Part shown: positions 1 to 33,835 of the stretch, in pieces
How positions within the stretch are numbered: the stretch's first letter is position 1
Layout of the letters: the number at the start of each line of letters is the position of its first letter
Origin: Candidatus Niyogibacteria bacterium RIFCSPLOWO2_01_FULL_45_48
GTDB taxonomy: Bacteria > Patescibacteriota > Minisyncoccia > HO2-45-28
Length of the DNA: 33,835 nucleotides
Direction of reading: 5' to 3'
NCBI GenBank assembly: GCA_001819395.1
Contig: MHMQ01000015.1
Coordinates: forward strand, 1-33,835
Program-made: the position numbers and the translations under genes
Notes under the pieces: generated by a model
Database searches by the model: none
The model's input: the letters and a program-made list of their open reading frames with translations, nothing else
Told to the model about the DNA's origin: nothing

Positions 1-3000
1 AAGATTTGATTTAAAAACCGAAATTGCGGTAGCGGCGCTTACGTTCGTCTCTTTCTGGGTATGATTTCGAAAAACGGACGAGGATATGCTGAAAAAATCA
101 ACCTTTTGAAGCCCTAGGCCGTACCTAAAATTATTTTCAAAAACAGCGTTGGCCATAAAACCCGAGCCCTCTTCAATTCTTAATCCAGCCTTGTCTATGC
201 TTGACTGCTGGGTTATCAGACCACCAGCGTAACGAAGCGTAAAGCCTCGCATAGCGAAAACTCCGCCCTTTTTCACCTCAATTCCATACCAGCTCCCGTC
301 GGCAGGGAGAGTTGATGTGCCAAAGACATTTCCTCCGACAGAGTTGTCTTCCGTTGACGTAAAAATCAGGTCTGACGGAGAACTTCCGTCAAAGTATATT
401 TTTCCGTCTTTCTTTATCACCAGTCTTCCGGTATTTCCGGCATTACTGTTATGTCCTTTGACAACGACATTCGGTTCAAAAACGAGCACTGATCCGCCCG
501 TTACGTTTGCTTCCCCTTTAATAATATAGGGCAAAGGATTTGCGCCAAGAGTTGTTGTTGCTCCGACGGAAGAAATATTGTATGAGTTGCCGATAACTAT
601 TCCATTAAGACCGTTACCGGAGCCGCTATTGTTGCTAAAATAACCAACCGCGTTGTCAGCCTGAATCGCCGAAACGGCATTATTGTTAAAAATATTCCCG
701 GATATTGACGCTCCGGCCGTACTCCCGGAAAAGCCGTAACGAAAACCCTGAAAAGTGTTGTTATTTATTTCCGGAGCCCCTCCTCCCACGAGCAGGCCCG
801 CGGCATCCGAGTCGCTTGAAGGCTGCTCCATATAATAAGGAAATTTTACTCTGTCGTATCTAAAAATTGAGTCACTAACCGCGCCTGAAGAGTTTTTTAA
901 ATAAAGGCCGTGCTTTTTGGAGTATTCGATTGTCACCTTGTCGAATGTTACACTCGCGCCGTCAACGGCCACCATTGAACGCATGTCTGTATTGCTAGAC
1001 CACGCGCCTCCGTAACGAATTATTGTGTTTATAAATGACGAGTTTTGGCTAGTTGAGTTTACTAAAATCTGCATCCAGCTTCCGGGAACAGGGCAAGCGG
1101 CGGTGGAGGAGGCGTCTTGCGGATTGCAAATGCCGTCTTTGTTTGTATCGTCTCCGTATTCGTCGTCCGCAAAAGAGGTGAACACAATCGGGTCATCATC
1201 CTCCCCATTTGACTTTATTGTCCCGCCTACAATTATACGGGGGTCGTTGGAGCCGATAACTTTTATGACCGAGCCCGGATTGATGGTAAGCGTCACTCCC
1301 GCAAGAATGTTTAAGCCTTCTCTGGGAACAACATATGGGGAATTCTCTTTGGTAAGCGTCTTATCTCCCGACAAATTGCCGCGGGCTATGAGATGCGTTA
1401 CGCTGTTTTTTGCTTTAGGGGTGCCTTTGATCGCGCTACCGTCCGCGCTTTTGCCATTTAAGAGCACGAGCTCTTCCGGCCATTTTCCGAAAGCCGTGCC
1501 CCAGTTGCTTGTTTCGGCGCCGGAAACACGCGGGTCAATACGTTCCATTGTTTGTTTGGAAGTATTGTCTCCTTTCCCGCACCAGTTGTTGCATTTTATA
1601 ACCTCATCAACCGTGGTCGTCGCGCTTTCAAAAACTCTTTCCAGAAACAGCCTCTCGCCGGAGTTGTTCAGCGCCCAGCTTGCGCCGTCATTGCCGTAAA
1701 TCTGGTCAGTGGAAATATCGCTTATTGTGTTGTCATCCGTTCTTTCCAAAAGGTAATATCCTTTTGCCGGAATAGAGGGGCCCGCGAGAATAACATAAGG
1801 AGTGTTGTCTTCGGCGCGCAAAATCCAGCCGTTCATGTTAATTTCCTGCGAAGTGTTATTGTAAAGTTCAATCCATTCGTCTGCGGGCAAAGAAACTGAG
1901 GAAGAGGCTGTTCCCATCCAGGCAATTTCGTTTATGACCACAGGGCGGGAAGCCGTTTCGATGTTTTTGGAAACCTGCGCTTCGTTTCCGGTATTGTCAA
2001 AAATTTTCAGAGTGAAAATGTAAGAGGCGTAGTCGTTGAGAGCCTCGGAAATTTGAACGCTGGACGTTGCCGAAAAAGTTTTTGGAAAACCGGCGCAGAC
2101 GGTTTCGGCAAGGGAACAGCCGAGTTCGTATCCCGCGATGTCTACAGCCGAAGAAGACCAGACAAGAGTAGCGGTGGTAGAAGTTGAAAGGCATCCGGCG
2201 GTCAGCGAATTTCCACATTCCGCGATATCAAAATTTAAATCCGGCGCGATCGAATCAACAAAAATAGTTATTTCGAGGGGTGCTGAGATGTTGCCGGATG
2301 AATCCGAGGCAAAAAACTGAATCGTGGTTGATCCTTGCCCTAAAGATAATTCCAGAGACCATACTCCTGTTGTCGATGTTGTCGTGGCATCACCGGTAAT
2401 ATTTTGAGAAATAACCGATCCTGCCTCGGCTGTTCCGGAAAAGGTTACCGTAGATTCTTTGAACGCCGAAGAAAAATCGGCAGGTGTTGTGACGACAGGA
2501 GGCGCGGGCGGAGTTGTATCTTGTGCTGACGCGCTTGGCGAACCGCCTCCGCCGATGGCCCCGCCGCCGGATGGCAGCGCGACCAATCCGAATCGGTCGC
2601 GGATACCGCTGTCCGGCTCGCTCGGAAGTACGGCTTCCGGGACTAATTCCAAGATTGCTTCATCACCCCGAACCACTTCCCCTTCCGCACTTTCGGTTCC
2701 TTCTTCCCCTTCCGGAGATCGTATCTCCACAACAGCCGCTGCCTGCCCACTTGGCGGAGGAGTCGCCAAGTCGTCTTCCGGGCTGTCCAAATCCTCAAGC
2801 GTCACGCTTGAGCCGTAAAAAACAGATGCGACATTAAAAATTGTGTTTTTGGTGGCATCAAAAGCCTTTTGAAACCAGCTGCGATTTTTATTATATAAAA
2901 CTTTTGTTTCTTTCTCTTTCTCAACCTCGTCAAAAAATAATTTAATCACCCCGGCGCCATGCAAAACGGCTTGTTTGGAGAGACGGGACCAATAGTCGGT

Positions 3001-3948
3001 GAGGATTAGGTTGTCTAGATCTTCTAAAAAATAAATTTTTGTATCAGTAATAATATCGGCTTTAATTTTTGCTAACTTGTGTTTATCTGTTCCCTGACTT
3101 AAAACGAACGTTGCGATGTCCCCGCTACTAAGTTTCTCTTCCATCACCAATCCATCTTGAGGAGAAGAATAGGTGGCATCCTTGTCAGGAGTTGTATCCT
3201 TACTAAAAAAATTATTATTTGAATATGTAGCCAGATTATCAAAATACTCATCCAGAGAATTTAAAATAACCGGCCTTTCTTTATCTAACTTTGAAACCAA
3301 ATCAATGTTTTGATCATCAAATTTTTTAGTCCATCCCTCATAAGGACTGGCCTGATTGAATAATTCATCAAAATAAGGCGGGTGCGGGTCGTTTCTGGTG
3401 TGGTCGGGAACGCTTGCGTCTTGTATTAGGTGCAAAACATGTCCAAGGGCCTCTAACCCCCTGTCTTTATCGCCCCAGGCATATTCGTAAATAGCCCGTT
3501 CCCAGGAAAAATCTATGTCCGAAGAAAAATAGTCCCGAACAGTTCCGGCGGTTAAAGAATCGATACTCGCCTGCATAATTGAGCTTCCTGCCCAGCTTTT
3601 TGAGCTTGAATATTCCAATTTGAAGTTTGCGGCAACTCCGGCAAGATTTCCTCCGCCACCAAAGTCGTCTCCAAAAAGAACAAGTCCGCGATTATAAATC
3701 GGGTCATAAAAGTGGTGAAGCGCGCGAACCCCGTCGTCCTCATTCACACTCCCTTGTTTCAATAAAATTTTTTCACCGCCGCCCAATGGACTGTTGTCAA
3801 AATAAGAATTAAAAAAAACAATTGTCTCGTCTGTTAAAGCCGAGTGTGTTGCGGTGCTATAAGCAAAAACAAAAAACGGTCCCAACAAAAAAATTGCGGC
3901 CGTGATTATTAAAGCCGCAATTTTATTTACATGTCTATTATTTTCCAT
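1..3948 (-). CDS. Giant secreted multidomain protein, N-terminal ~1315 aa (C-terminus lies beyond window start). Predicted N-terminal signal/TM anchor, zinc-dependent phospholipase C-like domain (approx 3420-3800), Pro/Ser/Gly-rich linker (approx 2450-2830), lamin-tail domain (approx 1580-1960), right-handed beta-helix repeats (approx 1-1460).
   Basis: Manual minus-strand translation from ATG 3946-3948 (MENNRHVNKIAALIITAAIFLLGPFF...) reads to position 1 without a stop. The ORF track omits it because no stop lies in the window. Motifs seen: LHHFYDP and LGHVLHLIQDASVPDHTRND (compare Bacillus PLC HFYDPDNG / LSLHYLGDVNQPMHAAN). VVINEIAWMGTASS...DEWIELYN fits LTD. Repeated NNTFQGF / GNIFNNN / SGNGLNGIVIGNS segments are typical of beta-helix. 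All + strand track ORFs in 317-2837 are short antisense artefacts. Confidence 0.7.
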   Translation of the reverse strand, partial: MENNRHVNKIAALIITAAIFLLGPFFVFAYSTATHSALTDETIVFFNSYFDNSPLGGGEKILLKQGSVNEDDGVRALHHFYDPIYNRGLVLFGDDFGGGGNLAGVAANFKLEYSSSKSWAGSSIMQASIDSLTAGTVRDYFSSDIDFSWERAIYEYAWGDKDRGLEALGHVLHLIQDASVPDHTRNDPHPPYFDELFNQASPYEGWTKKFDDQNIDLVSKLDKERPVILNSLDEYFDNLATYSNNNFFSKDTTPDKDATYSSPQDGLVMEEKLSSGDIATFVLSQGTDKHKLAKIKADIITDTKIYFLEDLDNLILTDYWSRLSKQAVLHGAGVIKLFFDEVEKEKETKVLYNKNRSWFQKAFDATKNTIFNVASVFYGSSVTLEDLDSPEDDLATPPPSGQAAAVVEIRSPEGEEGTESAEGEVVRGDEAILELVPEAVLPSEPDSGIRDRFGLVALPSGGGAIGGGGSPSASAQDTTPPAPPVVTTPADFSSAFKESTVTFSGTAEAGSVISQNITGDATTTSTTGVWSLELSLGQGSTTIQFFASDSSGNISAPLEITIFVDSIAPDLNFDIAECGNSLTAGCLSTSTTATLVWSSSAVDIAGYELGCSLAETVCAGFPKTFSATSSVQISEALNDYASYIFTLKIFDNTGNEAQVSKNIETASRPVVINEIAWMGTASSSVSLPADEWIELYNNTSQEINMNGWILRAEDNTPYVILAGPSIPAKGYYLLERTDDNTISDISTDQIYGNDGASWALNNSGERLFLERVFESATTTVDEVIKCNNWCGKGDNTSKQTMERIDPRVSGAETSNWGTAFGKWPEELVLLNGKSADGSAIKGTPKAKNSVTHLIARGNLSGDKTLTKENSPYVVPREGLNILAGVTLTINPGSVIKVIGSNDPRIIVGGTIKSNGEDDDPIVFTSFADDEYGDDTNKDGICNPQDASSTAACPVPGSWMQILVNSTSQNSSFINTIIRYGGAWSSNTDMRSMVAVDGASVTFDKVTIEYSKKHGLYLKNSSGAVSDSIFRYDRVKFPYYMEQPSSDSDAAGLLVGGGAPEINNNTFQGFRYGFSGSTAGASISGNIFNNNAVSAIQADNAVGYFSNNSGSGNGLNGIVIGNSYNISSVGATTTLGANPLPYIIKGEANVTGGSVLVFEPNVVVKGHNSNAGNTGRLVIKKDGKIYFDGSSPSDLIFTSTEDNSVGGNVFGTSTLPADGSWYGIEVKKGGVFAMRGFTLRYAGGLITQQSSIDKAGLRIEEGSGFMANAVFENNFRYGLGLQKVDFFSISSSVFRNHTQKETNVSAATAISVFKSNL

Positions 3949-4385
3949 ACACTATTCTGATTTTTACTCAACAGCACTTCGTATTTTATAACTCGATTTT
4001 CATCAGTTATAACAAACCACGCTTTGTCGTTATCTGTTTTTGATAAACTAAGATTTTGTATCCTCCCCATTACATCACCCAATCCACCATTATTTTGTAC
4101 CGTAGCAAGATCATTTTTCGTCTTCTCCCTCTCTTCAACCACAAAATATTTACTCGCAAGGTCAATATCCCCCGCTTTTAGGGCGTCAATAAATAACTGC
4201 AAAGTTTCTTCCGGTGTTTTTCCGCCGTAAGTATCTTCGGCATATTGTTTTTCAAGGTCGGCATAATAGCGAAGCGCCTTCTGCTCGGGACTATTGTAAT
4301 AGTTGAGATAATAAATAGAGCCAAACACCAAAACGATAATCAACGCGAACCCTGCCACAAACTTCAAAGACGTTCTGTTCACCAT
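3927..4385 (-). CDS. Hypothetical small membrane-anchored protein (152 aa, single N-terminal TM helix)
   Basis: Track ORF. Hydrophobic stretch FVAGFALIIVLVFGSIYYL followed by a soluble domain. Its start codon directly follows the stop of the upstream transposase gene. Confidence 0.55.
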   Translation of the reverse strand: MVNRTSLKFVAGFALIIVLVFGSIYYLNYYNSPEQKALRYYADLEKQYAEDTYGGKTPEETLQLFIDALKAGDIDLASKYFVVEEREKTKNDLATVQNNGGLGDVMGRIQNLSLSKTDNDKAWFVITDENRVIKYEVLLSKNQNSVWKIIDM

Positions 4386-4388
4386 ATT

Positions 4389-5090
4389 TTAATTTTTGAC
4401 AAGAGCCGTGCTCTTGTCAGCATTTGTCCAGTCTGTTAAAAATTTCCAATATTCTTCGCTGTTATTGTCAAAACACTCAATTACCGGCCCTTTTTCAATA
4501 ATCGGCGCAAATTCTTCTCTTGTTTCAAGATATTCCGGCAAACTTGACCATTTATAGTCTCTTAAAAACTTCTCTGCCCCCACCTTATCCTCAACATATC
4601 CCCGCTCTTTCCACATTGGATCAAAAATTTTAAGCGGATTTAGATGAATGTACCGGCTTGTGTGAGTATATTGTATATCATTTTCCACATGAACCGCTTT
4701 AAAGCGCCCGCTAAACAAAGGTCCGGAACGTTTATACTTAGTATTAAAATATAGCGCGTGGCTGGTTTCAAGGCGATGCATAAAGATGCTTATATTACTC
4801 TCTCCTAATTCTTTTACGAGCAGATGGAAATGGTTTGGCATTAAACACCACGCCAAAATTTCAACCAGTCGCTCTCCTTCTTTACTGTCTGTGTCAAGAG
4901 CCGTGCTCTTGCCATCCTTTCCAAGCACACGATCCATTCTAACTGGCCTACCGGAAGTATCGTTTAGATAAAACAGCAAAGCAATAAACCTGTGTCTATC
5001 AAAATCATTTTCAAATATAATCCTTTTTTCTACGCCTCTAGAAAAAATATGGTATATTTCTCCTTCCACAAACTCTATGCCACGAATCAT
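4389..5090 (-). CDS. REP-associated tyrosine transposase (RAYT, TnpA_REP; IS200/IS605 HuH Y1 transposase fold), 233 aa
   Basis: HuH motif LMPNHFHLLV. Catalytic Tyr in the RAYT-type context SRYIHLNPL. Flanked by inverted REP-like hairpins. Contains an internal REP-derived insertion (GKDGKSTALDTDS). The last 9 aa (DKSTALVKN) are encoded by a REP copy. Confidence 0.8.
   Translation of the reverse strand: MIRGIEFVEGEIYHIFSRGVEKRIIFENDFDRHRFIALLFYLNDTSGRPVRMDRVLGKDGKSTALDTDSKEGERLVEILAWCLMPNHFHLLVKELGESNISIFMHRLETSHALYFNTKYKRSGPLFSGRFKAVHVENDIQYTHTSRYIHLNPLKIFDPMWKERGYVEDKVGAEKFLRDYKWSSLPEYLETREEFAPIIEKGPVIECFDNNSEEYWKFLTDWTNADKSTALVKN
4397..4419. repeat. REP-like palindrome TGACAAGAGC-CGT-GCTCTTGTCA (copy 1, overlaps 3' end of RAYT CDS)
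   Basis: Perfect 10-bp arms and 3-nt loop read directly from the sequence. Confidence 0.85.
4892..4914. repeat. REP-like palindrome, copy 2 (TGTCAAGAGC-CGT-GCTCTTGCCA), internal to RAYT CDS
   Basis: Core CAAGAGCCGTGCTCTTG is identical to copy 1. It lies in-frame within the gene and encodes KSTAL. Confidence 0.8.
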
Positions 5091-5104
5091 TCTTTAAATA
5101 ATAT

Positions 5105-5137
5105 CACACTGACAAGAGCACGGCTCTTGTCAGTGTG
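5105..5137. repeat. REP-like palindrome, copy 3, extended 15-bp arms (CACACTGACAAGAGC-ACG-GCTCTTGTCAGTGTG), inverted relative to copies 1 and 2
   Basis: Perfect inverted repeat read from the sequence, immediately 5' of the RAYT start on the coding strand. Confidence 0.85.
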
Positions 5138-5154
5138 AATAACTTTATACTTAT

Positions 5155-5199
5155 ACAAGAGCCCCTGACAAGAGCACGGCTCTTGTCAGGGGCTCTTGT
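5155..5199. repeat. REP-like palindrome, copy 4, 21-bp arms (ACAAGAGCCCCTGACAAGAGC-ACG-GCTCTTGTCAGGGGCTCTTGT). Forms a tandem pair with copy 3.
   Basis: Perfect inverted repeat. The half-core CAAGAGC recurs inside the arms. Confidence 0.85.
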
Positions 5200-5213
5200 G
5201 AGTATTGCGCTCG

Positions 5214-5900
5214 TCAAAGAGAATCGAAAAGGGTTTGAAGGTCGCCGGTGGTGTCGGCGCCAGAGGAAATACCCTGATCCAAAATTTCTTCGGCCTTGGC
5301 CGTATTTTGCAAAATATCGCGATAAAAATTGGCTGTTTGGAAGTAGGTATAGCCGTTTTTCGGTTCTGCCCCTATCGCCCGAAGAAAGCTTTCTTCCGCT
5401 TTTTTGTGATCCTTAATGTAAAAAGCATAAAGATCAGCCAGATTCAAAAAAGACGTTGCGTTATCGGGCCGTAAAACTCCGGCGAAATCCCACGCCTCAA
5501 TAGCCCCCTCGTAGTCGCCTATTTGTTTTCTTAAAATACCGAGCTGAAGCCAGCCCTGAAGATAGTCGGAATTTCCTTTCAGCGTTGACGAGATCTCCTG
5601 TATTTGCAAAACAAGTTCTTGACGAGTCTTTTCCGGTATGTTCAAACCGGCGCTAATTTTAATCGGCCTTGACAAATCAGGAATTTTTAACTCTATTTTC
5701 TCCACAACCATGCCCGAAACGTCCCCTTCTGCCTCAATACTAATCCCGTTCCCTACCTCAATTTCCTTTGAAACTTCGTTTGTGTTTTTTACAGACTCCT
5801 CATCCGGCCTTAAATCCCGCCAAATTAAAAATCCAGCGGCAACCAGCGCCAAAGCCAGGAAGTAAAAAACCAGCTTTTGTTTAATTAAATTCATAACCAT
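5214..5900 (-). CDS. Membrane-anchored TPR-repeat protein
   Basis: Track ORF 5214-5912 begins at a TTG. ATG at 5898-5900 (MVMNLIKQK) is the more likely start. N-terminal TM helix. TPR-like helical repeats (LGILRKQIGDYEGAIEAWDFA, LADLYAFYIKDHKKAEESFLRAI). Confidence 0.6.
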   Translation of the reverse strand: MVMNLIKQKLVFYFLALALVAAGFLIWRDLRPDEESVKNTNEVSKEIEVGNGISIEAEGDVSGMVVEKIELKIPDLSRPIKISAGLNIPEKTRQELVLQIQEISSTLKGNSDYLQGWLQLGILRKQIGDYEGAIEAWDFAGVLRPDNATSFLNLADLYAFYIKDHKKAEESFLRAIGAEPKNGYTYFQTANFYRDILQNTAKAEEILDQGISSGADTTGDLQTLFDSL

Positions 5901-5915
5901 TATTTTAAACAAAAG

Positions 5916-5941
5916 AAAAACCCCCGTAAAGGGGGTTTTTC
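5916..5941. terminator. Intrinsic terminator hairpin AAAAACCCCC-GTAAA-GGGGGTTTTT (U/A runs on both sides, bidirectional)
   Basis: GC stem with flanking A and T runs, between the stop of the 1240-aa gene and the TPR gene start. Confidence 0.75.
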
Positions 5942-5983
5942 TTGGCCGTTAGGCCATAGCCCTAACTAATCCACAAGGATTGA

Positions 5984-8900
5984 TTAGTAAGTGCTGTTGA
6001 AGTACTCGGAGTTCATCTGTGTAGCCGGAAGACCGATTACACCATAGCCGTTTGTCCAGTCAAAGTCATCAATTGAAGCCGCGGTTGATGTTGAGCGGGG
6101 CGACCAGATGAAGTCGTCGTTCGTCAACTCCGCGTCAGTAGTTGTTGCCTTGAACATGTTGCCGGCTGTGGCTGGTTCGTCGTTGTTCAGGAAGGTGACC
6201 GGGTATGCCGCGTCACCGAGAAGAGCGACACTGAAGGTATCCTGCACGCTAGCGGTGCTTTCAACGTTGGCCACGGTGGCCTTGAAGGCAAAGTACCTGG
6301 TAGCGCCGTCGGCAACAACATAGGTGGTTGTTGCGTTACAGCCGTAACCAATGGCACCCTTGTCAGGATAAATCTCAACAACTGACGGAGCGTCTGTCCT
6401 ATCCGAAAGCTTGGCAGTGCTGGTGTGGAAGTTGTTTCCGCCTATGCAGTTTGCGTAGTTAATCAAGCCGTCGGAAGTAAATGCGGAATCAACAAGCGAG
6501 AAGCCGGAATCCGTGTAGGCGTAGAGTCCGAAACTAGTTGTCGTTGCCACCTCTGAAGACGAGCTGATGGAAAAGGACAACTTGTAAATCGCAAGGTCTC
6601 CTCCGCTTGCCATAACACTGAAACGATACAAGGTTTTGTTCGCTTCGGTTGTTCCGTTGGTCAAGGAGTTGCTCGGAACGCTAAGTTTGGCGAATGTCGG
6701 GTAGGACTTGTTGACACGAATACCGGATGAAGATGTGTCGCTGGCGGAAGGACCAATGTTGGTTCCTGAAGCCAATCCGACTCCGAAAGTACCGCCGGTG
6801 TAAGTGGAACTGCGCTCGTTATCACCGTCATAGTCAACCGTCAGGAAGTTTCCTGAAGCGGTAATCGGTCCCGAATCGGTAATCGCGCCTATATCGCCCT
6901 TAACAATCATAACTTTGGATCCGGATCGCGGAACAACAAAGTTTGTGATGTCGGACGAAGTCGCGGTATCACCAGTCGGGAATCCGGCCGTGCCAACCAT
7001 ATTACCCGCAGTGTCCCACAAAGTAACTTGCGAGCTAATCAGGTCAGTCGGCGCGTTTGAAGCAAAGCGGGAAAGCTGAAGGGCGACTTTTCGAAGCTCA
7101 ATATCTTCGTTAGTCGCGCTAAAGCGAACTCTTAACAACTCAACGCCTGCGGAGCCTGCGGTTACAATCTTGTACCCCGGGCTTCCGGCATCAAGCGCGA
7201 CTGAAAGAGAACCTCCCGAAGCAACGGTCATGGTCTGACCCTGGCTGTCGGTAATGGTTTCTGCAACCGTCTGACCGCTGGTTAGTCCTGTAGCACCCGT
7301 AAAGGTTGTCTGCGCGCCGTCAAGTCCCCATGTGTGGGTTTCGCCAGATCCGGCGGAAGCCGAAACATCGCACTTGAACTGCAGGGTCTTTGCCGTTCCT
7401 TTTGGAACAGTGAGTCCCGAGCCGTCAAGGACGAAGTTGGTGCCGGACGCGAATGAACCCGGATTGACGACATTTGAAGCATTAACAATCGTTGTGCCGT
7501 CGTAGATCTTGCAGTTGGTAAGATCGGTGGCTGAAGATCCTCCTCCGCCGTTATTTTCAATCGGCAAGCTGGTTACGCGAATGTCTTCTCCCGAAGCTGT
7601 CGCGTCAAGAACAATGCTTGCCAAGTGGAATTGCGCCGCTCCCGCGATAACGGTCTGCGCCAACGGGAAAGATGAAACCGAGAAAGCCAAAGCGCCTGCT
7701 TTTATGGTCATCAAGCTCATCGTAATCGGTGAAGTCGGGCTTGGAGTAATCGTGGTGTTTGTGATCTGTCCTCTGACGGTTCCCCATCCGGAAGGCGTGG
7801 TGGAAGCCTGGAAGGTGTCGTCGTTATCCAAGTCTGTTCCAATTTTACCTTTCAAAATATAAGAGTGGACGCCGACCGGGAAAGTGATGGTGTCAGAGAA
7901 TTTAATCTCACCGGTTGCGATTCCTGCGGCACCCGAGGCATTGCCTTCAGCGGCAACACCATCAACTGGACCCGCGATAACCGCGCCGTTTTCGTCATAA
8001 AGCGAAACACTGGTGATGTCGTCAGCATCTTCACTCGATCCTTCGTTTTCAAGATGAACGTTGAAGTGCATCGCTGCGACCGAAATCGGTTCGCCCTTGA
8101 CATCAACTGTGAAAGCGCCCAATGGCTGGTTCGCAAGGTTTATAGCAACATTTTGAGCAGGGGCCAAAACATTGTTAACAGAAACTGTCATTGTGCCTTG
8201 CGAGATGGTTACTTGTGCCGCGTCGTAGTACGGGTCATCCGCGTTGTTGAAGTCCGCGCCGTCAGTTGCGGCGGCTGCAGCATCAAACGGCGGATTAAGG
8301 CCGTAGCCGTAAAGCGCGCCCTGGAAGGCCACATCCGTGGTCTTCTGAATGTCAAAGTCAACCGTTCTTAACGATCCTCCGATGATATCACCCTTAATGG
8401 TGATTTCTTTGGAGAATCCTTTGGCCATCAAGACGCCTTTTCCGCTGTTTTCAACAAACACCGCAGTGTAGTATTTGCCGTCAGCGCTCACTGTAGGAAC
8501 ATATTCGCTTCCGTTGGCGTAAACCTTGACATTTGTCAAGTCATCCTTGGAAGCAGAACCTGACTGGTACCACCTGACGTATTTAATGTATACGTCTTCG
8601 GCGGAACCGGACGTGAATTTAACAGACGAGAAAGTGTAGGTTTTTGTTCCGACTTCTTTTGTCTGTGATGAACCCGGGTCAAGCGCTCCTCGCGCGGGAC
8701 CGGGGATGGTGCCGATGGTCAATGTTTCGTTGATTGTGTGGCCAGCGCCGACAACCGGGAATGAGCCGTTAACCGCGGCATTCGCGGCGACCGATGCTAC
8801 CGAAAGATAGGCAATCTGTCCGCCATATCCTCCGCCCGATGTTTGGGCGTTTCCGCCGACAACCACTGTTTTGGTCTGTCCGGCCTTAACCACAAAGTCC

Positions 8901-9706
8901 TCGGTCAAAGCCGCCTGGTGAAGGGAATTCAAAGTTTTTGAAATTCCGATTTGCGTTCCCTGGTCATCCAGAAGAATGACTCCGGAGAACGAGGCGTCTT
9001 GGGCGAGACCCGTGCGCTCAACCGTGATTGAATCCACGGTCACGTCGCCGTCAGATGAAGCAGTAAGATTTACAACCGTAAACGGAACTCGCGTTGAGTT
9101 TACCGGGAACAAACTTGATACCGGCTGAACTCCAGCCGAAACCGTAAGTCCCGATCCAACTGGAGTAACAACTGGTACTGTTCCCCCGGTTGTTCCTCCC
9201 GTAGTGCCTCCGGTTGTTCCGCCGGCAACCATGTTGTACTTGGCTTTTGAAATAGAGCCGAAGTATCCGACTGCGGGCGAAACGGCATTAGCCGATTGCC
9301 ATGCCGAAACCGCTGATTGCGTTACAGAACCAAAGTATCCGGTGGCTCCTCCACTAAACGTGAAGTGGCCGGTTCCGATCAAGTAGTTCTGCAGGCATGT
9401 TACGTCATCACCCTTTGAACCCATTGTAAGGTCGCGAGTGAAGGCGCAAGCTCCGGCTGTTGCGGGCGCCGTGCCCGATGTCGCTTGGCCCCGAAGAGAC
9501 GCGTTAACATTGTTTATCGTCGCCTGATCGGTATTAAACGACTGCAAGAGCGAAAGAATCGACTGGATTTGCGCTTCGGTCAAAGCCGCGCTTGCGACCG
9601 GAACCAAAGCGGATCCCGCCAATAAAATCGCAGTTGACACAGAAACGATGGCTGCCGCCACTTTCCTGTGTTTTGCAATTAATTTACCCATATAATAATT
9701 TTTCAT
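5984..9706 (-). CDS. Large cell-surface protein (1240 aa): signal peptide, peptidoglycan-binding domain (PG_binding_1-like, approx 9235-9445), (GGTT)n linker, long Thr/Ser/Gly-rich beta-sandwich region
   Basis: Track ORF. N-terminus MKNYYMGKLIAKHRKVAAAIVSVSTAILLAGSALVPVASA fits a signal peptide. DDVTCLQNYLIGTGHFTFSGGATGYFGSVTQSAVSAWQ fits a PG-binding motif. Confidence 0.85.
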   Translation of the reverse strand: MKNYYMGKLIAKHRKVAAAIVSVSTAILLAGSALVPVASAALTEAQIQSILSLLQSFNTDQATINNVNASLRGQATSGTAPATAGACAFTRDLTMGSKGDDVTCLQNYLIGTGHFTFSGGATGYFGSVTQSAVSAWQSANAVSPAVGYFGSISKAKYNMVAGGTTGGTTGGTTGGTVPVVTPVGSGLTVSAGVQPVSSLFPVNSTRVPFTVVNLTASSDGDVTVDSITVERTGLAQDASFSGVILLDDQGTQIGISKTLNSLHQAALTEDFVVKAGQTKTVVVGGNAQTSGGGYGGQIAYLSVASVAANAAVNGSFPVVGAGHTINETLTIGTIPGPARGALDPGSSQTKEVGTKTYTFSSVKFTSGSAEDVYIKYVRWYQSGSASKDDLTNVKVYANGSEYVPTVSADGKYYTAVFVENSGKGVLMAKGFSKEITIKGDIIGGSLRTVDFDIQKTTDVAFQGALYGYGLNPPFDAAAAATDGADFNNADDPYYDAAQVTISQGTMTVSVNNVLAPAQNVAINLANQPLGAFTVDVKGEPISVAAMHFNVHLENEGSSEDADDITSVSLYDENGAVIAGPVDGVAAEGNASGAAGIATGEIKFSDTITFPVGVHSYILKGKIGTDLDNDDTFQASTTPSGWGTVRGQITNTTITPSPTSPITMSLMTIKAGALAFSVSSFPLAQTVIAGAAQFHLASIVLDATASGEDIRVTSLPIENNGGGGSSATDLTNCKIYDGTTIVNASNVVNPGSFASGTNFVLDGSGLTVPKGTAKTLQFKCDVSASAGSGETHTWGLDGAQTTFTGATGLTSGQTVAETITDSQGQTMTVASGGSLSVALDAGSPGYKIVTAGSAGVELLRVRFSATNEDIELRKVALQLSRFASNAPTDLISSQVTLWDTAGNMVGTAGFPTGDTATSSDITNFVVPRSGSKVMIVKGDIGAITDSGPITASGNFLTVDYDGDNERSSTYTGGTFGVGLASGTNIGPSASDTSSSGIRVNKSYPTFAKLSVPSNSLTNGTTEANKTLYRFSVMASGGDLAIYKLSFSISSSSEVATTTSFGLYAYTDSGFSLVDSAFTSDGLINYANCIGGNNFHTSTAKLSDRTDAPSVVEIYPDKGAIGYGCNATTTYVVADGATRYFAFKATVANVESTASVQDTFSVALLGDAAYPVTFLNNDEPATAGNMFKATTTDAELTNDDFIWSPRSTSTAASIDDFDWTNGYGVIGLPATQMNSEYFNSTY

Positions 9707-10056
9707 TAATTTTTAGAGAGTGAATTCTCAACTTCGACAAAGTTAAGCTCCTCTCTTTCTAAATAATCCAATCCAATAAAACTTTCGGTAATGAAGCCGA
9801 ATCCTATCAACGTAATCCCGATTTTATCGAGATACATTTAATCGACCGGACCTTGACCCCATGTTAAATCAAACTTAAGTTTTTATACTTAACTATTTTC
9901 ATCCGTGCGGTGGTTTATTTAATTTTCAAAGTTCTTGTCAGTGTTCTTTCTTAGCTCAACCCGAATACGGCAAACCTAGCCATCTACTGGCCTTTTAAGT
10001 ACGCTCTGCACCTCAAATTGCCGTGCACCCATTTCTGACATTCTGCATTAGTTTTA

Positions 10057-10085
10057 ATTATAAATCCCCTTTTCAAAGCTAGCAA
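10057..10085 (-). promoter_or_regulatory. Near-consensus sigma70-type promoter on minus strand: TTGCTA (-35, 10080-10085), 17-bp spacer, TATAAT (-10, 10057-10062). Predicted TSS near 10050, giving a ~345-nt leader before the 1240-aa gene.
   Basis: Hexamers and spacing read from the reverse complement. Confidence 0.5.
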
Positions 10086-10127
10086 AACAAGGGTGTGGAT
10101 AAGTAAAAAGGGGCCTTTTTAAGCTAC

Positions 10128-10158
10128 AAAAAAGCTTCCGCAAGGTCAATGCGGAAGC
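10128..10158 (-). terminator. Intrinsic terminator for gene 10191-10916: GCTTCCGCA-ttgacct-TGCGGAAGC followed by U6 on the minus strand
   Basis: 9-bp GC-rich stem plus A-run 10128-10133 on the + strand (U-run on minus). Confidence 0.75.
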
Positions 10159-10190
10159 AAAGCACAAATGTATATATATAGTATGTCAAG

Positions 10191-10916
10191 TTATGGCGCG
10201 GGGGCCAATTTATACCTCCTCCAGCGTTTTTCGCCTTCTTTTATAAGGAGACCTTCCGTTGCCATGCCGACCAGGTCCCTTTGGAGCGTTTTTCCGCTTA
10301 TCCGGCCCCTGAAAACATCCGCCAACTCGCCGATACTTACCCAGTCCTTTTCTTTTATAAAAGATATTATTTCACCGCGCCTCTCCCCGCCCCCCACGTT
10401 GTTGGCTAGAGCCGTGCTCTTGACAGTGGTTAGAACCGAGTTCTGACCACTTTCGTTTTCTTCGTTTTTGTCGTGAACTTGGTTCGAGACGTGTTGTCCG
10501 TTAAAGCCGTTAGATAGTTGTCCAATAGGCTCGTGTCCAATAAGACCGACAGCTGAAGGCTCGGGCAAAATATCGTATTTGCGTTCAGACAAGTAATCGG
10601 CCAGATTTAAATACTCCCTTTTTAGCACTTGGAAATTGGCCTCGGATATAAATGAGCCCGATGATGCCAACTCAAGTGTCCTTATGGACTGACGTATGTT
10701 TTCGGATATTATATCCAACCCCCTGACCCTTTCGTTGGGGGATGCGGTCTTAATTTTCAAAATAGATTCAAAAATTTCAAGTCCGTCCCGGCGCAAGAGC
10801 CACTTTAAGGGCTCCGAATCGGAAAATAAATCCGTCACGCGGTAAAGCGCCTCGGTCAATTTTTGCGAGCGTTCGTAAATATGTTCCAGATGGCCGTTGC
10901 CGTTATTTTCAGACAT
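10191..10916 (-). CDS. Hypothetical protein with C-terminal winged-helix DNA-binding domain (241 aa). Carries an in-frame REP-derived insertion.
   Basis: C-terminal ISFIKEKDWVSIGELADVFRGRISGKTLQRDLVGMATEGLLIKEGEKRWRRYKL is wHTH-like. The N-terminal domain was not recognised. Confidence 0.55.
   Translation of the reverse strand: MSENNGNGHLEHIYERSQKLTEALYRVTDLFSDSEPLKWLLRRDGLEIFESILKIKTASPNERVRGLDIISENIRQSIRTLELASSGSFISEANFQVLKREYLNLADYLSERKYDILPEPSAVGLIGHEPIGQLSNGFNGQHVSNQVHDKNEENESGQNSVLTTVKSTALANNVGGGERRGEIISFIKEKDWVSIGELADVFRGRISGKTLQRDLVGMATEGLLIKEGEKRWRRYKLAPAP
10407..10425. repeat. REP-like palindrome, copy 5 (TAGAGC-CGT-GCTCTTGACA), inside CDS 10191-10916, in-frame, encoding KSTAL
   Basis: Core AGAGCCGTGCTCTT is identical to the RAYT-flanking REPs. 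The host protein reads TTVKSTALANN. Confidence 0.75.
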
Positions 10917-11006
10917 AATATTTAAATATTTTAATCGCCTTCAAATTTTTTTGCAAGAAAAAAGCGGGCTCGTTTGAGTCCGCTTCTAAAAAATGCGTTT
11001 TTGTTT

Positions 11007-12842
11007 TTACTTTTTATCCGTCTGCGGTACGGGCACGGGCTTTGACGCGCCGCCCAAAAGATCACCCAGAATCGCCGCGGCGCCCGAAAGCCCACCGCCC
11101 TTAGACTCGCCCATCGTGAAAACACGCTCGGGAACGAACTTGTGGGCATTGGCCAGAGCCGCGGTCAAAACCTCCGGATGTTTGTCAAAAAACTCAAGGA
11201 GCTTGCCGAGCGTCAACTCAAACTTACGAAGCTCCACAACTCTTTCCTGTCCAAGCACAAGTGTCTGCTCTTTTTGACCCTCGGCAATCAGCGACAGCTT
11301 ATCCTTTTCACCCTGACCTTCGTTCTTCTTGGCCAAAGCGTTTTGGACCGAAGCCTGAACACCGATTTGTGCTTTGACCAGTTCGCCCTGTTGGTCAGCG
11401 GTCGCGCGAGCCTGTTCGGACCTAACACGCTGAGTCTGAGCCAGCTGTTCTTCCGTAAAAGCTTTTGTCAGCTGTTGAGCCAGTTGTTCACGTTGACGCG
11501 CGACCAGAAGCTCCGGCGGAATCGCCGGATCGCCAAGACGAACTTCCTTGATATCCACCCCCGCCTTGAGACCCTCGGGCTGGATGCTGTCCTCCACCGT
11601 TTCTTCAATTTCCGGCCGATGTTCAATCAGGTCCATGACAACCGTCTGGCGCATTATCTTCTGCGTCTGTGGCTTACCGCTGGCGTCCAAAACCGGCTTT
11701 TTGTCCTTATCCAGAACAGGCACTGTTACCTTGATCATTCCGCCGCCAACGTTACGCACAATTGAACGAATCGCCGGAGTCAAAATACGGTCCTCAATCT
11801 GATCAAGACCGCCGACTGAAGCGACCACGAAAGGCGCGTTGTCCGGCGTCACCTGCACAAGAACGCGAAGCTCCTGCGGCACATCCCACCCTTCAACCTT
11901 AATAAAAATCGCCGAATCGGCCGAGTCCTTTGGAACAGGAACTTCAATCTTTCTTTCATCCTGTTTAATGTCGCCCTTTTGGTTAACGGTCAGGTCAATA
12001 ATTCGCCGCGTGTATCCGCCCTTATATTCCCAAGTCTGCACCCGCGTATCAACCTGCGTCACAGAATAAGCGCTCGTGTTGATATAGTATTTGCCGGGAC
12101 TAAGGGCCTTATCCCAAATGCCGATGCAACCGACCGGAACAAGAGGCACCGCGAGAGCCCCGCTTCCGGCTCCCCTAACCTGAGTCGGAGCACAATTTTG
12201 GGGCTTGGGAGACTTGAGGTTTCCAAAATCAACTCCGGTCCAGACGTTAGACTTAACAACGCCGACAAACCCGACCGGAATCTCGGTGGCGTTCTCATGT
12301 TTCACCGAAAAAAGAAACTTGTTGATTCTGTACTTCCCGGGGGTCAGAACGCTCGTCTGCGGACCCTTCTGGCCGCCATTCTTCAAAAAGAACGCAGCAT
12401 CATTAACCATCTTGTCAGAGGTCTGCGGATCAAAAGCGTCGGCGTAGGTCTGATCCGGCCGAAGCGGCTTTCCGTCGCGGGCCATAATGTATCCATACTG
12501 GCCCTCCTTGACTTCAACCACCCCGATTTCCTTAACATTATACAAAACATTCAAAAGGAAGCTGAAATGAAATCCCGGAGGAAGAACATCGGCTTGAGGG
12601 CCCTTTTCGCCCCGAGTCGCGATAATCGCGCCATCCTTCAAGTCTCCGCCGAGATAAATCTTGTCTAGAGAAGCCGCTCCGGTAACATGAATGTACGACG
12701 TTGCCGCAACAGAAAAAACAGCGAGACCGACGCAAACTATTCTGACCACCCAACTGGCCCACGCGGGTGCTCGATCAGAGATAAAACGAGGCGCAAAAAT
12801 CGCGGCCAGTATAAGCACAAAACCCAAAATCACCCAGAACAT
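11007..12842 (-). CDS. Flotillin-like SPFH/band-7 domain membrane protein with long coiled-coil C-terminal region
   Basis: Track ORF starts at 12923. ATG 12840-12842 is preferred because GGGAGGAGG lies about 6 nt upstream. N-terminal TM (MFWVILGFVLILAAIFAPRF), SPFH-like core, Ala/Gln/Glu-rich coiled coil (EQLAQTQRVRSEQARATADQQGELVKAQ). Confidence 0.75.
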   Translation of the reverse strand: MFWVILGFVLILAAIFAPRFISDRAPAWASWVVRIVCVGLAVFSVAATSYIHVTGAASLDKIYLGGDLKDGAIIATRGEKGPQADVLPPGFHFSFLLNVLYNVKEIGVVEVKEGQYGYIMARDGKPLRPDQTYADAFDPQTSDKMVNDAAFFLKNGGQKGPQTSVLTPGKYRINKFLFSVKHENATEIPVGFVGVVKSNVWTGVDFGNLKSPKPQNCAPTQVRGAGSGALAVPLVPVGCIGIWDKALSPGKYYINTSAYSVTQVDTRVQTWEYKGGYTRRIIDLTVNQKGDIKQDERKIEVPVPKDSADSAIFIKVEGWDVPQELRVLVQVTPDNAPFVVASVGGLDQIEDRILTPAIRSIVRNVGGGMIKVTVPVLDKDKKPVLDASGKPQTQKIMRQTVVMDLIEHRPEIEETVEDSIQPEGLKAGVDIKEVRLGDPAIPPELLVARQREQLAQQLTKAFTEEQLAQTQRVRSEQARATADQQGELVKAQIGVQASVQNALAKKNEGQGEKDKLSLIAEGQKEQTLVLGQERVVELRKFELTLGKLLEFFDKHPEVLTAALANAHKFVPERVFTMGESKGGGLSGAAAILGDLLGGASKPVPVPQTDKK

Positions 12843-12960
12843 GCTTCCCCTCCTCCCAAAAAGTTTAAAGGTGCTACTCCGCCGAAAGCCCCGAGCTTCC
12901 GGCAACCAAAAAACTAAAAGCATTATATATCAAGGTTATTTTTTGTCAAGCCCGTGAGGT

Positions 12961-12990
12961 AATTTTAAAAGCCGGGGGTTTCCTCGGCTT
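12961..12990 (-). terminator. Terminator-like hairpin downstream of ligase gene (AAGCCG-aggaaacccc-CGGCTT then U/A-rich tract on minus strand)
   Basis: 6-bp stem with a T-run on the minus strand. Confidence 0.45.
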
Positions 12991-12996
12991 AAGTTA

Positions 12997-13995
12997 TTAA
13001 ATCTTAAAACTCTTCGGAGCTATGCAGTCCTTCGGCTTTTTATCTTTGCGAATGTCGGCGAAACGGGCGTTATCCAGTTTTCCCGAAGCGAATCGCCCGT
13101 CAAAATTCACCTGCATCACTATGGAATAGCGCGTTTTCTTCAGTTTCTTCCGCATGTCGTTCGTGAATCCGCCGAGCTTTCCGCAAGAAAATTCTTTGCC
13201 AGTCTTCGGGTCAATTTGCAAAATCTCAACTTCTTTCAGCCGCTCGGGGTCTGTTTTTGAAGCAAACCACTTGCGGACAATGAAATCATCCTCGTAAGTC
13301 GGCTTCCATTTATAACAGCCTTTAATTCTTTCGGGATTTTTGCCGTCAAGACGGAAAGACAAACGAAACTCGCTATCGTAAAGCACAAGCCCTTCCCAGT
13401 TATTCTCAATCACCATCTTTTTTGCCGTTTCAAAAGTTTCATTGATGACTTCCACCGCGGAAATGTTTTTAAGAAAAGAAAGGTGTGAGTCTTTAAGAAG
13501 CTTGAGACGAAGTTTATACGATACGGTTCGAGCGCAATCGTTACCACCGGAGAAAAGAACATCAAAAACAACGAATCGCACAAAACCCAGCTCTTTCTGA
13601 ACTTCAAGCGCACGAGTGGGGCCGCTTGAAAGAACGCTTGCGGCAGCCGTGCGTTCATCCTTTCCATTTATAACCATCACGCCTTCGCCGACCAAAAGAG
13701 CCTTTGACCAGCCTAAACTTTCCAACTCTTTGACAATATGCGGCACTCTGTCGCTTACGTCGCGTAGACCGTCGGTAAAAATTCTGACTTTGCCTTTTTT
13801 GTTGAAAAGGGCAAAAAGTTTCCAGCCGTCTCGCTTGCGGGTAATAATCAGCCGTCCCTCTTTCTCAAGTTCCTCTAAAACTTCGGGATCGTAAGCTTCG
13901 CGCTGAATCGGCTTTGCCAGGACAAAATCTTCCGGCAAACTTTCAAAGTCAAAACTGAAATTCTTTGGGTCGCTCTCGCTCTTTCGCGCCGACAA
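12997..13995 (-). CDS. ATP-dependent DNA ligase (compact, 332 aa)
   Basis: Adenylation motif I IITRKRDGWK (KxDG active-site lysine). TTG start at 13993-13995 preceded by GGAGGTG. Confidence 0.8.
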   Translation of the reverse strand: MSARKSESDPKNFSFDFESLPEDFVLAKPIQREAYDPEVLEELEKEGRLIITRKRDGWKLFALFNKKGKVRIFTDGLRDVSDRVPHIVKELESLGWSKALLVGEGVMVINGKDERTAAASVLSSGPTRALEVQKELGFVRFVVFDVLFSGGNDCARTVSYKLRLKLLKDSHLSFLKNISAVEVINETFETAKKMVIENNWEGLVLYDSEFRLSFRLDGKNPERIKGCYKWKPTYEDDFIVRKWFASKTDPERLKEVEILQIDPKTGKEFSCGKLGGFTNDMRKKLKKTRYSIVMQVNFDGRFASGKLDNARFADIRKDKKPKDCIAPKSFKI

Positions 13996-14033
13996 TCAGC
14001 ACCTCCTCTCGGGTTTTTGGGTTGTTTGCGAAA

Positions 14034-15326
14034 CTAAGCCGCGCCGCTCATAAAGCTGGCCACGGGTTCGTCAATAAAAACGTCTTCCCGCCTGACGGGT
14101 TGGCGCAGAGTCAGTCCGCCAAGCGAAGTGCACCTGCTCAAAGCGACATACGCCTGTCCGGGAGCAAAAGCCCCTTTTCCAAGATCAATTACAACTTTAT
14201 CAAACGTCTGGCCCTGCGACTTGTGGATTGTTACAGCCCAAGCGAGCTTAAGCGGATACTGATAGTAAGAGCCCCTTACGACGCTTTCCATTTTTTTCAG
14301 TCTATCGTTGTAAGCGAACTCAACATTGTCCCAGCGGTGAGTGGTCAGAGTATGCGTTCCGCGCTTGGTAATTTCAACCTCTACGCCGATGTCTCCAAAT
14401 CCAACCACCGTGCCTATGTCGCCGTTCACCCATCTTCCCTGCGAATCGTTATTTAAGAGCATGACCTGCGCTCCTACTTTAAGAATCAGATTCTGGGCCG
14501 CCGGTATTCTGTGCGATGGAAAATTTCCGATGATAATTCCCTGTCGAGCTCTCGCCTCGCCTTTGAGCCGCGTGAGCTCTTCGGTGTTTATGCTTTCGGC
14601 AAGATTGTTTGTCGTTGTCAGATACACAACTCCTTTCAATGCCTTTCGGGAAATAGACGATTTTACGCGTTTATTGAGCATGGCTAAATCTTTTTCCGAA
14701 AATTCTCCCACCCTTATTTTATTTAAGACATCAATAAACTTTTTTTCGGTCTGGCGATAGACATTATTTAAAACAACTTGCTTGACACCGGCGTTTTTGA
14801 AAGATCGCGCCGAAAAAAAGTACGGGCTGTCGTAAAGTTTTGAAAACCACGATTTGTCTTTTTCTTCCAAAACAGGCGGAAGCTGGTAAAGATCACCCAT
14901 AAAAATCATCTGGACTCCGCCGAAAGGCGAATCGTTTTCCCGGCAGACGCGTAATCTGGCATCAACCGCATCTAAAAGATCGGCCCGCACCATTGAAATT
15001 TCATCGATGACGATCGTGTCAACGGATTTTATCAGTTCACCGCGCCGAGGATGACATCCTTCGGCCGCTTTTTCCGGCGTAATATCAATGCCGAAGCCGA
15101 AGAAAGAATGGAGTGTTTGTCCGCTTACATTTATAGCCGCGATTCCGGTGGAAGCCGTGACCGCCACGCTCTTTTTGGTATTCTGCCTGAAATGAGTCAG
15201 TAAAGTGGATTTTCCCGCACCCGCTCTGCCTGTCAGAAAAATAGATTCTCCGGTTTCTTCCATCAGCTTAAAAGCCGAGCTTTTTTCTTCATCCAGCCGA
15301 AACTGGGGCTTGTTCTTGTCCGACAC
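14034..15326 (-). CDS. Pif1-family 5'-3' DNA helicase (SF1B, RecD-like), 430 aa
   Basis: Walker A GRAGAGKST. Pif1 signature region MIFMGDLYQLPPV. Motif AVTIHKSQGQTFD. GTG start at 15324-15326 with GGAGGAAA five nt upstream. Confidence 0.85.
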   Translation of the reverse strand: MSDKNKPQFRLDEEKSSAFKLMEETGESIFLTGRAGAGKSTLLTHFRQNTKKSVAVTASTGIAAINVSGQTLHSFFGFGIDITPEKAAEGCHPRRGELIKSVDTIVIDEISMVRADLLDAVDARLRVCRENDSPFGGVQMIFMGDLYQLPPVLEEKDKSWFSKLYDSPYFFSARSFKNAGVKQVVLNNVYRQTEKKFIDVLNKIRVGEFSEKDLAMLNKRVKSSISRKALKGVVYLTTTNNLAESINTEELTRLKGEARARQGIIIGNFPSHRIPAAQNLILKVGAQVMLLNNDSQGRWVNGDIGTVVGFGDIGVEVEITKRGTHTLTTHRWDNVEFAYNDRLKKMESVVRGSYYQYPLKLAWAVTIHKSQGQTFDKVVIDLGKGAFAPGQAYVALSRCTSLGGLTLRQPVRREDVFIDEPVASFMSGAA

Positions 15327-15376
15327 CCGCTTTCCTCCGATATTTAGTTCTCAAATTTCCAAAGATCCTTTCGCCG

Positions 15377-15405
15377 ATTTTAACATTACTTTCTGTATTT
15401 GTAAA
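15377..15405 (-). promoter_or_regulatory. Candidate promoter for pif1-ligase operon (minus strand): TTTACA (15400-15405), 17 bp, TAAAAT (15377-15382)
   Basis: Hexamers and spacing read from the reverse complement, about 45 nt upstream of the start codon. Confidence 0.45.
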
Positions 15406-15435
15406 GAACAAGCAGTGTGTAAAGTTGTGTCTGCG

Positions 15436-15479
15436 AAATCCGACAAAATAAAAACGATCGTTTTTATTTTGTCGGATTT
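15436..15479. repeat. 44-bp perfect inverted repeat AAATCCGACAAAATAAAAACGATCGTTTTTATTTTGTCGGATTT (hairpin; possible bidirectional terminator and/or operator)
   Basis: Perfect 19-bp arms around the palindromic CGATCG centre. Sits between the stop of the PNPOx-like gene and the pif1 promoter. Confidence 0.8.
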
Positions 15480-15507
15480 TAAATTACAAACAACAAAACA
15501 AGCGGTT

Positions 15508-15951
15508 TTATATTTTTACTCTGAAAAAGTGGCCGAAAATCTCTTGGTTTATGAAGTGGACCTCTGTTGGTTCTATTACATATATAGCATGGTCTGGAAA
15601 CTTGTCGGCCCAGCTGTATCTTTTTTTGTAAATTGCGTAATATTTTTTGTATTCGTTTTTCATGGGCCGTCTAGCGACGCCGGAGATTTGAAGACCTTTT
15701 ATTGAACCAAGTCCTCCCCAATTCTGATTTATGGTCAGGGCAACACGCGGATTTTTTAGAATATTTTTGCAATGCCTTGTGTCGGGCCGAGAGAAAAATA
15801 AAATGTTTAAATTTTTATCAAAAGCGAAAAACAAGGTTGAGGCCCACGGCCCGCCGTTTTTGCTTGATGTTGCCAAACTCATCAATTTATTTTCGGCCAA
15901 GTATTTCAAAACTTCACTCGCCAAAAAATTTTTGGTAAATTTTTTCGGCAT
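15508..15951 (-). CDS. Pyridoxamine 5'-phosphate oxidase-like FMN-binding split-barrel protein (general stress protein 26-like)
   Basis: 147 aa. Resembles the PNPOx-like family (LKYLAENKLMSLATSSKNGGPWASTLFFAFD). Confidence 0.6.
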   Translation of the reverse strand: MPKKFTKNFLASEVLKYLAENKLMSLATSSKNGGPWASTLFFAFDKNLNILFFSRPDTRHCKNILKNPRVALTINQNWGGLGSIKGLQISGVARRPMKNEYKKYYAIYKKRYSWADKFPDHAIYVIEPTEVHFINQEIFGHFFRVKI

Positions 15952-15959
15952 ACGTTCCC

Positions 15960-16340
15960 TTACTTTTTCTCTTCAAATTTCAAACAGACGGAGTTGACGC
16001 AATGCCTCTTGCCTGTCGTGTCTTTCGGCCCATCGTCAAAAACATGTCCCAGATGAGACTCGCATTTGGCGCAGACGACTTCGGTTCGTTCTATTCCGCC
16101 GTCATTATCTTTTTTAAATTCAACCGCGTCCGGAAGCGCTTGGTCAAAACTGGGCCAGCCGGTGCCCGAATCAAACTTGGCACCGGACGAAAAAAGAGGA
16201 TTTCCACAGGCCGCGCATTTGAAAGTCCCCTCTCTTTTTTCATGCAAAAGTTTTCCCGAAAAGGGCGCCTCCGTCCCCTTCTCGCGCATAACACGGTATT
16301 GTTCTGGGGTTAGTTTGTTTTTTGTTTTATTCTTATCCAT
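15960..16340 (-). CDS. msrB: Peptide methionine-(R)-S-oxide reductase MsrB
   Basis: LTPEQYRVMREKGTEAPFSG...GWPSF...HLGHVFDDGP... plus two CxxC pairs (CAACG, CAKCESH). Classic SelR domain. Confidence 0.9.
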   Translation of the reverse strand: MDKNKTKNKLTPEQYRVMREKGTEAPFSGKLLHEKREGTFKCAACGNPLFSSGAKFDSGTGWPSFDQALPDAVEFKKDNDGGIERTEVVCAKCESHLGHVFDDGPKDTTGKRHCVNSVCLKFEEKK

Positions 16341-16478
16341 ATTATTTTTAAAAATCCATTAATTTTCATCATTAACATTCGTCAACGGCCGTTTATGAGT
16401 GTTAACTTCATTTCTGGTTTTTAATTTTTAGCAACTTCGCGAATTTTTTACTTTTTCCATATTTTTATATTCTAACAT

Positions 16479-16504
16479 AAGAAAAATCCCGATACTTCGG
16501 GATT
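16479..16504 (-). terminator. Intrinsic terminator after deaminase-fusion gene (AATCCCG-aaguau-CGGGATT + U5 on minus strand). Overlaps the stop codon.
   Basis: 7-bp stem, A-run 16482-16486 on the + strand. Confidence 0.65.
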
Positions 16505-17408
16505 AAACCTTCTTTTCGCCTAAAGCGTATTTTTTGGCCGACCGAACCGCGTCTCTTATTAAAACCCTAGCCCATTTTCCGTCACAGGGAACATGTATCC
16601 TTTGCGCGTGATGCATGAGAAACTGTGTGGAACAACGAATGCAGGAATGAACCGGTTCGGCTTTGACCAAAACCAACCCGTTTTCTGAAATTCCGGCGAC
16701 ATAAAAATCGCATTCCGCTGGATGTATATTTTGGTCTCTGACCGAAACCAGCGCGACCTCCTCGGCATGAGCGCAACACCCTATCATTGATTCGGTGCGG
16801 GATGTAATTTTTTTGCGAATACATTCCGGCTCGCACCAATCCTTAAAACAATCCAGCTTGTGGTTAAAACCCGCGGCAACCTCGCGCCCTTTGCGTCTCG
16901 CAACGCATCCGAATTTTGATTTTTCACAATCAGACTGAAACGCCTGAAGCAAACACCTGCGATAAACCGCGTTTTTAAAAAGAGGATTACATCCGGAAAG
17001 ATCGCGAGCAACCGCGAGCCGCAACATCAGATATCGGGCTTTTACATTCTCTGACTTAAACAATTCTTCCCTTGAGCGTTCGGAGACATTGCCCGAATTT
17101 TGCAAAAGCTGCTGGACCTCAAAGTAATCTTGAGAGAACTGCGAGGCAGAAAAATCAATCCTTTTTCCGCCAATCTCATTGAAATAATGCGAGCGAACAC
17201 CGGCTATTCTTGGATTAGCGGATTTTGATAAATCAAGCCGGATTATTTTCCCGCCGAAAAAATCCTGAACCACAAGCGCAGTCGGAACACACTGTCCTCC
17301 CGCGGGATTTTCTTTTGACCACTTGTTGGGCTCATTACAAGTGTCTTTGCACCAAGACCTTTCAATCGCGCCTCTTAAAATTCCGGCGTCAATTCTGTTT
17401 TGCGTCAC
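16503..17408 (-). CDS. Two-domain protein: N-terminal domain of unknown function (aa 1-170, with GGQCVPTALVV and SHYFNEIGG motifs) fused to a C-terminal dCMP/cytidine deaminase-like zinc domain
   Basis: GCVARRKGREVAAGFNH (deaminase beta1-beta2). Cys-rich insert KLDCFKDWCEPEC as in dCMP deaminases. Zinc ligands CAHAEE (HxE) and HSCIRCS (CxxC). Confidence 0.65.
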   Translation of the reverse strand: MTQNRIDAGILRGAIERSWCKDTCNEPNKWSKENPAGGQCVPTALVVQDFFGGKIIRLDLSKSANPRIAGVRSHYFNEIGGKRIDFSASQFSQDYFEVQQLLQNSGNVSERSREELFKSENVKARYLMLRLAVARDLSGCNPLFKNAVYRRCLLQAFQSDCEKSKFGCVARRKGREVAAGFNHKLDCFKDWCEPECIRKKITSRTESMIGCCAHAEEVALVSVRDQNIHPAECDFYVAGISENGLVLVKAEPVHSCIRCSTQFLMHHAQRIHVPCDGKWARVLIRDAVRSAKKYALGEKKV

Positions 17409-17423
17409 CGGTCAGCCCTCCGT

Positions 17424-17936
17424 TTAAAGAAATCTTCCGTGGTAAGTATAAACCAGCAAAACTATTATGGCAACGATCAAAATCTGCAAAGTTATCCCGA
17501 AAGCGGGCATATTCCTTAATTTCAAGTACGGCGAGTGAATCCACTCATGGAATTTTTGCAAATATACAATGGGACCTCGGCGCACACGGCCATATACAAA
17601 CTGCAAAGCGTCCGGCGTAACGCCTCCAACAGCGCCCGCCAAAACGGCAAAAGCGGACTGGGGCGAATAAAATAAAGCAAGCGATAAAATTATTCCGAGC
17701 GAAAAATCGCTCCCTATTCTTAAAATGTCCGCAAAAAAGGTTCTATCAAAAACTAAATTTGCCGCGACCGTGGGATCAATCGAGCCGGACTTTATTTCAT
17801 ATTCCCAATGAGGAATAGCATCCAAAATAAAGTGGAGCACGAACCCCGCGAAAAATCCCGAAATGGGACGCGCCGGATTCAAACTTGCGACAGCCGCGCC
17901 CGCTATGGCATGAGTGGTAAGAATCATATCAGCCAA
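17424..17936 (-). CDS. Integral membrane protein, possibly DUF457/YdjM-like membrane-bound metal-dependent hydrolase
   Basis: 170 aa, multiple TM helices. HFILDAIPHWEY resembles the YdjM-family HxxxD...H motif. Weak assignment. Confidence 0.45.
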   Translation of the reverse strand: MADMILTTHAIAGAAVASLNPARPISGFFAGFVLHFILDAIPHWEYEIKSGSIDPTVAANLVFDRTFFADILRIGSDFSLGIILSLALFYSPQSAFAVLAGAVGGVTPDALQFVYGRVRRGPIVYLQKFHEWIHSPYLKLRNMPAFGITLQILIVAIIVLLVYTYHGRFL

Positions 17937-17938
17937 TA

Positions 17939-18535
17939 TTAAACCAACTCAAACAAATTTATAACTCCGGAGGCGTAAATAAAGTTAAAAATAAAATTTC
18001 CGGCCAAAATAACCGGCCAAATCCGCCCGAATCTGTAATTCAAAAATCCTAGGGGTACTACCAAAATTTCATTCGGCAAAGGAACAACGGCCGAAAAAAG
18101 AAAAAGCAGAGTCATGGGCGCCCACCAATGGCGCTCTCCGGCGCGCTCAAGCGCGATTATCATTTTTCTTTTATCGTCTATGACCTCGCGGCCAAGGCGC
18201 CCAATAACATATGTAAAGGAATCCGCGAGCGTTACACCTATGGTAATTAAAATTATCGTTGACCAGAAGTTCAGGCCCGATTCCAGAAAAAGAGGCAAAA
18301 AGGCAATCGCAGGCACGGGAACGGCAAGATTGAAGCCGGAAATAACCGCGACCGCAAAAATGCCATAATATCCGTAGTCATATACCAGCTCGGCAACCAT
18401 TTCGTTTTCGCGCGAAACTTGAGCGAAATAAAAAGCAGTCGCCAAAATCGCAACCAAAACCGCAAGCTTCAAAATAATTTTAAGGGATTTTCTGGCCATT
18501 TGGTTAATTGTAGCGTCTTTTAAAAAACTTGACAA
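17939..18535 (-). CDS. DedA/VTT-domain family membrane protein
   Basis: YDYGYYGIFAVAVISGFNLAVPVP resembles the DedA core. 198 aa, multi-TM. Confidence 0.6.
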   Translation of the reverse strand: MSSFLKDATINQMARKSLKIILKLAVLVAILATAFYFAQVSRENEMVAELVYDYGYYGIFAVAVISGFNLAVPVPAIAFLPLFLESGLNFWSTIILITIGVTLADSFTYVIGRLGREVIDDKRKMIIALERAGERHWWAPMTLLFLFSAVVPLPNEILVVPLGFLNYRFGRIWPVILAGNFIFNFIYASGVINLFELV

Positions 18536-18620
18536 GATTACCCACGATGTGACATAAGACCATTAGGCAGTACTCTCAAAAGGGCCCTGAATTGGGCCCA
18601 CAAAAAGAAGGGGGCGCAAC

Positions 18621-19148
18621 ATGTTCATGCTCGGAACTGCCGTATTTGCTTTTGTTTGTGCCGCAATGTGTTTTTCCAGATACAATACATTAAAGAATGA
18701 GGGCAGCAAAACAGATTACGACACTGGCGGAGGCATACTCGCCATGATCGGCATGATTTTTGTTCTTCTTGCTTTCATTTTTACCGGCGCTGAGTATTAC
18801 TATCAGCTTTCTGACATTGAAAACATCAAGAAATTTCAGGAAATTGAGAGCGTTTACAAGAAAAAGGCCGACGACCTAAGCGCTGAATTTGCCGGCTATC
18901 TCGCTCAAAAATACCCCGAACACGAAAAAAAGATATTTGACAAGATCGGACCGGAAAATGTCCAGATCTACCTTGTGAAATATCCGGAAATCCGCGCCTC
19001 GGAAACCATCATGAAGCTGGTGGAACATATCAATAAACTGCAGTCCGATGTGTACGACCAGCAAGTGAAAATGGCGGGGGCAAGAAAGAGCATCCGCCTC
19101 CGTTTGAGAAACCCGTGGATCCTTAACTTCGTACTCCCGAAAGAGTAG
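18621..19148 (+). CDS. Hypothetical membrane protein (175 aa, two N-terminal TM helices plus charged C-terminal domain)
   Basis: Track ORF. No family recognised. Confidence 0.5.
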   Translation: MFMLGTAVFAFVCAAMCFSRYNTLKNEGSKTDYDTGGGILAMIGMIFVLLAFIFTGAEYYYQLSDIENIKKFQEIESVYKKKADDLSAEFAGYLAQKYPEHEKKIFDKIGPENVQIYLVKYPEIRASETIMKLVEHINKLQSDVYDQQVKMAGARKSIRLRLRNPWILNFVLPKE

Positions 19149-19166
19149 GCCGAAAAGCCAAAATTG

Positions 19167-19197
19167 TCCCCGCGCGTCCGCCGGGGATTTTTTATTT
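19167..19197 (+). terminator. Intrinsic terminator (TCCCCGCGCG-tc-CGCCGGGGA + TTTTTTATTT)
   Basis: GC-rich hairpin followed by a T-run directly after the CDS 18621-19148 stop. Confidence 0.75.
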
Positions 19198-19241
19198 GCT
19201 AGCGACTTTCCGGCCATTTACCAAAGCACTTTTTTGGGTAC

Positions 19242-19270
19242 TTGACAACACCGTCTTTGTGATATATAAT
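19242..19270 (+). promoter_or_regulatory. Perfect consensus sigma70 promoter TTGACA (19242-19247), 17-bp spacer, TATAAT (19265-19270). Predicted TSS near 19277.
   Basis: Both hexamers and the spacing match consensus exactly. Confidence 0.7.
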
Positions 19271-19276
19271 GGAAAA

Positions 19277-19650
19277 ACGCTTCGGAGTCGTTCTTTACAC
19301 CCATTCGTATAACTCATAAGGGGGAGCTATATGCACCCGCCGTAGATAGGGCAACATTGCCGGTTTTGTCCGCGGGCGCTACATAGCCGGCAATCTCTCC
19401 AGGCGCCCATTTTTGCCGGGGCCCAAGGCCCAACTCGCCACGGCAGATGCGCAAACCCCCGTCCACGCATGGCGCGGTTGCGGTCTGCCACAGCTTCAAG
19501 GAGGCTGTCCATGCATCCGCCCTAGCTCCCGTCATTTTTCTTGGGAACACGAGGAGTACAGGAAAACCACCGAACACCCGACCGGCTCCATGCCGGCCAA
19601 CACCAGCCTCTGGCTGGCCTAGCCCCCTCTCGCGCGGAGGGGGCTTTTTA
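19277..19650 (+). ncRNA. Candidate structured non-coding RNA of unknown family (~370 nt, GC-rich), bracketed by a consensus promoter and an intrinsic terminator (AGCCCCCTC-tcgcgcg-GAGGGGGCT-TTTTT at 19621-19649)
   Basis: GC is about two-thirds in the core, against roughly 45 percent in flanking DNA. Only short low-complexity ORFs without RBS. Several local helices: 19356-19363/19387-19394, 19419-19431, 19582-19596, 19603-19617. No RNase P, tmRNA, SRP or 6S landmark motifs were found by eye. Confidence 0.5.
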
Positions 19651-19651
19651 A

Positions 19652-19679
19652 TTGAAAAAATCGAATTTTAATCTATAAT
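19652..19679 (+). promoter_or_regulatory. Promoter for tRNA-Gln: TTGAAA (19652-19657), 16 bp, TATAAT (19674-19679)
   Basis: The -10 hexamer ends 9 nt upstream of tRNA nucleotide 1. Confidence 0.55.
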
Positions 19680-19688
19680 TTCAAATAT

Positions 19689-19759
19689 TGCGGGGTCATC
19701 TAGCGGTAGGATGCGACTCTCTGAAAGTCGTCACCTTGGTTCGAATCCAAGCCCCGCAG
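19689..19759 (+). tRNA. tRNA-Gln (anticodon CUG), 71 nt, no encoded CCA
   Basis: Manual cloverleaf. Acceptor UGCGGGG/CCCCGCA with U1:A72 and G73 discriminator (Gln identity). D-arm AUC/GAU. Anticodon stem CGACU/AGUCG with loop CUCUGAA. T-arm CUUGG-UUCGAAU-CCAAG. Confidence 0.85.
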
Positions 19760-19763
19760 CAGC

Positions 19764-19799
19764 GAATGTTTCCCAAATTTTAATTTGGTTGAAACATTC
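19764..19799 (+). terminator. Hairpin after tRNA-Gln (GAATGTTTC-CCAAATT-tt-AATTTGG-tt-GAAACATTC). Probable terminator of the tRNA transcript.
   Basis: Long imperfect inverted repeat starting 5 nt after the tRNA 3' end. Confidence 0.45.
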
Positions 19800-19869
19800 A
19801 GCTTCCCGAGGCGTTAGCCGAGGGACAACATAACGCACCAGCGCGAGGGAATACCTAAATTTTTTATTC

Positions 19870-20112
19870 ATGCCCCATTTTATTTACATCCTGGAATGCG
19901 CCGATAAATCTCTTTATATCGGCTGTACAAATAATTTAGAAAAACGTTTAAAAGAACACGGCGAATCAAAGCGGGGGGCGCACTACACCAAAATCCGCCG
20001 CCCGATAATTTTAAAATATTCGGAAGAACATAAAACATTGGCCGGGGCTCGAAAACGCGAATCCCAACTCAAAAGTTGGACTCGCAAAAAGAAACTAAAT
20101 TTAATAAATTAA
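19870..20112 (+). CDS. Small GIY-YIG nuclease-domain protein (YhbQ/UPF0213-like), 80 aa
   Basis: FIYILECADKSLYIGCTNNLEKRLKEH matches the GIY-YIG motif, with the conserved Arg and Glu downstream. Confidence 0.75.
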   Translation: MPHFIYILECADKSLYIGCTNNLEKRLKEHGESKRGAHYTKIRRPIILKYSEEHKTLAGARKRESQLKSWTRKKKLNLIN

Positions 20113-20156
20113 ATCCCATCTCGCAAAAAGCGTGATTTTGCGCTAAAATTTTTGTT

Positions 20157-20954
20157 ATGCACAAATATCTGGCTCTTATTCGGGCAAATTGGCAGCGAGC
20201 GCTCACATACAGGTCCACAATCCTTGGATATCGGGTCGGAGAGATCGCCGAAATGCTTTTCATTTTGGTATTGTGGACATCGGTTTACAGCGCGAGCGGA
20301 GAGAATGTGCTTCGCGGATTTACACTGCGGGAAATGATTACCTATTTTCTAATCGGCAATCTTTTCAACATGGTCGTCCGGAGCTTTGCGTCCGAGCGTA
20401 TCGCGAACGACATTAAGCACGGAAGGCTTTCAACCTACCTTGTGCGCCCAATAAGCTATCTTGCCGCAAATTTTATGCGGCAATTCGCGAGTTTGGCAAC
20501 GCTCATATCTGTTATAACCCAGCTTATTCTCATAACGCTGTTTTTCCTCCCCGTGATAATTTTTAATACCGACGCCCTGTATCTGGGAATAATCGCGCTT
20601 ATGGCAATTTTTGCGTTCGTGATTGAATTTATGATTTCGTATCTCGTCGGCCTTATCGCGTTTTGGACGGACGAAACAGACGGGATATCTTCAAGCATTG
20701 ACCGCATTAAGCGCATTTTTTCCGGCGGGCTTTTTCCGATATCTTTTTTGCCGGAGGTATTCGCGCAGATAAGTTTTTTGCTTCCGTTCGGATATTCGCT
20801 CTTCGTTCCGGCACAGCTTTATCTTAAAAAAATGGATATTTCCACAGGTCTGTACGGTATTTTCGTGCAGGCGGTTTGGATAGTGATACTTTACGGAATC
20901 ATCGCGTTTGTGTGGAAGCGCGGGCTTAAACGTTACGAAAGTGTCGGTATTTAA
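20157..20954 (+). CDS. ABC transporter permease (ABC-2-like, 6 TM)
   Basis: 265 aa multi-TM protein immediately upstream of an ABC ATPase. Confidence 0.65.
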   Translation: MHKYLALIRANWQRALTYRSTILGYRVGEIAEMLFILVLWTSVYSASGENVLRGFTLREMITYFLIGNLFNMVVRSFASERIANDIKHGRLSTYLVRPISYLAANFMRQFASLATLISVITQLILITLFFLPVIIFNTDALYLGIIALMAIFAFVIEFMISYLVGLIAFWTDETDGISSSIDRIKRIFSGGLFPISFLPEVFAQISFLLPFGYSLFVPAQLYLKKMDISTGLYGIFVQAVWIVILYGIIAFVWKRGLKRYESVGI

Positions 20955-20969
20955 TTTGATATATACGTT

Positions 20970-21953
20970 ATGTCCATAATCGAAGTTCATAATCTGTCGC
21001 GCACATATAAGTTTTACCGAAAAGAGCCCGGATTTGTCGGTTCGATGAAATCTTTTTTTGCGCGCAACATTGAGCACGCGCGGGCGGTTGACGGCATTTC
21101 ATTTTCCATGGAAGAGGGCGAGCTGGTCGGATTTCTCGGGCCGAATGGCGCTGGCAAAACAACGACCCTGAAAATGCTCACGGGGCTGATCGAGCCCACA
21201 AGCGGTACAGCATCCGTGCTGGGCCATATACCGCATCGCCGGGAGAAACAATACCAAAAACAGTTTTCGCTTGTAATGGGACAAAAAAATCAGCTTTGGG
21301 AAGACCTTCCGGCTTATGACGCGTTTTTGCTGAACAAAGCCATTTATGAACTGCCCGACAAAGAATTCAAAGACCAGTTTGAAGAGCTTGTCGAAGTTCT
21401 CGATGTCGGGAAAATTCTTAACGTGCAAACGCGCAAACTGTCATTGGGACAGCGCTTGAAATGCGAATTAATCGCGGCTCTCCTGCATAATCCGAAAGTG
21501 CTGTTTTTAGACGAGCCGACAATCGGACTTGACGTAGTGGCGCAAAAAAACATCCGGGAATTCATTAAAAAATATAATCGGGAACGGAACACGACCGTTC
21601 TTTTGACCTCGCACTACATGGAAGACATAAAAGAGCTTTGCGAGCGCATCATTATCATAAACAAGGGTAAAATTATCTACGACGGTTCCCTTGATAAGCT
21701 CGTTAAAAAATACGCGCCTCACAAACGACTCACGGTTACCTTCAATAAGGAAGGGGTTGGGCGAGAAATATTATCGCGTTTCGGAAAGCTCAAATATCTT
21801 GGTCCGCACAGGTCAATTATCAGCGTGCTCCGAAAAGACGCGCCTTCGGTTGCCGCCTCTTTGCTGTCCGCGGGTCTACCGGTGGATGACATTCTGATTG
21901 ACGAACCGGATGTGAATGAGGTCATACGGCACATTTTTGAAAAAGCATCCTGA
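20970..21953 (+). CDS. ABC transporter ATP-binding protein with ~100-aa C-terminal extension
   Basis: Walker A GPNGAGKTT. Signature LSLGQRLK. Walker B LFLDEPT. H-loop TSHYM. Confidence 0.85.
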   Translation: MSIIEVHNLSRTYKFYRKEPGFVGSMKSFFARNIEHARAVDGISFSMEEGELVGFLGPNGAGKTTTLKMLTGLIEPTSGTASVLGHIPHRREKQYQKQFSLVMGQKNQLWEDLPAYDAFLLNKAIYELPDKEFKDQFEELVEVLDVGKILNVQTRKLSLGQRLKCELIAALLHNPKVLFLDEPTIGLDVVAQKNIREFIKKYNRERNTTVLLTSHYMEDIKELCERIIIINKGKIIYDGSLDKLVKKYAPHKRLTVTFNKEGVGREILSRFGKLKYLGPHRSIISVLRKDAPSVAASLLSAGLPVDDILIDEPDVNEVIRHIFEKAS

Positions 21954-22008
21954 TTCGGCCGGCCGAAAAGTTGGTTTGGTAAAAACTCCGTGCTAAAATT
22001 CTTGTGTT

Positions 22009-22644
22009 ATGGCAAAAAATATTTATTTTATCCGCCACGGGGAAAGCGAGGGCAACGTCAGCGACATACGCCTGCCGGAAACGTCACCCCTAACCGAGCT
22101 TGGACGCAAACAGGCCGAGTACGCAGCGAAACGCGCAGCCAAATTGCCGATTGACGCGATGTTTGCGAGCACTATGGTTCGCGCCCAGGAAACAGCGCGG
22201 ATAATTTCGGAAAAAACCGGTAAAGATTTTGAATCTTTTGAATTTTTCAAAGAGAGGATAATCCCGAGCAGTCATGTCGGTAAGCCAAAAGACGACCCGC
22301 TGGTTGTTGAAGAGAGAGATCACATACAGAAAAATTTTGGAGTACCGGGATTTAAGCATTCCGACGAAGAAACGTTTGACGACTTAAAAAATCGCGCGTC
22401 CGCGACTCTTGATTTTTTGGCCTCGCGACCGGAAGAAAATATTTTGGTTGTCACCCACGGCTGGATTTTGCGCGTCATTCTCTCCTACGTCATATTCGGC
22501 GAGACACTGACCGCGGACGAATGTGATAAAATTTTGGGCGCTTTTCGTACAAATAATACGGGCATCACGCTTCTTAAACACGACGAAACAAAAGAAAAAC
22601 CCTGGAAATTATGGATTTGGAACGACCATGCCCACCTTGGATAA
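22009..22644 (+). CDS. Histidine phosphatase superfamily protein (phosphoglycerate mutase-like branch)
   Basis: N-terminal IYFIRHGESEGN (RHG catalytic motif). Later VVTHG. Confidence 0.8.
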   Translation: MAKNIYFIRHGESEGNVSDIRLPETSPLTELGRKQAEYAAKRAAKLPIDAMFASTMVRAQETARIISEKTGKDFESFEFFKERIIPSSHVGKPKDDPLVVEERDHIQKNFGVPGFKHSDEETFDDLKNRASATLDFLASRPEENILVVTHGWILRVILSYVIFGETLTADECDKILGAFRTNNTGITLLKHDETKEKPWKLWIWNDHAHLG

Positions 22645-22664
22645 ATTTTTGTTAATATAGTTCT

Positions 22665-23174
22665 GTGCTTACCGAGGATCAAATCAAGTATCTTGCAACA
22701 ATACCCGACAATCAAAAGGTGGCAGTAAAGCCATTTAATCCGAGGGGGTTATGTGTTGCTAAGCAAATAATCGCAGACATTAAATCGGTTGAACCCGATT
22801 TAAAAGTTATACTATTGGGTTCTTTGCCACTTGGTATTTCGGGCCAAGAAGACATTGATATAGACGCTTTTTGCATAAAATCCGAACAGCCAAAGCATTT
22901 TGATAACTTTAAGAAGTTATTTGGAGAGCCGTCCAGACGAGGCAAAAACTCGATTGGCTGGGATTTTCAAAAAGAAGGTTTCGGCGTAAGTGTTTGGCTT
23001 ACTGACCCGACTGCCGAAACCACAAAAGCACAAGTTAGAGTTTTTGGTCTGCTTAAAAATAACCCTGATTTATTAAGAGAATACGAGGGAATTAAGGAAA
23101 TGACCAAAAACTTGTCTTACAAAGAATATCAAACAAAAAAATACGAGTTTTATAATAGAATTTTGGGTTTATAA
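22665..23174 (+). CDS. GrpB-family minimal nucleotidyltransferase-fold protein
   Basis: NTase motif GSLPLGISGQEDIDIDAF (GS-x10-DxD). C-terminal FGLLKNNPDLLREYEGIK resembles the GrpB C-terminus. GTG start. Confidence 0.6.
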   Translation: MLTEDQIKYLATIPDNQKVAVKPFNPRGLCVAKQIIADIKSVEPDLKVILLGSLPLGISGQEDIDIDAFCIKSEQPKHFDNFKKLFGEPSRRGKNSIGWDFQKEGFGVSVWLTDPTAETTKAQVRVFGLLKNNPDLLREYEGIKEMTKNLSYKEYQTKKYEFYNRILGL

Positions 23175-23217
23175 AATTTTCCGAAGCAAAGACGCATCAA
23201 AATGCTATAATAAAAAT

Positions 23218-23631
23218 ATGAAAATCACTATTTGCGGGAGCATGAGTTTTGCGAAAGAGATGCTTGACGCCGAAAAAAAGTTAAAAGGGCTCGGTCATAA
23301 TGTTTTTATGCCGGATGGCTGTGAAAAATATGCTCAAGGAAATATTAAGGAGGGGGGCGACGAGGGGGCTAAAAGAAAAATTGAAAATGACCTGATTCGC
23401 AAGCATTATAATCTGATTTCCGAATCGGAGGCCATTTTAGTCCTTAATCACGAAAAAAGGGGTATAAAAAACTACATAGGAGGCAATGCGTTTCTCGAAA
23501 TGGGGTTTGCCCACATTCTCGACAAAAAAATATTTTTACTAAACCCCGCGCCCGAGACCGATTTTATGGCGCAGGAAATCCAGGCAATGCGGCCGGTGGT
23601 GCTTGGCGGTGATTTGAATAAAATTTTATAA
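23218..23631 (+). CDS. Nucleoside 2-deoxyribosyltransferase-like / DNPH1(Rcl)-like Rossmann protein (tentative)
   Basis: MKITICGSMSF... EAILVLN ... NAFLEMGFAHILDKKIFLLN parallels DNPH1 YFCGSIRGG...VVAEV...GVGYELGRAVAFNKRIL. Assignment is by motif resemblance only. Confidence 0.4.
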   Translation: MKITICGSMSFAKEMLDAEKKLKGLGHNVFMPDGCEKYAQGNIKEGGDEGAKRKIENDLIRKHYNLISESEAILVLNHEKRGIKNYIGGNAFLEMGFAHILDKKIFLLNPAPETDFMAQEIQAMRPVVLGGDLNKIL

Positions 23632-23655
23632 AAGTATTGAAATTATTATTACAAT

Positions 23656-23698
23656 CCCTGAGATTTAATCTCAGGGAAACAACCTCAGGGAAACAACC
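23656..23698 (+). repeat. Perfect 9-bp-stem hairpin CCCTGAGAT-tta-ATCTCAGGG (23656-23676), overlapping two tandem copies of TCAGGGAAACAACC (23671-23684, 23685-23698). A third TCAGGG lies at 23721-23726.
   Basis: Read directly. Located between the DNPH1-like gene stop and the downstream membrane-protein gene. Confidence 0.7.
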
Positions 23699-23740
23699 TT
23701 TGCTGATGCGGTTTTTTAGATCAGGGTGCTAAAATAAAAC

Positions 23741-24313
23741 ATGACTCAATATTTTGGCTATCTTTCGGGGATTTTTATTACATGCTCCTTTATTCCCTAT
23801 GTTATCTCTATATTCAGAGGCCAAGCCAAGCCTGAACGCGCGTCGTGGTTCATATGGTCAGCCCTCGGCGGGATAGCGTTTTTCTCGCAGCTCTCAAAGG
23901 GCGCTCGCTATTCTTTGTGGCTCCCTGGCATCCAGACAGTCGGTGATATTTCTATATTCTTGTTTTCTATAAAATACGGAATGGGCGGTGTGTCAAAAAG
24001 AGATAAGTTGGCGTTAAGCATCGCCGGTCTTGGTTTGATTTTGTGGTATATCACGCAAGAGGCGGCAATTGCATTATTTTTCGCTATTTTCATCGATGCC
24101 ATAGGCGCATTTTTGACGATTCTGAAATCATACGAACACCCGACAACGGAGCCGATCATCGCATGGATTTTTACAATGCTCGGCGGTTTTTTTGCCATAT
24201 TTGCTGTGGGTGGTTGGAATTGGACTTTGCTTTCATTCCCAGTTTATACGTTTGTTGCCAACCTATTTATTATTGGCTCAATTAAACTCGGCCAGGCGAG
24301 GAATAATATTTAA
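23741..24313 (+). CDS. Hypothetical integral membrane protein (190 aa, ~6 TM)
   Basis: Track ORF. Hydrophobic throughout. No family recognised. Confidence 0.5.
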   Translation: MTQYFGYLSGIFITCSFIPYVISIFRGQAKPERASWFIWSALGGIAFFSQLSKGARYSLWLPGIQTVGDISIFLFSIKYGMGGVSKRDKLALSIAGLGLILWYITQEAAIALFFAIFIDAIGAFLTILKSYEHPTTEPIIAWIFTMLGGFFAIFAVGGWNWTLLSFPVYTFVANLFIIGSIKLGQARNNI

Positions 24314-24337
24314 AGGAACACGTATTTTGCCTGCTTC

Positions 24338-25825
24338 TTATTTCAGCACTCCCCAAATATTCGGGTCCTGGCCTCCGTCAAATTTAAATATGGCAACGCC
24401 GCGCACTCCGAGTTTTTTCGCAAGAGCGACTTTGTCGGCAACGGCCCTAGAATCGCTCCACGAAAGATAATTGAACGGCTGGCTGACACTTGCCTGCGAA
24501 TTTTCATTTTCTGCCACGGAGGACGAAGCGATAGTCTGCTGGGTTTGGGTGGATTCATCGCTTGAAGGAGCGGTTTCCTCCAGAAGCTTCGGGTCGTAAG
24601 TGAATCCGATTTCCCCAGCTTCGTTACGGGCCGGCGTGATGCCGAGTTTCTCCGCAATTTCTATGGCGTATGTCGGGTTGAAAGGCCATAACACTTTGTA
24701 TTCGTGCTTGCCGTTTGATACGGGTGTTACCTTGTATTCGTAGCCATATGTGGGAATGCCGATTATCAATTTGTTTTTTGAGATGTTTTGGGAGGCAAGC
24801 GTCGCTAATTCTTCAACCCACTCAATATCGGCAGTCGGCGCGTATGGCGCGGGACGTATGCCGTTTAAGCGCGTGTCTATCGTGCCTTGGTCGTAGGCCA
24901 TTATCTCCACCCTGTCGCAATATTTATTCATCTCCACGTAATCGTTCGCGTAGTCTCTGGCGTCGGGAGGAATGACGGCGCCCGGGCTGTATCGGCTTTC
25001 AAGAGGCATGCGGGCCTCAATCGTGCAATACACCCATTTATTGCCCATGCGCTGATAAAGGCCTTTTAGAAAAGTTGAGAAATAATTTATTGTCTCGTGG
25101 CGCTTGGCTTCAAAGTCAATGTCTATGCCGTCAAAATTATTTTTCTTTACTAAGTTCGCGATCTCGTCTTCAAGAGCTATTCGCGTTTTGGTATTGCTCA
25201 ATATCTTGTGAATGTTGGCGCCGTTGCCCCACATTACAGTCGGTATCACTCTTACTTTATTTTGTCTGGCCATTGCGATAAAACTCTTCCACGGTTCCTC
25301 GGTGAGTCGCGCGGTGTCTGCGAGCGTGCCGTCGCTTTTTACGCTGTAGCCGAAAGGCATGACGCCTGTAAGCTGTGATAAATGCGGGAGGACGTCTTGG
25401 GTTCCGGTAGCGGAGCGCCAGTAGGGTATCCAGCCTGAAATTTCAAAGGCCCCCGTGGCCGGCCCGGTAAGCGGACTGCCGTTTGCCGAGAAAGCCTGCC
25501 TGCTTGCGGGAATGGCCGTAGCCATCGCTGATTGTGTCCGCGGGCCATAAACGCCGTAGCCCGAAGCGCTTGAGCCCGCACAAATTATTTCTTTATTGCA
25601 CTGGAATTTTTTGATGGCATTTTCAGTCAGCGCGCCGAAGTATCCTGTAGCGTATCTGTCTGCCAGATATCCGGTTTTAATTAGGGATTTTTGCAGATCG
25701 GTGACATCTGCGCCCGAAAGTCCGAAATAAAGCGAGCGCGTAGCGGCAAAAGCGCCCAAGGGCACGGCGGAGAACAGTATAAAAAATAAGAATAAGAATA
25801 AAACGGCAAAACCGGCGTATTTCAT
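24338..25825 (-). CDS. Secreted glycoside hydrolase family 18 (chitinase-like / peptidoglycan hydrolase) with N-terminal PG_binding_1 domain
   Basis: Signal peptide. PG-binding motif ADVTDLQKSLIKTGYL...GYFGALTENAIKKFQ. GH18 catalytic motif FDGIDIDFE (DxxDxDxE). Confidence 0.8.
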   Translation of the reverse strand: MKYAGFAVLFLFLFFILFSAVPLGAFAATRSLYFGLSGADVTDLQKSLIKTGYLADRYATGYFGALTENAIKKFQCNKEIICAGSSASGYGVYGPRTQSAMATAIPASRQAFSANGSPLTGPATGAFEISGWIPYWRSATGTQDVLPHLSQLTGVMPFGYSVKSDGTLADTARLTEEPWKSFIAMARQNKVRVIPTVMWGNGANIHKILSNTKTRIALEDEIANLVKKNNFDGIDIDFEAKRHETINYFSTFLKGLYQRMGNKWVYCTIEARMPLESRYSPGAVIPPDARDYANDYVEMNKYCDRVEIMAYDQGTIDTRLNGIRPAPYAPTADIEWVEELATLASQNISKNKLIIGIPTYGYEYKVTPVSNGKHEYKVLWPFNPTYAIEIAEKLGITPARNEAGEIGFTYDPKLLEETAPSSDESTQTQQTIASSSVAENENSQASVSQPFNYLSWSDSRAVADKVALAKKLGVRGVAIFKFDGGQDPNIWGVLK

Positions 25826-25987
25826 ACATATATATTAGCAGACAGGCCCGCCTGTCGGCAGACAGGGAAAATGCCAGTGTAGGAAAGGGATGTTAATAAG
25901 TGTTTTGGTGTAATTGGAGCCAAAAAGTTAAAATGAATACACGGAAATTTAAGCAAAGGTCGAGTTAATATGATTTAAAAAAACAAA

Positions 25988-26209
25988 ATGAAATTTGTTC
26001 ATAAAATAGCTTTTCTGCTTTTGGTCGTAGGAGGCCTCAACTGGGCAGCGTTAGCCCTTTTTAACTGGGAAATCGGATCGCTTTTCGGCGGACAGATGGC
26101 CGCGGTTTCAAGGGTTATTTACGTCTTGGTCGGCCTTTCGGCCATCTACGAAGTTGCGACCCATTTCAAGAACTGCAAAGAGTGCATGTCGGGCTCGTCG
26201 GCGATGTAA
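25988..26209 (+). CDS. DUF378-family small membrane protein
   Basis: IAFLLLVVGGLNWAALALFNWEIGSLFGG...VSRVIYVLVGLSAIYE matches the DUF378 pattern (GxLNW...RxxYxLVGL). Confidence 0.65.
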   Translation: MKFVHKIAFLLLVVGGLNWAALALFNWEIGSLFGGQMAAVSRVIYVLVGLSAIYEVATHFKNCKECMSGSSAM

Positions 26210-26240
26210 TTCGGGCATTATTTAACGAATGTTTTAAAAA

Positions 26241-26266
26241 CTCCCCGATATTGCCGGGGGTTTTTA
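26241..26266 (+). terminator. Intrinsic terminator (CTCCCCG-atattgc-CGGGGG + TTTTT)
   Basis: Hairpin plus T-run about 30 nt after the DUF378 gene stop. Confidence 0.65.
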
Positions 26267-26328
26267 AATTGTAAAAAACCCCTATTTGCACAAATTGTTT
26301 TTTGTGAAATAATGTAATATAAACTTTT

Positions 26329-26946
26329 ATGGAAGAACAGGCGTATCAGTCAAAAAAAGAGGCTAGGGAAACCAGAAGAGAAGAAGAACGCGAGGCATTG
26401 AGGCGCAAAATTTTTACGCGCAAAGTTAAAAAATACGCCATAGCGGCGATTATTTTGGCCGTTTTGGGTTACGGCGCGTATTTTCTTTTTAAAAATTTTG
26501 CGCCGGATGGCGAGGATTTTAGCGTCGAAATTCCGCTCATGGACGAGAAAAGCCATGTCGCCGTAGGCTCGCTGCTTCCCGAATATAATTCAAACCCTCC
26601 GACATCGGGACCGCATTACAGCCAAACTGCCCGCTCCGGATTTCGTTCCGAAACCATCCCCGACCAGCACATAATCCACAATCTTGAACATGGGGATGTC
26701 TGGATTTCATTTCATCCGGGAGTGTCCGAAGAAATCAAGAAGGAACTAAAACAATTCGCGGCGGCAAAAGTAATAATCACGCCAAGAGACGCGAACGACA
26801 CCGACATCGCGCTTGCGTCATGGGGGCGCTTGGATAAATTCAACATCGAAAACGGCGATCTTCCGGTTAAACGAATCAGAAACTTTATAAAACTACACTC
26901 CAACCAAGGTCCGGAGAAAATTCCAGGAGCCAGCGGAGGGATATAG
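26329..26946 (+). CDS. DUF3105-domain membrane-anchored protein
   Basis: N-terminal charged region plus TM. Conserved NSNPPTSGPH and IHNLEHGDVWIS motifs are typical of DUF3105. Confidence 0.65.
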   Translation: MEEQAYQSKKEARETRREEEREALRRKIFTRKVKKYAIAAIILAVLGYGAYFLFKNFAPDGEDFSVEIPLMDEKSHVAVGSLLPEYNSNPPTSGPHYSQTARSGFRSETIPDQHIIHNLEHGDVWISFHPGVSEEIKKELKQFAAAKVIITPRDANDTDIALASWGRLDKFNIENGDLPVKRIRNFIKLHSNQGPEKIPGASGGI

Positions 26947-26952
26947 TTCGGC

Positions 26953-27717
26953 ATGATTCCCATTATAGAGGTCAAAAACCTTGTTAAGCGCTATAAAAAG
27001 GCGGATGAAAACGCGGTTGACGGCGTTTCGTTTTCGGTTGAGGAGGGCGAATTTTTCGCCTTTTTGGGCCCGAACGGCGCGGGTAAAACCACGACCATAT
27101 CGGTTCTCACAACCACGCTCTCAAAAACGGCCGGTGATGTGCGAATAGCCGGCTTTGATTTGGACAGGCACGAAAAAGAGGTCAGACAAAGAATAGGCGT
27201 CATTTTTCAAAACCACAGTCTGGACAAAAACCTTACCGCGGAAGAAAACATAAGATTTCACGCGAGCCTTTACGGCCTCCACTCGTTCCGGCCGTTTTAT
27301 TCGCTGATGTCCAAAGACTATAAAAAAAGACTTGCGGAGCTCGCCGATGTCGTGGGGCTCGGGCGCGACCTTTTCAAACCGATTAAATCGTACTCGGGCG
27401 GGATGAAAAGAAAACTGGAAATTGTTCGCGGACTTATGCATAATCCGCGGGTTTTATTTTTGGATGAGCCGACAACCGGACTTGATCCATTGAGCCGAAA
27501 AAACGTATGGAGCTATCTCCAGGATGTTCGCAAAAAAGACAAAACAACTATTTTTTTAACCACGCATTATTTGGAAGAGGCCGAGTCGGCCGATCACGTC
27601 TGCATAATCAATCACGGGCGCATAGTCGCTTACGGAACTCCGCGGGATATAAGCCATGAAAAGTCGCTTGAGGAAGCCTATTTAGAAATAATCACAAACG
27701 AGTATGCGAGAGCTTAA
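26953..27717 (+). CDS. ABC transporter ATP-binding protein (ABC-2/DrrA-like)
   Basis: Walker A GPNGAGKTT. Signature YSGGMKRK. Walker B LFLDEPTTG. H-loop TTHYL. Confidence 0.85.
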   Translation: MIPIIEVKNLVKRYKKADENAVDGVSFSVEEGEFFAFLGPNGAGKTTTISVLTTTLSKTAGDVRIAGFDLDRHEKEVRQRIGVIFQNHSLDKNLTAEENIRFHASLYGLHSFRPFYSLMSKDYKKRLAELADVVGLGRDLFKPIKSYSGGMKRKLEIVRGLMHNPRVLFLDEPTTGLDPLSRKNVWSYLQDVRKKDKTTIFLTTHYLEEAESADHVCIINHGRIVAYGTPRDISHEKSLEEAYLEIITNEYARA

Positions 27718-28483
27718 TGCCGTCTTAACAATCGCATTCAGGGACCTGACCAAACTTCTGCGAGACAGAATCAGAATTCTTGCGGGGCTTGTTTTTCCGG
27801 TCATATTTATAGGGGTGCTCGGAGGAAGCTTGAACGCGAATATCGGCAAAGGTCTTGGCTTTGATTTTTTGACATTCGTTTTTACCGGCGTTTTCGCCCA
27901 AGTTTTTTTCCAATCGAGCGCCGCGGGCGTGATTTCTTTAATACAAGACCGCGAAGAAGACTTCAGCCAGGAATTGTTTGTGGCACCCGTTTCGCGCTAT
28001 TCAATAATTTTCGGAAAAATTTTGGGCGAAACACTTGTTTCTTCAATTCAGGTTGCGGGCATACTTATTTTCGGGTTTATAATCGGAGTTGAGTTCAGCG
28101 CGAAAATTCTTTCTCTTTTGATTCCGGCGGGGCTTGCGGCGAGTTTTTTCGGGGGCGCTTTCGGGGTTATGGTACTTGCCAATGTCGGCTCACAGCGCAC
28201 AATGGCGCAGATTTTCCCTTTTGTTTTATTTCCCCAGATATTTTTGAGCGGGGTTTTCGCGCCCGTTGAAAACTTCCCGCCGATATTGGCTTTTCTTTCA
28301 AAAATCGCGCCTTTGACATACGCCGTTGACGTTGTCAGATACGCTTATTACTCCGGCTCTCCGGAACTTTCCAAAGTGACGGCTTTTGGCGTAACCACCG
28401 ATATTTTGGTGATGCTTGCGCTATTTTTTATATTTTTATTTATCGGCACTTTTCTTTTCGTCCGAAAAGAACGCAACCGCTAA
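27704..28483 (+). CDS. ABC-2 family transporter permease
   Basis: 259 aa, 6 TM. Overlaps the upstream ATPase by 14 nt (translationally coupled). Confidence 0.75.
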   Translation: MRELNAVLTIAFRDLTKLLRDRIRILAGLVFPVIFIGVLGGSLNANIGKGLGFDFLTFVFTGVFAQVFFQSSAAGVISLIQDREEDFSQELFVAPVSRYSIIFGKILGETLVSSIQVAGILIFGFIIGVEFSAKILSLLIPAGLAASFFGGAFGVMVLANVGSQRTMAQIFPFVLFPQIFLSGVFAPVENFPPILAFLSKIAPLTYAVDVVRYAYYSGSPELSKVTAFGVTTDILVMLALFFIFLFIGTFLFVRKERNR

Positions 28484-29397
28484 ACCCTCAAATATCTGCG
28501 GGTTGCGACGGAGCTTGAAATGACGCCCAGAAGCACGCCCATTACGAACAATATCAAAAATATTTCAAAAAAGTTCGAGAGGTAGTAGTCGAAAAGATTT
28601 GGCCCGCCAAAAAATCTGACCGACGCCGGACCAAGCCACATGGTTATGGGATAAAAAATTATAATCGATACAACCGCCGAAATCGCGCCGTAAAGCGCGC
28701 CCTCAACCACAAAAGGCGCGCGGACATGCCGGCTGGTCGCGCCAACCAGGCGTTTCACTGCTATTTCATCTCTTAAGGTATAAATGGCGAGGCGTATAGT
28801 GTTGAAAACAACGAGCATGGCAATGAGCGAAAAAACAAGCGTCGCTCCGAAACCGACCGCGCGCGCCGCAGCCAAAAATCCGGAGAGCCGTTCAATGACC
28901 ACCTGATTTTGAAAATAATTTATTTTGTCGATCAATTTTGAATACGCGCTCGAATCCAAAAACCTGGCTATAACTTCATATTGGCCGGTATCGCCCGCCC
29001 TGATGTTCAAGCTTGCCTGAAGAGGATTGTCGTCAAGTTCATCAAGCGACTGGGTGATTAGGGCGTTTGCGGTGTGTCTTGTCTTAAATCTTTCAAGAGC
29101 CTCGTCCTCCGAAACATACGTTACGGCTTTAACTTGCGGCAGCTGAGAAAGGGCGGATTTGACGCTTAAAATTTCATCCTCGGCGGCTTCTTTTTTGAAA
29201 TAGACGCTTATGTCAACCTCTTCTTCAATCCTGGAAAGCGCGGATGTCAAAAGCACATTTGAAAAAAGAAGAGAGCCGATTACGAAAAGCGCCAAGACCA
29301 TCACCAGGGTTGCCGCAACCGAAACAAGACCGTTCCTCCAGAAATTTATAATCCCCTCTTTAATCGCCCTCCTAAGTTGTACATTCATGAAACGCAT
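28480..29397 (-). CDS. ftsX: Cell division ABC transporter permease-like protein FtsX
   Basis: Four-TM topology with a large periplasmic loop after TM1. Follows ftsE. The start could be M4 (29388). Confidence 0.8.
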   Translation of the reverse strand: MRFMNVQLRRAIKEGIINFWRNGLVSVAATLVMVLALFVIGSLLFSNVLLTSALSRIEEEVDISVYFKKEAAEDEILSVKSALSQLPQVKAVTYVSEDEALERFKTRHTANALITQSLDELDDNPLQASLNIRAGDTGQYEVIARFLDSSAYSKLIDKINYFQNQVVIERLSGFLAAARAVGFGATLVFSLIAMLVVFNTIRLAIYTLRDEIAVKRLVGATSRHVRAPFVVEGALYGAISAVVSIIIFYPITMWLGPASVRFFGGPNLFDYYLSNFFEIFLILFVMGVLLGVISSSVATRRYLRV

Positions 29398-29404
29398 GTT
29401 TTAA

Positions 29405-30085
29405 CTATATTATATAACGGCCCTTTTTGTCATCGCGCGCAAGTTTGCCCTTGTCCAAGGTTATTACACGGCGCCCCAAAGAGTTCACCACATCATGATT
29501 GTGCGTAGCAAGCATCACCGTGGTTCCAAGGTTGTTTATCTTTTTTAAAAGCTCGGCGATCTCTTTTGTGTTTATCGGGTCGAGATTTCCTGTCGGCTCA
29601 TCGGCCAAAATCACTTCCGGATGATTGACTATGGCTCTGGCAATGGCCACCCGCTGTTTTTCGCCTCCGGAAAGCTCATGCGGAAAGTGCAAAGCCTTGT
29701 TCACAAGACCAACAAGCTCCAAAGCCTGCGGAACGTCGTTTTCCACGTCTTCATCAGTGGCGCCAGCGGCCTCCATTGCGAAGGCTATATTTTCATAGGC
29801 GGTTTTTGTCGGAAGCAGTCTGAAGTCCTGAAAAATCGAGCCGATTCTGCGCCTGATTTTAGGCAGTTCGTCGCGTGATGCCTCGTGAACGTTTATTGAT
29901 TCAAAAAAAACTTTGCCCGAAGTCGGCTTGTCTTCGGCCAGAAGCATTTTTAAAAGAGTTGTCTTGCCCGCGCCCGAATGCCCGACTATAGATACGAATT
30001 CTTTTGGCTCAACCGAAAAACTGACGTCTTCAAGCGCGATGGACGTCGGTGAGTAAACTTTTGAAACTTTATCAAAATAAATCAT
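29405..30085 (-). CDS. ftsE: Cell division ATP-binding protein FtsE
   Basis: Walker A GHSGAGKTT. Signature LSGGEKQR. Walker B ILADEPTGNLD. 226 aa, directly upstream of ftsX. Confidence 0.9.
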   Translation of the reverse strand: MIYFDKVSKVYSPTSIALEDVSFSVEPKEFVSIVGHSGAGKTTLLKMLLAEDKPTSGKVFFESINVHEASRDELPKIRRRIGSIFQDFRLLPTKTAYENIAFAMEAAGATDEDVENDVPQALELVGLVNKALHFPHELSGGEKQRVAIARAIVNHPEVILADEPTGNLDPINTKEIAELLKKINNLGTTVMLATHNHDVVNSLGRRVITLDKGKLARDDKKGRYII

Positions 30086-30961
30086 TTAAATTTTTAGTTC
30101 GGCTTCTATAAATTCGTCCAGTTCCCCGTTAAGCACGGCCTCCACATTTGAGGTTTCAGCTTCGGTGCGGTGGTCTTTTACCATTTTATACGGGTGCAAA
30201 ACGTAAGATCGGATCTGGTGCCCCCATTCAGCCGTGCCTTTGCTTTTGCTTGTTATTTTTAAGGACTGGATTTCTTTTTTTTCCTCTTCTTCTTTTTTGC
30301 GGTAAAGTTTTGAGCGCAAAAGCTCAAGCGCTCTTTCGCGGTTTTGCGCTTGCGATCTTTCTGAATCTATATGGGCCTGAATTCCGGTCGGTTTGTGGAT
30401 TATGCGCACCGCCGTTTCGCGCTTATTCACATTCTGCCCCCCGGGACCCGAAGAACGCGCGAACTGCACGTCTATTTCGTCCGATTTTATCTCTATATCT
30501 TCTTTATGCACTAATTTCGGCATCACTTCAACCAGGGCAAATGAGGTATGGCGGAGTTTGCGTGCAGAAAAAGGAGAAATTCTCACCAAACGATGAACTC
30601 CGGACTCGCCTCTTAAACGGCCATAAGCCGATTTTCCGACAACCTCAAACGTGACATTTTTAGTTCCACTAGTTTCGTTTTTGTGATGATGTAACAAAAC
30701 GACCTGCCAACGGCTTTTTTCGGCAAATCTGCGGTACATTTCAAGAAGCATTGAAGCCCAATCCTCGGCGTCATCCCCTCCGGCTCCGGAATAAATTGAG
30801 ATAACAGCGTCGCCCTTGTCGTATTTGCCGCCGGTCTTGGATTGCTCTTTAAGAGCGCTTAGTTTCTTTATCGCCTCTTGCGCCCTGTCTTTGTCGTTCC
30901 AGAAATTAGGGTCTTGCATCTCACTCTCAAGACTCTTAATCTCTTCGGAAATGTCGGCCAT
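30086..30961 (-). CDS. prfB: Peptide chain release factor 2 (shortened N-terminal domain, no programmed frameshift)
   Basis: SPF tripeptide (RISPFSARK), GGQ motif (SGPGGQNVNK), conserved C-terminal WGHQIRSYVLHPY. Only ~20 nt separate the start codon from the upstream tRNA terminator, so no ORF0 or frameshift site exists. Confidence 0.9.
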   Translation of the reverse strand: MADISEEIKSLESEMQDPNFWNDKDRAQEAIKKLSALKEQSKTGGKYDKGDAVISIYSGAGGDDAEDWASMLLEMYRRFAEKSRWQVVLLHHHKNETSGTKNVTFEVVGKSAYGRLRGESGVHRLVRISPFSARKLRHTSFALVEVMPKLVHKEDIEIKSDEIDVQFARSSGPGGQNVNKRETAVRIIHKPTGIQAHIDSERSQAQNRERALELLRSKLYRKKEEEEKKEIQSLKITSKSKGTAEWGHQIRSYVLHPYKMVKDHRTEAETSNVEAVLNGELDEFIEAELKI

Positions 30962-30974
30962 TTTATAACTCTAA

Positions 30975-30996
30975 CAAAAAATTGCCGTTTCGGCAA
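30975..30996 (-). terminator. Intrinsic terminator after tRNA-Thr (TTGCCG-aaa-CGGCAA + U-run on minus strand)
   Basis: 6-bp stem at 30982-30996 with A-run 30975-30981 on the + strand. Confidence 0.6.
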
Positions 30997-30997
30997 T

Positions 30998-31072
30998 TGG
31001 AGCCGAAGGTGGGATTTGAACCCACGACCTACTCTTTACGAAAGAGTTGCTCTACCGCTGAGCTACTTCGGC
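30998..31072 (-). tRNA. tRNA-Thr (anticodon CGU), 75 nt with encoded CCA
   Basis: Manual cloverleaf on minus strand. Acceptor GCCGAAG/CUUCGGC. D-arm GCUC-AGCGGUA-GAGC. Anticodon arm ACUCU-UUCGUAA-AGAGU. T-arm GUGGG-UUCAAAU-CCCAC. Discriminator U, then CCA. Confidence 0.85.
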
Positions 31073-31117
31073 AATCCTAAAAATAGTTTAACGATTTCGC
31101 GCAAAAAGAAAAGATGT

Positions 31118-32095
31118 TCAAAGTTGCTCCAATTTCACCAAATAGTCGTCCGCCGGTTCGGAGCTTAAAATACCCTCCTTTACCATGTCGCCGATTACAA
31201 ACCTAATATCATCAACATCTTTGTCGTCCCACGAATTCATCAGAAGTTCCGGTATGTTTTGAACGGCCAAAGCAAGGGCCGCGTCAGATTTTAACCCAAG
31301 CTCTTCTTTATATTTCGCGATTGCGTCCGGATTTTTTTTGAGATAATTGTTTGTTTCAATAATCGCCGCGACTAAAGCGCGTGCGGCTTTAGGATTTGCG
31401 CCAATCCAATCTTGATAAGCGGTAAGGCCTATAAAAGAAAGGGGTCTTGAGACGCTTTTTGTCCACAAGGGGCTTAGCCCTCCCAAACTTCTGTATTCTA
31501 CCGAAACCAAAAAGTTTGCGACATCCGGCCAGCTGAAAAGGGAGACATTTACTTCACCCCTAGTCAAAAGGCCGGCTGTTTCCGCAAGGTTTCCAAAACG
31601 GATAATCGTTTCCTTTTCAATTGAAACACCATTTTTTCTTGCGACCAAATCCAAACTGGCGTATGCCGCGCTGACTTTCGGCGGAACGGCGAGTTTTGCT
31701 CCTGGCAGGTCTCCAACGGTCATAAAACGCGAATCGGTCCTGGCCACCAAAACGTTCGGCGAGTAAAAAAGCGGGCCAAAAATTCTTAATTTGGATCCTT
31801 TCAGATTGTCCTGGGCGATTGAAAATAGGCTAGACGCGCCGACATCCACCTCGCGGTCTCTCGCCTGCCGCTCCACCTCACCCGGAGAAGAATATTTTAA
31901 ATTCAGTTCCAGATTGTGTTTTTTATCTATTCCCATGTCAACCATCGCGGTATAAATCAGCGTGTGCGGAGAATTGCCGACGGCGCCGACGGTTATTTTA
32001 TAGGGCTCGGCCGGCTTGGAAAAATAGTAAACCCACGAAACGACGGCCAAAACAGCGACCAGCGCCAATATTTTTAACAAAGATTTAAAATCCAT
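31118..32095 (-). CDS. ABC-type transporter substrate-binding protein, NMT1/SsuA/TauA-like (nitrate/sulfonate/bicarbonate family), membrane-anchored
   Basis: N-terminal TM/signal anchor. Periplasmic-binding-protein-like length (325 aa) and composition. Family call by general resemblance only. Confidence 0.55.
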   Translation of the reverse strand: MDFKSLLKILALVAVLAVVSWVYYFSKPAEPYKITVGAVGNSPHTLIYTAMVDMGIDKKHNLELNLKYSSPGEVERQARDREVDVGASSLFSIAQDNLKGSKLRIFGPLFYSPNVLVARTDSRFMTVGDLPGAKLAVPPKVSAAYASLDLVARKNGVSIEKETIIRFGNLAETAGLLTRGEVNVSLFSWPDVANFLVSVEYRSLGGLSPLWTKSVSRPLSFIGLTAYQDWIGANPKAARALVAAIIETNNYLKKNPDAIAKYKEELGLKSDAALALAVQNIPELLMNSWDDKDVDDIRFVIGDMVKEGILSSEPADDYLVKLEQL

Positions 32096-32136
32096 AAATA
32101 TATTATAACACCTTAAATATATAATAACACTTTTTG

Positions 32137-32207
32137 TGCGAGATAGGAGAATCGAACTCCTGCCTAATGCTTGGGAAGCACTCGTTCTGCCACTAAACCA
32201 ATCTCGC
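32137..32207 (-). tRNA. tRNA-Gly (anticodon CCC), 71 nt, no encoded CCA
   Basis: Manual cloverleaf on minus strand. Acceptor GCGAGAU/AUCUCGC. D-arm GUUU-AGUGGCA-GAAC. Anticodon arm AGUGC-UUCCCAA-GCAUU. T-arm AGGAG-UUCGAUU-CUCCU. Discriminator A. Track ORF 32136-32390 (+) is an artefact over this gene. Confidence 0.85.
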
Positions 32208-32211
32208 GTTT

Positions 32212-32748
32212 TTACTTTTCAACCAACTGGCCGTCCTGCCATCTATACGGCAAAAAATATATTTTTATGTCCGATTTTGCAAGTCTGCCGGAAAGCCACG
32301 CGCCAAATTCAACCCCCTCTTTTTGCAGAGCCTCGTAGATCAAGTCTTGGCGCGCTTGCGGAAGAAGCGAGAATCTTTTCAGGTCTTTGAGGGTCCAGCC
32401 ATAAAGTTTGGCGGAAGCCTCGCTTAAATTGGCGCCGTCTTTTTGAAGAGCCTCGTCTACTCTTTTTTGGGCGTCGTTCTCGCTAAAACCGCGCAAACGA
32501 AACTCCTCCAGCACGATTTCGTCGGCAACCAAAGACATTATCATTCCTCTGCCTGCAGGTTTTTCATCGACAAGAACATCGGCCGCGCCGTTATAACGGT
32601 TAAATCCGGCGGTGAGGCCGTAATAATTTTTTGCCCAAACCAAACTTCCGTTTACGCTTATTACCGGATACAAACCGAAACTCGAAACGGAAATAAAAAT
32701 GACGGCAGTAGCGGAAAATAATAATAGAGTGTAAAATCTCAAACTCAT
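32212..32748 (-). CDS. Hypothetical membrane-anchored protein (178 aa)
   Basis: Track ORF. N-terminal TM helix. No family recognised. Overlaps the upstream ftsB-like gene by 4 nt. Confidence 0.5.
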   Translation of the reverse strand: MSLRFYTLLLFSATAVIFISVSSFGLYPVISVNGSLVWAKNYYGLTAGFNRYNGAADVLVDEKPAGRGMIMSLVADEIVLEEFRLRGFSENDAQKRVDEALQKDGANLSEASAKLYGWTLKDLKRFSLLPQARQDLIYEALQKEGVEFGAWLSGRLAKSDIKIYFLPYRWQDGQLVEK

Positions 32749-33146
32749 CGCCCAAAACCAAACAGACCGCCGAAAAGACCGGCCACCCCGCTGAAGAACG
32801 CCGAAAGATTGTCCCCGTCTACAGGCCGCTCATTTTCCTGCGGACGATCGACTATTATCATCAGCTCTTCACCGGGCTTGACCAAACCGAATTTCCGTCT
32901 CAACTCCCTTTCTAGACCATAGGCACTCGAAAGATAATCCAGGCGTTTTTCGAGATCCGTTTTTTTTACCAACAGATCTTCGTGTTTGCTTCTTACGTCA
33001 AGATACGTCGCGCGAGTGAGAGAGGCATTAAAATGGGTATTGATAGCCGATTTCCCCAAAAATACAACGGCCAAAAAAAGAACAAATATGGCCGGCCATG
33101 AATAAATAATTTTTCGAACCGGATCTTGATTTTGAAATTTCCGCAT
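32745..33146 (-). CDS. Septum formation initiator family protein (FtsB/DivIC-like)
   Basis: N-terminal TM, a coiled coil (LLVKKTDLEKRLDYLSS), and the characteristic ELRRKFGLVKPGEELMII segment. Confidence 0.55.
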   Translation of the reverse strand: MRKFQNQDPVRKIIYSWPAIFVLFLAVVFLGKSAINTHFNASLTRATYLDVRSKHEDLLVKKTDLEKRLDYLSSAYGLERELRRKFGLVKPGEELMIIVDRPQENERPVDGDNLSAFFSGVAGLFGGLFGFGR

Positions 33147-33170
33147 TTTGTTTTATTATATCATAACTGT

Positions 33171-33287
33171 ATGTTTTTAAGCCCGAAACACAAGAAAAAA
33201 TACGGCGCGATCTGGACGGTCATAAGCGTCTTGGCCATAATAGGCATGGTTGCTTATCTTATTATTCCGCTCCTAACAGTTTTCTAG
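33171..33287 (+). CDS. Possible small membrane protein (38 aa: MFLSPKHKKKYGAIWTVISVLAIIGMVAYLIIPLLTVF)
   Basis: Below the track size cutoff. Found by reading the 146-bp gap. Basic N-terminus plus a single TM helix. No SD sequence. Confidence 0.3.
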   Translation: MFLSPKHKKKYGAIWTVISVLAIIGMVAYLIIPLLTVF

Positions 33288-33292
33288 CCGGT

Positions 33293-33835
33293 TTAGCTTC
33301 TGCGAATCATTTTAATAAAAACGTCGTGAGGGATATCCACACGCCCGAATTCTTTAAGGCGTTTTTTTCCTTTTTTTTGCTTTTGCCACAGCTTCATCTT
33401 ACGCGTTCTGTCTCCGCCGTACAGGTAACCGGTAACGTCTTTTTTAAGCGCGGGCAGAGTCCGCGAAGAAATAATGCGTCCGAGAGCGGAGGCCTGGATT
33501 TTCATGGCGAAAAGCTCCCGAGGCAAAATAGAGTACAGCTTTTCAACCGCGTCTTTGGCCTCGCGCTCCGCCCGGGAACGCGAAACCACTCGGCTGAAAG
33601 CCGGAACCCTGTCGTTATGAACCAATATGTCCATTCGCACGACATCGGCGTCTCTATATGCGCCGAGCTCATAAGAAAACGAGGCGTAACCCGAGGTCGC
33701 GCTTTTCAATTCGTCAAAAAAATCGCGCATAAGTTCGCGAAGCGGCATCTCGGCCTGTATAATGATCCTGTCCTCGCCAAAAGAATCGGAGCCGGAAACC
33801 GAACCTTCGTGCAGCTGAATTAGTTTAAGGCAGGA
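33293..33835 (-). CDS. lepA: Elongation factor 4 (LepA), C-terminal fragment. Gene continues beyond window end.
   Basis: SGYASFSYELGAYRDADVVRMDILVHNDRVPAFS...LYGGDRTRKMKLWQKQKKGKKRLKEFGRVDIPHDVFIKMI matches the conserved LepA C-terminal domain. Confidence 0.85.
   Translation of the reverse strand, partial: SCLKLIQLHEGSVSGSDSFGEDRIIIQAEMPLRELMRDFFDELKSATSGYASFSYELGAYRDADVVRMDILVHNDRVPAFSRVVSRSRAEREAKDAVEKLYSILPRELFAMKIQASALGRIISSRTLPALKKDVTGYLYGGDRTRKMKLWQKQKKGKKRLKEFGRVDIPHDVFIKMIRRS

Follow-up and report, generated by a model that had tools for sequence, protein, structure and literature searches.

Genomic context of the Y1 gene

We analyzed a stretch of 33,835 nucleotides (hereafter the window) from a MAG of Candidatus Niyogibacteria, an origin that bears out the guess of a CPR-like genome made in a preliminary description from the sequence alone. 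An intact gene for a Y1 HUH tyrosine transposase-like protein carried copies of one palindrome upstream of it, inside its coding sequence, and over its 3' end, and a further copy lay in an unrelated HTH_DeoR gene. The features were as follows, with strand given for genes and codons:

3927–4385, minus strand, 152-aa downstream gene, starting 3 nt after the Y1 stop and syntenic in five species
4389–5090, minus strand, Y1 HUH tyrosine transposase-like gene, intact ORF of 233 aa
4397–4419, END, palindrome over the last Y1 codons, 10-bp stem, coding for D-K-S-T-A-L-V
4650–4652, minus strand, codon of the catalytic Tyr147 in YIHLNP, the class-2 "Y---NP" motif (translation, alignment, and the motif table of PMC6006769)
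4824–4832, minus strand, HuH motif codons H87-F88-H89 in PNHFHLL (translation and 25-sequence alignment)
4895–4911, IN, CDS-internal palindrome copy, 7-bp stem, family register 4891–4915
5104–5138, UP1, upstream palindrome, 16-bp perfect stem with a 3-nt loop
5155–5199, UP2, nested palindrome, 21-bp perfect stem
5214–5912, minus strand, upstream TPR gene, in synteny across the Niyogibacteria loci
10191–10916, minus strand, HTH_DeoR gene (HTH_DeoR match), carrying a decayed palindrome copy
10402–10426, decayed dispersed copy, 5 bp of stem left, 5.3 kb from the Y1 gene

UP1 and UP2 sat in the 123-nt spacer between the TPR gene and the Y1 gene. Pfam had no match for the 152-aa downstream gene.

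The Y1 protein

The HuH motif and the YIHLNP tyrosine context named in the preliminary description were both present, as H87/H89 and Tyr147, and these residues were invariant in an alignment of 25 sequences. That description had proposed profile searches as a check on the protein. Pfam Y1_Tnp (PF01797) matched above its gathering score (E = 1.7e-9; 38.3 bits, with the cut-off at 23), while NCBIfam NF047646 REP_Tyr_transpos matched below its cut-off (47 bits against 80), with only profile positions 43–133 aligned. CPR relatives scored 29–42 bits with this profile (29–47 for the CPR clade including the window protein), and classical subclass 2.1 genes 79–94. PADLOC returned nothing for the protein, and the only PHROGs match, to a family of unknown function, was marginal (E = 0.006). 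Nothing matched beyond the core in Pfam or NCBIfam; the distal C-terminal HTH (DnaA_C-like) domain was absent.

The AF2 model of the protein had a pLDDT of 87.7. Its best Foldseek match was 4ER8, E. coli TnpA_REP bound to a REP hairpin (E = 4.9e-7), followed by the IS608 and ISDra2 TnpA structures (2A6O, 2XMA). By sequence the match to 4ER8 was marginal (profile E = 0.015), and classical 2.1 genes were closer, with 28–30% identity and E-values of 1e-16 to 1e-19. Low pLDDT was confined to the segments coded by the palindrome, namely residues 51–70 (pLDDT 57) and the C-terminal tail. The Y---NP motif and the predicted fold support placing this intact Y1 HUH gene in the RAYT class, which is as far as the earlier designation "intact RAYT" holds. 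Equivalence to a classical RAYT was not supported, given the NF047646 score and hairpins that lack the GT[AG]G tag.

Palindrome copies in and around the gene

The palindrome, CTGACAAGAGC-ACG-GCTCTTGTCAG, occurred in five copies: two upstream, one CDS-internal, one at the 3' end, and one in another gene. Searching for AAGAGCNNNGCTCTT with up to one mismatch returned five matches against 0.09 expected, a number reached in 0 of 100 shuffles. Three palindromes had been listed previously, at 4397–4419, 5105–5137, and 5155–5199, and all are real, with stems of 10, 16, and 21 bp; IN and the decayed copy at 10402–10426 had been overlooked. A census over 47.7 kb of the source genome found these five copies, four of them at the Y1 gene and the fifth decayed, and no copy lay in the 5.6 kb and 8.3 kb added to the window; this span did not show a REP population that is dispersed and high-copy.

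The upstream copies were the strongest hairpins. Predicted DNA hairpin energies were −18.2, −26.5, −9.7, and −8.1 kcal/mol for UP1, UP2, END, and IN, with z-scores of −10 to −5 overall and fold z-scores of −10.1 for UP1 and −12 for UP2; the fold of the decayed copy was not significant. UP2 was nested, as its outer arms ACAAGAGC/GCTCTTGT surrounded CCC-[full palindrome]-GGG, a REP stem around a complete REP. UP1 ended 14 nt before the ATG, with a T-rich run after it on the gene strand, and scored as terminator-like on that (minus) strand. END, which overlaps the gene end as first described, lay 11–35 nt ahead of the next gene's start codon. Rfam gave only sub-threshold matches to generic hairpins (miRNA precursors).

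Three of the copies were in frame within coding sequence. IN coded for G-K-S-T-A-L-D at about residues 59–65 in the alpha1-beta2 loop, so that KSTAL was common to the loop and tail of the Y1 protein, and the copy at 10402–10426 coded for V-K-S-T-A-L-A in a variable linker of the HTH_DeoR gene. On the plus strand the loop read ACG at UP1 and UP2 and CGT at END, so the upstream and 3' copies are mutually inverted, as had been noted, with a 24-nt perfect inverted match between UP1/UP2 and END. IN was also inverted relative to UP1 and UP2. The REP-RAYT-REP arrangement proposed earlier stands as inverted flanking copies of one palindrome. The GT[AG]G guide tetranucleotide expected at the 5' foot of a RAYT hairpin was absent: no consistent GTAG or GTGG was found in the flanks of the five copies. 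The GGGGWSAS motif was likewise absent from the flanking hairpins.

Six strain contigs were 99.8–100% identical and contained no insertion or deletion at any palindrome copy and no rearranged or inverted variant, the only variation at the palindromes being a single SNP in the UP1 loop. The preliminary description had called the unit "apparently active", for which these contigs offer no direct support. Scanning genome contigs with the 17-mer CAAGAGCACGGCTCTTG gave 38 single matches in non-CPR phyla, probably mostly chance; two matches in one FCPU426 MAG were copies of a repeat there. A metagenome scan with a 19-mer returned four loci from other organisms.

Inheritance and family size

The order TPR gene, Y1 gene, small gene, LTD giant gene was kept in five Niyogibacteria species. 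The Y1 proteins of these species were 55–67% identical, each locus had its own hairpin sequence, and the divergence of Y1 between species was about that of the neighboring genes. A tblastn search of the locus sequences with Y1 found one match in each.

We considered whether the gene belongs to an ordinary IS200/IS605 insertion sequence that is still mobile and has hairpins at its termini. The Y1_Tnp domain and the hairpins at both ends are what such an element would have, and in loci L056–L058 the upstream and 3' copies were in direct orientation, which is IS-like. Against this, the tyrosine motif was Y---NP rather than the IS200-type Y[IV]ENQ, there was no tnpB or IS structure at the locus, the NCBIfam IS200 profiles did not match the window protein at E ≤ 1, and the gene was single-copy at each locus. 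The conserved chromosomal position and operon already refute this explanation, which we regard as having almost no chance of being correct.

Close homologues of Y1 numbered ~3,000, mostly labelled as Parcubacteria-type CPR lineages, and the CPR family comprised 1,820 clusters at 50% identity (E ≤ 1e-30). The gene had been thought unusual for a CPR genome, and by these counts it is common there. Viral contigs yielded a single distant homologue. In the set of papers searched, we found no description of a CPR RAYT or REP.

A conserved three-site layout

Upstream, internal, and 3' copies were present in 8–9 of 10 gene-oriented related loci, down to 39% protein identity, and the palindrome sequence differed from species to species. 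The alpha1-beta2 loop position held a species-specific palindrome in 9/10 loci. The palindrome upstream of the gene recurred within the gene's own CDS in 8/10 Y1 genes and in 1/121 other ORFs (Fisher p = 2e-10). The places so marked on the gene by a single species-specific palindrome are conserved and three in number: the spacer on the 5' side, the alpha1-beta2 loop, which is disordered, and the C-terminal tail/3' end. The in-CDS conserved copy is the most distinctive feature of the locus.

The window and L048 shared the same stem with a different loop (ACG and TTA, respectively), and the loop was uniform across the copies within each genome. This agreement of stem and loop within a genome, with divergence between species, is concerted evolution. 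Within the loop, the internal copy moved about ±20 nt from locus to locus, a spread that may reflect repeated insertion or one ancient insertion. The frames of the loop and tail palindromes usually differ, so a comparison of DNA is needed and a peptide shortcut is insufficient: among 113 homologues a long peptide shared by loop and tail (GQHSELS) occurred only in P0007 and P0009, and three further matches of four residues each look like chance.

Orientation and spacing were also regular. Wherever the loci were informative (7/7; two-sided binomial p = 0.016), the internal copy and the nearest upstream copy of the same type were in opposite orientation, and the nearest upstream copy lay 27–44 nt before the ATG in most loci. 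L060 (Omnitrophota) lacked the internal copy. In L062 the internal copy matched a palindrome ~400 nt upstream, and the palindrome closest to the gene was a different one. Elsewhere in the loci, copies were few. L055 and L057 had just three gene-borne copies in 12–20 kb, L061 had four copies away from the gene (two with unique flanks and two in a duplicated segment), and far doublets numbered two in L060 and three in L045. Inverted, REPIN-like doublets occurred in L045, L048, and L060.

Could the palindromes be ordinary terminators, or sites of some other protein such as the HTH_DeoR regulator, with no relation to the Y1 enzyme? UP1 does resemble an intrinsic terminator, and a palindrome lay in or before the HTH gene in the window, L045, and L056. 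The CDS-internal copies had no T-runs, and the scarcity of the pattern among control ORFs (the 1/121 above) also counts against this proposal. The association with Y1 held outside the Niyogibacteria neighborhood, in L057, L058, and L061, which had no ORF of the size of the HTH gene. We judge it very unlikely. The HTH_DeoR protein was also rejected as the setter of palindrome specificity, since its HTH domain was almost identical in the four species compared and their palindromes were completely unrelated in sequence. We discarded as well the idea of a −35 box (TTGTCA or TTGACA) provided by the palindrome: matches resembling promoters numbered 4 against 2.4 in shuffled sequence, which is not above expectation, and the hexamer was missing from the palindromes of other species.

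Relationship to known systems

TnpA-Y1 subclass 2.1 (Quentin et al. 2018, PMC6006769) corresponds to the TIRYT or "TIRtron" family (Di Nocera et al. 2013, PMC3733652) and to RAYT Group 1 (Bertels et al. 2017, PMC5581495). Its signature is NH[YF]H, FQ (the W motif), Y[IV]HLNP, and SS in the proximal tail, with a median length of 238 aa (PMC6006769); the tyrosine motif of class-2 RAYTs is Y---NP, against Y---Q in IS200 (PMC6006769). The window protein had NHFH, FS (FQ in most homologues), YIHLNP, an invariant W-S-S, and 233 aa. By these motifs, a motif-level test rather than a phylogeny, the protein fits with subclass 2.1/TIRYT/RAYT Group 1.

TIRYT/subclass 2.1. The Y1 protein had its highest pairwise similarity, among characterized types, to members of this group. 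It shared with them the length class (~238 aa), low copy number, and lack of tnpB, as well as inverted repeats that flank the gene with one over the 3' end, an arrangement also seen in the Legionella homologue L065. Classical members differ in having a distal DnaA-C-like HTH (L012, with a TIGR00362 C-terminal match), which the window protein lacks. Their terminal repeats are mostly non-palindromic and contain a GGGGWSAS motif, a type carried by L065, whereas those of the window are perfect self-complementary hairpins. L065, the sole classical 2.1 locus checked, had no internal copy and a short alpha1-beta2 loop; the internal copy was likewise absent from L066, a related Collinsella homologue. 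Quentin et al. did not find REP-like sequences near subclass 2.1 genes (PMC6006769).

Classical REPtrons. E. coli TnpA_REP and the Pseudomonas Group 2/3 RAYTs of REPIN-RAYT systems are also single-copy, vertically inherited Y1 genes between inverted species-specific palindromes, with co-evolution of gene and palindrome. The hairpins of the window differ in lacking the GTAG/GTGG tag that classical RAYTs need. Classical systems have tens to hundreds of copies genome-wide, compared with 5 in 47.7 kb here, and 3/5 of the window copies were inside genes.

Subclass 2.4 (RAYT Group 4). Here too an in-frame REP occurs in the system's own tnpA_REP, in a peripheral variable region, together with flanking copies (PMC6006769). 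The protein belongs to another subclass (NH[IFV]H, WQ, YIxNNP), the REPs are GTAG-tagged or "double-foot", and the hosts are Cyanobacteria and Bacteroidetes.

IS200/IS605 TnpA. IS608 and ISDra2 share the Y1 HUH fold and the recognition of hairpins at element ends. They differ in being mobile and multi-copy, often with tnpB, and in having Y---Q, imperfect sub-terminal hairpins, and no conserved synteny.

Rickettsia palindromic elements (RPE) and intragenic REPs. These are likewise in-frame palindromes at surface or linker sites that leave the protein intact. RPEs are 100–150 bp and have no known cognate transposase, whereas the window element is ~25 nt and tied to the Y1 gene.

Since the three-site layout recurs across species, each with its own hairpin sequences, the locus is REPtron/TIRtron-like, a variant of REP/RAYT-type systems that had not been described before. 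This result ties palindromes to a subclass that had been reported without them, and it links a very large CPR branch, the 1,820 clusters above, to a cognate hairpin at three fixed sites of the gene.

Proposed function of the unit

The explanation that we favor, and consider probable, is that a domesticated, vertically inherited Y1 HUH gene and its cognate hairpins form a CPR-specific form of the subclass 2.1 lineage. By analogy with E. coli TnpA_REP on REP and IS608 TnpA on its end hairpins, the Y1 enzyme would bind the hairpins in single-stranded DNA and would cut and rejoin there, and we propose that the hairpins are copied and homogenized as a result. If the enzyme works mainly in cis, copies should accumulate on and beside its own gene. 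Within the CDS they would persist nowhere but in the two disordered segments, whose structure tolerates them. The upstream hairpins, which are strong and one of which precedes a T-run 14 nt ahead of the ATG, probably hold down the gene's expression in its operon as well, a role modelled on the left-end hairpins of IS200. Several points sit poorly with this explanation. Copy number in the source genome was low, no indels were seen among strains, the GT[AG]G tag was missing, and the profile score fell below the RAYT cut-off. The regularity of the upstream-internal inversion (7/7) is not predicted by simple cis-insertion into permissive sites, and as several relatives had only three gene-borne copies (L055, L057), a mobile "population" may hardly exist.

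In a rival explanation, the hairpins are chiefly cis-acting sites of the Y1 gene rather than a mobile repeat family, with the gene's own locus as the main substrate. This seems to us possible but on balance unlikely. The inverted UP and IN hairpins, ~220 bp apart, would enclose the ribosome-binding site together with the first ~55 codons; such an arrangement could serve as an autoregulatory operator or attenuator, or mark the ends of a switch that the enzyme itself works by excision, inversion, or nicking. The dispersed copies, which are few, would then be a side effect. In other HUH enzymes the nick site lies inside or beside the enzyme's own gene (phiX174 gene A, pT181 repC). The three-site layout is the conserved core, with four of the five window copies at the gene and L055 and L057 reduced to it, and the consistent inversion and the 27–44 nt spacing point the same way. 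The internal palindromes also encode unrelated peptides in a disordered loop, which argues for selection on nucleic acid and not on protein. Weighing against cis-acting sites, none of the six strain contigs was rearranged or inverted, Y1 transposases are not known to carry out inversion, and dispersed copies with unique flanks were genuine in L061, L060, and L045. The lack of an internal copy in L060 and the distant partner of the one in L062 count against them too.

In its strongest form, the three sites would make up a self-directed HUH device with its own gene as principal substrate, rather than being a leftover of repeat spread; we hold this to be unlikely. The three sites co-evolve, and often no further copy lies near them. 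In this reading the enzyme would nick, excise, or invert the ~220-bp segment or would bind there to shut itself off. If true, such a device would be a new kind of genetic switch or autoregulatory circuit, based on a transposase of single-strand DNA and occurring widely among CPR bacteria.

The host role of RAYT-type domesticated transposases is an open question in the field. Some of the genomes here seem to hold just three to five hairpins, a minimal system that can be tested with few oligonucleotides and that suits the study of enzyme-hairpin recognition, concerted evolution of sites, and possible self-regulation. For annotation, the label "transposase" is attached to these genes in thousands of CPR MAGs, yet they behave as stable, syntenic chromosomal genes.

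Y1 gene and associated palindromes

The Y1 HUH transposase-like gene (Y1 gene) and its palindromes were all found where the preliminary description had placed them, and the window held five occurrences of their core, AAGAGCNNNGCTCTT, where 0.09 would be expected. The three copies listed there stood, but the inventory missed the copy within the CDS, the copy at 10402-10426, and the nesting of UP2, in which a family-type stem surrounds one complete family member.

Features of the Y1 gene and its palindrome family (window coordinates)
4389-5090, minus strand: Y1 gene, intact ORF, 233 aa
4397-4419: END palindrome, perfect 10-bp stem, covers the final codons of the Y1 gene
4895-4911: IN palindrome copy, within the Y1 CDS and in frame, encodes GKSTALD
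5104-5138: UP1 palindrome, perfect 16-bp stem
5155-5199: UP2 palindrome, perfect 21-bp stem
10402-10426: fifth copy, inside an unrelated HTH_DeoR gene, encodes VKSTALA

On the + strand the loop was CGT in the 3' copy and ACG in both upstream copies, so the 3' copy is inverted relative to these. Folding as ssDNA gave four copies energies of -8 to -26.5 kcal/mol (z -5 to -12), far better than shuffled sequences; the fifth (10402-10426) was decayed. The stem of UP1 was followed by a T-run, ended 14 nt ahead of the ATG and had a terminator-like score, and by analogy with IS200 it may keep expression low.

Y1 protein and family

The Y1 protein contained the HuH motif (PNHFHLL, H87/H89) and the tyrosine motif (YIHLNP, Y147), and matched Pfam Y1_Tnp over threshold. 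Its AlphaFold2 model (pLDDT 87.7) was confident outside residues 51-70 and 221-233, which coincide exactly with the parts encoded by the two in-gene palindromes. The first-ranked Foldseek match in the PDB was 4ER8, E. coli TnpA_REP with a REP hairpin (E=4.9e-7), followed by the TnpA proteins of IS608 and ISDra2. Using the motif definitions of Quentin et al. (PMC6006769), the protein had the complete signature of subclass 2.1 (RAYT Group 1, or TIRYT): NH[YF]H, an FQ-type W motif, Y[IV]HLNP, a proximal 'SS', and a length of ~238 aa. Its identity to classical 2.1 genes, one source being a Legionella plasmid and the other an FCPU426 MAG, was 28-30% (E 1e-16 to 1e-19). These classical genes scored 79-94 bits on NCBIfam REP_Tyr_transpos and encoded a distal DnaA-C-like HTH domain that was missing from the CPR proteins. 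The FCPU426 MAG carried two near-identical classical genes on one contig (L012 204-1157 and 3775-4728; 317 aa, DnaA-like C-terminal HTH), and a 45-nt repeat on two of its contigs held the window's exact 17-mer core (L012 1802-1816, L016 290-304).

The nearest named homologues belonged to Candidatus Niyogibacteria, and the identical protein was present on MHMR01000007.1 of GCA_001819415.1 and several ENA metagenome contigs. We retrieved ~3,000 homologues (~230 aa); the few with a named source were nearly all CPR (Parcubacteria-type), plus Omnitrophota. The gene had been thought unusual in a reduced, CPR-like genome, but it is typical of CPR genomes, because named homologues were CPR-dominated and a profile run against 1.84 billion cluster representatives matched 1,820 clusters at E<=1e-30. 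One 97% identical strain variant, P0004 (ENA contig, 1855 bp), was called only from Met84 on, with MPNHFHLL changed to MKNNFNLL (Asn in place of both HuH histidines) and YIHLNP changed to YIHLNT; this is probably a pseudogene or an inactivated allele.

Locus and synteny

No tnpB accompanied the Y1 gene. Its upstream neighbour was a TPR gene, and a 152-aa gene began 3 nt past the Y1 stop codon. In five Niyogibacteria species the TPR gene, Y1, the small gene and a giant LTD-domain gene followed one another in this order, with one Y1 copy in each locus, 55-67% Y1 identity, and similar divergence in the neighbouring genes. Given this conserved synteny and the tyrosine motif, we set aside an ordinary IS200/IS605 element. 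A hairpin at 5913-5943, after the 1240-aa gene, had G/C runs between A and T runs (AAGAAAAACCCCC...GGGGGTTTTTCTT) and resembles a bidirectional terminator; every orthologous Niyogibacteria locus had a counterpart in the corresponding position.

Three-site layout across loci

We oriented ten loci on the Y1 gene and listed all copies of each local palindrome. In 8-9 of the ten, a palindrome lay 27-113 nt before the ATG, the same palindrome recurred within the CDS (nt +156 to +194, which encode the loop that links helix alpha1 to the HuH strand), and again at or just past the 3' end (+646 to +744). The sequence differed from species to species. The internal copy of L062 corresponded to a palindrome ~400 nt upstream, and L060 (Omnitrophota) had upstream doublets only.

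Local palindromes by locus (L-numbers are loci from other genomes or metagenomes)
Window: CAAGAGC-ACG-GCTCTTG
L045: C(A/C)GAAC-TCG-GTTC(T/G)G
L048: AAGAGC-TTA-GCTCTT
L055: GGACAGC-ACTCCGA-GCTGTCC
L056: CGGATACC-A-GGTATCCG
L057: GAAGTC-C-GACTTC
L058: CCAAGG-TCTGG-CCTTGG
L061: ACGAGGTT-C-AACCTCGT

The upstream palindrome recurred in the gene's own CDS in 8/10 Y1 genes but in just 1 of the 121 remaining ORFs in these loci (Fisher p=2e-10), and the lone positive control ORF was the gene adjoining Y1 in L045, which bears the same palindrome family. Stem and loop were common to all copies within any one genome. Judged from these sequences, the copies evolve in concert, since the window and L048 share a stem but differ in loop, with each loop uniform over its genome's copies. 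Internal copies encoded unrelated peptides (KSTAL, NSVPT, QHSELS, VGYLV, EVGLQ, EVQPR and others) and shifted by ~+/-20 nt inside the loop; by sequence comparison, the conserved item there is a nucleic-acid hairpin rather than a peptide. In 7/7 informative loci, the internal copy and the closest upstream copy of its type had opposite orientations (two-sided binomial p=0.016).

Some CPR loci contained more than one palindrome family (L061 12957-12975; L062 9348-9380 and 11846-11881), for example GGAAGTC-C-GACTTCC beside the Y1-associated ACGAGGTT family, so a single genome may harbour several hairpin families.

Dispersed copies and strain variation

These observations are most simply read as a REPtron/TIRtron-like unit, in which a domesticated Y1 enzyme is paired with its cognate hairpins. 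If it behaves as TnpA_REP and IS608 TnpA do, the enzyme would bind the hairpins in ssDNA and cut and rejoin there, which would lead to concerted evolution and occasional spread. If it acted mainly in cis and harmful insertions were then purged, copies would cluster on the gene and, within the CDS, be confined to the two disordered segments. The REPtron proposed in the preliminary description is partly supported. The architecture fits, but as to classical RAYT membership the top NCBIfam model, REP_Tyr_transpos, reached 47 bits, short of its cut-off of 80, aligning only past residue 72, and as to a high-copy REP status 47.7 kb of the source organism (the window plus 5.6 kb past its start and 8.3 kb past its end) held five copies, four at the Y1 gene and one decayed 5.3 kb off.

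The main rival holds that the three hairpin sites are the functional core and that the enzyme acts chiefly on its own gene, as the loci with only the three copies and the upstream-versus-internal orientation rule would suggest. However, no rearranged variant was seen among six strain contigs, and truly dispersed copies exist. L061 had four copies distant from the Y1 gene (two with unique flanks, two in a duplicated segment), L060 two far inverted doublets, and L045 three further doublets, one in frame in the adjoining TPR gene. The window's 19-mer was also found, in identical form and clustered between genes, in two other metagenomic organisms. Its carriers (GC 0.49-0.50; L054 3572-3809; L051 3041-3059 and 5093-5111; L052 3939-3957 and 5991-6009) had three copies in 240 bp downstream of a UvrD-like gene in one case and two ~2 kb apart in another; no Y1 gene was found in the fetched stretches around them.

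We rejected the palindromes as terminators or another protein's sites, as the neighbouring HTH domain is invariant and the palindromes are wholly different. In the window, the HTH_DeoR gene (10191-10916, minus strand), ~5.3 kb from the Y1 gene, carried the local palindrome in a hypervariable linker, and species-specific palindromes lay 45-66 nt before the likely start of its orthologue in L045 (4055-4095) and L056 (4210-4234). A palindrome was thus in or near this gene in 3/4 species, with the HTH domain nearly invariant.

The unit had also been described as apparently active, which strain comparison did not bear out: six strain-level contigs (99.8-100% identical) had no copy gain or loss, and the sole change in the copies was a SNP at 5122 in the L005 strain (99.8% identical) that turned the 3-nt UP1 loop from ACG to ACT with the stem intact. 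Within 9.3 kb, this was that strain's sole SNP outside the giant surface-protein gene. Other strain SNPs fell in tight clusters at 2452-2827 and, within the 1240-aa gene (5984-9706), at 7263-8640, a pattern suggestive of segments that diversify or recombine while the genomes are identical elsewhere.

Relation to known systems

Di Nocera et al. (PMC3733652) described inverted repeats flanking subclass-2.1/TIRYT genes, some self-complementary and moderately repeated. The window unit shares the signature motifs of this subclass, but the CPR proteins lack the distal HTH, and while REPs are reported absent from subclass 2.1 (PMC6006769), the window unit has hairpin-form terminal repeats without a GTAG tag. 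Our literature search found no paper on such Y1/hairpin systems in CPR. New here are the clade, the untagged hairpin-form repeats, the loss of the distal HTH, and a conserved copy on the N-terminal side of the HuH motif.

Other features of the window

A perfect AT-rich 44-nt palindrome (15436-15479; 22-bp stem, no loop), whose sequence is unrelated to that of the Y1-associated palindromes, lay between minus-strand ORFs 14034-15326 and 15508-15951. Two ABC-transporter ATPase paralogues ~5.9 kb apart shared DNA segments 75-77% identical (21084-21167/27013-27096 and 21484-21551/27437-27504).

What the first reader, a model, noticed from the sequence alone, without database searches (positions are those of the whole stretch)
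4892..10425. REP palindromes inserted in-frame inside protein-coding genes, each encoding the pentapeptide K-S-T-A-L
Three of the five REP copies lie inside ORFs: RAYT internal (GKDG-KSTAL-DTDS), RAYT C-terminus (D-KSTAL-VKN-stop) and the winged-helix protein 10191-10916 (TTV-KSTAL-ANN). In every case the AAGAGCACGGCTCTT core is read in the same frame, as AAG AGC ACG GCT CTT. The palindrome uses self-complementary codon pairs (AAG/CTT and AGC/GCT). Either orientation therefore gives K-S-x-A-L with no stop in that frame. The internal copies have altered flanks that remove the TGA present in the full TGACAAGAGC form. This points to a miniature palindromic element that proliferates into coding sequence while keeping the reading frame open. 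This is an unusual and, as far as I know, sparsely documented behaviour for REPs.
Basis: seen in the sequence. Interest (0 to 1): 0.65.

Follow-up and report, generated by a model that had tools for sequence, protein, structure and literature searches.

The report
Transposase hairpins translated inside genes
A 23-base DNA hairpin recognised by a domesticated transposase (RAYT) in a tiny-genome Niyogibacteria bacterium lies in frame inside genes, including the transposase's own gene. Relatives carry their own version of the hairpin at the same spots, so most of these are inherited, co-evolving sites rather than fresh insertions.

Summary
AAGAGCACGGCTCTT occurs 5 times (0.08 expected). Three copies are translated as K-S-T-A-L, in a RAYT-like HUH/Y1 transposase (residues 61-65 and 226-230) and in a winged-helix protein.

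One detail is wrong. The TGA of TGACAAG is out of frame in that reading, so the altered flanks do not remove a stop.

In nine RAYT lineages with the long loop (42-100% identity, DNA inspected), a hairpin sits upstream, at codons 55-63 and at the 3' end. Its sequence is lineage-specific and matches that lineage's other copies (arm identity 86% to own copies, 42% to other lineages). The two RAYT copies are therefore old, fixed features evolving in concert.

The same hairpin types recur in frame at fixed loops of rsmA and in the winged-helix linker. Hybrids, mixed-type doublets and a presence/absence polymorphism point to replacement at occupied sites. Only the winged-helix KSTAL copy looks recent.

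Other types use other frames. Both RAYT KSTAL segments fall in the only low-confidence parts of the AlphaFold model.

Intragenic REPs and REP/RAYT co-divergence are already published. A conserved hairpin inside the RAYT reading frame, and this system in CPR bacteria, were not found in the searchable literature.

The parts
4389..5090 (-). RAYT-like HUH/Y1 transposase gene (233 aa). It is intact, with HUH (NHFHLL) and YIHLNP motifs.
   Evidence: Pfam PF01797 scores 38.3 bits against a cut-off of 23. NCBIfam REP_Tyr_transpos scores 47 bits, below its cut-off of 80. The AF2 model has pLDDT 86.5. The best PDB fold match is 4er8, TnpA-REP. The gene order is conserved in Niyogibacteria relatives.
4397..4419 (-). 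Full 23-nt hairpin (W type) inside the RAYT C-terminal tail, read as D-K-S-T-A-L-V (residues 225-231). It ends 12 nt before the start codon of the next gene.
   Evidence: It folds as ssDNA at -9.7 kcal/mol, z = -6.0. The tail residues 227-233 have pLDDT below 50.
4893..4913 (-). Internal copy (GGCAAGAGC-ACG-GCTCTTGAC) in the loop between helix a1 and the HUH strand, read as G-K-S-T-A-L-D (residues 60-66).
   Evidence: It folds at -8.1 kcal/mol, z = -5.5. Residues 57-63 have pLDDT below 50. The same site is occupied by a lineage-specific hairpin in the eight other long-loop lineages inspected.
5104..5138 (+). Upstream copy (23-mer at 5110-5132) extended to a 16-bp stem. It ends 14 nt before the RAYT ATG and is inverted relative to the in-gene copies.
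   Evidence: It folds at -18.5 kcal/mol.
5155..5199 (+). Second upstream copy (23-mer at 5166-5188) nested between two half-repeat arms (CAAGAGC...GCTCTTG), giving a 21-bp stem.
   Evidence: It folds at -26.6 kcal/mol.
10404..10424 (-). Degenerate W-type copy (GTCAAGAGC-ACG-GCTCTAGCC) in the linker of the winged-helix protein, read as V-K-S-T-A-L-A (residues 165-171).
   Evidence: It is absent from the closest ortholog L023, which has a different 72-nt stretch in its place.
10428..10448 (-). Q-type hairpin (GGTCAGAAC-TCG-GTTCTAACC in gene orientation), read as G-Q-N-S-V-L-T. It forms a mixed-type doublet with the W copy.
   Evidence: The 21 bases are identical in L023. The same repeat type is found in the RAYT and rsmA genes of relatives.
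10191..10916 (-). Winged-helix (DeoR-like HTH) gene with a hypervariable linker that hosts the doublet.
   Evidence: Pfam HTH_DeoR. Alignments A2 and A5. There is a 100% match to a Candidatus Niyogibacteria RIFCSPLOWO2_01_FULL protein.

Best explanation
The motif is the cognate 23-nt hairpin repeat (format TG-N19-CA) of a syntenic RAYT-like HUH/Y1 single-strand-DNA transposase in a Candidatus Niyogibacteria (CPR) genome.

Intergenic space is scarce in these compact genomes. Copies therefore persist inside coding DNA only where the encoded 7-8 residues fall in disordered or variable segments: the RAYT a1-b2 loop, the RAYT C-tail, three loops of RsmA, and the winged-helix linker. There they are simply translated.

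The positions are inherited. The sequences are not. Within a genome all copies, including those inside genes, are kept alike and match the RAYT-flanking copies. Between lineages the type changes.

The inferred mechanism is repeated overwriting at, or insertion next to, already occupied hairpin sites. This could occur by RAYT-dependent strand exchange or by short-patch conversion or template switching at the hairpin. Purifying selection then removes anything that breaks the frame.

On this view the two RAYT KSTAL segments are the current state of two ancient sites. The 25-30 residue RAYT loop itself probably began as a repeat insertion. Only the winged-helix KSTAL copy is a recent gain, laid down beside an older Q-type repeat.

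Shown: identity of the parts, conserved positions, concerted sequence change, nucleotide-level conservation above the coding background, and location in low-confidence protein segments. Inferred: the overwriting mechanism and the involvement of RAYT.
For: (1) RAYT identity. Pfam Y1_Tnp. HUH and Tyr columns are invariant. The best fold match is 4er8, TnpA-REP bound to a REP hairpin.

(2) Same architecture in nine lineages: window, L019, L017, L006, L001, L004, L021, L022 and L026. Each has a hairpin upstream (-18 to -132), one centred at codon 55-63, and one in the C-tail or just after the stop, with a different sequence in each lineage. The internal-copy arm is 86% identical to the lineage's own flanking copies and 42% identical to internal copies of other lineages. 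Stem positions show 2-4 Watson-Crick pair types (computed on the eight lineages).

(3) A 27%-identical homolog that lacks the long loop has flanking hairpins only.

(4) DNA-level constraint.
- The L017 and L026 C-tail 23-mers are 23/23 identical at the same codon, although the genes are 65% identical (third positions 44%).
- The L001 and L026 internal 23-mers are 23/23 identical against 75% for the genes.
- GQHSEL[ST] is the only conserved part of the loop among P0007, P0009, P0010 and P0011.

(5) Turnover at fixed sites.
- L026 carries G type upstream and internally but Q' type in the tail.
- L013 rsmA site 1 is positionally orthologous to L014's Q-type doublet. It has a W-type core, a Q-type TGACC end, and a leftover TGACC.
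- W and Q copies are adjacent in the window's winged-helix gene and at L013 rsmA site 2.
- A repeat is nested within repeat arms at 5155-5199.
- P0122 and P0124 are identical except for a roughly 100-bp patch with or without the doublet.

(6) Recurrent sites in RsmA carry types W, Q, V, W', G, K and R in different lineages and are empty in others. Site 2 is a 14-residue insertion relative to B. subtilis KsgA.

(7) The type in rsmA matches the type at RAYT within one MAG (L004 and L010).

(8) Both RAYT KSTAL segments coincide with the only two stretches of pLDDT below 50.
Against: - No complete genome could be surveyed. Copy numbers, the genic fraction and frame usage rest on about 25 loci.
- The exact-21-mer scans find few copies (5 sites in one MAG, 3 JGI contigs). 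The family may barely be dispersed, which weakens the case for active mobilisation.
- Positions are conserved only to within about 4 codons. Independent re-insertion into the same permissive loop is therefore not excluded.
- The hybrids could arise by point mutation. The L013 and L014 site-1 left repeats differ at 7 of 21 bases, not far above the local coding divergence.
- A hairpin is present at the RAYT internal site in all nine long-loop lineages, whereas rsmA sites are sometimes empty. This hints at a function that the passenger model does not predict.
- RAYT activity on these hairpins is untested.
Confidence: 0.6

Rival explanations
1. A mobile miniature palindrome keeps inserting de novo into coding DNA. 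Selection lets through only in-frame, stop-free insertions in tolerant loops. The same loops are therefore hit independently in different lineages, with no inheritance of sites.
For: - The winged-helix W copy is absent from the closest ortholog, about 90% identical at nucleotide level in the aligned region.
- There is a presence/absence polymorphism at rsmA site 2 between P0122 and P0124.
- Positions vary by a few codons between lineages, and the C-tail frame differs (phase 1 or phase 2).
- All affected segments are variable or low-confidence.
Against: - Independent insertion at the same roughly 10-codon window of the RAYT loop would be required in all nine long-loop lineages inspected.
- The Q' 23-mer is identical at the identical codon in L017 and L026 despite 65% gene identity.
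- Hybrid copies carry the ends of an older type.
- New copies lie directly beside older ones rather than at naive sites.
Confidence: 0.2
2. The hairpins inside and around the RAYT gene are functional cis-elements. Possible roles are an operator-like site through which RAYT binds its own gene or mRNA to limit its expression, a linked master copy of its substrate, or mRNA-stability and translation elements. They would be kept by selection and must co-evolve with RAYT specificity. The encoded peptide is incidental. This model is compatible with the best explanation for the copies outside the RAYT locus.
For: - A hairpin is present at the internal site in all nine long-loop lineages across 42-100% identity, and is absent only in a homolog that lacks the loop.
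- A compensatory C-G to T-A change separates the L022 internal copy from its flanking copies.
- Spacing is regular: about -30, +185 and +680 nt.
- The upstream copy ends 14 nt before the ATG, and the tail copy ends 12 nt before the next gene's ATG.
- Regulation of IS200 and RAYT expression by flanking hairpins has been proposed in the literature (PMC3733652, discussion).
Against: - Internal copies are imperfect in the window, L006 and L017.
- Orientation relative to the flanking copies is not constant.
- No U-tract follows the hairpins, so they are not intrinsic terminators.
- Equally well-kept copies occur in rsmA and in the winged-helix gene, where autoregulation makes no sense.
Confidence: 0.17
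3. The palindromes are not transposase substrates. They would be operators of the neighbouring winged-helix regulator, or KSTAL would be an ordinary ancestral protein motif or a chance match.
For: Perfect 10-bp inverted repeats with a 3-nt spacer resemble operator sites. The winged-helix gene is syntenic with RAYT in several lineages.
Against: - The HTH domain is almost invariant across lineages whose palindromes differ completely.
- RAYT genes in other genomic contexts, with no winged-helix gene nearby (L021, L022), have the same three-hairpin layout.
- KSTAL is not conserved in any ortholog.
- Chance expectation is 0.08 matches.
Confidence: 0.03

Closest known systems
REP/REPIN-RAYT systems (REPtrons) of Proteobacteria: E. 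coli TnpA-REP (PDB 4er8), Pseudomonas and Stenotrophomonas RAYTs
   Same: - An HUH/Y1 enzyme whose gene is flanked by its cognate short palindromes.
- A syntenic locus, consistent with vertical inheritance.
- Different repeat classes flank orthologous RAYT genes in related strains (PMC3686654).
- Inverted doublets exist.
- Flanking repeats that overlap the RAYT gene ends are tabulated in PMC3733652.
   Different: - Host is CPR/Patescibacteria. No paper in the searchable library combines RAYT with these taxa.
- The protein scores below the NCBIfam RayT cut-off.
- There is no GTAG or CGTC tag. The repeats are 23-mers of the form TG...CA.
- Apparent copy number is low.
- A hairpin sits inside the RAYT reading frame at a conserved loop.
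- Many copies are translated.
Intragenic REPs described by Di Nocera et al. 2013 (PMC3733652; Opitutus terrae, Rickettsia conorii, Xanthomonas recB)
   Same: - REP monomers and dimers lie inside ORFs of known proteins.
- Dimers encode 20-30 residues.
- Some genes are hit twice.
[quoted passage not shown]
   Different: - Here the same sites persist across lineages that have switched repeat type.
- The RAYT gene itself is a host.
- The hosts are rsmA, a winged-helix regulator and a TPR protein rather than mainly DNA repair genes.
Rickettsia palindromic elements (RPE; Ogata et al. 2000, from my own knowledge and as cited in PMC3733652)
   Same: Palindromic selfish repeats inserted in frame in genes that remain functional. 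The encoded peptides lie in tolerant, surface-exposed segments.
   Different: RPEs are about 100-150 bp, have no identified dedicated transposase, and are confined to Rickettsia.
IS200/IS605 insertion sequences (IS608, ISDra2 TnpA)
   Same: The same fold. Sub-terminal hairpins lie on both sides of the transposase gene and are recognised as single-stranded DNA.
   Different: There is no sign that the gene itself is mobile, since the locus is syntenic. A third hairpin lies inside the ORF. Hairpin copies occur elsewhere without the gene.

Membership tests
RAYT (REP-associated tyrosine transposase, HUH/Y1) | HUH metal-binding motif and catalytic Tyr in a Y-x-H-x-N-P context | tested here: met
   NHFHLL (H87, H89) and YIHLNP (Y147, H149, N151). 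These columns are invariant or nearly so across 32 homologs.
RAYT (REP-associated tyrosine transposase, HUH/Y1) | Sequence-profile membership | tested here: inconclusive
   Pfam PF01797 scores 38.3 bits, above its cut-off of 23. NCBIfam equivalog NF047646 scores 47 bits, below its cut-off of 80. A PDB profile search finds only 4er8, at E = 0.0097.
RAYT (REP-associated tyrosine transposase, HUH/Y1) | Fold of TnpA-REP / IS200-type Y1 transposase | tested here: met
   The AF2 model has pLDDT 86.5 and pTM 0.84. The Foldseek top hit is 4er8_A (E = 6.5e-7), followed by IS608, ISDra2 and IS200 TnpA.
RAYT (REP-associated tyrosine transposase, HUH/Y1) | Gene flanked by its cognate palindromic repeats | tested here: met
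   The window has copies at 5110-5132 and 5166-5188 upstream and 4397-4419 at the 3' end. The same holds in eight other lineages.
RAYT (REP-associated tyrosine transposase, HUH/Y1) | Single copy per genome and vertically inherited (syntenic) | tested here: inconclusive
   The gene order (wHTH / ~1230 aa / TPR / RAYT / ~160 aa / LTD-beta-helix) is conserved fully or in the part covered by each contig in L001, L004, L006, L017, L019 and L026. L021 and L022 homologs sit in other contexts. Copy number per genome could not be counted.
RAYT (REP-associated tyrosine transposase, HUH/Y1) | Binds and cleaves its REP as single-stranded DNA | not testable with these tools
   Biochemistry is needed.
REP / REPIN | Short (20-40 nt) palindrome able to form a stable hairpin | tested here: met
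   The repeat is a 23-mer with a 10-bp stem and a 3-nt loop. It folds as ssDNA at -9.7 kcal/mol (z = -6.0). The extended copies fold at -18.5 and -26.6 kcal/mol.
REP / REPIN | Dispersed family of many copies in the genome | tested here: inconclusive
   There are 5 copies in 33.8 kb, 4 of them at the RAYT gene. The exact 21-mer is found on 3 JGI contigs and in none of the GTDB representative genomes. The V-type 21-mer has 5 exact sites in its MAG. No whole genome was available.
REP / REPIN | Extragenic location | tested here: not met
   Three of the 5 W copies, plus the Q copy, are inside ORFs in the window. rsmA, TPR and RAYT genes of relatives also carry copies.
REP / REPIN | GTAG (or CGTC) tetranucleotide tag at one end | tested here: not met
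   No GTAG or CGTC adjoins any copy. All but one of the types seen end 5'-TG...CA-3'; the L022 type does not.
REP / REPIN | Inverted doublets (REPIN) | tested here: met
   Doublets with 3-12 nt spacers occur in L013, L014, L006 and L026. In the window the only doublet is the mixed-type one at 10404-10448.
Rickettsia palindromic elements (RPE) | About 100-150 bp element, Rickettsia lineage, in-frame in ORFs | tested here: not met
   The in-frame location is shared. The unit here is 21-23 nt (doublets about 48 nt), is linked to a RAYT, and the host is Niyogibacteria.

The most novel reading that the evidence does not exclude
The hairpin inside the RAYT reading frame is an obligatory part of how this transposase family works. 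It would be a self-encoded substrate through which RAYT senses or regulates itself, or from which new copies are templated. RAYT would exchange hairpin cores at pre-existing sites by a cut-and-swap strand transfer. This would be a previously undescribed enzymatic route to concerted evolution. It rewrites short stretches of housekeeping proteins (RsmA, regulators, the RAYT itself) whenever the enzyme's specificity drifts.
Probability: 0.2. Interest if true: 0.85.

Novelty: new variant of a known kind. Interest (0 to 1): 0.6.

Why it matters
REP-RAYT systems are regarded as long-lived, vertically inherited residents of proteobacterial genomes. How the enzyme and its hairpin change specificity together is an open question.

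This locus family supplies at least eight natural cognate enzyme-hairpin pairs (W, W', Q/Q', G, V, K, the L022 type and the L024 type). The substrate is written inside the enzyme's own gene, so specificity can be read from a single short contig and tested in vitro.

It extends REP-RAYT biology to the CPR/Patescibacteria. It also shows that in very compact genomes such repeats survive by being translated in disordered loops of essential proteins. In addition, it gives traceable cases of in-place type replacement.

There is a practical consequence. These repeats break assemblies (L025 ends about 50 nt from one). They also create lineage-specific peptide inserts in marker genes such as rsmA, which could mislead alignments and annotation.

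Tried and rejected
- **Chance.** Rejected: 5 matches against 0.08 expected.
- **Stop-codon avoidance by altered flanks.** Rejected: the TGA is out of frame.
- **KSTAL as a conserved protein motif.** Rejected: no ortholog has it.
- **Winged-helix operator hypothesis.** Rejected: the HTH domain is invariant while the palindromes differ, and the layout persists without the wHTH gene.
- **Intrinsic terminators.** Rejected: no T-run follows the hairpins in gene orientation.
- **Whole-genome census of the window's own repeat.** The exact 21-mer gave 0 hits in GTDB representative genomes and only 3 JGI contigs. Copy number and frame statistics for this genome therefore remain unknown.
- **Viral-contig scan for more RAYT DNA.** It gave one distant homolog, useful only as a loop-less control.
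- **Protein-level scan for palindrome-compatible peptides across all 120 homologs.** Considered and dropped. I estimated about one false positive per protein for 8-bp stems.
- **L025 (P0004, 97% identity).** It proved to be the same strain with a ragged contig end, not an inactivated RAYT.
- **Rfam.** It finds only three tRNAs in the window.
- **A universal frame preference.** It cannot be claimed. All 6 translated W copies use the symmetric frame, but at least 3 of the 5 sites were probably pre-set by an older repeat, and other types use other frames.

Full report
**1. The observation**

The 15-mer AAGAGCACGGCTCTT occurs at 4401(-), 4896(-), 5114(+) and 5170(+) exactly, and at 10407(-) with one mismatch. 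That is 5 matches against 0.08 expected, and no shuffle reached 5. The full unit is a perfect 23-nt palindrome, TGACAAGAGC-ACG-GCTCTTGTCA. It is intact at 4397-4419, 5110-5132 and 5166-5188. The copies at 4893-4913 and 10404-10424 keep the core but differ in the outer bases.

Three copies are inside long ORFs and are all read AAG AGC ACG GCT CTT:
- GKDG-KSTAL-DTDS in ORF 4389-5090(-)
- NAD-KSTAL-VKN-stop in the same ORF
- TTV-KSTAL-ANN in ORF 10191-10916(-)

The palindrome centre is the middle base of a codon, so either orientation stays in the same open frame. In this frame the T of TGAC belongs to the previous codon (GCT GAC AAG), and the full form is itself translated at the RAYT C-terminus.

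**2. The genes**

ORF 4389-5090 matches Pfam Y1_Tnp above its threshold. It is a weak, sub-threshold match to NCBIfam REP_Tyr_transpos. It has the HUH and YxHxNP motifs in invariant columns. It gives a confident AlphaFold model (pLDDT 86.5). The best PDB match of that model is 4er8, the E. coli RAYT bound to a REP hairpin, followed by the IS608, ISDra2 and IS200 transposases. Its homologs are from Candidatus Niyogibacteria and Paceibacterota.

The winged-helix protein is 100% identical to a protein of a Candidatus Niyogibacteria RIFCSPLOWO2_01_FULL MAG.

The RAYT gene sits in a conserved gene order: wHTH, a ~1230-aa protein, a TPR protein, RAYT, a ~160-aa protein, and an LTD/beta-helix protein. 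Where contigs are long enough, this order is seen in relatives as well. That is the pattern expected of a domesticated, vertically inherited RAYT rather than a mobile IS.

**3. The RAYT copies are not new insertions**

In alignment A1 every close homolog has a variable 25-30 residue loop between helix a1 and the HUH strand, plus a variable tail. Several homologs show the same short peptide in both places, and the peptide differs between homologs: GQHSELS, VGY[L/Q]VSD, KSTAL.

DNA from the window and eight further lineages shows that these peptides are encoded by palindromes. The same palindrome also lies just upstream of each gene.

| Lineage | Hairpin | Note |
|---|---|---|
| window | TGACAAGAGC-ACG-GCTCTTGTCA | W type |
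| L019 | TGACAAGAGC-TTA-GCTCTTGTCA | W' type |
| L017 | TGGTTAGAAC-CGA-GTTCTAACCA | Q' type |
| L006 | TGTCAGAAC-CGA-GTTCTGACA and TCCGAAC-TCG-GTTCGGA | Q and S types |
| L001 | TGGACAGC-ACTCCGA-GCTGTCCA | G type |
| L026 | G type upstream and internally, Q' type in the tail | mixed types in one gene |
| L004 | TGTCGGATAC-CAG-GTATCCGACA | V type |
| L021 | TGTCAAACA-TCGGA-TGTTTGACA | K type; different genomic context |
| L022 | ATCGAAGTC-CGA-CTTCGAT | only 42% identical protein |

The internal hairpin is always centred at codon 55-63. For the eight lineages tabulated, its arm is 86% identical to the lineage's own flanking copies but 42% identical to the internal copies of other lineages. Stem positions show 2-4 different Watson-Crick pairs. 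A 27%-identical homolog with a short a1-b2 connection has flanking hairpins only. This suggests that the long loop arose from a repeat.

Orthologs do have a segment at the same place, but not the same segment.

**4. The hairpins are constrained as DNA**

- L017 and L026 share an identical 23-mer at the same tail codon, although the genes are 65% identical and third positions 44%.
- L001 and L026 share identical internal and upstream 23-mers at 75% gene identity.
- Within the G-type proteins the repeat-encoded GQHSEL[ST] is the only conserved part of the loop.

**5. The same repeats in other genes**

The exact window 21-mer was found on three JGI contigs. Two of them are the same sequence and carry intergenic copies. 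The third, L013, carries in-frame doublets at two sites of rsmA...GKN-DKSRALT-IS-DKSTALV-TLTVDKVVANIPYY... and ...KRIVA-DQSRVLT-IS-DKSTALV-EKKEK.... The second site is a 14-residue insertion relative to B. subtilis KsgA.

In the MAG that holds L004, the only exact V-type copy outside the RAYT contig is also in rsmA. There it is read in a different frame (SDTRYPT), and one of the two sites is the same loop.

An alignment of RsmA homologs shows three recurrent sites. In different lineages they carry peptides of types W, Q (GQN[RS]VLT), V, W' (AKSLALG), G, K (VKHRMFD) and R (VRIRTEFG). They are empty in others and in all distant homologs.

L021 carries two families in one rsmA gene, W' and K. The K type matches the RAYT 5 kb away.

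The winged-helix linker is a further recurrent site. It carries Q plus W in the window, Q alone in P0242, W' in P0247, and a long palindrome in P0243 and P0245 that I inferred by back-translating their peptides, without DNA.

**6. Evidence for replacement at occupied sites**

- L013 rsmA site 1 aligns base for base with the Q-type doublet of L014. It has W-type cores, a Q-type TGACC end on the left repeat, and a leftover TGACC after the right repeat.
- P0122 and P0124 are identical genes except for a roughly 100-bp patch with or without the site-2 doublet.
- In the window's winged-helix gene the W copy lies 3 nt from a Q-type hairpin (10428-10448, GQNSVLT). The closest ortholog, about 90% identical in the aligned region, shares that Q hairpin exactly. 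In place of the 33-nt W segment it has a 72-nt Asn/Asp/Gly-rich stretch. This KSTAL copy is therefore recent and was laid down next to an older repeat.
- L026 mixes two types within one RAYT gene.
- The upstream copy at 5155-5199 is a repeat nested between two half-repeat arms.

**7. Frames**

All six translated W-type copies (three in the window, three in L013) use the symmetric frame. So do all internal RAYT copies in the close clade. Other copies do not:
- C-tail copies in L006, L017, L019 and L026 use another frame.
- rsmA copies in L010 and L021 use a third frame.
- The L022 internal copy also uses a third frame.

Because many sites are inherited, these counts are not independent. A mechanistic frame preference cannot be claimed.

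**8. Protein context**

The only two stretches of the RAYT model with pLDDT below 50 are residues 57-63 and 227-233. These overlap the two KSTAL segments at 61-65 and 226-230. The wHTH linker and the rsmA sites are hypervariable in length and sequence. The encoded peptides are most simply passengers.

**9. Mechanism**

Best supported:
- These are cognate RAYT hairpins.
- In a genome with little intergenic space they persist only in tolerant coding segments.
- Occupied sites are long-lived because new copies replace or join old ones there.
- All copies in a genome are kept like the RAYT-flanking ones.

The agent of homogenisation is inferred, not shown. It could be RAYT strand transfer, or short-patch conversion or template switching at hairpins.

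A functional role for the RAYT-associated hairpins remains a live, non-exclusive alternative. Candidate roles are autoregulation, a linked master copy, or control of the tightly abutting downstream gene. The reason is that the internal site is occupied in every long-loop lineage inspected, while rsmA sites are sometimes empty.

The operator hypothesis is rejected. The HTH domain is nearly invariant while the palindromes differ completely, and the layout recurs where no wHTH gene is nearby.

**10. Relation to what is known**

Intragenic REPs, including dimers encoding 20-30 residues and flanking repeats overlapping RAYT gene ends, were catalogued by Di Nocera et al. 2013 (PMC3733652). Different REP classes flanking orthologous, syntenic RAYT genes were described by Nunvar et al. 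2013 (PMC3686654). Rickettsia RPEs are the classic in-frame palindromic inserts.

I could not find the following in the searchable literature:
- a hairpin at a conserved position inside the RAYT reading frame
- repeat-type turnover at fixed intragenic sites
- any REP-RAYT description for CPR/Patescibacteria

These repeats also lack the GTAG or CGTC tag. With one exception (the L022 type) they share a 23-nt TG...CA format.

I rate this a new variant of a known kind.

**11. Limits**

- No complete genome could be surveyed.
- The exact-match scans undercount degenerate copies.
- The lineage sample is nine.
- Nothing here tests enzyme activity or translation directly.

Noticed in passing
window 15436-15479: A perfect 20-bp-stem palindrome, AAATCCGACAAAATAAAAACGATCGTTTTTATTTTGTCGGATTT. 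It is unrelated to the REP family and is by far the longest other hairpin in the window.
   Followed up: no
window 4389-5090 versus the public protein collection: The winged-helix protein has a 100% match in NCBI, JGI and UniRef (P0241). The full-length RAYT has none. Only a 150-aa fragment from an ENA contig is present (P0004). The RAYT ORF may be unannotated or flagged as a pseudogene in the public record, possibly because of the internal repeat.
   Followed up: partly
L025 1-45 (same strain as window, about window 4815-4860): An independent ENA assembly of the same strain ends, with ragged erroneous bases, about 50 nt from the internal RAYT repeat. These repeats appear to break short-read assemblies.
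   Followed up: yes
L011 3037-5112 (identical to L012): Two W-type repeats bracket about 2 kb. The region holds a 239-aa ORF and a roughly 1-kb strongly GC-rich stretch with open frames on both strands. It ends in a tRNA-like T-arm sequence (GGAGTTCAAATCTCCC). This could be a structured RNA or an inserted element.
   Followed up: no
L021 10704-10726 and RsmA alignment columns about 330-345: A perfect K-type hairpin in rsmA codon 235 encodes SNTGCLT. Most RsmA orthologs of the clade have a similar S[ND]IGCL[TI]K peptide at the same place. This looks like an old repeat insertion that became fixed protein sequence.
   Followed up: partly
L026 1674-1720: A further 23-mer type, TGGACCAAAC-GGG-GTTTGGTCCA, forms an inverted doublet between the large surface-protein gene and the TPR gene. 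It has the same TG...CA format as nearly all other types.
   Followed up: no
L006 9362-9397: A repeat doublet lies in frame inside the TPR protein gene next to RAYT (PESEPSSAAAELGSESA) in the complete Niyogibacteria genome CP066691.1.
   Followed up: partly
L004 4212-4232 and L006 4057-4093: In two relatives the lineage's own repeat lies just upstream of the winged-helix gene, rather than in its linker as in the window. In L004 the public gene call starts inside the repeat and is probably too long.
   Followed up: partly
window 5913-5943; tRNAs at 19689-19759(+), 31001-31072(-), 32137-32207(-): A terminator-like hairpin, AAGAAAAACCCCCGTAAAGGGGGTTTTTCTT, lies between the 1240-aa PG-binding protein gene and the TPR gene. 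Three tRNA genes are the only Rfam matches in the window.
   Followed up: no

Follow-up and report, generated by a model that had tools for sequence, protein, structure and literature searches.

A 301-residue protein of Candidatus Niyogibacteria joins a deaminase to an uncharacterised accessory domain that is probably catalytic. By the tests applied, the protein belongs to both the Pfam YunG family and the cytidine deaminase (CDA) superfamily, but not to the ComEB equivalogs, the anti-phage deaminases or the toxin deaminases. YunG is fused recurrently and independently to enzymes of pyrimidine and nucleotide metabolism, and these fusions tie the domain to that metabolism. We favour, with modest confidence, a two-domain cytoplasmic enzyme that works in the salvage or house-cleaning of pyrimidine nucleosides or nucleotides.

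The fusion gene and its surroundings

The gene lies in a 33,835-nucleotide stretch of DNA, the whole of which was analysed and is called the window. It occupies the minus strand at exactly the position that an earlier note on this DNA had given, and all the motifs quoted there are found in its product. The gene and its local signals are as follows.

16503..17408, minus strand: complete coding sequence of 301 amino acids with a GTG start (ORF list and sequence)
17416..17421, minus strand: GGAGGG ribosome-binding site, 7 nt 5' of the GTG start (sequence)
17424-17426, minus strand: stop codon of the preceding co-directional gene (sequence)
16485..16504, minus strand: terminator-like hairpin of 8 pairs (4 G-C) followed by TTTTCTT, overlapping the stop codon (pattern match)

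A sequence search found a deposited hypothetical protein, from a Candidatus Niyogibacteria MAG, that is 100% identical over the 301 residues. Since public databases already contain both the sequence and the architecture, the object itself is not new. The earlier note had described a stand-alone gene with its own terminator. That it stands alone is doubtful: its start codon lies 15 nt past the end of a membrane-protein gene of the same direction, and this order is kept in sister genomes. The hairpin and T-run of the proposed terminator are present, but such sites are no more frequent around 16485..16504 than in shuffled sequence.

By its annotated gene content, the remainder of the window resembles an ordinary CPR chromosome segment. 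Besides ABC transporters and FtsX, its products include a methionine sulfoxide reductase of the MsrB (SelR) type, a PNPOx-like protein, a PIF1 helicase and an ATP-dependent DNA ligase, and it carries genes for three tRNAs. The PIF1-family helicase (430 aa) sits directly beside the small ligase (332 aa) at 12997-15326 on the minus strand. Its matches to PADLOC candidate systems (PDC-S68, E 2.5e-24) are of a generic RecD/PIF1 type, and no partner proteins of the matched systems were found. A 1240-residue protein at 5984-9706 (minus strand) contains a short peptidoglycan-binding domain near its N terminus, with no Pfam match in the other ~1100 residues; the same peptidoglycan-binding domain occurs in a GH18 protein at 24338-25825. 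A 233-residue ORF at 4389-5090 (minus strand) contains an IS200/Y1-transposase-like domain and may be the remnant of a mobile element.

Structure and conservation of the two domains

The N-terminal half of the protein is composed of a YunG domain, in which three residues form a candidate triad.

16998..17378, minus strand: YunG domain, residues 11-137, Pfam PF24585 (Pfam HMM), with a predicted papain-like (Cluster III) thiol-enzyme fold
17289..17291, minus strand: Cys40 codon (TGT), candidate nucleophile at the N terminus of helix 40-51 (conservation 97%, DSSP of the model)
17187..17189, minus strand: His74 codon (CAT), candidate general base at the start of strand 73-79 (conservation 99%, model)
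17154..17156, minus strand: Asp85 codon (GAT), candidate third triad residue after strand 82-84 (conservation 100%, model)

The earlier note had seen an N-terminal region of ~170 residues with no recognisable fold. The region is really about 140 residues long and corresponds to Pfam PF24585: residues 11-137 match the YunG profile with 97.7 bits against a cutoff of 27 (E 6.4e-28), and the match spans profile positions 5-115 of 116, so that the gathering score places the domain in the family. PF24585 is named after Bacillus subtilis YunG, and no function was found for it. Literature searches for YunG, yunF/yunE and PF24585 returned only surnames or nothing, with no characterised member. Nor did the N-terminal region turn out to be an already described extension that regulates ComEB-type dCMP deaminases, the possibility against which the earlier note had set its own reading; the searchable literature is silent on YunG.

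Most YunG members are free proteins of ~120-140 residues, whereas here YunG makes up the N-terminal half of a fusion. Like other YunG domains, that of the query retains the conserved Cys, His, Asp and Gln. Conservation was calculated over 326 YunG domains, fused and free. In addition to the three candidate triad residues, Gln90 (99%) and Asn77 (97%) are conserved, as are three arginines, R57 (90%), R113 (88%) and R125 (97%). The Cys is absent from some YunG domains. The query lineage differs from the family by W37G, A41V and V42P at otherwise conserved positions, and the query also carries unusual S24C and D26E substitutions at conserved positions.

AlphaFold2 predicts residues 1-140 alone with a pLDDT of 95.3, and the whole protein, with 20 homologues, with a pLDDT of 90.3 and a pTM of 0.88. 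In both models Cys40 opens helix 40-51, His74 lies in strand 73-79 and Asp85 follows strand 82-84. The modelled domain therefore shows the features by which a papain-like fold is recognised, namely a Cys at the N terminus of a helix and a His and an Asp on the following strands, all conserved. As modelled, this layout is the canonical, non-permuted papain- or transglutaminase-like arrangement. A hint at a thiol enzyme or permuted papain core in the earlier note fits the models in its first part, the conserved Cys, His and Asp being placed as in papain-like enzymes, but a permuted core was rejected because the residue order is the canonical Cys, His, Asp. A Foldseek search of the PDB with the N-domain model gave no significant match, and no more than a chance match came from searching PDB sequences with the N-domain profile. 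Cluster III of the papain-like superfamily includes arylamine N-acetyltransferases, protein glutaminases, SseI-type deamidases, transglutaminase-like enzymes and DUF2026/2HLY (PMC10318531). We infer from the models and the conservation that YunG is a Cluster III papain-like domain, in which Cys40, His74 and Asp85 would be the catalytic triad.

The C-terminal half contains the deaminase domain and its predicted zinc site.

16524..16988, minus strand: cytidine-deaminase-fold domain, residues 141-295, of a divergent dCMP-deaminase-like subfamily
16779..16835, minus strand: family-specific insert C192-E-P-E-C196-I-R198 ... S203-R-T-E-S-M-I-G210 (93-99% conserved)
16758..16769, minus strand: H214-A-E216-E217, predicted zinc-ligand His and catalytic Glu (aligned to the HAE of 2HVV)
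16632..16643, minus strand: C256-I-R-C259, two predicted Cys zinc ligands (aligned to the PCPDC of 4P9C)

Judged from its sequence, this half is a deaminase domain of CDA fold that appears intact and falls in the dCMP-deaminase-like branch. It possesses the H(C)AE and (P)CxxC motifs of the CDA superfamily and the three-layer α/β/α deaminase fold. The proposal that HAE and CxxC supply the zinc ligands is upheld: both fall on the zinc-binding motifs when aligned with dCMP deaminases of known structure, and among 182 relatives H214, C256 and C259 are conserved at 100% and E216 at 99%. The assignment of a deaminase domain agrees with these motifs, but residues 147-267 of the query score 24.4 bits against Pfam PF00383, just under the curated cutoff of 25. 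Most relatives carry a precomputed PF00383 assignment and so pass where the query falls just short.

Among solved structures, dCMP deaminases are nearest in sequence, and the family profile favours them over TadA. Similarity to dCMP deaminases of the ComEB, T4 Cd and PBCV-1 bi-DCD type (2HVV, 4P9C, 1VQ2, 7FH4) is marginal, with E values of 0.003-0.007 by family profile. Unlike ComEB-type dCMP deaminases, the query displays the nearly invariant, family-specific motif CEPxCIR...SRTESMIG in its insert. Moreover, none of the solved or characterised dCMP deaminases found here carries YunG, whereas the query deaminase does. The insert, with its conserved Cys and Arg residues at 192-210, may form a second zinc site and/or a lid over the substrate; residues 192-209 (pLDDT <50) are the only low-confidence part of the whole-protein model. 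The whole protein gave no match in a direct sequence search of the PDB and none in NCBIfam at E up to 1. The ComEB equivalog (TIGR02571) was rejected as an identity, given the lack of an NCBIfam match for the query and a score of 20.8 bits against a cutoff of 219 for a stand-alone relative (P0167).

Distribution, fusion partners and gene context of YunG

The earlier note had regarded the fusion as unusual. If this is taken to mean rare, it does not hold. A first search found 20 clusters with the same two-domain architecture, and the C-domain profile matched 334 clusters, most of which are 285-305 residues long and contain both domains; JGI gives several of them the label 'deoxycytidylate deaminase'. 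In an exhaustive profile search over 1.84 billion representative proteins, 3,091 proteins matched either half, 102 of them at E 1e-30 or better. The 379 proteins that were fetched include 160 YunG-deaminase fusions, 173 proteins with YunG alone, 41 with this deaminase subfamily alone, 2 with tandem YunG and 1 with the deaminase-YunG order. About 19 of 69 YunG loci in species-representative genomes are fused. With hundreds of fused clusters and this proportion of fused loci, the YunG-deaminase architecture is a common feature of CPR bacteria and no oddity.

The hosts named in the records are mainly CPR/Patescibacteria and DPANN archaea, with scattered others. Free YunG copies are also present on large plasmids of Bacillus, Priestia, Lysinibacillus, Ralstonia and Streptomyces, where those whose annotation was seen are all given as 'hypothetical protein' or left unannotated. 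No YunG relative is encoded in phage records, and a phage origin was rejected on this ground. The two tandem YunG-YunG proteins comprise 402 (P0233) and 313 residues (P0184). In five proteins of ~202 residues (P0071, P0077, P0086, P0091 and P0218), YunG is joined to DUF1653 (PF07866), a small domain of unknown function. The 315-kb 'Stenotrophomonas rhizophila' plasmid CP031730.1 (L083) and the Lysinibacillus fusiformis plasmid NZ_CP130332.1 (L086) share the same gene order and product sizes at YunG, namely cupin, Rrf2, CMD, Lrp, GNAT, YunG, FMN reductase and dioxygenase. This likeness reflects either a mis-assigned record or a recent cross-phylum transfer.

YunG is joined to the query-type deaminase in both orders, N to C in the query family and C to N in P0225. 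It also follows a ComEB/PBCV-1-type dCMP deaminase in P0216 (best PDB match 7FH4, E 3e-8), and is joined to a cytidine deaminase of the tetrameric-CDA type in P0237 and to a genuine orotidine-5'-phosphate decarboxylase (PyrF) in P0209, which scores 212 bits against an NCBIfam cutoff of 193. L059 has a NUDIX hydrolase as the partner, whereas L037 and L063 each have a hydrolase of the HAD family. In P0220 the partner is an ASCH domain, which matches the ASC-1 ASCH domain in the PDB with E 6e-4 and is sub-threshold for Pfam ASCH. All the partners that could be identified work on nucleotides, nucleosides or nucleic-acid bases, except that ASCH binds them, and pyrimidines dominate. This set of partners constitutes the strongest functional evidence on YunG.

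The two domains are also encoded separately. In a Terrybacteria locus (L024), a separate deaminase gene ends 15 nt ahead of a free YunG gene. Such an adjacent pair was seen in this locus only, and the idea of a split gene was set aside. Two stand-alone copies of the query-type deaminase have no adjacent YunG on their short contigs. In another locus (L091 860-2005), a free query-type deaminase of 182 residues (P0363) lies immediately 3' of the gene for a different, CMP/dCMP-type deaminase of 164 residues that has a weak MafB19/TadA-like match, forming a tandem deaminase pair with no YunG.

The neighbours of YunG vary. In cultured Bacillaceae the free gene adjoins a GNAT N-acetyltransferase gene in three different arrangements, and a GNAT gene also stands beside the fused gene in one CPR lineage. 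The Priestia YunG gene lies behind EVE, NUDIX and GrpB genes; NUDIX or EVE/NUDIX genes neighbour YunG in two loci. Genes next to the fused gene differ among relatives and include those for ribosomal proteins, YceG, IMPDH and EPSP synthase. A Pfam tally of 122 genes flanking the 69 YunG loci is headed by glutamate dehydrogenase (6) and GT4 (4), followed by NDK, deaminase and AAA_28 (2 each). A conserved operon was thus rejected, as fused-gene neighbours vary and no family dominates the 122 flanking genes, and the fusions were therefore taken as the main functional evidence. The glutamate dehydrogenase (ELFV) genes are immediate neighbours of free YunG in six loci of DPANN-type archaeal MAGs (L015, L020, L022, L033, L034 and L048), where they were assigned to same-strand downstream ORFs by size and position. 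Their proximity may represent lineage synteny or hint at a link to ammonia or amide metabolism.

Sister genomes of the Niyogibacteria lineage share with the window a gene order of a VTT-domain protein, a membrane protein of ~166 residues, the YunG gene, MsrB (SelR) and PIF1. In some sisters the YunG gene encodes a YunG-only protein of 144 residues that is 63-88% identical to the N-domain of the query, and no deaminase remnant was found in any frame of these loci. Other sisters have a 246-residue form, in which the deaminase half is devoid of the core from HAE to CxxC (P0003, P0007; L081 1198-1938). P0003 and P0007 share 54% and 51% identity, respectively, with the query over the aligned region and keep the first and last thirds of the deaminase; their sequence suggests a pseudo-deaminase or an intermediate in decay. 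The sisters keep YunG after loss of the deaminase, and YunG therefore has a function of its own, while the deaminase is dispensable in this clade. The copy in the window has the conserved residues of both halves all intact. In the YunG-only sisters (L079 2413-4978 and L080 1933-2915; window counterpart 14034-18535), a HicB/HicA pair occupies the position of the missing deaminase, and the adjacent MsrB (SelR) gene is a 67-residue fragment. This suggests that an insertion or deletion event reshaped the YunG-only loci.

Proposed function and alternative readings

In the salvage or house-cleaning role favoured here, we infer both the substrates and the order of two steps. The deaminase domain would convert a cytosine nucleotide or nucleoside to its uracil form by zinc-dependent hydrolysis, with the zinc held by His214, Cys256 and Cys259 and a proton shuttled by Glu216. 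YunG would carry out a thiol-dependent reaction at an amide or amine in the same pool of metabolites, by way of a thioester intermediate. Its step would come first and remove or transfer an amide-linked group, after which the base would be deaminated.

A more specific proposal, reached by analogy and in itself rather unlikely, is that YunG represents a new family of thiol (Cys-His-Asp) amidohydrolases stripping N4-acyl groups, for example from N4-acetylcytidine (ac4C) or its nucleotides. The fusion would then carry out the sequence ac4C to C to U on substrates derived from RNA turnover or scavenged from hosts. The ASCH-domain N4-acylcytidine amidohydrolases, E. coli YqfB and human EOLA1, act upstream of cytidine deaminase and take off the N4-acyl group that blocks deamination (PMC6972931; bioRxiv 10.64898/2026.08.01.741249). 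Because of this block, N4-acetylcytidine needs to be de-acylated before salvage. YunG would be a non-homologous functional analogue of ASCH/YqfB/EOLA1, a possible analogy drawn only from domain partners; its fold and catalytic residues are unrelated to theirs, and the query has no Pfam match to ASCH. An amidase-then-deaminase logic would account for the associations with ASCH, CDA, dCMP deaminase, NUDIX, HAD and GNAT.

An alternative that is unlikely but carries some weight is an ordinary housekeeping dCMP deaminase, which converts dCMP to dUMP for thymidylate synthesis and in which a non-catalytic YunG serves regulation, nucleotide binding or oligomerisation in place of the classical allosteric control by dCTP and dTTP. 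The nearest solved relatives and the JGI labels of several family members agree with this reading, as does the wide occurrence of the fusion among housekeeping genes; a regulatory YunG would also fit the loss of the Cys in some YunG domains and a pTM that suggests a fixed domain arrangement. The 97-100% conservation of Cys, His and Asp and their papain-like placement are nevertheless hard to square with a pure binding domain. YunG is mostly a free protein of 125-140 residues, its fusions to PyrF, NUDIX, HAD and ASCH lie outside classical dCMP-deaminase allostery, and sister lineages retain it without the deaminase; the query, for its part, does not match the ComEB equivalog model. The same sisters, with their YunG-only and core-less forms at syntenic loci, and the query's five substitutions at conserved YunG positions might instead be explained by a relic on its way to loss in this lineage, with no selected bifunctional role. 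This is distinctly improbable for a gene that keeps every catalytic and conserved residue in both domains, a full-length frame and a good ribosome-binding site, and whose product is modelled confidently across both domains. It is also improbable that the protein edits nucleic acids or erases modifications, with the deaminase acting on C (or A) in tRNA, RNA or DNA and YunG recognising or processing a modified base in the polymer. In the profile comparison dCMP deaminases rank ahead of TadA, the PyrF, NUDIX, HAD and tetrameric-CDA partners act on free nucleotides or nucleosides, and Pfam recognises no RNA-binding domain.

Deaminase fusions are known in defence systems and in polymorphic toxins, and the protein might belong to a conflict system: it could deplete nucleotides as an anti-phage deaminase or be a deaminase toxin, and YunG would be a sensor or processing peptidase. 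Several Cluster III papain-like families are toxins (PMC10318531), and ~1.2 kb downstream, beyond two genes, is the PIF1-type helicase, which shows weak similarity in PADLOC. The helicase matches reflect generic RecD/PIF1 similarity, however, and neither the fusion protein nor its flanking genes match PADLOC. An anti-phage nucleotide-depleting deaminase was rejected, as NCBIfam shows no anti-phage deaminase match (NF041025), the N-domain is YunG and not a kinase, and the neighbours are housekeeping genes that vary among relatives, with no phage copy. A polymorphic toxin was likewise rejected: Pfam gives YunG and PF00383 only and no toxin-deaminase family, the protein opens directly with YunG and contains no secretion, targeting or trafficking domain, and there is no immunity-like partner and no small downstream gene conserved across relatives. 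A conflict-system role is accordingly very improbable. In the earlier note, too, the architecture fitted neither the antiphage nor the toxin class cleanly.

If YunG were merely a regulatory appendage, the protein would be an ordinary variant of a dCMP deaminase. The fusion serves as a 'Rosetta stone' that, together with the PyrF, NUDIX, HAD, CDA and ASCH fusions, links YunG to pyrimidine nucleotide metabolism. Three things appear to be undescribed in the searchable literature: a papain-like character of YunG, the systematic way in which it is coupled to enzymes of pyrimidine and nucleotide metabolism, and the fact that it is concentrated in CPR and DPANN organisms. A YunG that proved to be a new amidase directed at nucleobases would give maps of nucleotide salvage a further step and might find use in prodrug activation or as an RNA-modification tool.

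CPR bacteria and DPANN archaea are without most of de novo nucleotide synthesis and depend on scavenged products of nucleic-acid breakdown and on nucleotide salvage. The fusion provides a testable lead, by way of a proposed mechanism, into the salvage of modified nucleotides in these ultra-small symbionts. If the ac4C to C to U reading is true, genome-reduced CPR bacteria and DPANN archaea would recycle modified pyrimidines with a single polypeptide.

Follow-up and report, generated by a model that had tools for sequence, protein, structure and literature searches.

Dual-function small RNAs such as SgrS/SgrT, RNAIII/hld and SR1/SR1P carry ORFs that encode functional peptides of 26-43 residues. 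The tag frame of tmRNA, in turn, lacks both a Shine-Dalgarno (SD) sequence and an AUG. Proline codons recur in regulatory reading frames: Pro-codon leader ORFs and C-terminal Pro-Pro stalling are known from the mgtL and mgtP leaders, from EF-P-dependent PP motifs and from Pro-stop pausing, and Pro-Pro-stop pausing serves elsewhere to sense translation capacity. To our knowledge, almost no regulatory RNAs have been characterised in CPR bacteria. Natural regulatory minigenes are on record, among them the lambda bar regions and mg2, a unit of two codons in the leader of axe-txe, and minigenes can be toxic when peptidyl-tRNA drops off the ribosome (PMC8708949). SD elements and mini-ORFs occupied by ribosomes can also serve as 5' stabilisers; examples are the STAB-SD of cryIIIA, the RBS of the LEE4 mini-ORF, the SD of hbs and the ermC stall site, where bound ribosomes shield the RNA against decay of the RNase J or RNase E type (PMC3997798, PMC5737220).

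The locus described here lies in a 33.8-kb stretch of DNA (33,835 nt, hereafter the window) from a groundwater Candidatus Niyogibacteria genome (CPR/Parcubacteria). The segment 19242-19650 is a genuine, conserved small RNA gene outside all described RNA families. We tentatively propose (probability about 0.45) that it specifies a new lineage-restricted small RNA functioning through ribosome binding at two minigenes.

A separately promoted and terminated RNA gene

The boundaries of the gene and its immediate neighbours are as follows.

19242-19270, + strand: sigma-70-type promoter, TTGACA (19242-19247)-17-TATAAT (19265-19270), consensus score 12/12
19621-19650, + strand: intrinsic terminator, consisting of a GC-rich stem of 10 bp (19621-19645) and a T-run after it, with compensatory changes in homologues
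19652-19760, + strand: tRNA-Gln(CTG) (ARAGORN, 19689-19760) with a separate TTGAAA-16-TATAAT promoter (promoter match, 19652-19679)
19870-20112: GIY-YIG gene (Pfam match, E=1e-17)

A first-pass annotation of this DNA had described a perfect TTGACA-17-TATAAT promoter, a strong intrinsic terminator and, downstream, an independently promoted tRNA-Gln and a GIY-YIG gene, all of which are in place. The promoter is the only site in the window within one mismatch of TTGACA-17-TATAAT. From these consensus signals, transcription is predicted to start near 19277 and to yield an RNA of about 375 nt, which, judging by its promoter, may be highly expressed. The GC content of 19277-19650 is 0.607 and not the two-thirds originally estimated, but the segment is indeed enriched over its flanks (0.45). 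We list tRNA-Gln as the conserved context of the small RNA and not as a demonstrated part of its function. No Pfam domains were found in the neighbouring 175-aa and 170-aa proteins.

Distribution of the small RNA

Homologues were traced by way of two neighbouring genes, one for a VTT-domain protein and the other for the 175-aa protein. Six further distinct examples were found, all on Niyogibacteria-like contigs, giving with the window a set of seven from closely related organisms (window, L009, L063, L067, L069, L070 and L071). A promoter scoring 12/12 and a terminator are present in all seven, each time directly upstream of tRNA-Gln; the six relatives repeat the layout of the window, with tRNA-Gln(CUG) immediately 3' of the small RNA and under its own promoter. 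The genes past the tRNA vary from genome to genome, and the neighbours in L009 and L063 differ from those in the window. The RNA itself ranges from 227 nt (L063) to 382 nt, a 1.7-fold spread; the L063 copy belongs to a complete genome, CP066691.1. The homologues are otherwise 50-66% identical, yet all keep the promoter, the terminator, a covarying hairpin and both minigenes.

In L066, a close relative, the small RNA is absent from the same locus, where it is dispensable, and the tRNA promoter is intact. Nor was the small RNA found in L012-L014, at loci reached by synteny of the 175-aa gene (42-47% identity). Strains L001-L008 are 100% identical across the small RNA, so that comparison among strains is uninformative. 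The RNA is thus lineage-restricted, so far to one Candidatus Niyogibacteria clade. Given this confinement, its length range of 227-382 nt and its absence from L066, it cannot be counted among the universal housekeeping RNAs.

Comparison with known RNA families and coding genes

When Rfam families were searched against the window, only tRNAs passed the gathering score; within 19150-19800, at E<=10, the best non-tRNA scores were 12-21 bits against thresholds of 40-70. The models of Rfam 15, which include RNase P RNA, SRP RNA, 6S RNA, T-box and riboswitches, gave no match to the small RNA. Nothing beyond tRNAs was detected at E<=10 in homologues L063, L067, L069, L070 and L071, and no non-tRNA family in L009 or in the CPR loci. 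A search with ARAGORN found no tmRNA in the window or at the homologous loci. The first-pass annotation had placed the unit outside the known families (RNase P, tmRNA, SRP, 6S), and the lack of any significant Rfam match in the region, together with the ARAGORN result, bears this out.

A protein-coding gene of normal length was considered and ruled out: the 87-aa ORF on the minus strand found only itself among 5.8 billion proteins. The version in L063 is just 227 nt long, which makes long plus-strand ORFs impossible there. The earlier dismissal of the long Ala/Gly/Pro ORFs as artefacts was therefore sound. Two further candidates were set aside. For a CsrA-type GGA sponge, about six GGA triplets were counted by eye in 374 nt, roughly the chance level, and a CCSAGGCG motif common to the small RNA and the tRNA/GIY-YIG spacer showed no enrichment.

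We consider it very unlikely that the unit is a highly divergent RNase P, tmRNA, SRP or 6S RNA, or else a non-functional GC-rich remnant beside a tRNA gene. Such an origin would agree with the position of the GC-rich island, which adjoins the tRNA gene and homing-endonuclease genes, and with its absence from one close relative. However, a housekeeping RNA fits neither the 1.7-fold length range nor the dispensability at the locus, nor the absence of Rfam matches at E<=10 in five homologues and of any tmRNA, and a remnant would not be expected to keep promoter, terminator, covarying hairpin and both minigenes at 50-66% identity.

Two four-codon reading frames

The first-pass annotation had recognised no credible ORF and no RBS in the unit. 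This fails for two four-codon ORFs preceded by strong SD tracts (19331-19345 and 19511-19525), which occupy the following positions together with the leader that precedes them.

19277-19317, + strand: variable 5' leader with CU-rich GUUCUUU (19290-19296) able to pair with SD1; absent in L069 and L063
19318-19345, + strand: minigene 1, SD-like tract AAGGGGGAG (19318-19326, SD1) and ORF1, ATG CAC CCG CCG TAG (M-H-P-P-stop, 19331-19345)
19491-19525, + strand: minigene 2, SD2 AAGGAGG (19498-19504) and ORF2, ATG CAT CCG CCC TAG (M-H-P-P-stop, 19511-19525)

All 14 instances in the seven homologues have the makings of a minigene, that is, an SD, a start, about two to six sense codons and a stop, outside any protein gene. 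The ORF is four codons long in 14/14 despite the indel-rich flanks, and a GGAGG-type tract lies about 5-10 nt upstream of the start in both minigenes. The two blocks are the best-conserved gap-free blocks of the alignment (gap fraction 0, vs 0.33-0.50 in the flanks). The ORF2 peptide is MHPP in 7/7 homologues, with ATG or GTG as start and TAG or TAA as stop. Nucleotide changes in ORF2 are confined to positions 1 (A/G, ATG to GTG), 6, 9, 12 and 15 (TAG/TAA), so that M-H-P-P-stop is unchanged. The ORF1 peptide is not conserved and occurs as MHPP, MHWP, MHEP or MHDT, with the start, the His codon, the four-codon length and a TAG/TAA stop kept throughout. Across the homologues, some 6-55 nt separate SD1 from the predicted transcription start; depending on the choice of G-run, the distance is 6-9 nt in L069 and 14-17 nt in L063. 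In the source genome only 5 of 32 gene starts have an SD and about half look leaderless; SD-led initiation is rare there and is not to be assumed.

Could the peptide itself be the product? An abundant transcript might yield formyl-Met-His-Pro-Pro as a signal or as the precursor of a metabolite, in analogy to microcin C, whose precursor gene encodes seven residues. The invariance of MHPP in ORF2, the strong promoter and SD tracts, and an ABC-2 transporter pair downstream of the small RNA in the window all speak for such a role. Nonetheless, we give it very little credence. The ORF1 peptide lacks conservation, the locus comes without a modifying enzyme or a conserved exporter (the neighbours are different in L009 and L063), and the structured core, itself conserved, would be left without a role. 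We know, moreover, of no ribosomal natural-product precursor as short as four residues. A literature search on MHPP or Met-His-Pro-Pro and on CPR small RNAs found nothing relevant.

Secondary structure and covariation

The RNA between and around the minigenes is divided as follows.

19322-19335, + strand: 5' strand of the closing helix P1, GGGAGCTA (19322-19329) and TGCA of start codon 1 (19332-19335)
19356-19394, + strand: hairpin H1, ATTGCCGG...CCGGCAAT with an inner stem and a loop containing GCGCYRC, supported by covariation
19401-19407, + strand: near-invariant AGGCGCC tract just 3' of H1 (AGGCGCT in L009)
19408-19490, + strand: variable GC-rich core, 49-93 nt across homologues
19512-19530, + strand: 3' strand of P1, TGCA of start codon 2 (19512-19515) and TAGCTCCC (19523-19530)
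19526-19620, + strand: variable 3' tail with hairpins CCGGC-UCCAU-GCCGG (19582-19596) and CCAGCC-UCU-GGCUGG (19603-19617)

In an unfitted MAFFT/RNAalifold alignment, 89.7% of pairing cells were compatible with pairing, compared to 43-55% when the partners were slid, and nine pairs were changed on both sides, compared to 2-6. In H1 (helix 4), four pairs are changed on both sides, and a manual check of this hairpin agrees. The folding z-score of the single sequence is only -2.3. The ATTGCCGG/CCGGCAAT, CCGGC/GCCGG and CCAGCC/GGCTGG pairings and the terminator are retained in relatives with compensatory changes. All helices listed in the first-pass annotation are present and several covary, although its C(UUCG)G loop is not conserved; its picture of a structured RNA with a promoter and a terminator of its own finds support in the signals, the homologues and the compensatory changes in H1 and the terminator, and the RNA is conserved. 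A long core hairpin, GGCAGAUGCGCAA...UUGCGGUCUGCC, is common only to the window, L067 and L069. The GGCGCC within the AGGCGCC tract is palindromic, and the tract may be a partner of the H1 loop in base-pairing, or else a site for binding or dimerisation.

The two minigene blocks show mutual complementarity, SD1 to the Pro-Pro codons of ORF2 or to the sequence just 3' of them, and the UGCA of start 1 to the UGCA of start 2; together these pairings make up P1, which also appears in the RNAalifold consensus without guidance. The Pro-Pro codons themselves pair with SD1 in 5/6 of the other homologues; in the window and L067 they are retained (CCG CCC) although unpaired with SD1. P1 is nearly invariant, with a single compensatory change (A-U to G-C, in L063), so that covariation does not decide for or against this helix. 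A local hairpin, CAGCUUC/GGAGGCUG, is predicted to mask SD2. In predicted ensembles the SD tracts have unpaired probabilities of 0.00-0.36, that is, they are mostly base-paired, and the predicted cost of opening either site is 14-27 kcal/mol.

The main rival reading, possible but less likely than that of ribosome binding, is that the RNA is a purely structural, trans-acting molecule in which GGAGG, CCNCC and the palindromic AUGCAU are helix strands and the ORFs untranslated by-products. Such an RNA would act on a protein or on other RNAs via H1, the AGGCGCC tract or C-rich tracts. The unguided prediction of the SD1:ORF2 and UGCA:UGCA pairings, the pairing of both SD tracts in the ensembles and the one compensatory change inside P1 are all consistent with this, as is the GTG start of ORF2 in L069, which restores pairing at a C-A mismatch with the ORF1 codon CAC. 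SD sequences are rare at the gene starts of the genome, and many matches to the ORF2 pattern elsewhere are plain AAGGAGG...CCTCCTT hairpins (for example in the Bacteroides-like loci L033, L037, L044, L054 and L060). What helix strands alone leave unexplained is the in-frame TAG or TAA at codon 5 of both units in 14/14 instances, the constant four-codon length of ORF1 despite its changing middle codons, the placement of a second SD about 5-10 nt before start 2 and outside P1, and the Pro-Pro codons kept in the window and L067 without pairing to SD1. The near-invariance of P1 leaves covariation neutral on this point.

As for the apparently synonymous pattern of change in ORF2, it would largely be expected also from the GGAGG:CCNCC and UGCA:UGCA helices, which counts against a reading in terms of ribosomes.

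Effects of ribosome occupancy on folding

Constraint folding of the seven homologues revealed no consistent coupling of the two ribosome-binding sites with each other or with the terminator. A ribosome-driven switch was accordingly rejected: a footprint forced on ORF1 or ORF2 freed neither the other RBS nor the terminator, except through direct overlap in L009 and L063. In these two homologues the ORF2 stop lies 2-7 nt from the terminator stem; the distance is 48-95 nt in the other five.

These results bear on the idea that the unit is a leader-peptide attenuator, in which a ribosome held up at M-H-P-P-stop would govern the terminator and thereby read-through into tRNA-Gln and the genes beyond. 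Possible triggers of such a pause are too little Pro-tRNA or His-tRNA, weak activity of EF-P or of release factors, and a drug that targets the ribosome. The arrangement invites the comparison: in all seven homologues an ORF2 that is predicted to be translated, with its SD2 and Pro-Pro-stop, precedes an intrinsic terminator and a tRNA always follows, and locus L050 has a similar layout upstream of tRNA-His. With a terminating ribosome in place, the 5' arm of the stem would also be unpaired more often, its unpaired probability rising from 0.02 to 0.54 in L063 and to 0.21 in L009. In the remaining 5/7, however, with the stop 48-95 nt away, a ribosome on ORF2 leaves the terminator unchanged in constraint folding. 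No antiterminator conserved among the homologues was found, the genes past the tRNA are not the same among genomes, and the tRNA has its own near-consensus promoter in every case, including L066, where the small RNA is missing. We therefore regard attenuation as unlikely.

A proposed role for ribosome binding

The conservation, structure and ORF architecture of the RNA are directly observed; from them we infer that the minigenes are translated and that their translation has a consequence for the RNA. In the proposed scheme of action through ribosome binding at two minigenes, closure of P1 could hide both ribosome-binding sites. Ribosomes would load at RBS1 as transcription exposes it, and at RBS2 whenever the RNA is open; once loaded, they would read four codons and then depart. 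In a Pro-Pro-stop context, both termination and the formation of peptide bonds are slow. As STAB-SD, mini-ORF 5' stabilisers and natural minigenes suggest by analogy, the presence of ribosomes would determine how stable the structured core is and which conformation it takes, and the core would carry a trans-acting function. In favour of this scheme are the constant four-codon length with in-frame stops, the M-H-P-P-stop of ORF2 kept through nucleotide changes, the Pro-Pro codons retained where they do not pair with SD1, and the occurrence of SD-MHPP-stop behind strong promoters in other CPR-type contigs. Against it stand the pairing of both SD tracts in the predicted ensembles and the cost of opening them, the rarity of SD use in this genome, the lack of consistent coupling in constraint folding, the small set of seven sequences from close relatives, and the dispensability of the RNA at this locus in L066.

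SD-MHPP-stop sequences in other CPR genomes

Collections were scanned with the ORF2 pattern, and an nhmmer profile of the small RNA was run against all loci collected. The scan of species-representative genomes returned 17 loci, of which eight are CPR-type; about half of the 17 may be chance matches or plain hairpins. The CPR share of bases in that genome collection is estimated at a few percent only. A metagenome scan gave 31 loci, none of them window-type; it failed to return the window's own contig, so that the collection is incomplete for this lineage. Three loci came from a viral scan.

The sequence stands behind strong consensus promoters in CPR-type contigs L024, L031, L050 and L022, and is also found in Uhrbacteria locus L020. 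In L024, from a Yonathbacteria genome, it lies in a promoter-to-terminator unit of about 110 nt that matches the 3' half of the small RNA (nhmmer E=4e-5). The promoters in L031 and L050 score 12/12, and the L050 unit is directly upstream of a separately promoted tRNA-His. L034 and L045 form a pair of conserved 5' leaders that differ in stop (TAA vs TAG) and in SD spacing. L031 and L050 were also considered as a second homologous family and rejected, their alignment being no better than random outside the pattern. It is a doubtful but conceivable extension of these observations that SD-AUG-CAY-CCN-CCN-stop recurs in CPR/Patescibacteria as a portable module for ribosome sensing, carried by short transcripts with strong promoters, often beside tRNA genes, in genomes that mostly initiate without SD.

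Significance and comparison with known systems

With its consensus promoter, terminator, covarying structure and seven homologues, the small RNA is a clean candidate from the CPR. Its design is unusual in that two four-codon frames with strong SD tracts bracket a structured core, in a genome mostly without SD. Should the frames prove to be translated, ribosomes would read out the activity of a free-standing small RNA, and the RNA would offer a simple handle on how SD-led and leaderless initiation coexist in reduced organisms. If they are not, the RNA still constitutes a new structured family for Rfam, of narrow distribution.

Among the systems described at the outset, tmRNA shares with the small RNA a structured molecule and a short internal frame, closed by a stop codon and set between structured segments, and tmRNA is abundant. 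The small RNA, unlike tmRNA, lacks a tRNA-like domain and is recognised neither by ARAGORN nor by Rfam, and its frames have an SD and an AUG or GUG. The dual-function small RNAs are likewise independent transcripts combining structure with an ORF, the translation of which is predicted in the present case, but here the ORFs have only four codons and the ORF1 peptide is not conserved. ORF2 ends in Pro-Pro-stop as do the Pro-Pro stalling systems; unlike the Pro leaders, the small RNA has downstream genes with a promoter of their own, a chain of four residues and an attenuator geometry that is not conserved. The 5' stabilisers have a strong SD, which a mini-ORF may accompany, near the 5' end of an abundant RNA, where SD1 would lie in some homologues by the predicted transcription start, and by this analogy the small RNA may be stabilised; they act, however, on mRNAs for real proteins, whereas the small RNA has only itself downstream and a second unit near its 3' end. 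Natural minigenes have in common with it an SD, a start, very few sense codons and a stop within a non-coding stretch of transcript. Their effect stems from ribosome loading or peptidyl-tRNA release and not from the peptide, as is proposed for the small RNA. In contrast to them, it has no coupled downstream cistron and carries two mutually complementary units on a free-standing, terminated RNA, where they bracket a covarying core.

Transcription unit and neighboring genes

The transcription unit proposed in the first-pass annotation was borne out by a promoter scan, which gives 12/12 matches to TTGACA-17-TATAAT and identifies this promoter as the sole site with one mismatch or fewer in the 33.8-kb window, and by the presence of a 10-bp terminator stem followed by a T-run. 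The independently promoted tRNA-Gln and the GIY-YIG gene said to lie downstream were both found, the latter encoding a protein of 80 amino acids (Pfam E=1e-17). The relevant features (forward strand) are as follows:

19242-19270: promoter of the RNA
19331-19345: first four-codon frame (ORF1)
19356-19394: covarying hairpin H1
19511-19525: second four-codon frame (ORF2)
19621-19645: terminator stem
19689-19760: tRNA-Gln(CTG), with its own TTGAAA-16-TATAAT promoter

The region is a GC-rich island as described (0.607 at 19277-19650 versus 0.45 in the flanks), although the value of two-thirds originally quoted is slightly too high. The single-sequence fold of the RNA modestly beats shuffled sequences (z = -2.3). 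An Rfam check gave nothing at threshold for the RNA in the window, as anticipated; a permissive scan of 19150-19800 returned only noise, and the homologues described below matched no Rfam family even at E<=5. ARAGORN finds no tmRNA, also in agreement with the earlier reading. It is very improbable that the RNA is a divergent form of a known RNA or a remnant. The long Ala/Gly/Pro-rich ORFs were rightly dismissed as artefacts, since the 227-nt version of the RNA leaves no room for any of them and the 87-aa ORF on the minus strand has no homologue.

Short direct repeats (TTGTGATATATAAT/TTTTAATCTATAAT and TAATGGAAAAA/TAATTGAAAAA) are found around the -10 boxes of the RNA and tRNA promoters (19257-19277 and 19649-19679) and may reflect promoter duplication or chance. 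Between tRNA-Gln and the GIY-YIG gene, the spacer (19761-19872) has an unusually stable predicted fold (z = -4.9), comprising a long AU-rich hairpin and then a CCC-GA-GGC-GUUA-GCC-GA-GGG hairpin with tandem GA/GA; for the GIY-YIG gene, this structure may serve as a 5'-UTR element. At the equivalent position in a related contig, L066, inspection by eye shows hairpins of similar kind that are GC-rich, longer and apparently repeated.

Homologues and distribution

The 175-aa protein encoded upstream has the same sequence as one from Candidatus Niyogibacteria bacterium RIFCSPLOWO2_01_FULL. Eight contigs carrying its gene are 100% identical across the RNA and are therefore uninformative on variation. 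Searches anchored on this gene and on a divergent gene for a VTT-domain protein (17939-18535, minus strand), followed by an nhmmer profile, recovered six additional distinct homologues, making seven with the window copy:

L009 (the same as L023)
L063: complete genome CP066691.1, 837 kb
L067 (the same as L030)
L069: distinct copy of the RNA
L070: distinct copy of the RNA
L071: distinct copy of the RNA

All seven have a perfect TTGACA-17-TATAAT promoter, a GC-rich terminator and, immediately 3', a separately promoted tRNA-Gln(CTG). Predicted transcripts range from 227 to 382 nt, with abundant indels in the 5' leader, central core and 3' tail. Judged from these contigs, the RNA is polymorphic for presence and absence: L066 (690-860), whose VTT protein is 87% identical and which is closer kin than most of the homologues, lacks the RNA. 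The 175-aa gene is likewise missing from L066, where the VTT gene and the tRNA-Gln promoter are immediately adjacent. Being missing from so close a relative, the RNA is accessory, so far in one clade only. The feature is real, and the RNA family is new and of narrow distribution.

In L009 (5040-6069), a LAGLIDADG-type ORF (5390-5977) lies between an intact tRNA-Gln (5996-6069) and a partial copy made up of the tRNA-Gln promoter and roughly the initial 24 nt of a tRNA. The arrangement looks like an endonuclease-gene insertion in which the beginning of the tRNA gene was duplicated.

Two four-codon frames

The claim that the RNA contains no credible ORF and no ribosome-binding site does not stand, as two four-codon frames led by Shine-Dalgarno (SD) tracts had been overlooked. 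The sequence ATG-CAY-CCN-CCN-TAG occurs twice in the transcript, against a chance expectation of 0.01 in the whole window for a pattern picked after being seen. Strong SD-like tracts, AAGGGGGAG for the first frame and AAGGAGG for the second, lie 5-6 nt before these frames. ORF1 is four codons long in 7/7 homologues (MHPP in three, MHWP in two, MHEP and MHDT in one each) and ends in TAG or TAA. ORF2 encodes MHPP in every case, varying only at positions 1 (ATG to GTG in L069), 6, 9, 12 and 15 (TAG/TAA). The distance from SD to start stays at about 5-10 nt throughout, despite spacers that vary in sequence and length. The only gap-free segments of comparable length are the two SD-ORF blocks and the terminator; gap fractions are 0.33-0.50 in the 5' leader, variable core and tail. 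Weighed together with the pairing considered below, the two blocks are more likely than not to be real ribosome-binding and translation units. That the locus is a gene for a tetrapeptide seems highly unlikely.

Conserved structure and pairing between the minigenes

Applied to an unfitted MAFFT alignment of all seven homologues, RNAalifold predicts as consensus elements H1, a small hairpin masking SD2, the terminator and P1, a long-range helix closing between the two minigene blocks. On the alignment 89.7% of cells are paired, versus 43-55% after shifting the 3' partners by 1-3 columns, and nine pairs, four of them in H1, are changed on both sides (2-6 after the shift). In a manual structural alignment, the stems UUGCCGG/CCGGCAA, CUGCCA/UGGCAG and CGCCAA/UUGGCG occupy the equivalent position of H1, and a near-invariant AGGCGCC tract (AGGCGCT in L009) lies 3' of it. 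Conserved pairing and double-sided changes thus support the original description of a structured RNA.

The minigene blocks are mutually complementary. In every homologue the UGCA at the first start pairs with that at the second, and in L009, L063, L069, L070 and L071 the UCCUCC of the Pro-Pro codons is the partner of SD1 (GGAGGA/G). In the window the partner of SD1 lies just past ORF2 (GGGAGCUA, 19322-19329, with UAGCUCCC, 19523-19530); in L067 the equivalent pairing, aligned by hand, is weaker. GGAGG:CCNCC and UGCA:UGCA helices alone would keep C at the first two codon positions and leave the third freer, so that the synonymous-only pattern of ORF2 is weaker coding evidence than first appears. 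This freedom, the change of one P1 position from A-U to G-C in L063, and, in L069, the GUG of ORF2, which repairs a C-A mismatch to the ORF1 CAC, would all fit an RNA that is purely structural, with incidental ORFs, a possibility that we consider somewhat unlikely. It leaves unexplained the in-frame stop at codon 5 in 14/14 units, the constancy of ORF1 in length despite changing middle codons, the second SD, well spaced before start 2 and outside P1, and the Pro-Pro codons (CCG CCC) kept in the window and in L067, where they no longer pair with SD1.

Ribosome access and translation starts

Both SD tracts are mostly paired in predicted ensembles (unpaired probability 0.00-0.36), and in constraint folding a ribosome footprint imposed on either unit carries a cost of 14-27 kcal/mol. 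Across the seven homologues, a footprint on one minigene does not free the other in such folding. Nor does a forced footprint open the terminator, save in L009 and L063, where the two overlap directly. In these two homologues, the ORF2 stop lies 2-7 nt before the terminator stem; since the distance is 48-95 nt in the other five, a classical attenuator is not conserved. This geometry, together with the tRNA's own promoter, argues against the RNA being an attenuator for tRNA-Gln, which we regard as improbable.

An SD (GGAG, GAGG or AGGA at -20 to -4) precedes only 5 of 32 gene starts in the window (examples surveyed: 23218 and 23741; 24338-25825, 31118-32095 and 32745-33146, these three on the minus strand), and a TATAAT-like (-10-like) box ends 4-9 nt before the ATG in 12 of 26, which suggests that many mRNAs of this organism are leaderless. 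With SD sites so rare in the genome, SD-led initiation cannot be assumed, and two near-consensus tracts in one short RNA are conspicuous.

The release-factor gene of the window (PCRF and RF-1 domains; 30086-30961, minus strand) encodes only 291 aa; the match of its product to the PCRF profile begins at position 95, and the gene starts 36 nt from tRNA-Thr (30998-31072). Either the protein is naturally short or its N-terminus is encoded in another frame. An IS200-like Y1 transposase gene (4389-5090, minus strand; PF01797, E=1.7e-9) has a 152-aa ORF of unassigned function downstream.

Similar units elsewhere

Scanning species-representative genomes for AAGGAGG-N(4-10)-ATGCAYCCNCCNTAR gave 17 loci, 8 of them of candidate phyla radiation (CPR) type, versus our own estimate of 15-30 chance hits; a metagenome scan gave 31. 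Many of the loci are plain SD/anti-SD hairpins. Several hits share the layout of the window unit:

L024 (Yonathbacteria): promoter, SD-MHPP-stop, anti-SD tract and terminator in ~110 nt; the 3' half of the RNA is matched at nhmmer E=4e-5
L031 (1955-2768, minus strand): GC-rich island; tRNA-Gln ~630 nt beyond, on the opposite strand
L050 (3858-4687): GC-rich island, followed by a separately promoted tRNA-His
L022: TTGACA-16-TATAAT promoter
L036, L053: promoter, eight-codon ORF, then MHPP, terminator
L034 (minus strand), L045: homologous 5' leaders ~330 nt upstream of the pattern match; TAA in one, TAG in the other, and different SD spacing

The L031 and L050 islands (57-62% GC in AT-rich CPR-type contigs) each carry a 12/12 promoter 440-570 nt upstream of the unit, the SD-MHPP-stop unit itself, a ~200-nt structured tail, a terminator and a candidate small ORF, basic or zinc-ribbon, that lacks Pfam matches; homology between the two was not demonstrable. 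The L034 and L045 leaders lie between an ImmA/IrrE-like (HELGH) gene on their 5' side and a small zinc-ribbon gene on their 3' side; each has a long CCGAAGGAGG...CCUCCUUCGG hairpin and an SD-MHPP-stop unit. Together these sequences hint at SD-MHPP-stop as a recurrent module, a possibility that we rate as rather unlikely.

Proposed mode of action

We tentatively favor, with a probability of roughly 45%, a free-standing small RNA whose action depends on ribosomes engaging its two minigenes. RBS1 would emerge ~150-190 nt of transcription ahead of its long-range partner and would thus be available co-transcriptionally; the closed P1 form would later hide both ribosome-binding sites. Ribosome binding, with translation of the four codons, would determine how stable the structured core is and which conformation it takes, and the core (H1, AGGCGCC) would carry the interaction with a target. 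PP motifs and Pro-stop termination are an established basis for sensitivity to translation capacity, and the Pro-Pro-stop of ORF2 could make ribosome occupancy sensitive in this way. For such an effect of ribosomes on the core, the precedents are STAB-SD, the LEE4 mini-ORF and the hbs SD (PMC3997798, PMC5737220), with natural minigenes as a further one (PMC8708949). Small RNAs or leaders that carry minigenes are thus a kind with precedents, but the present architecture is without one.
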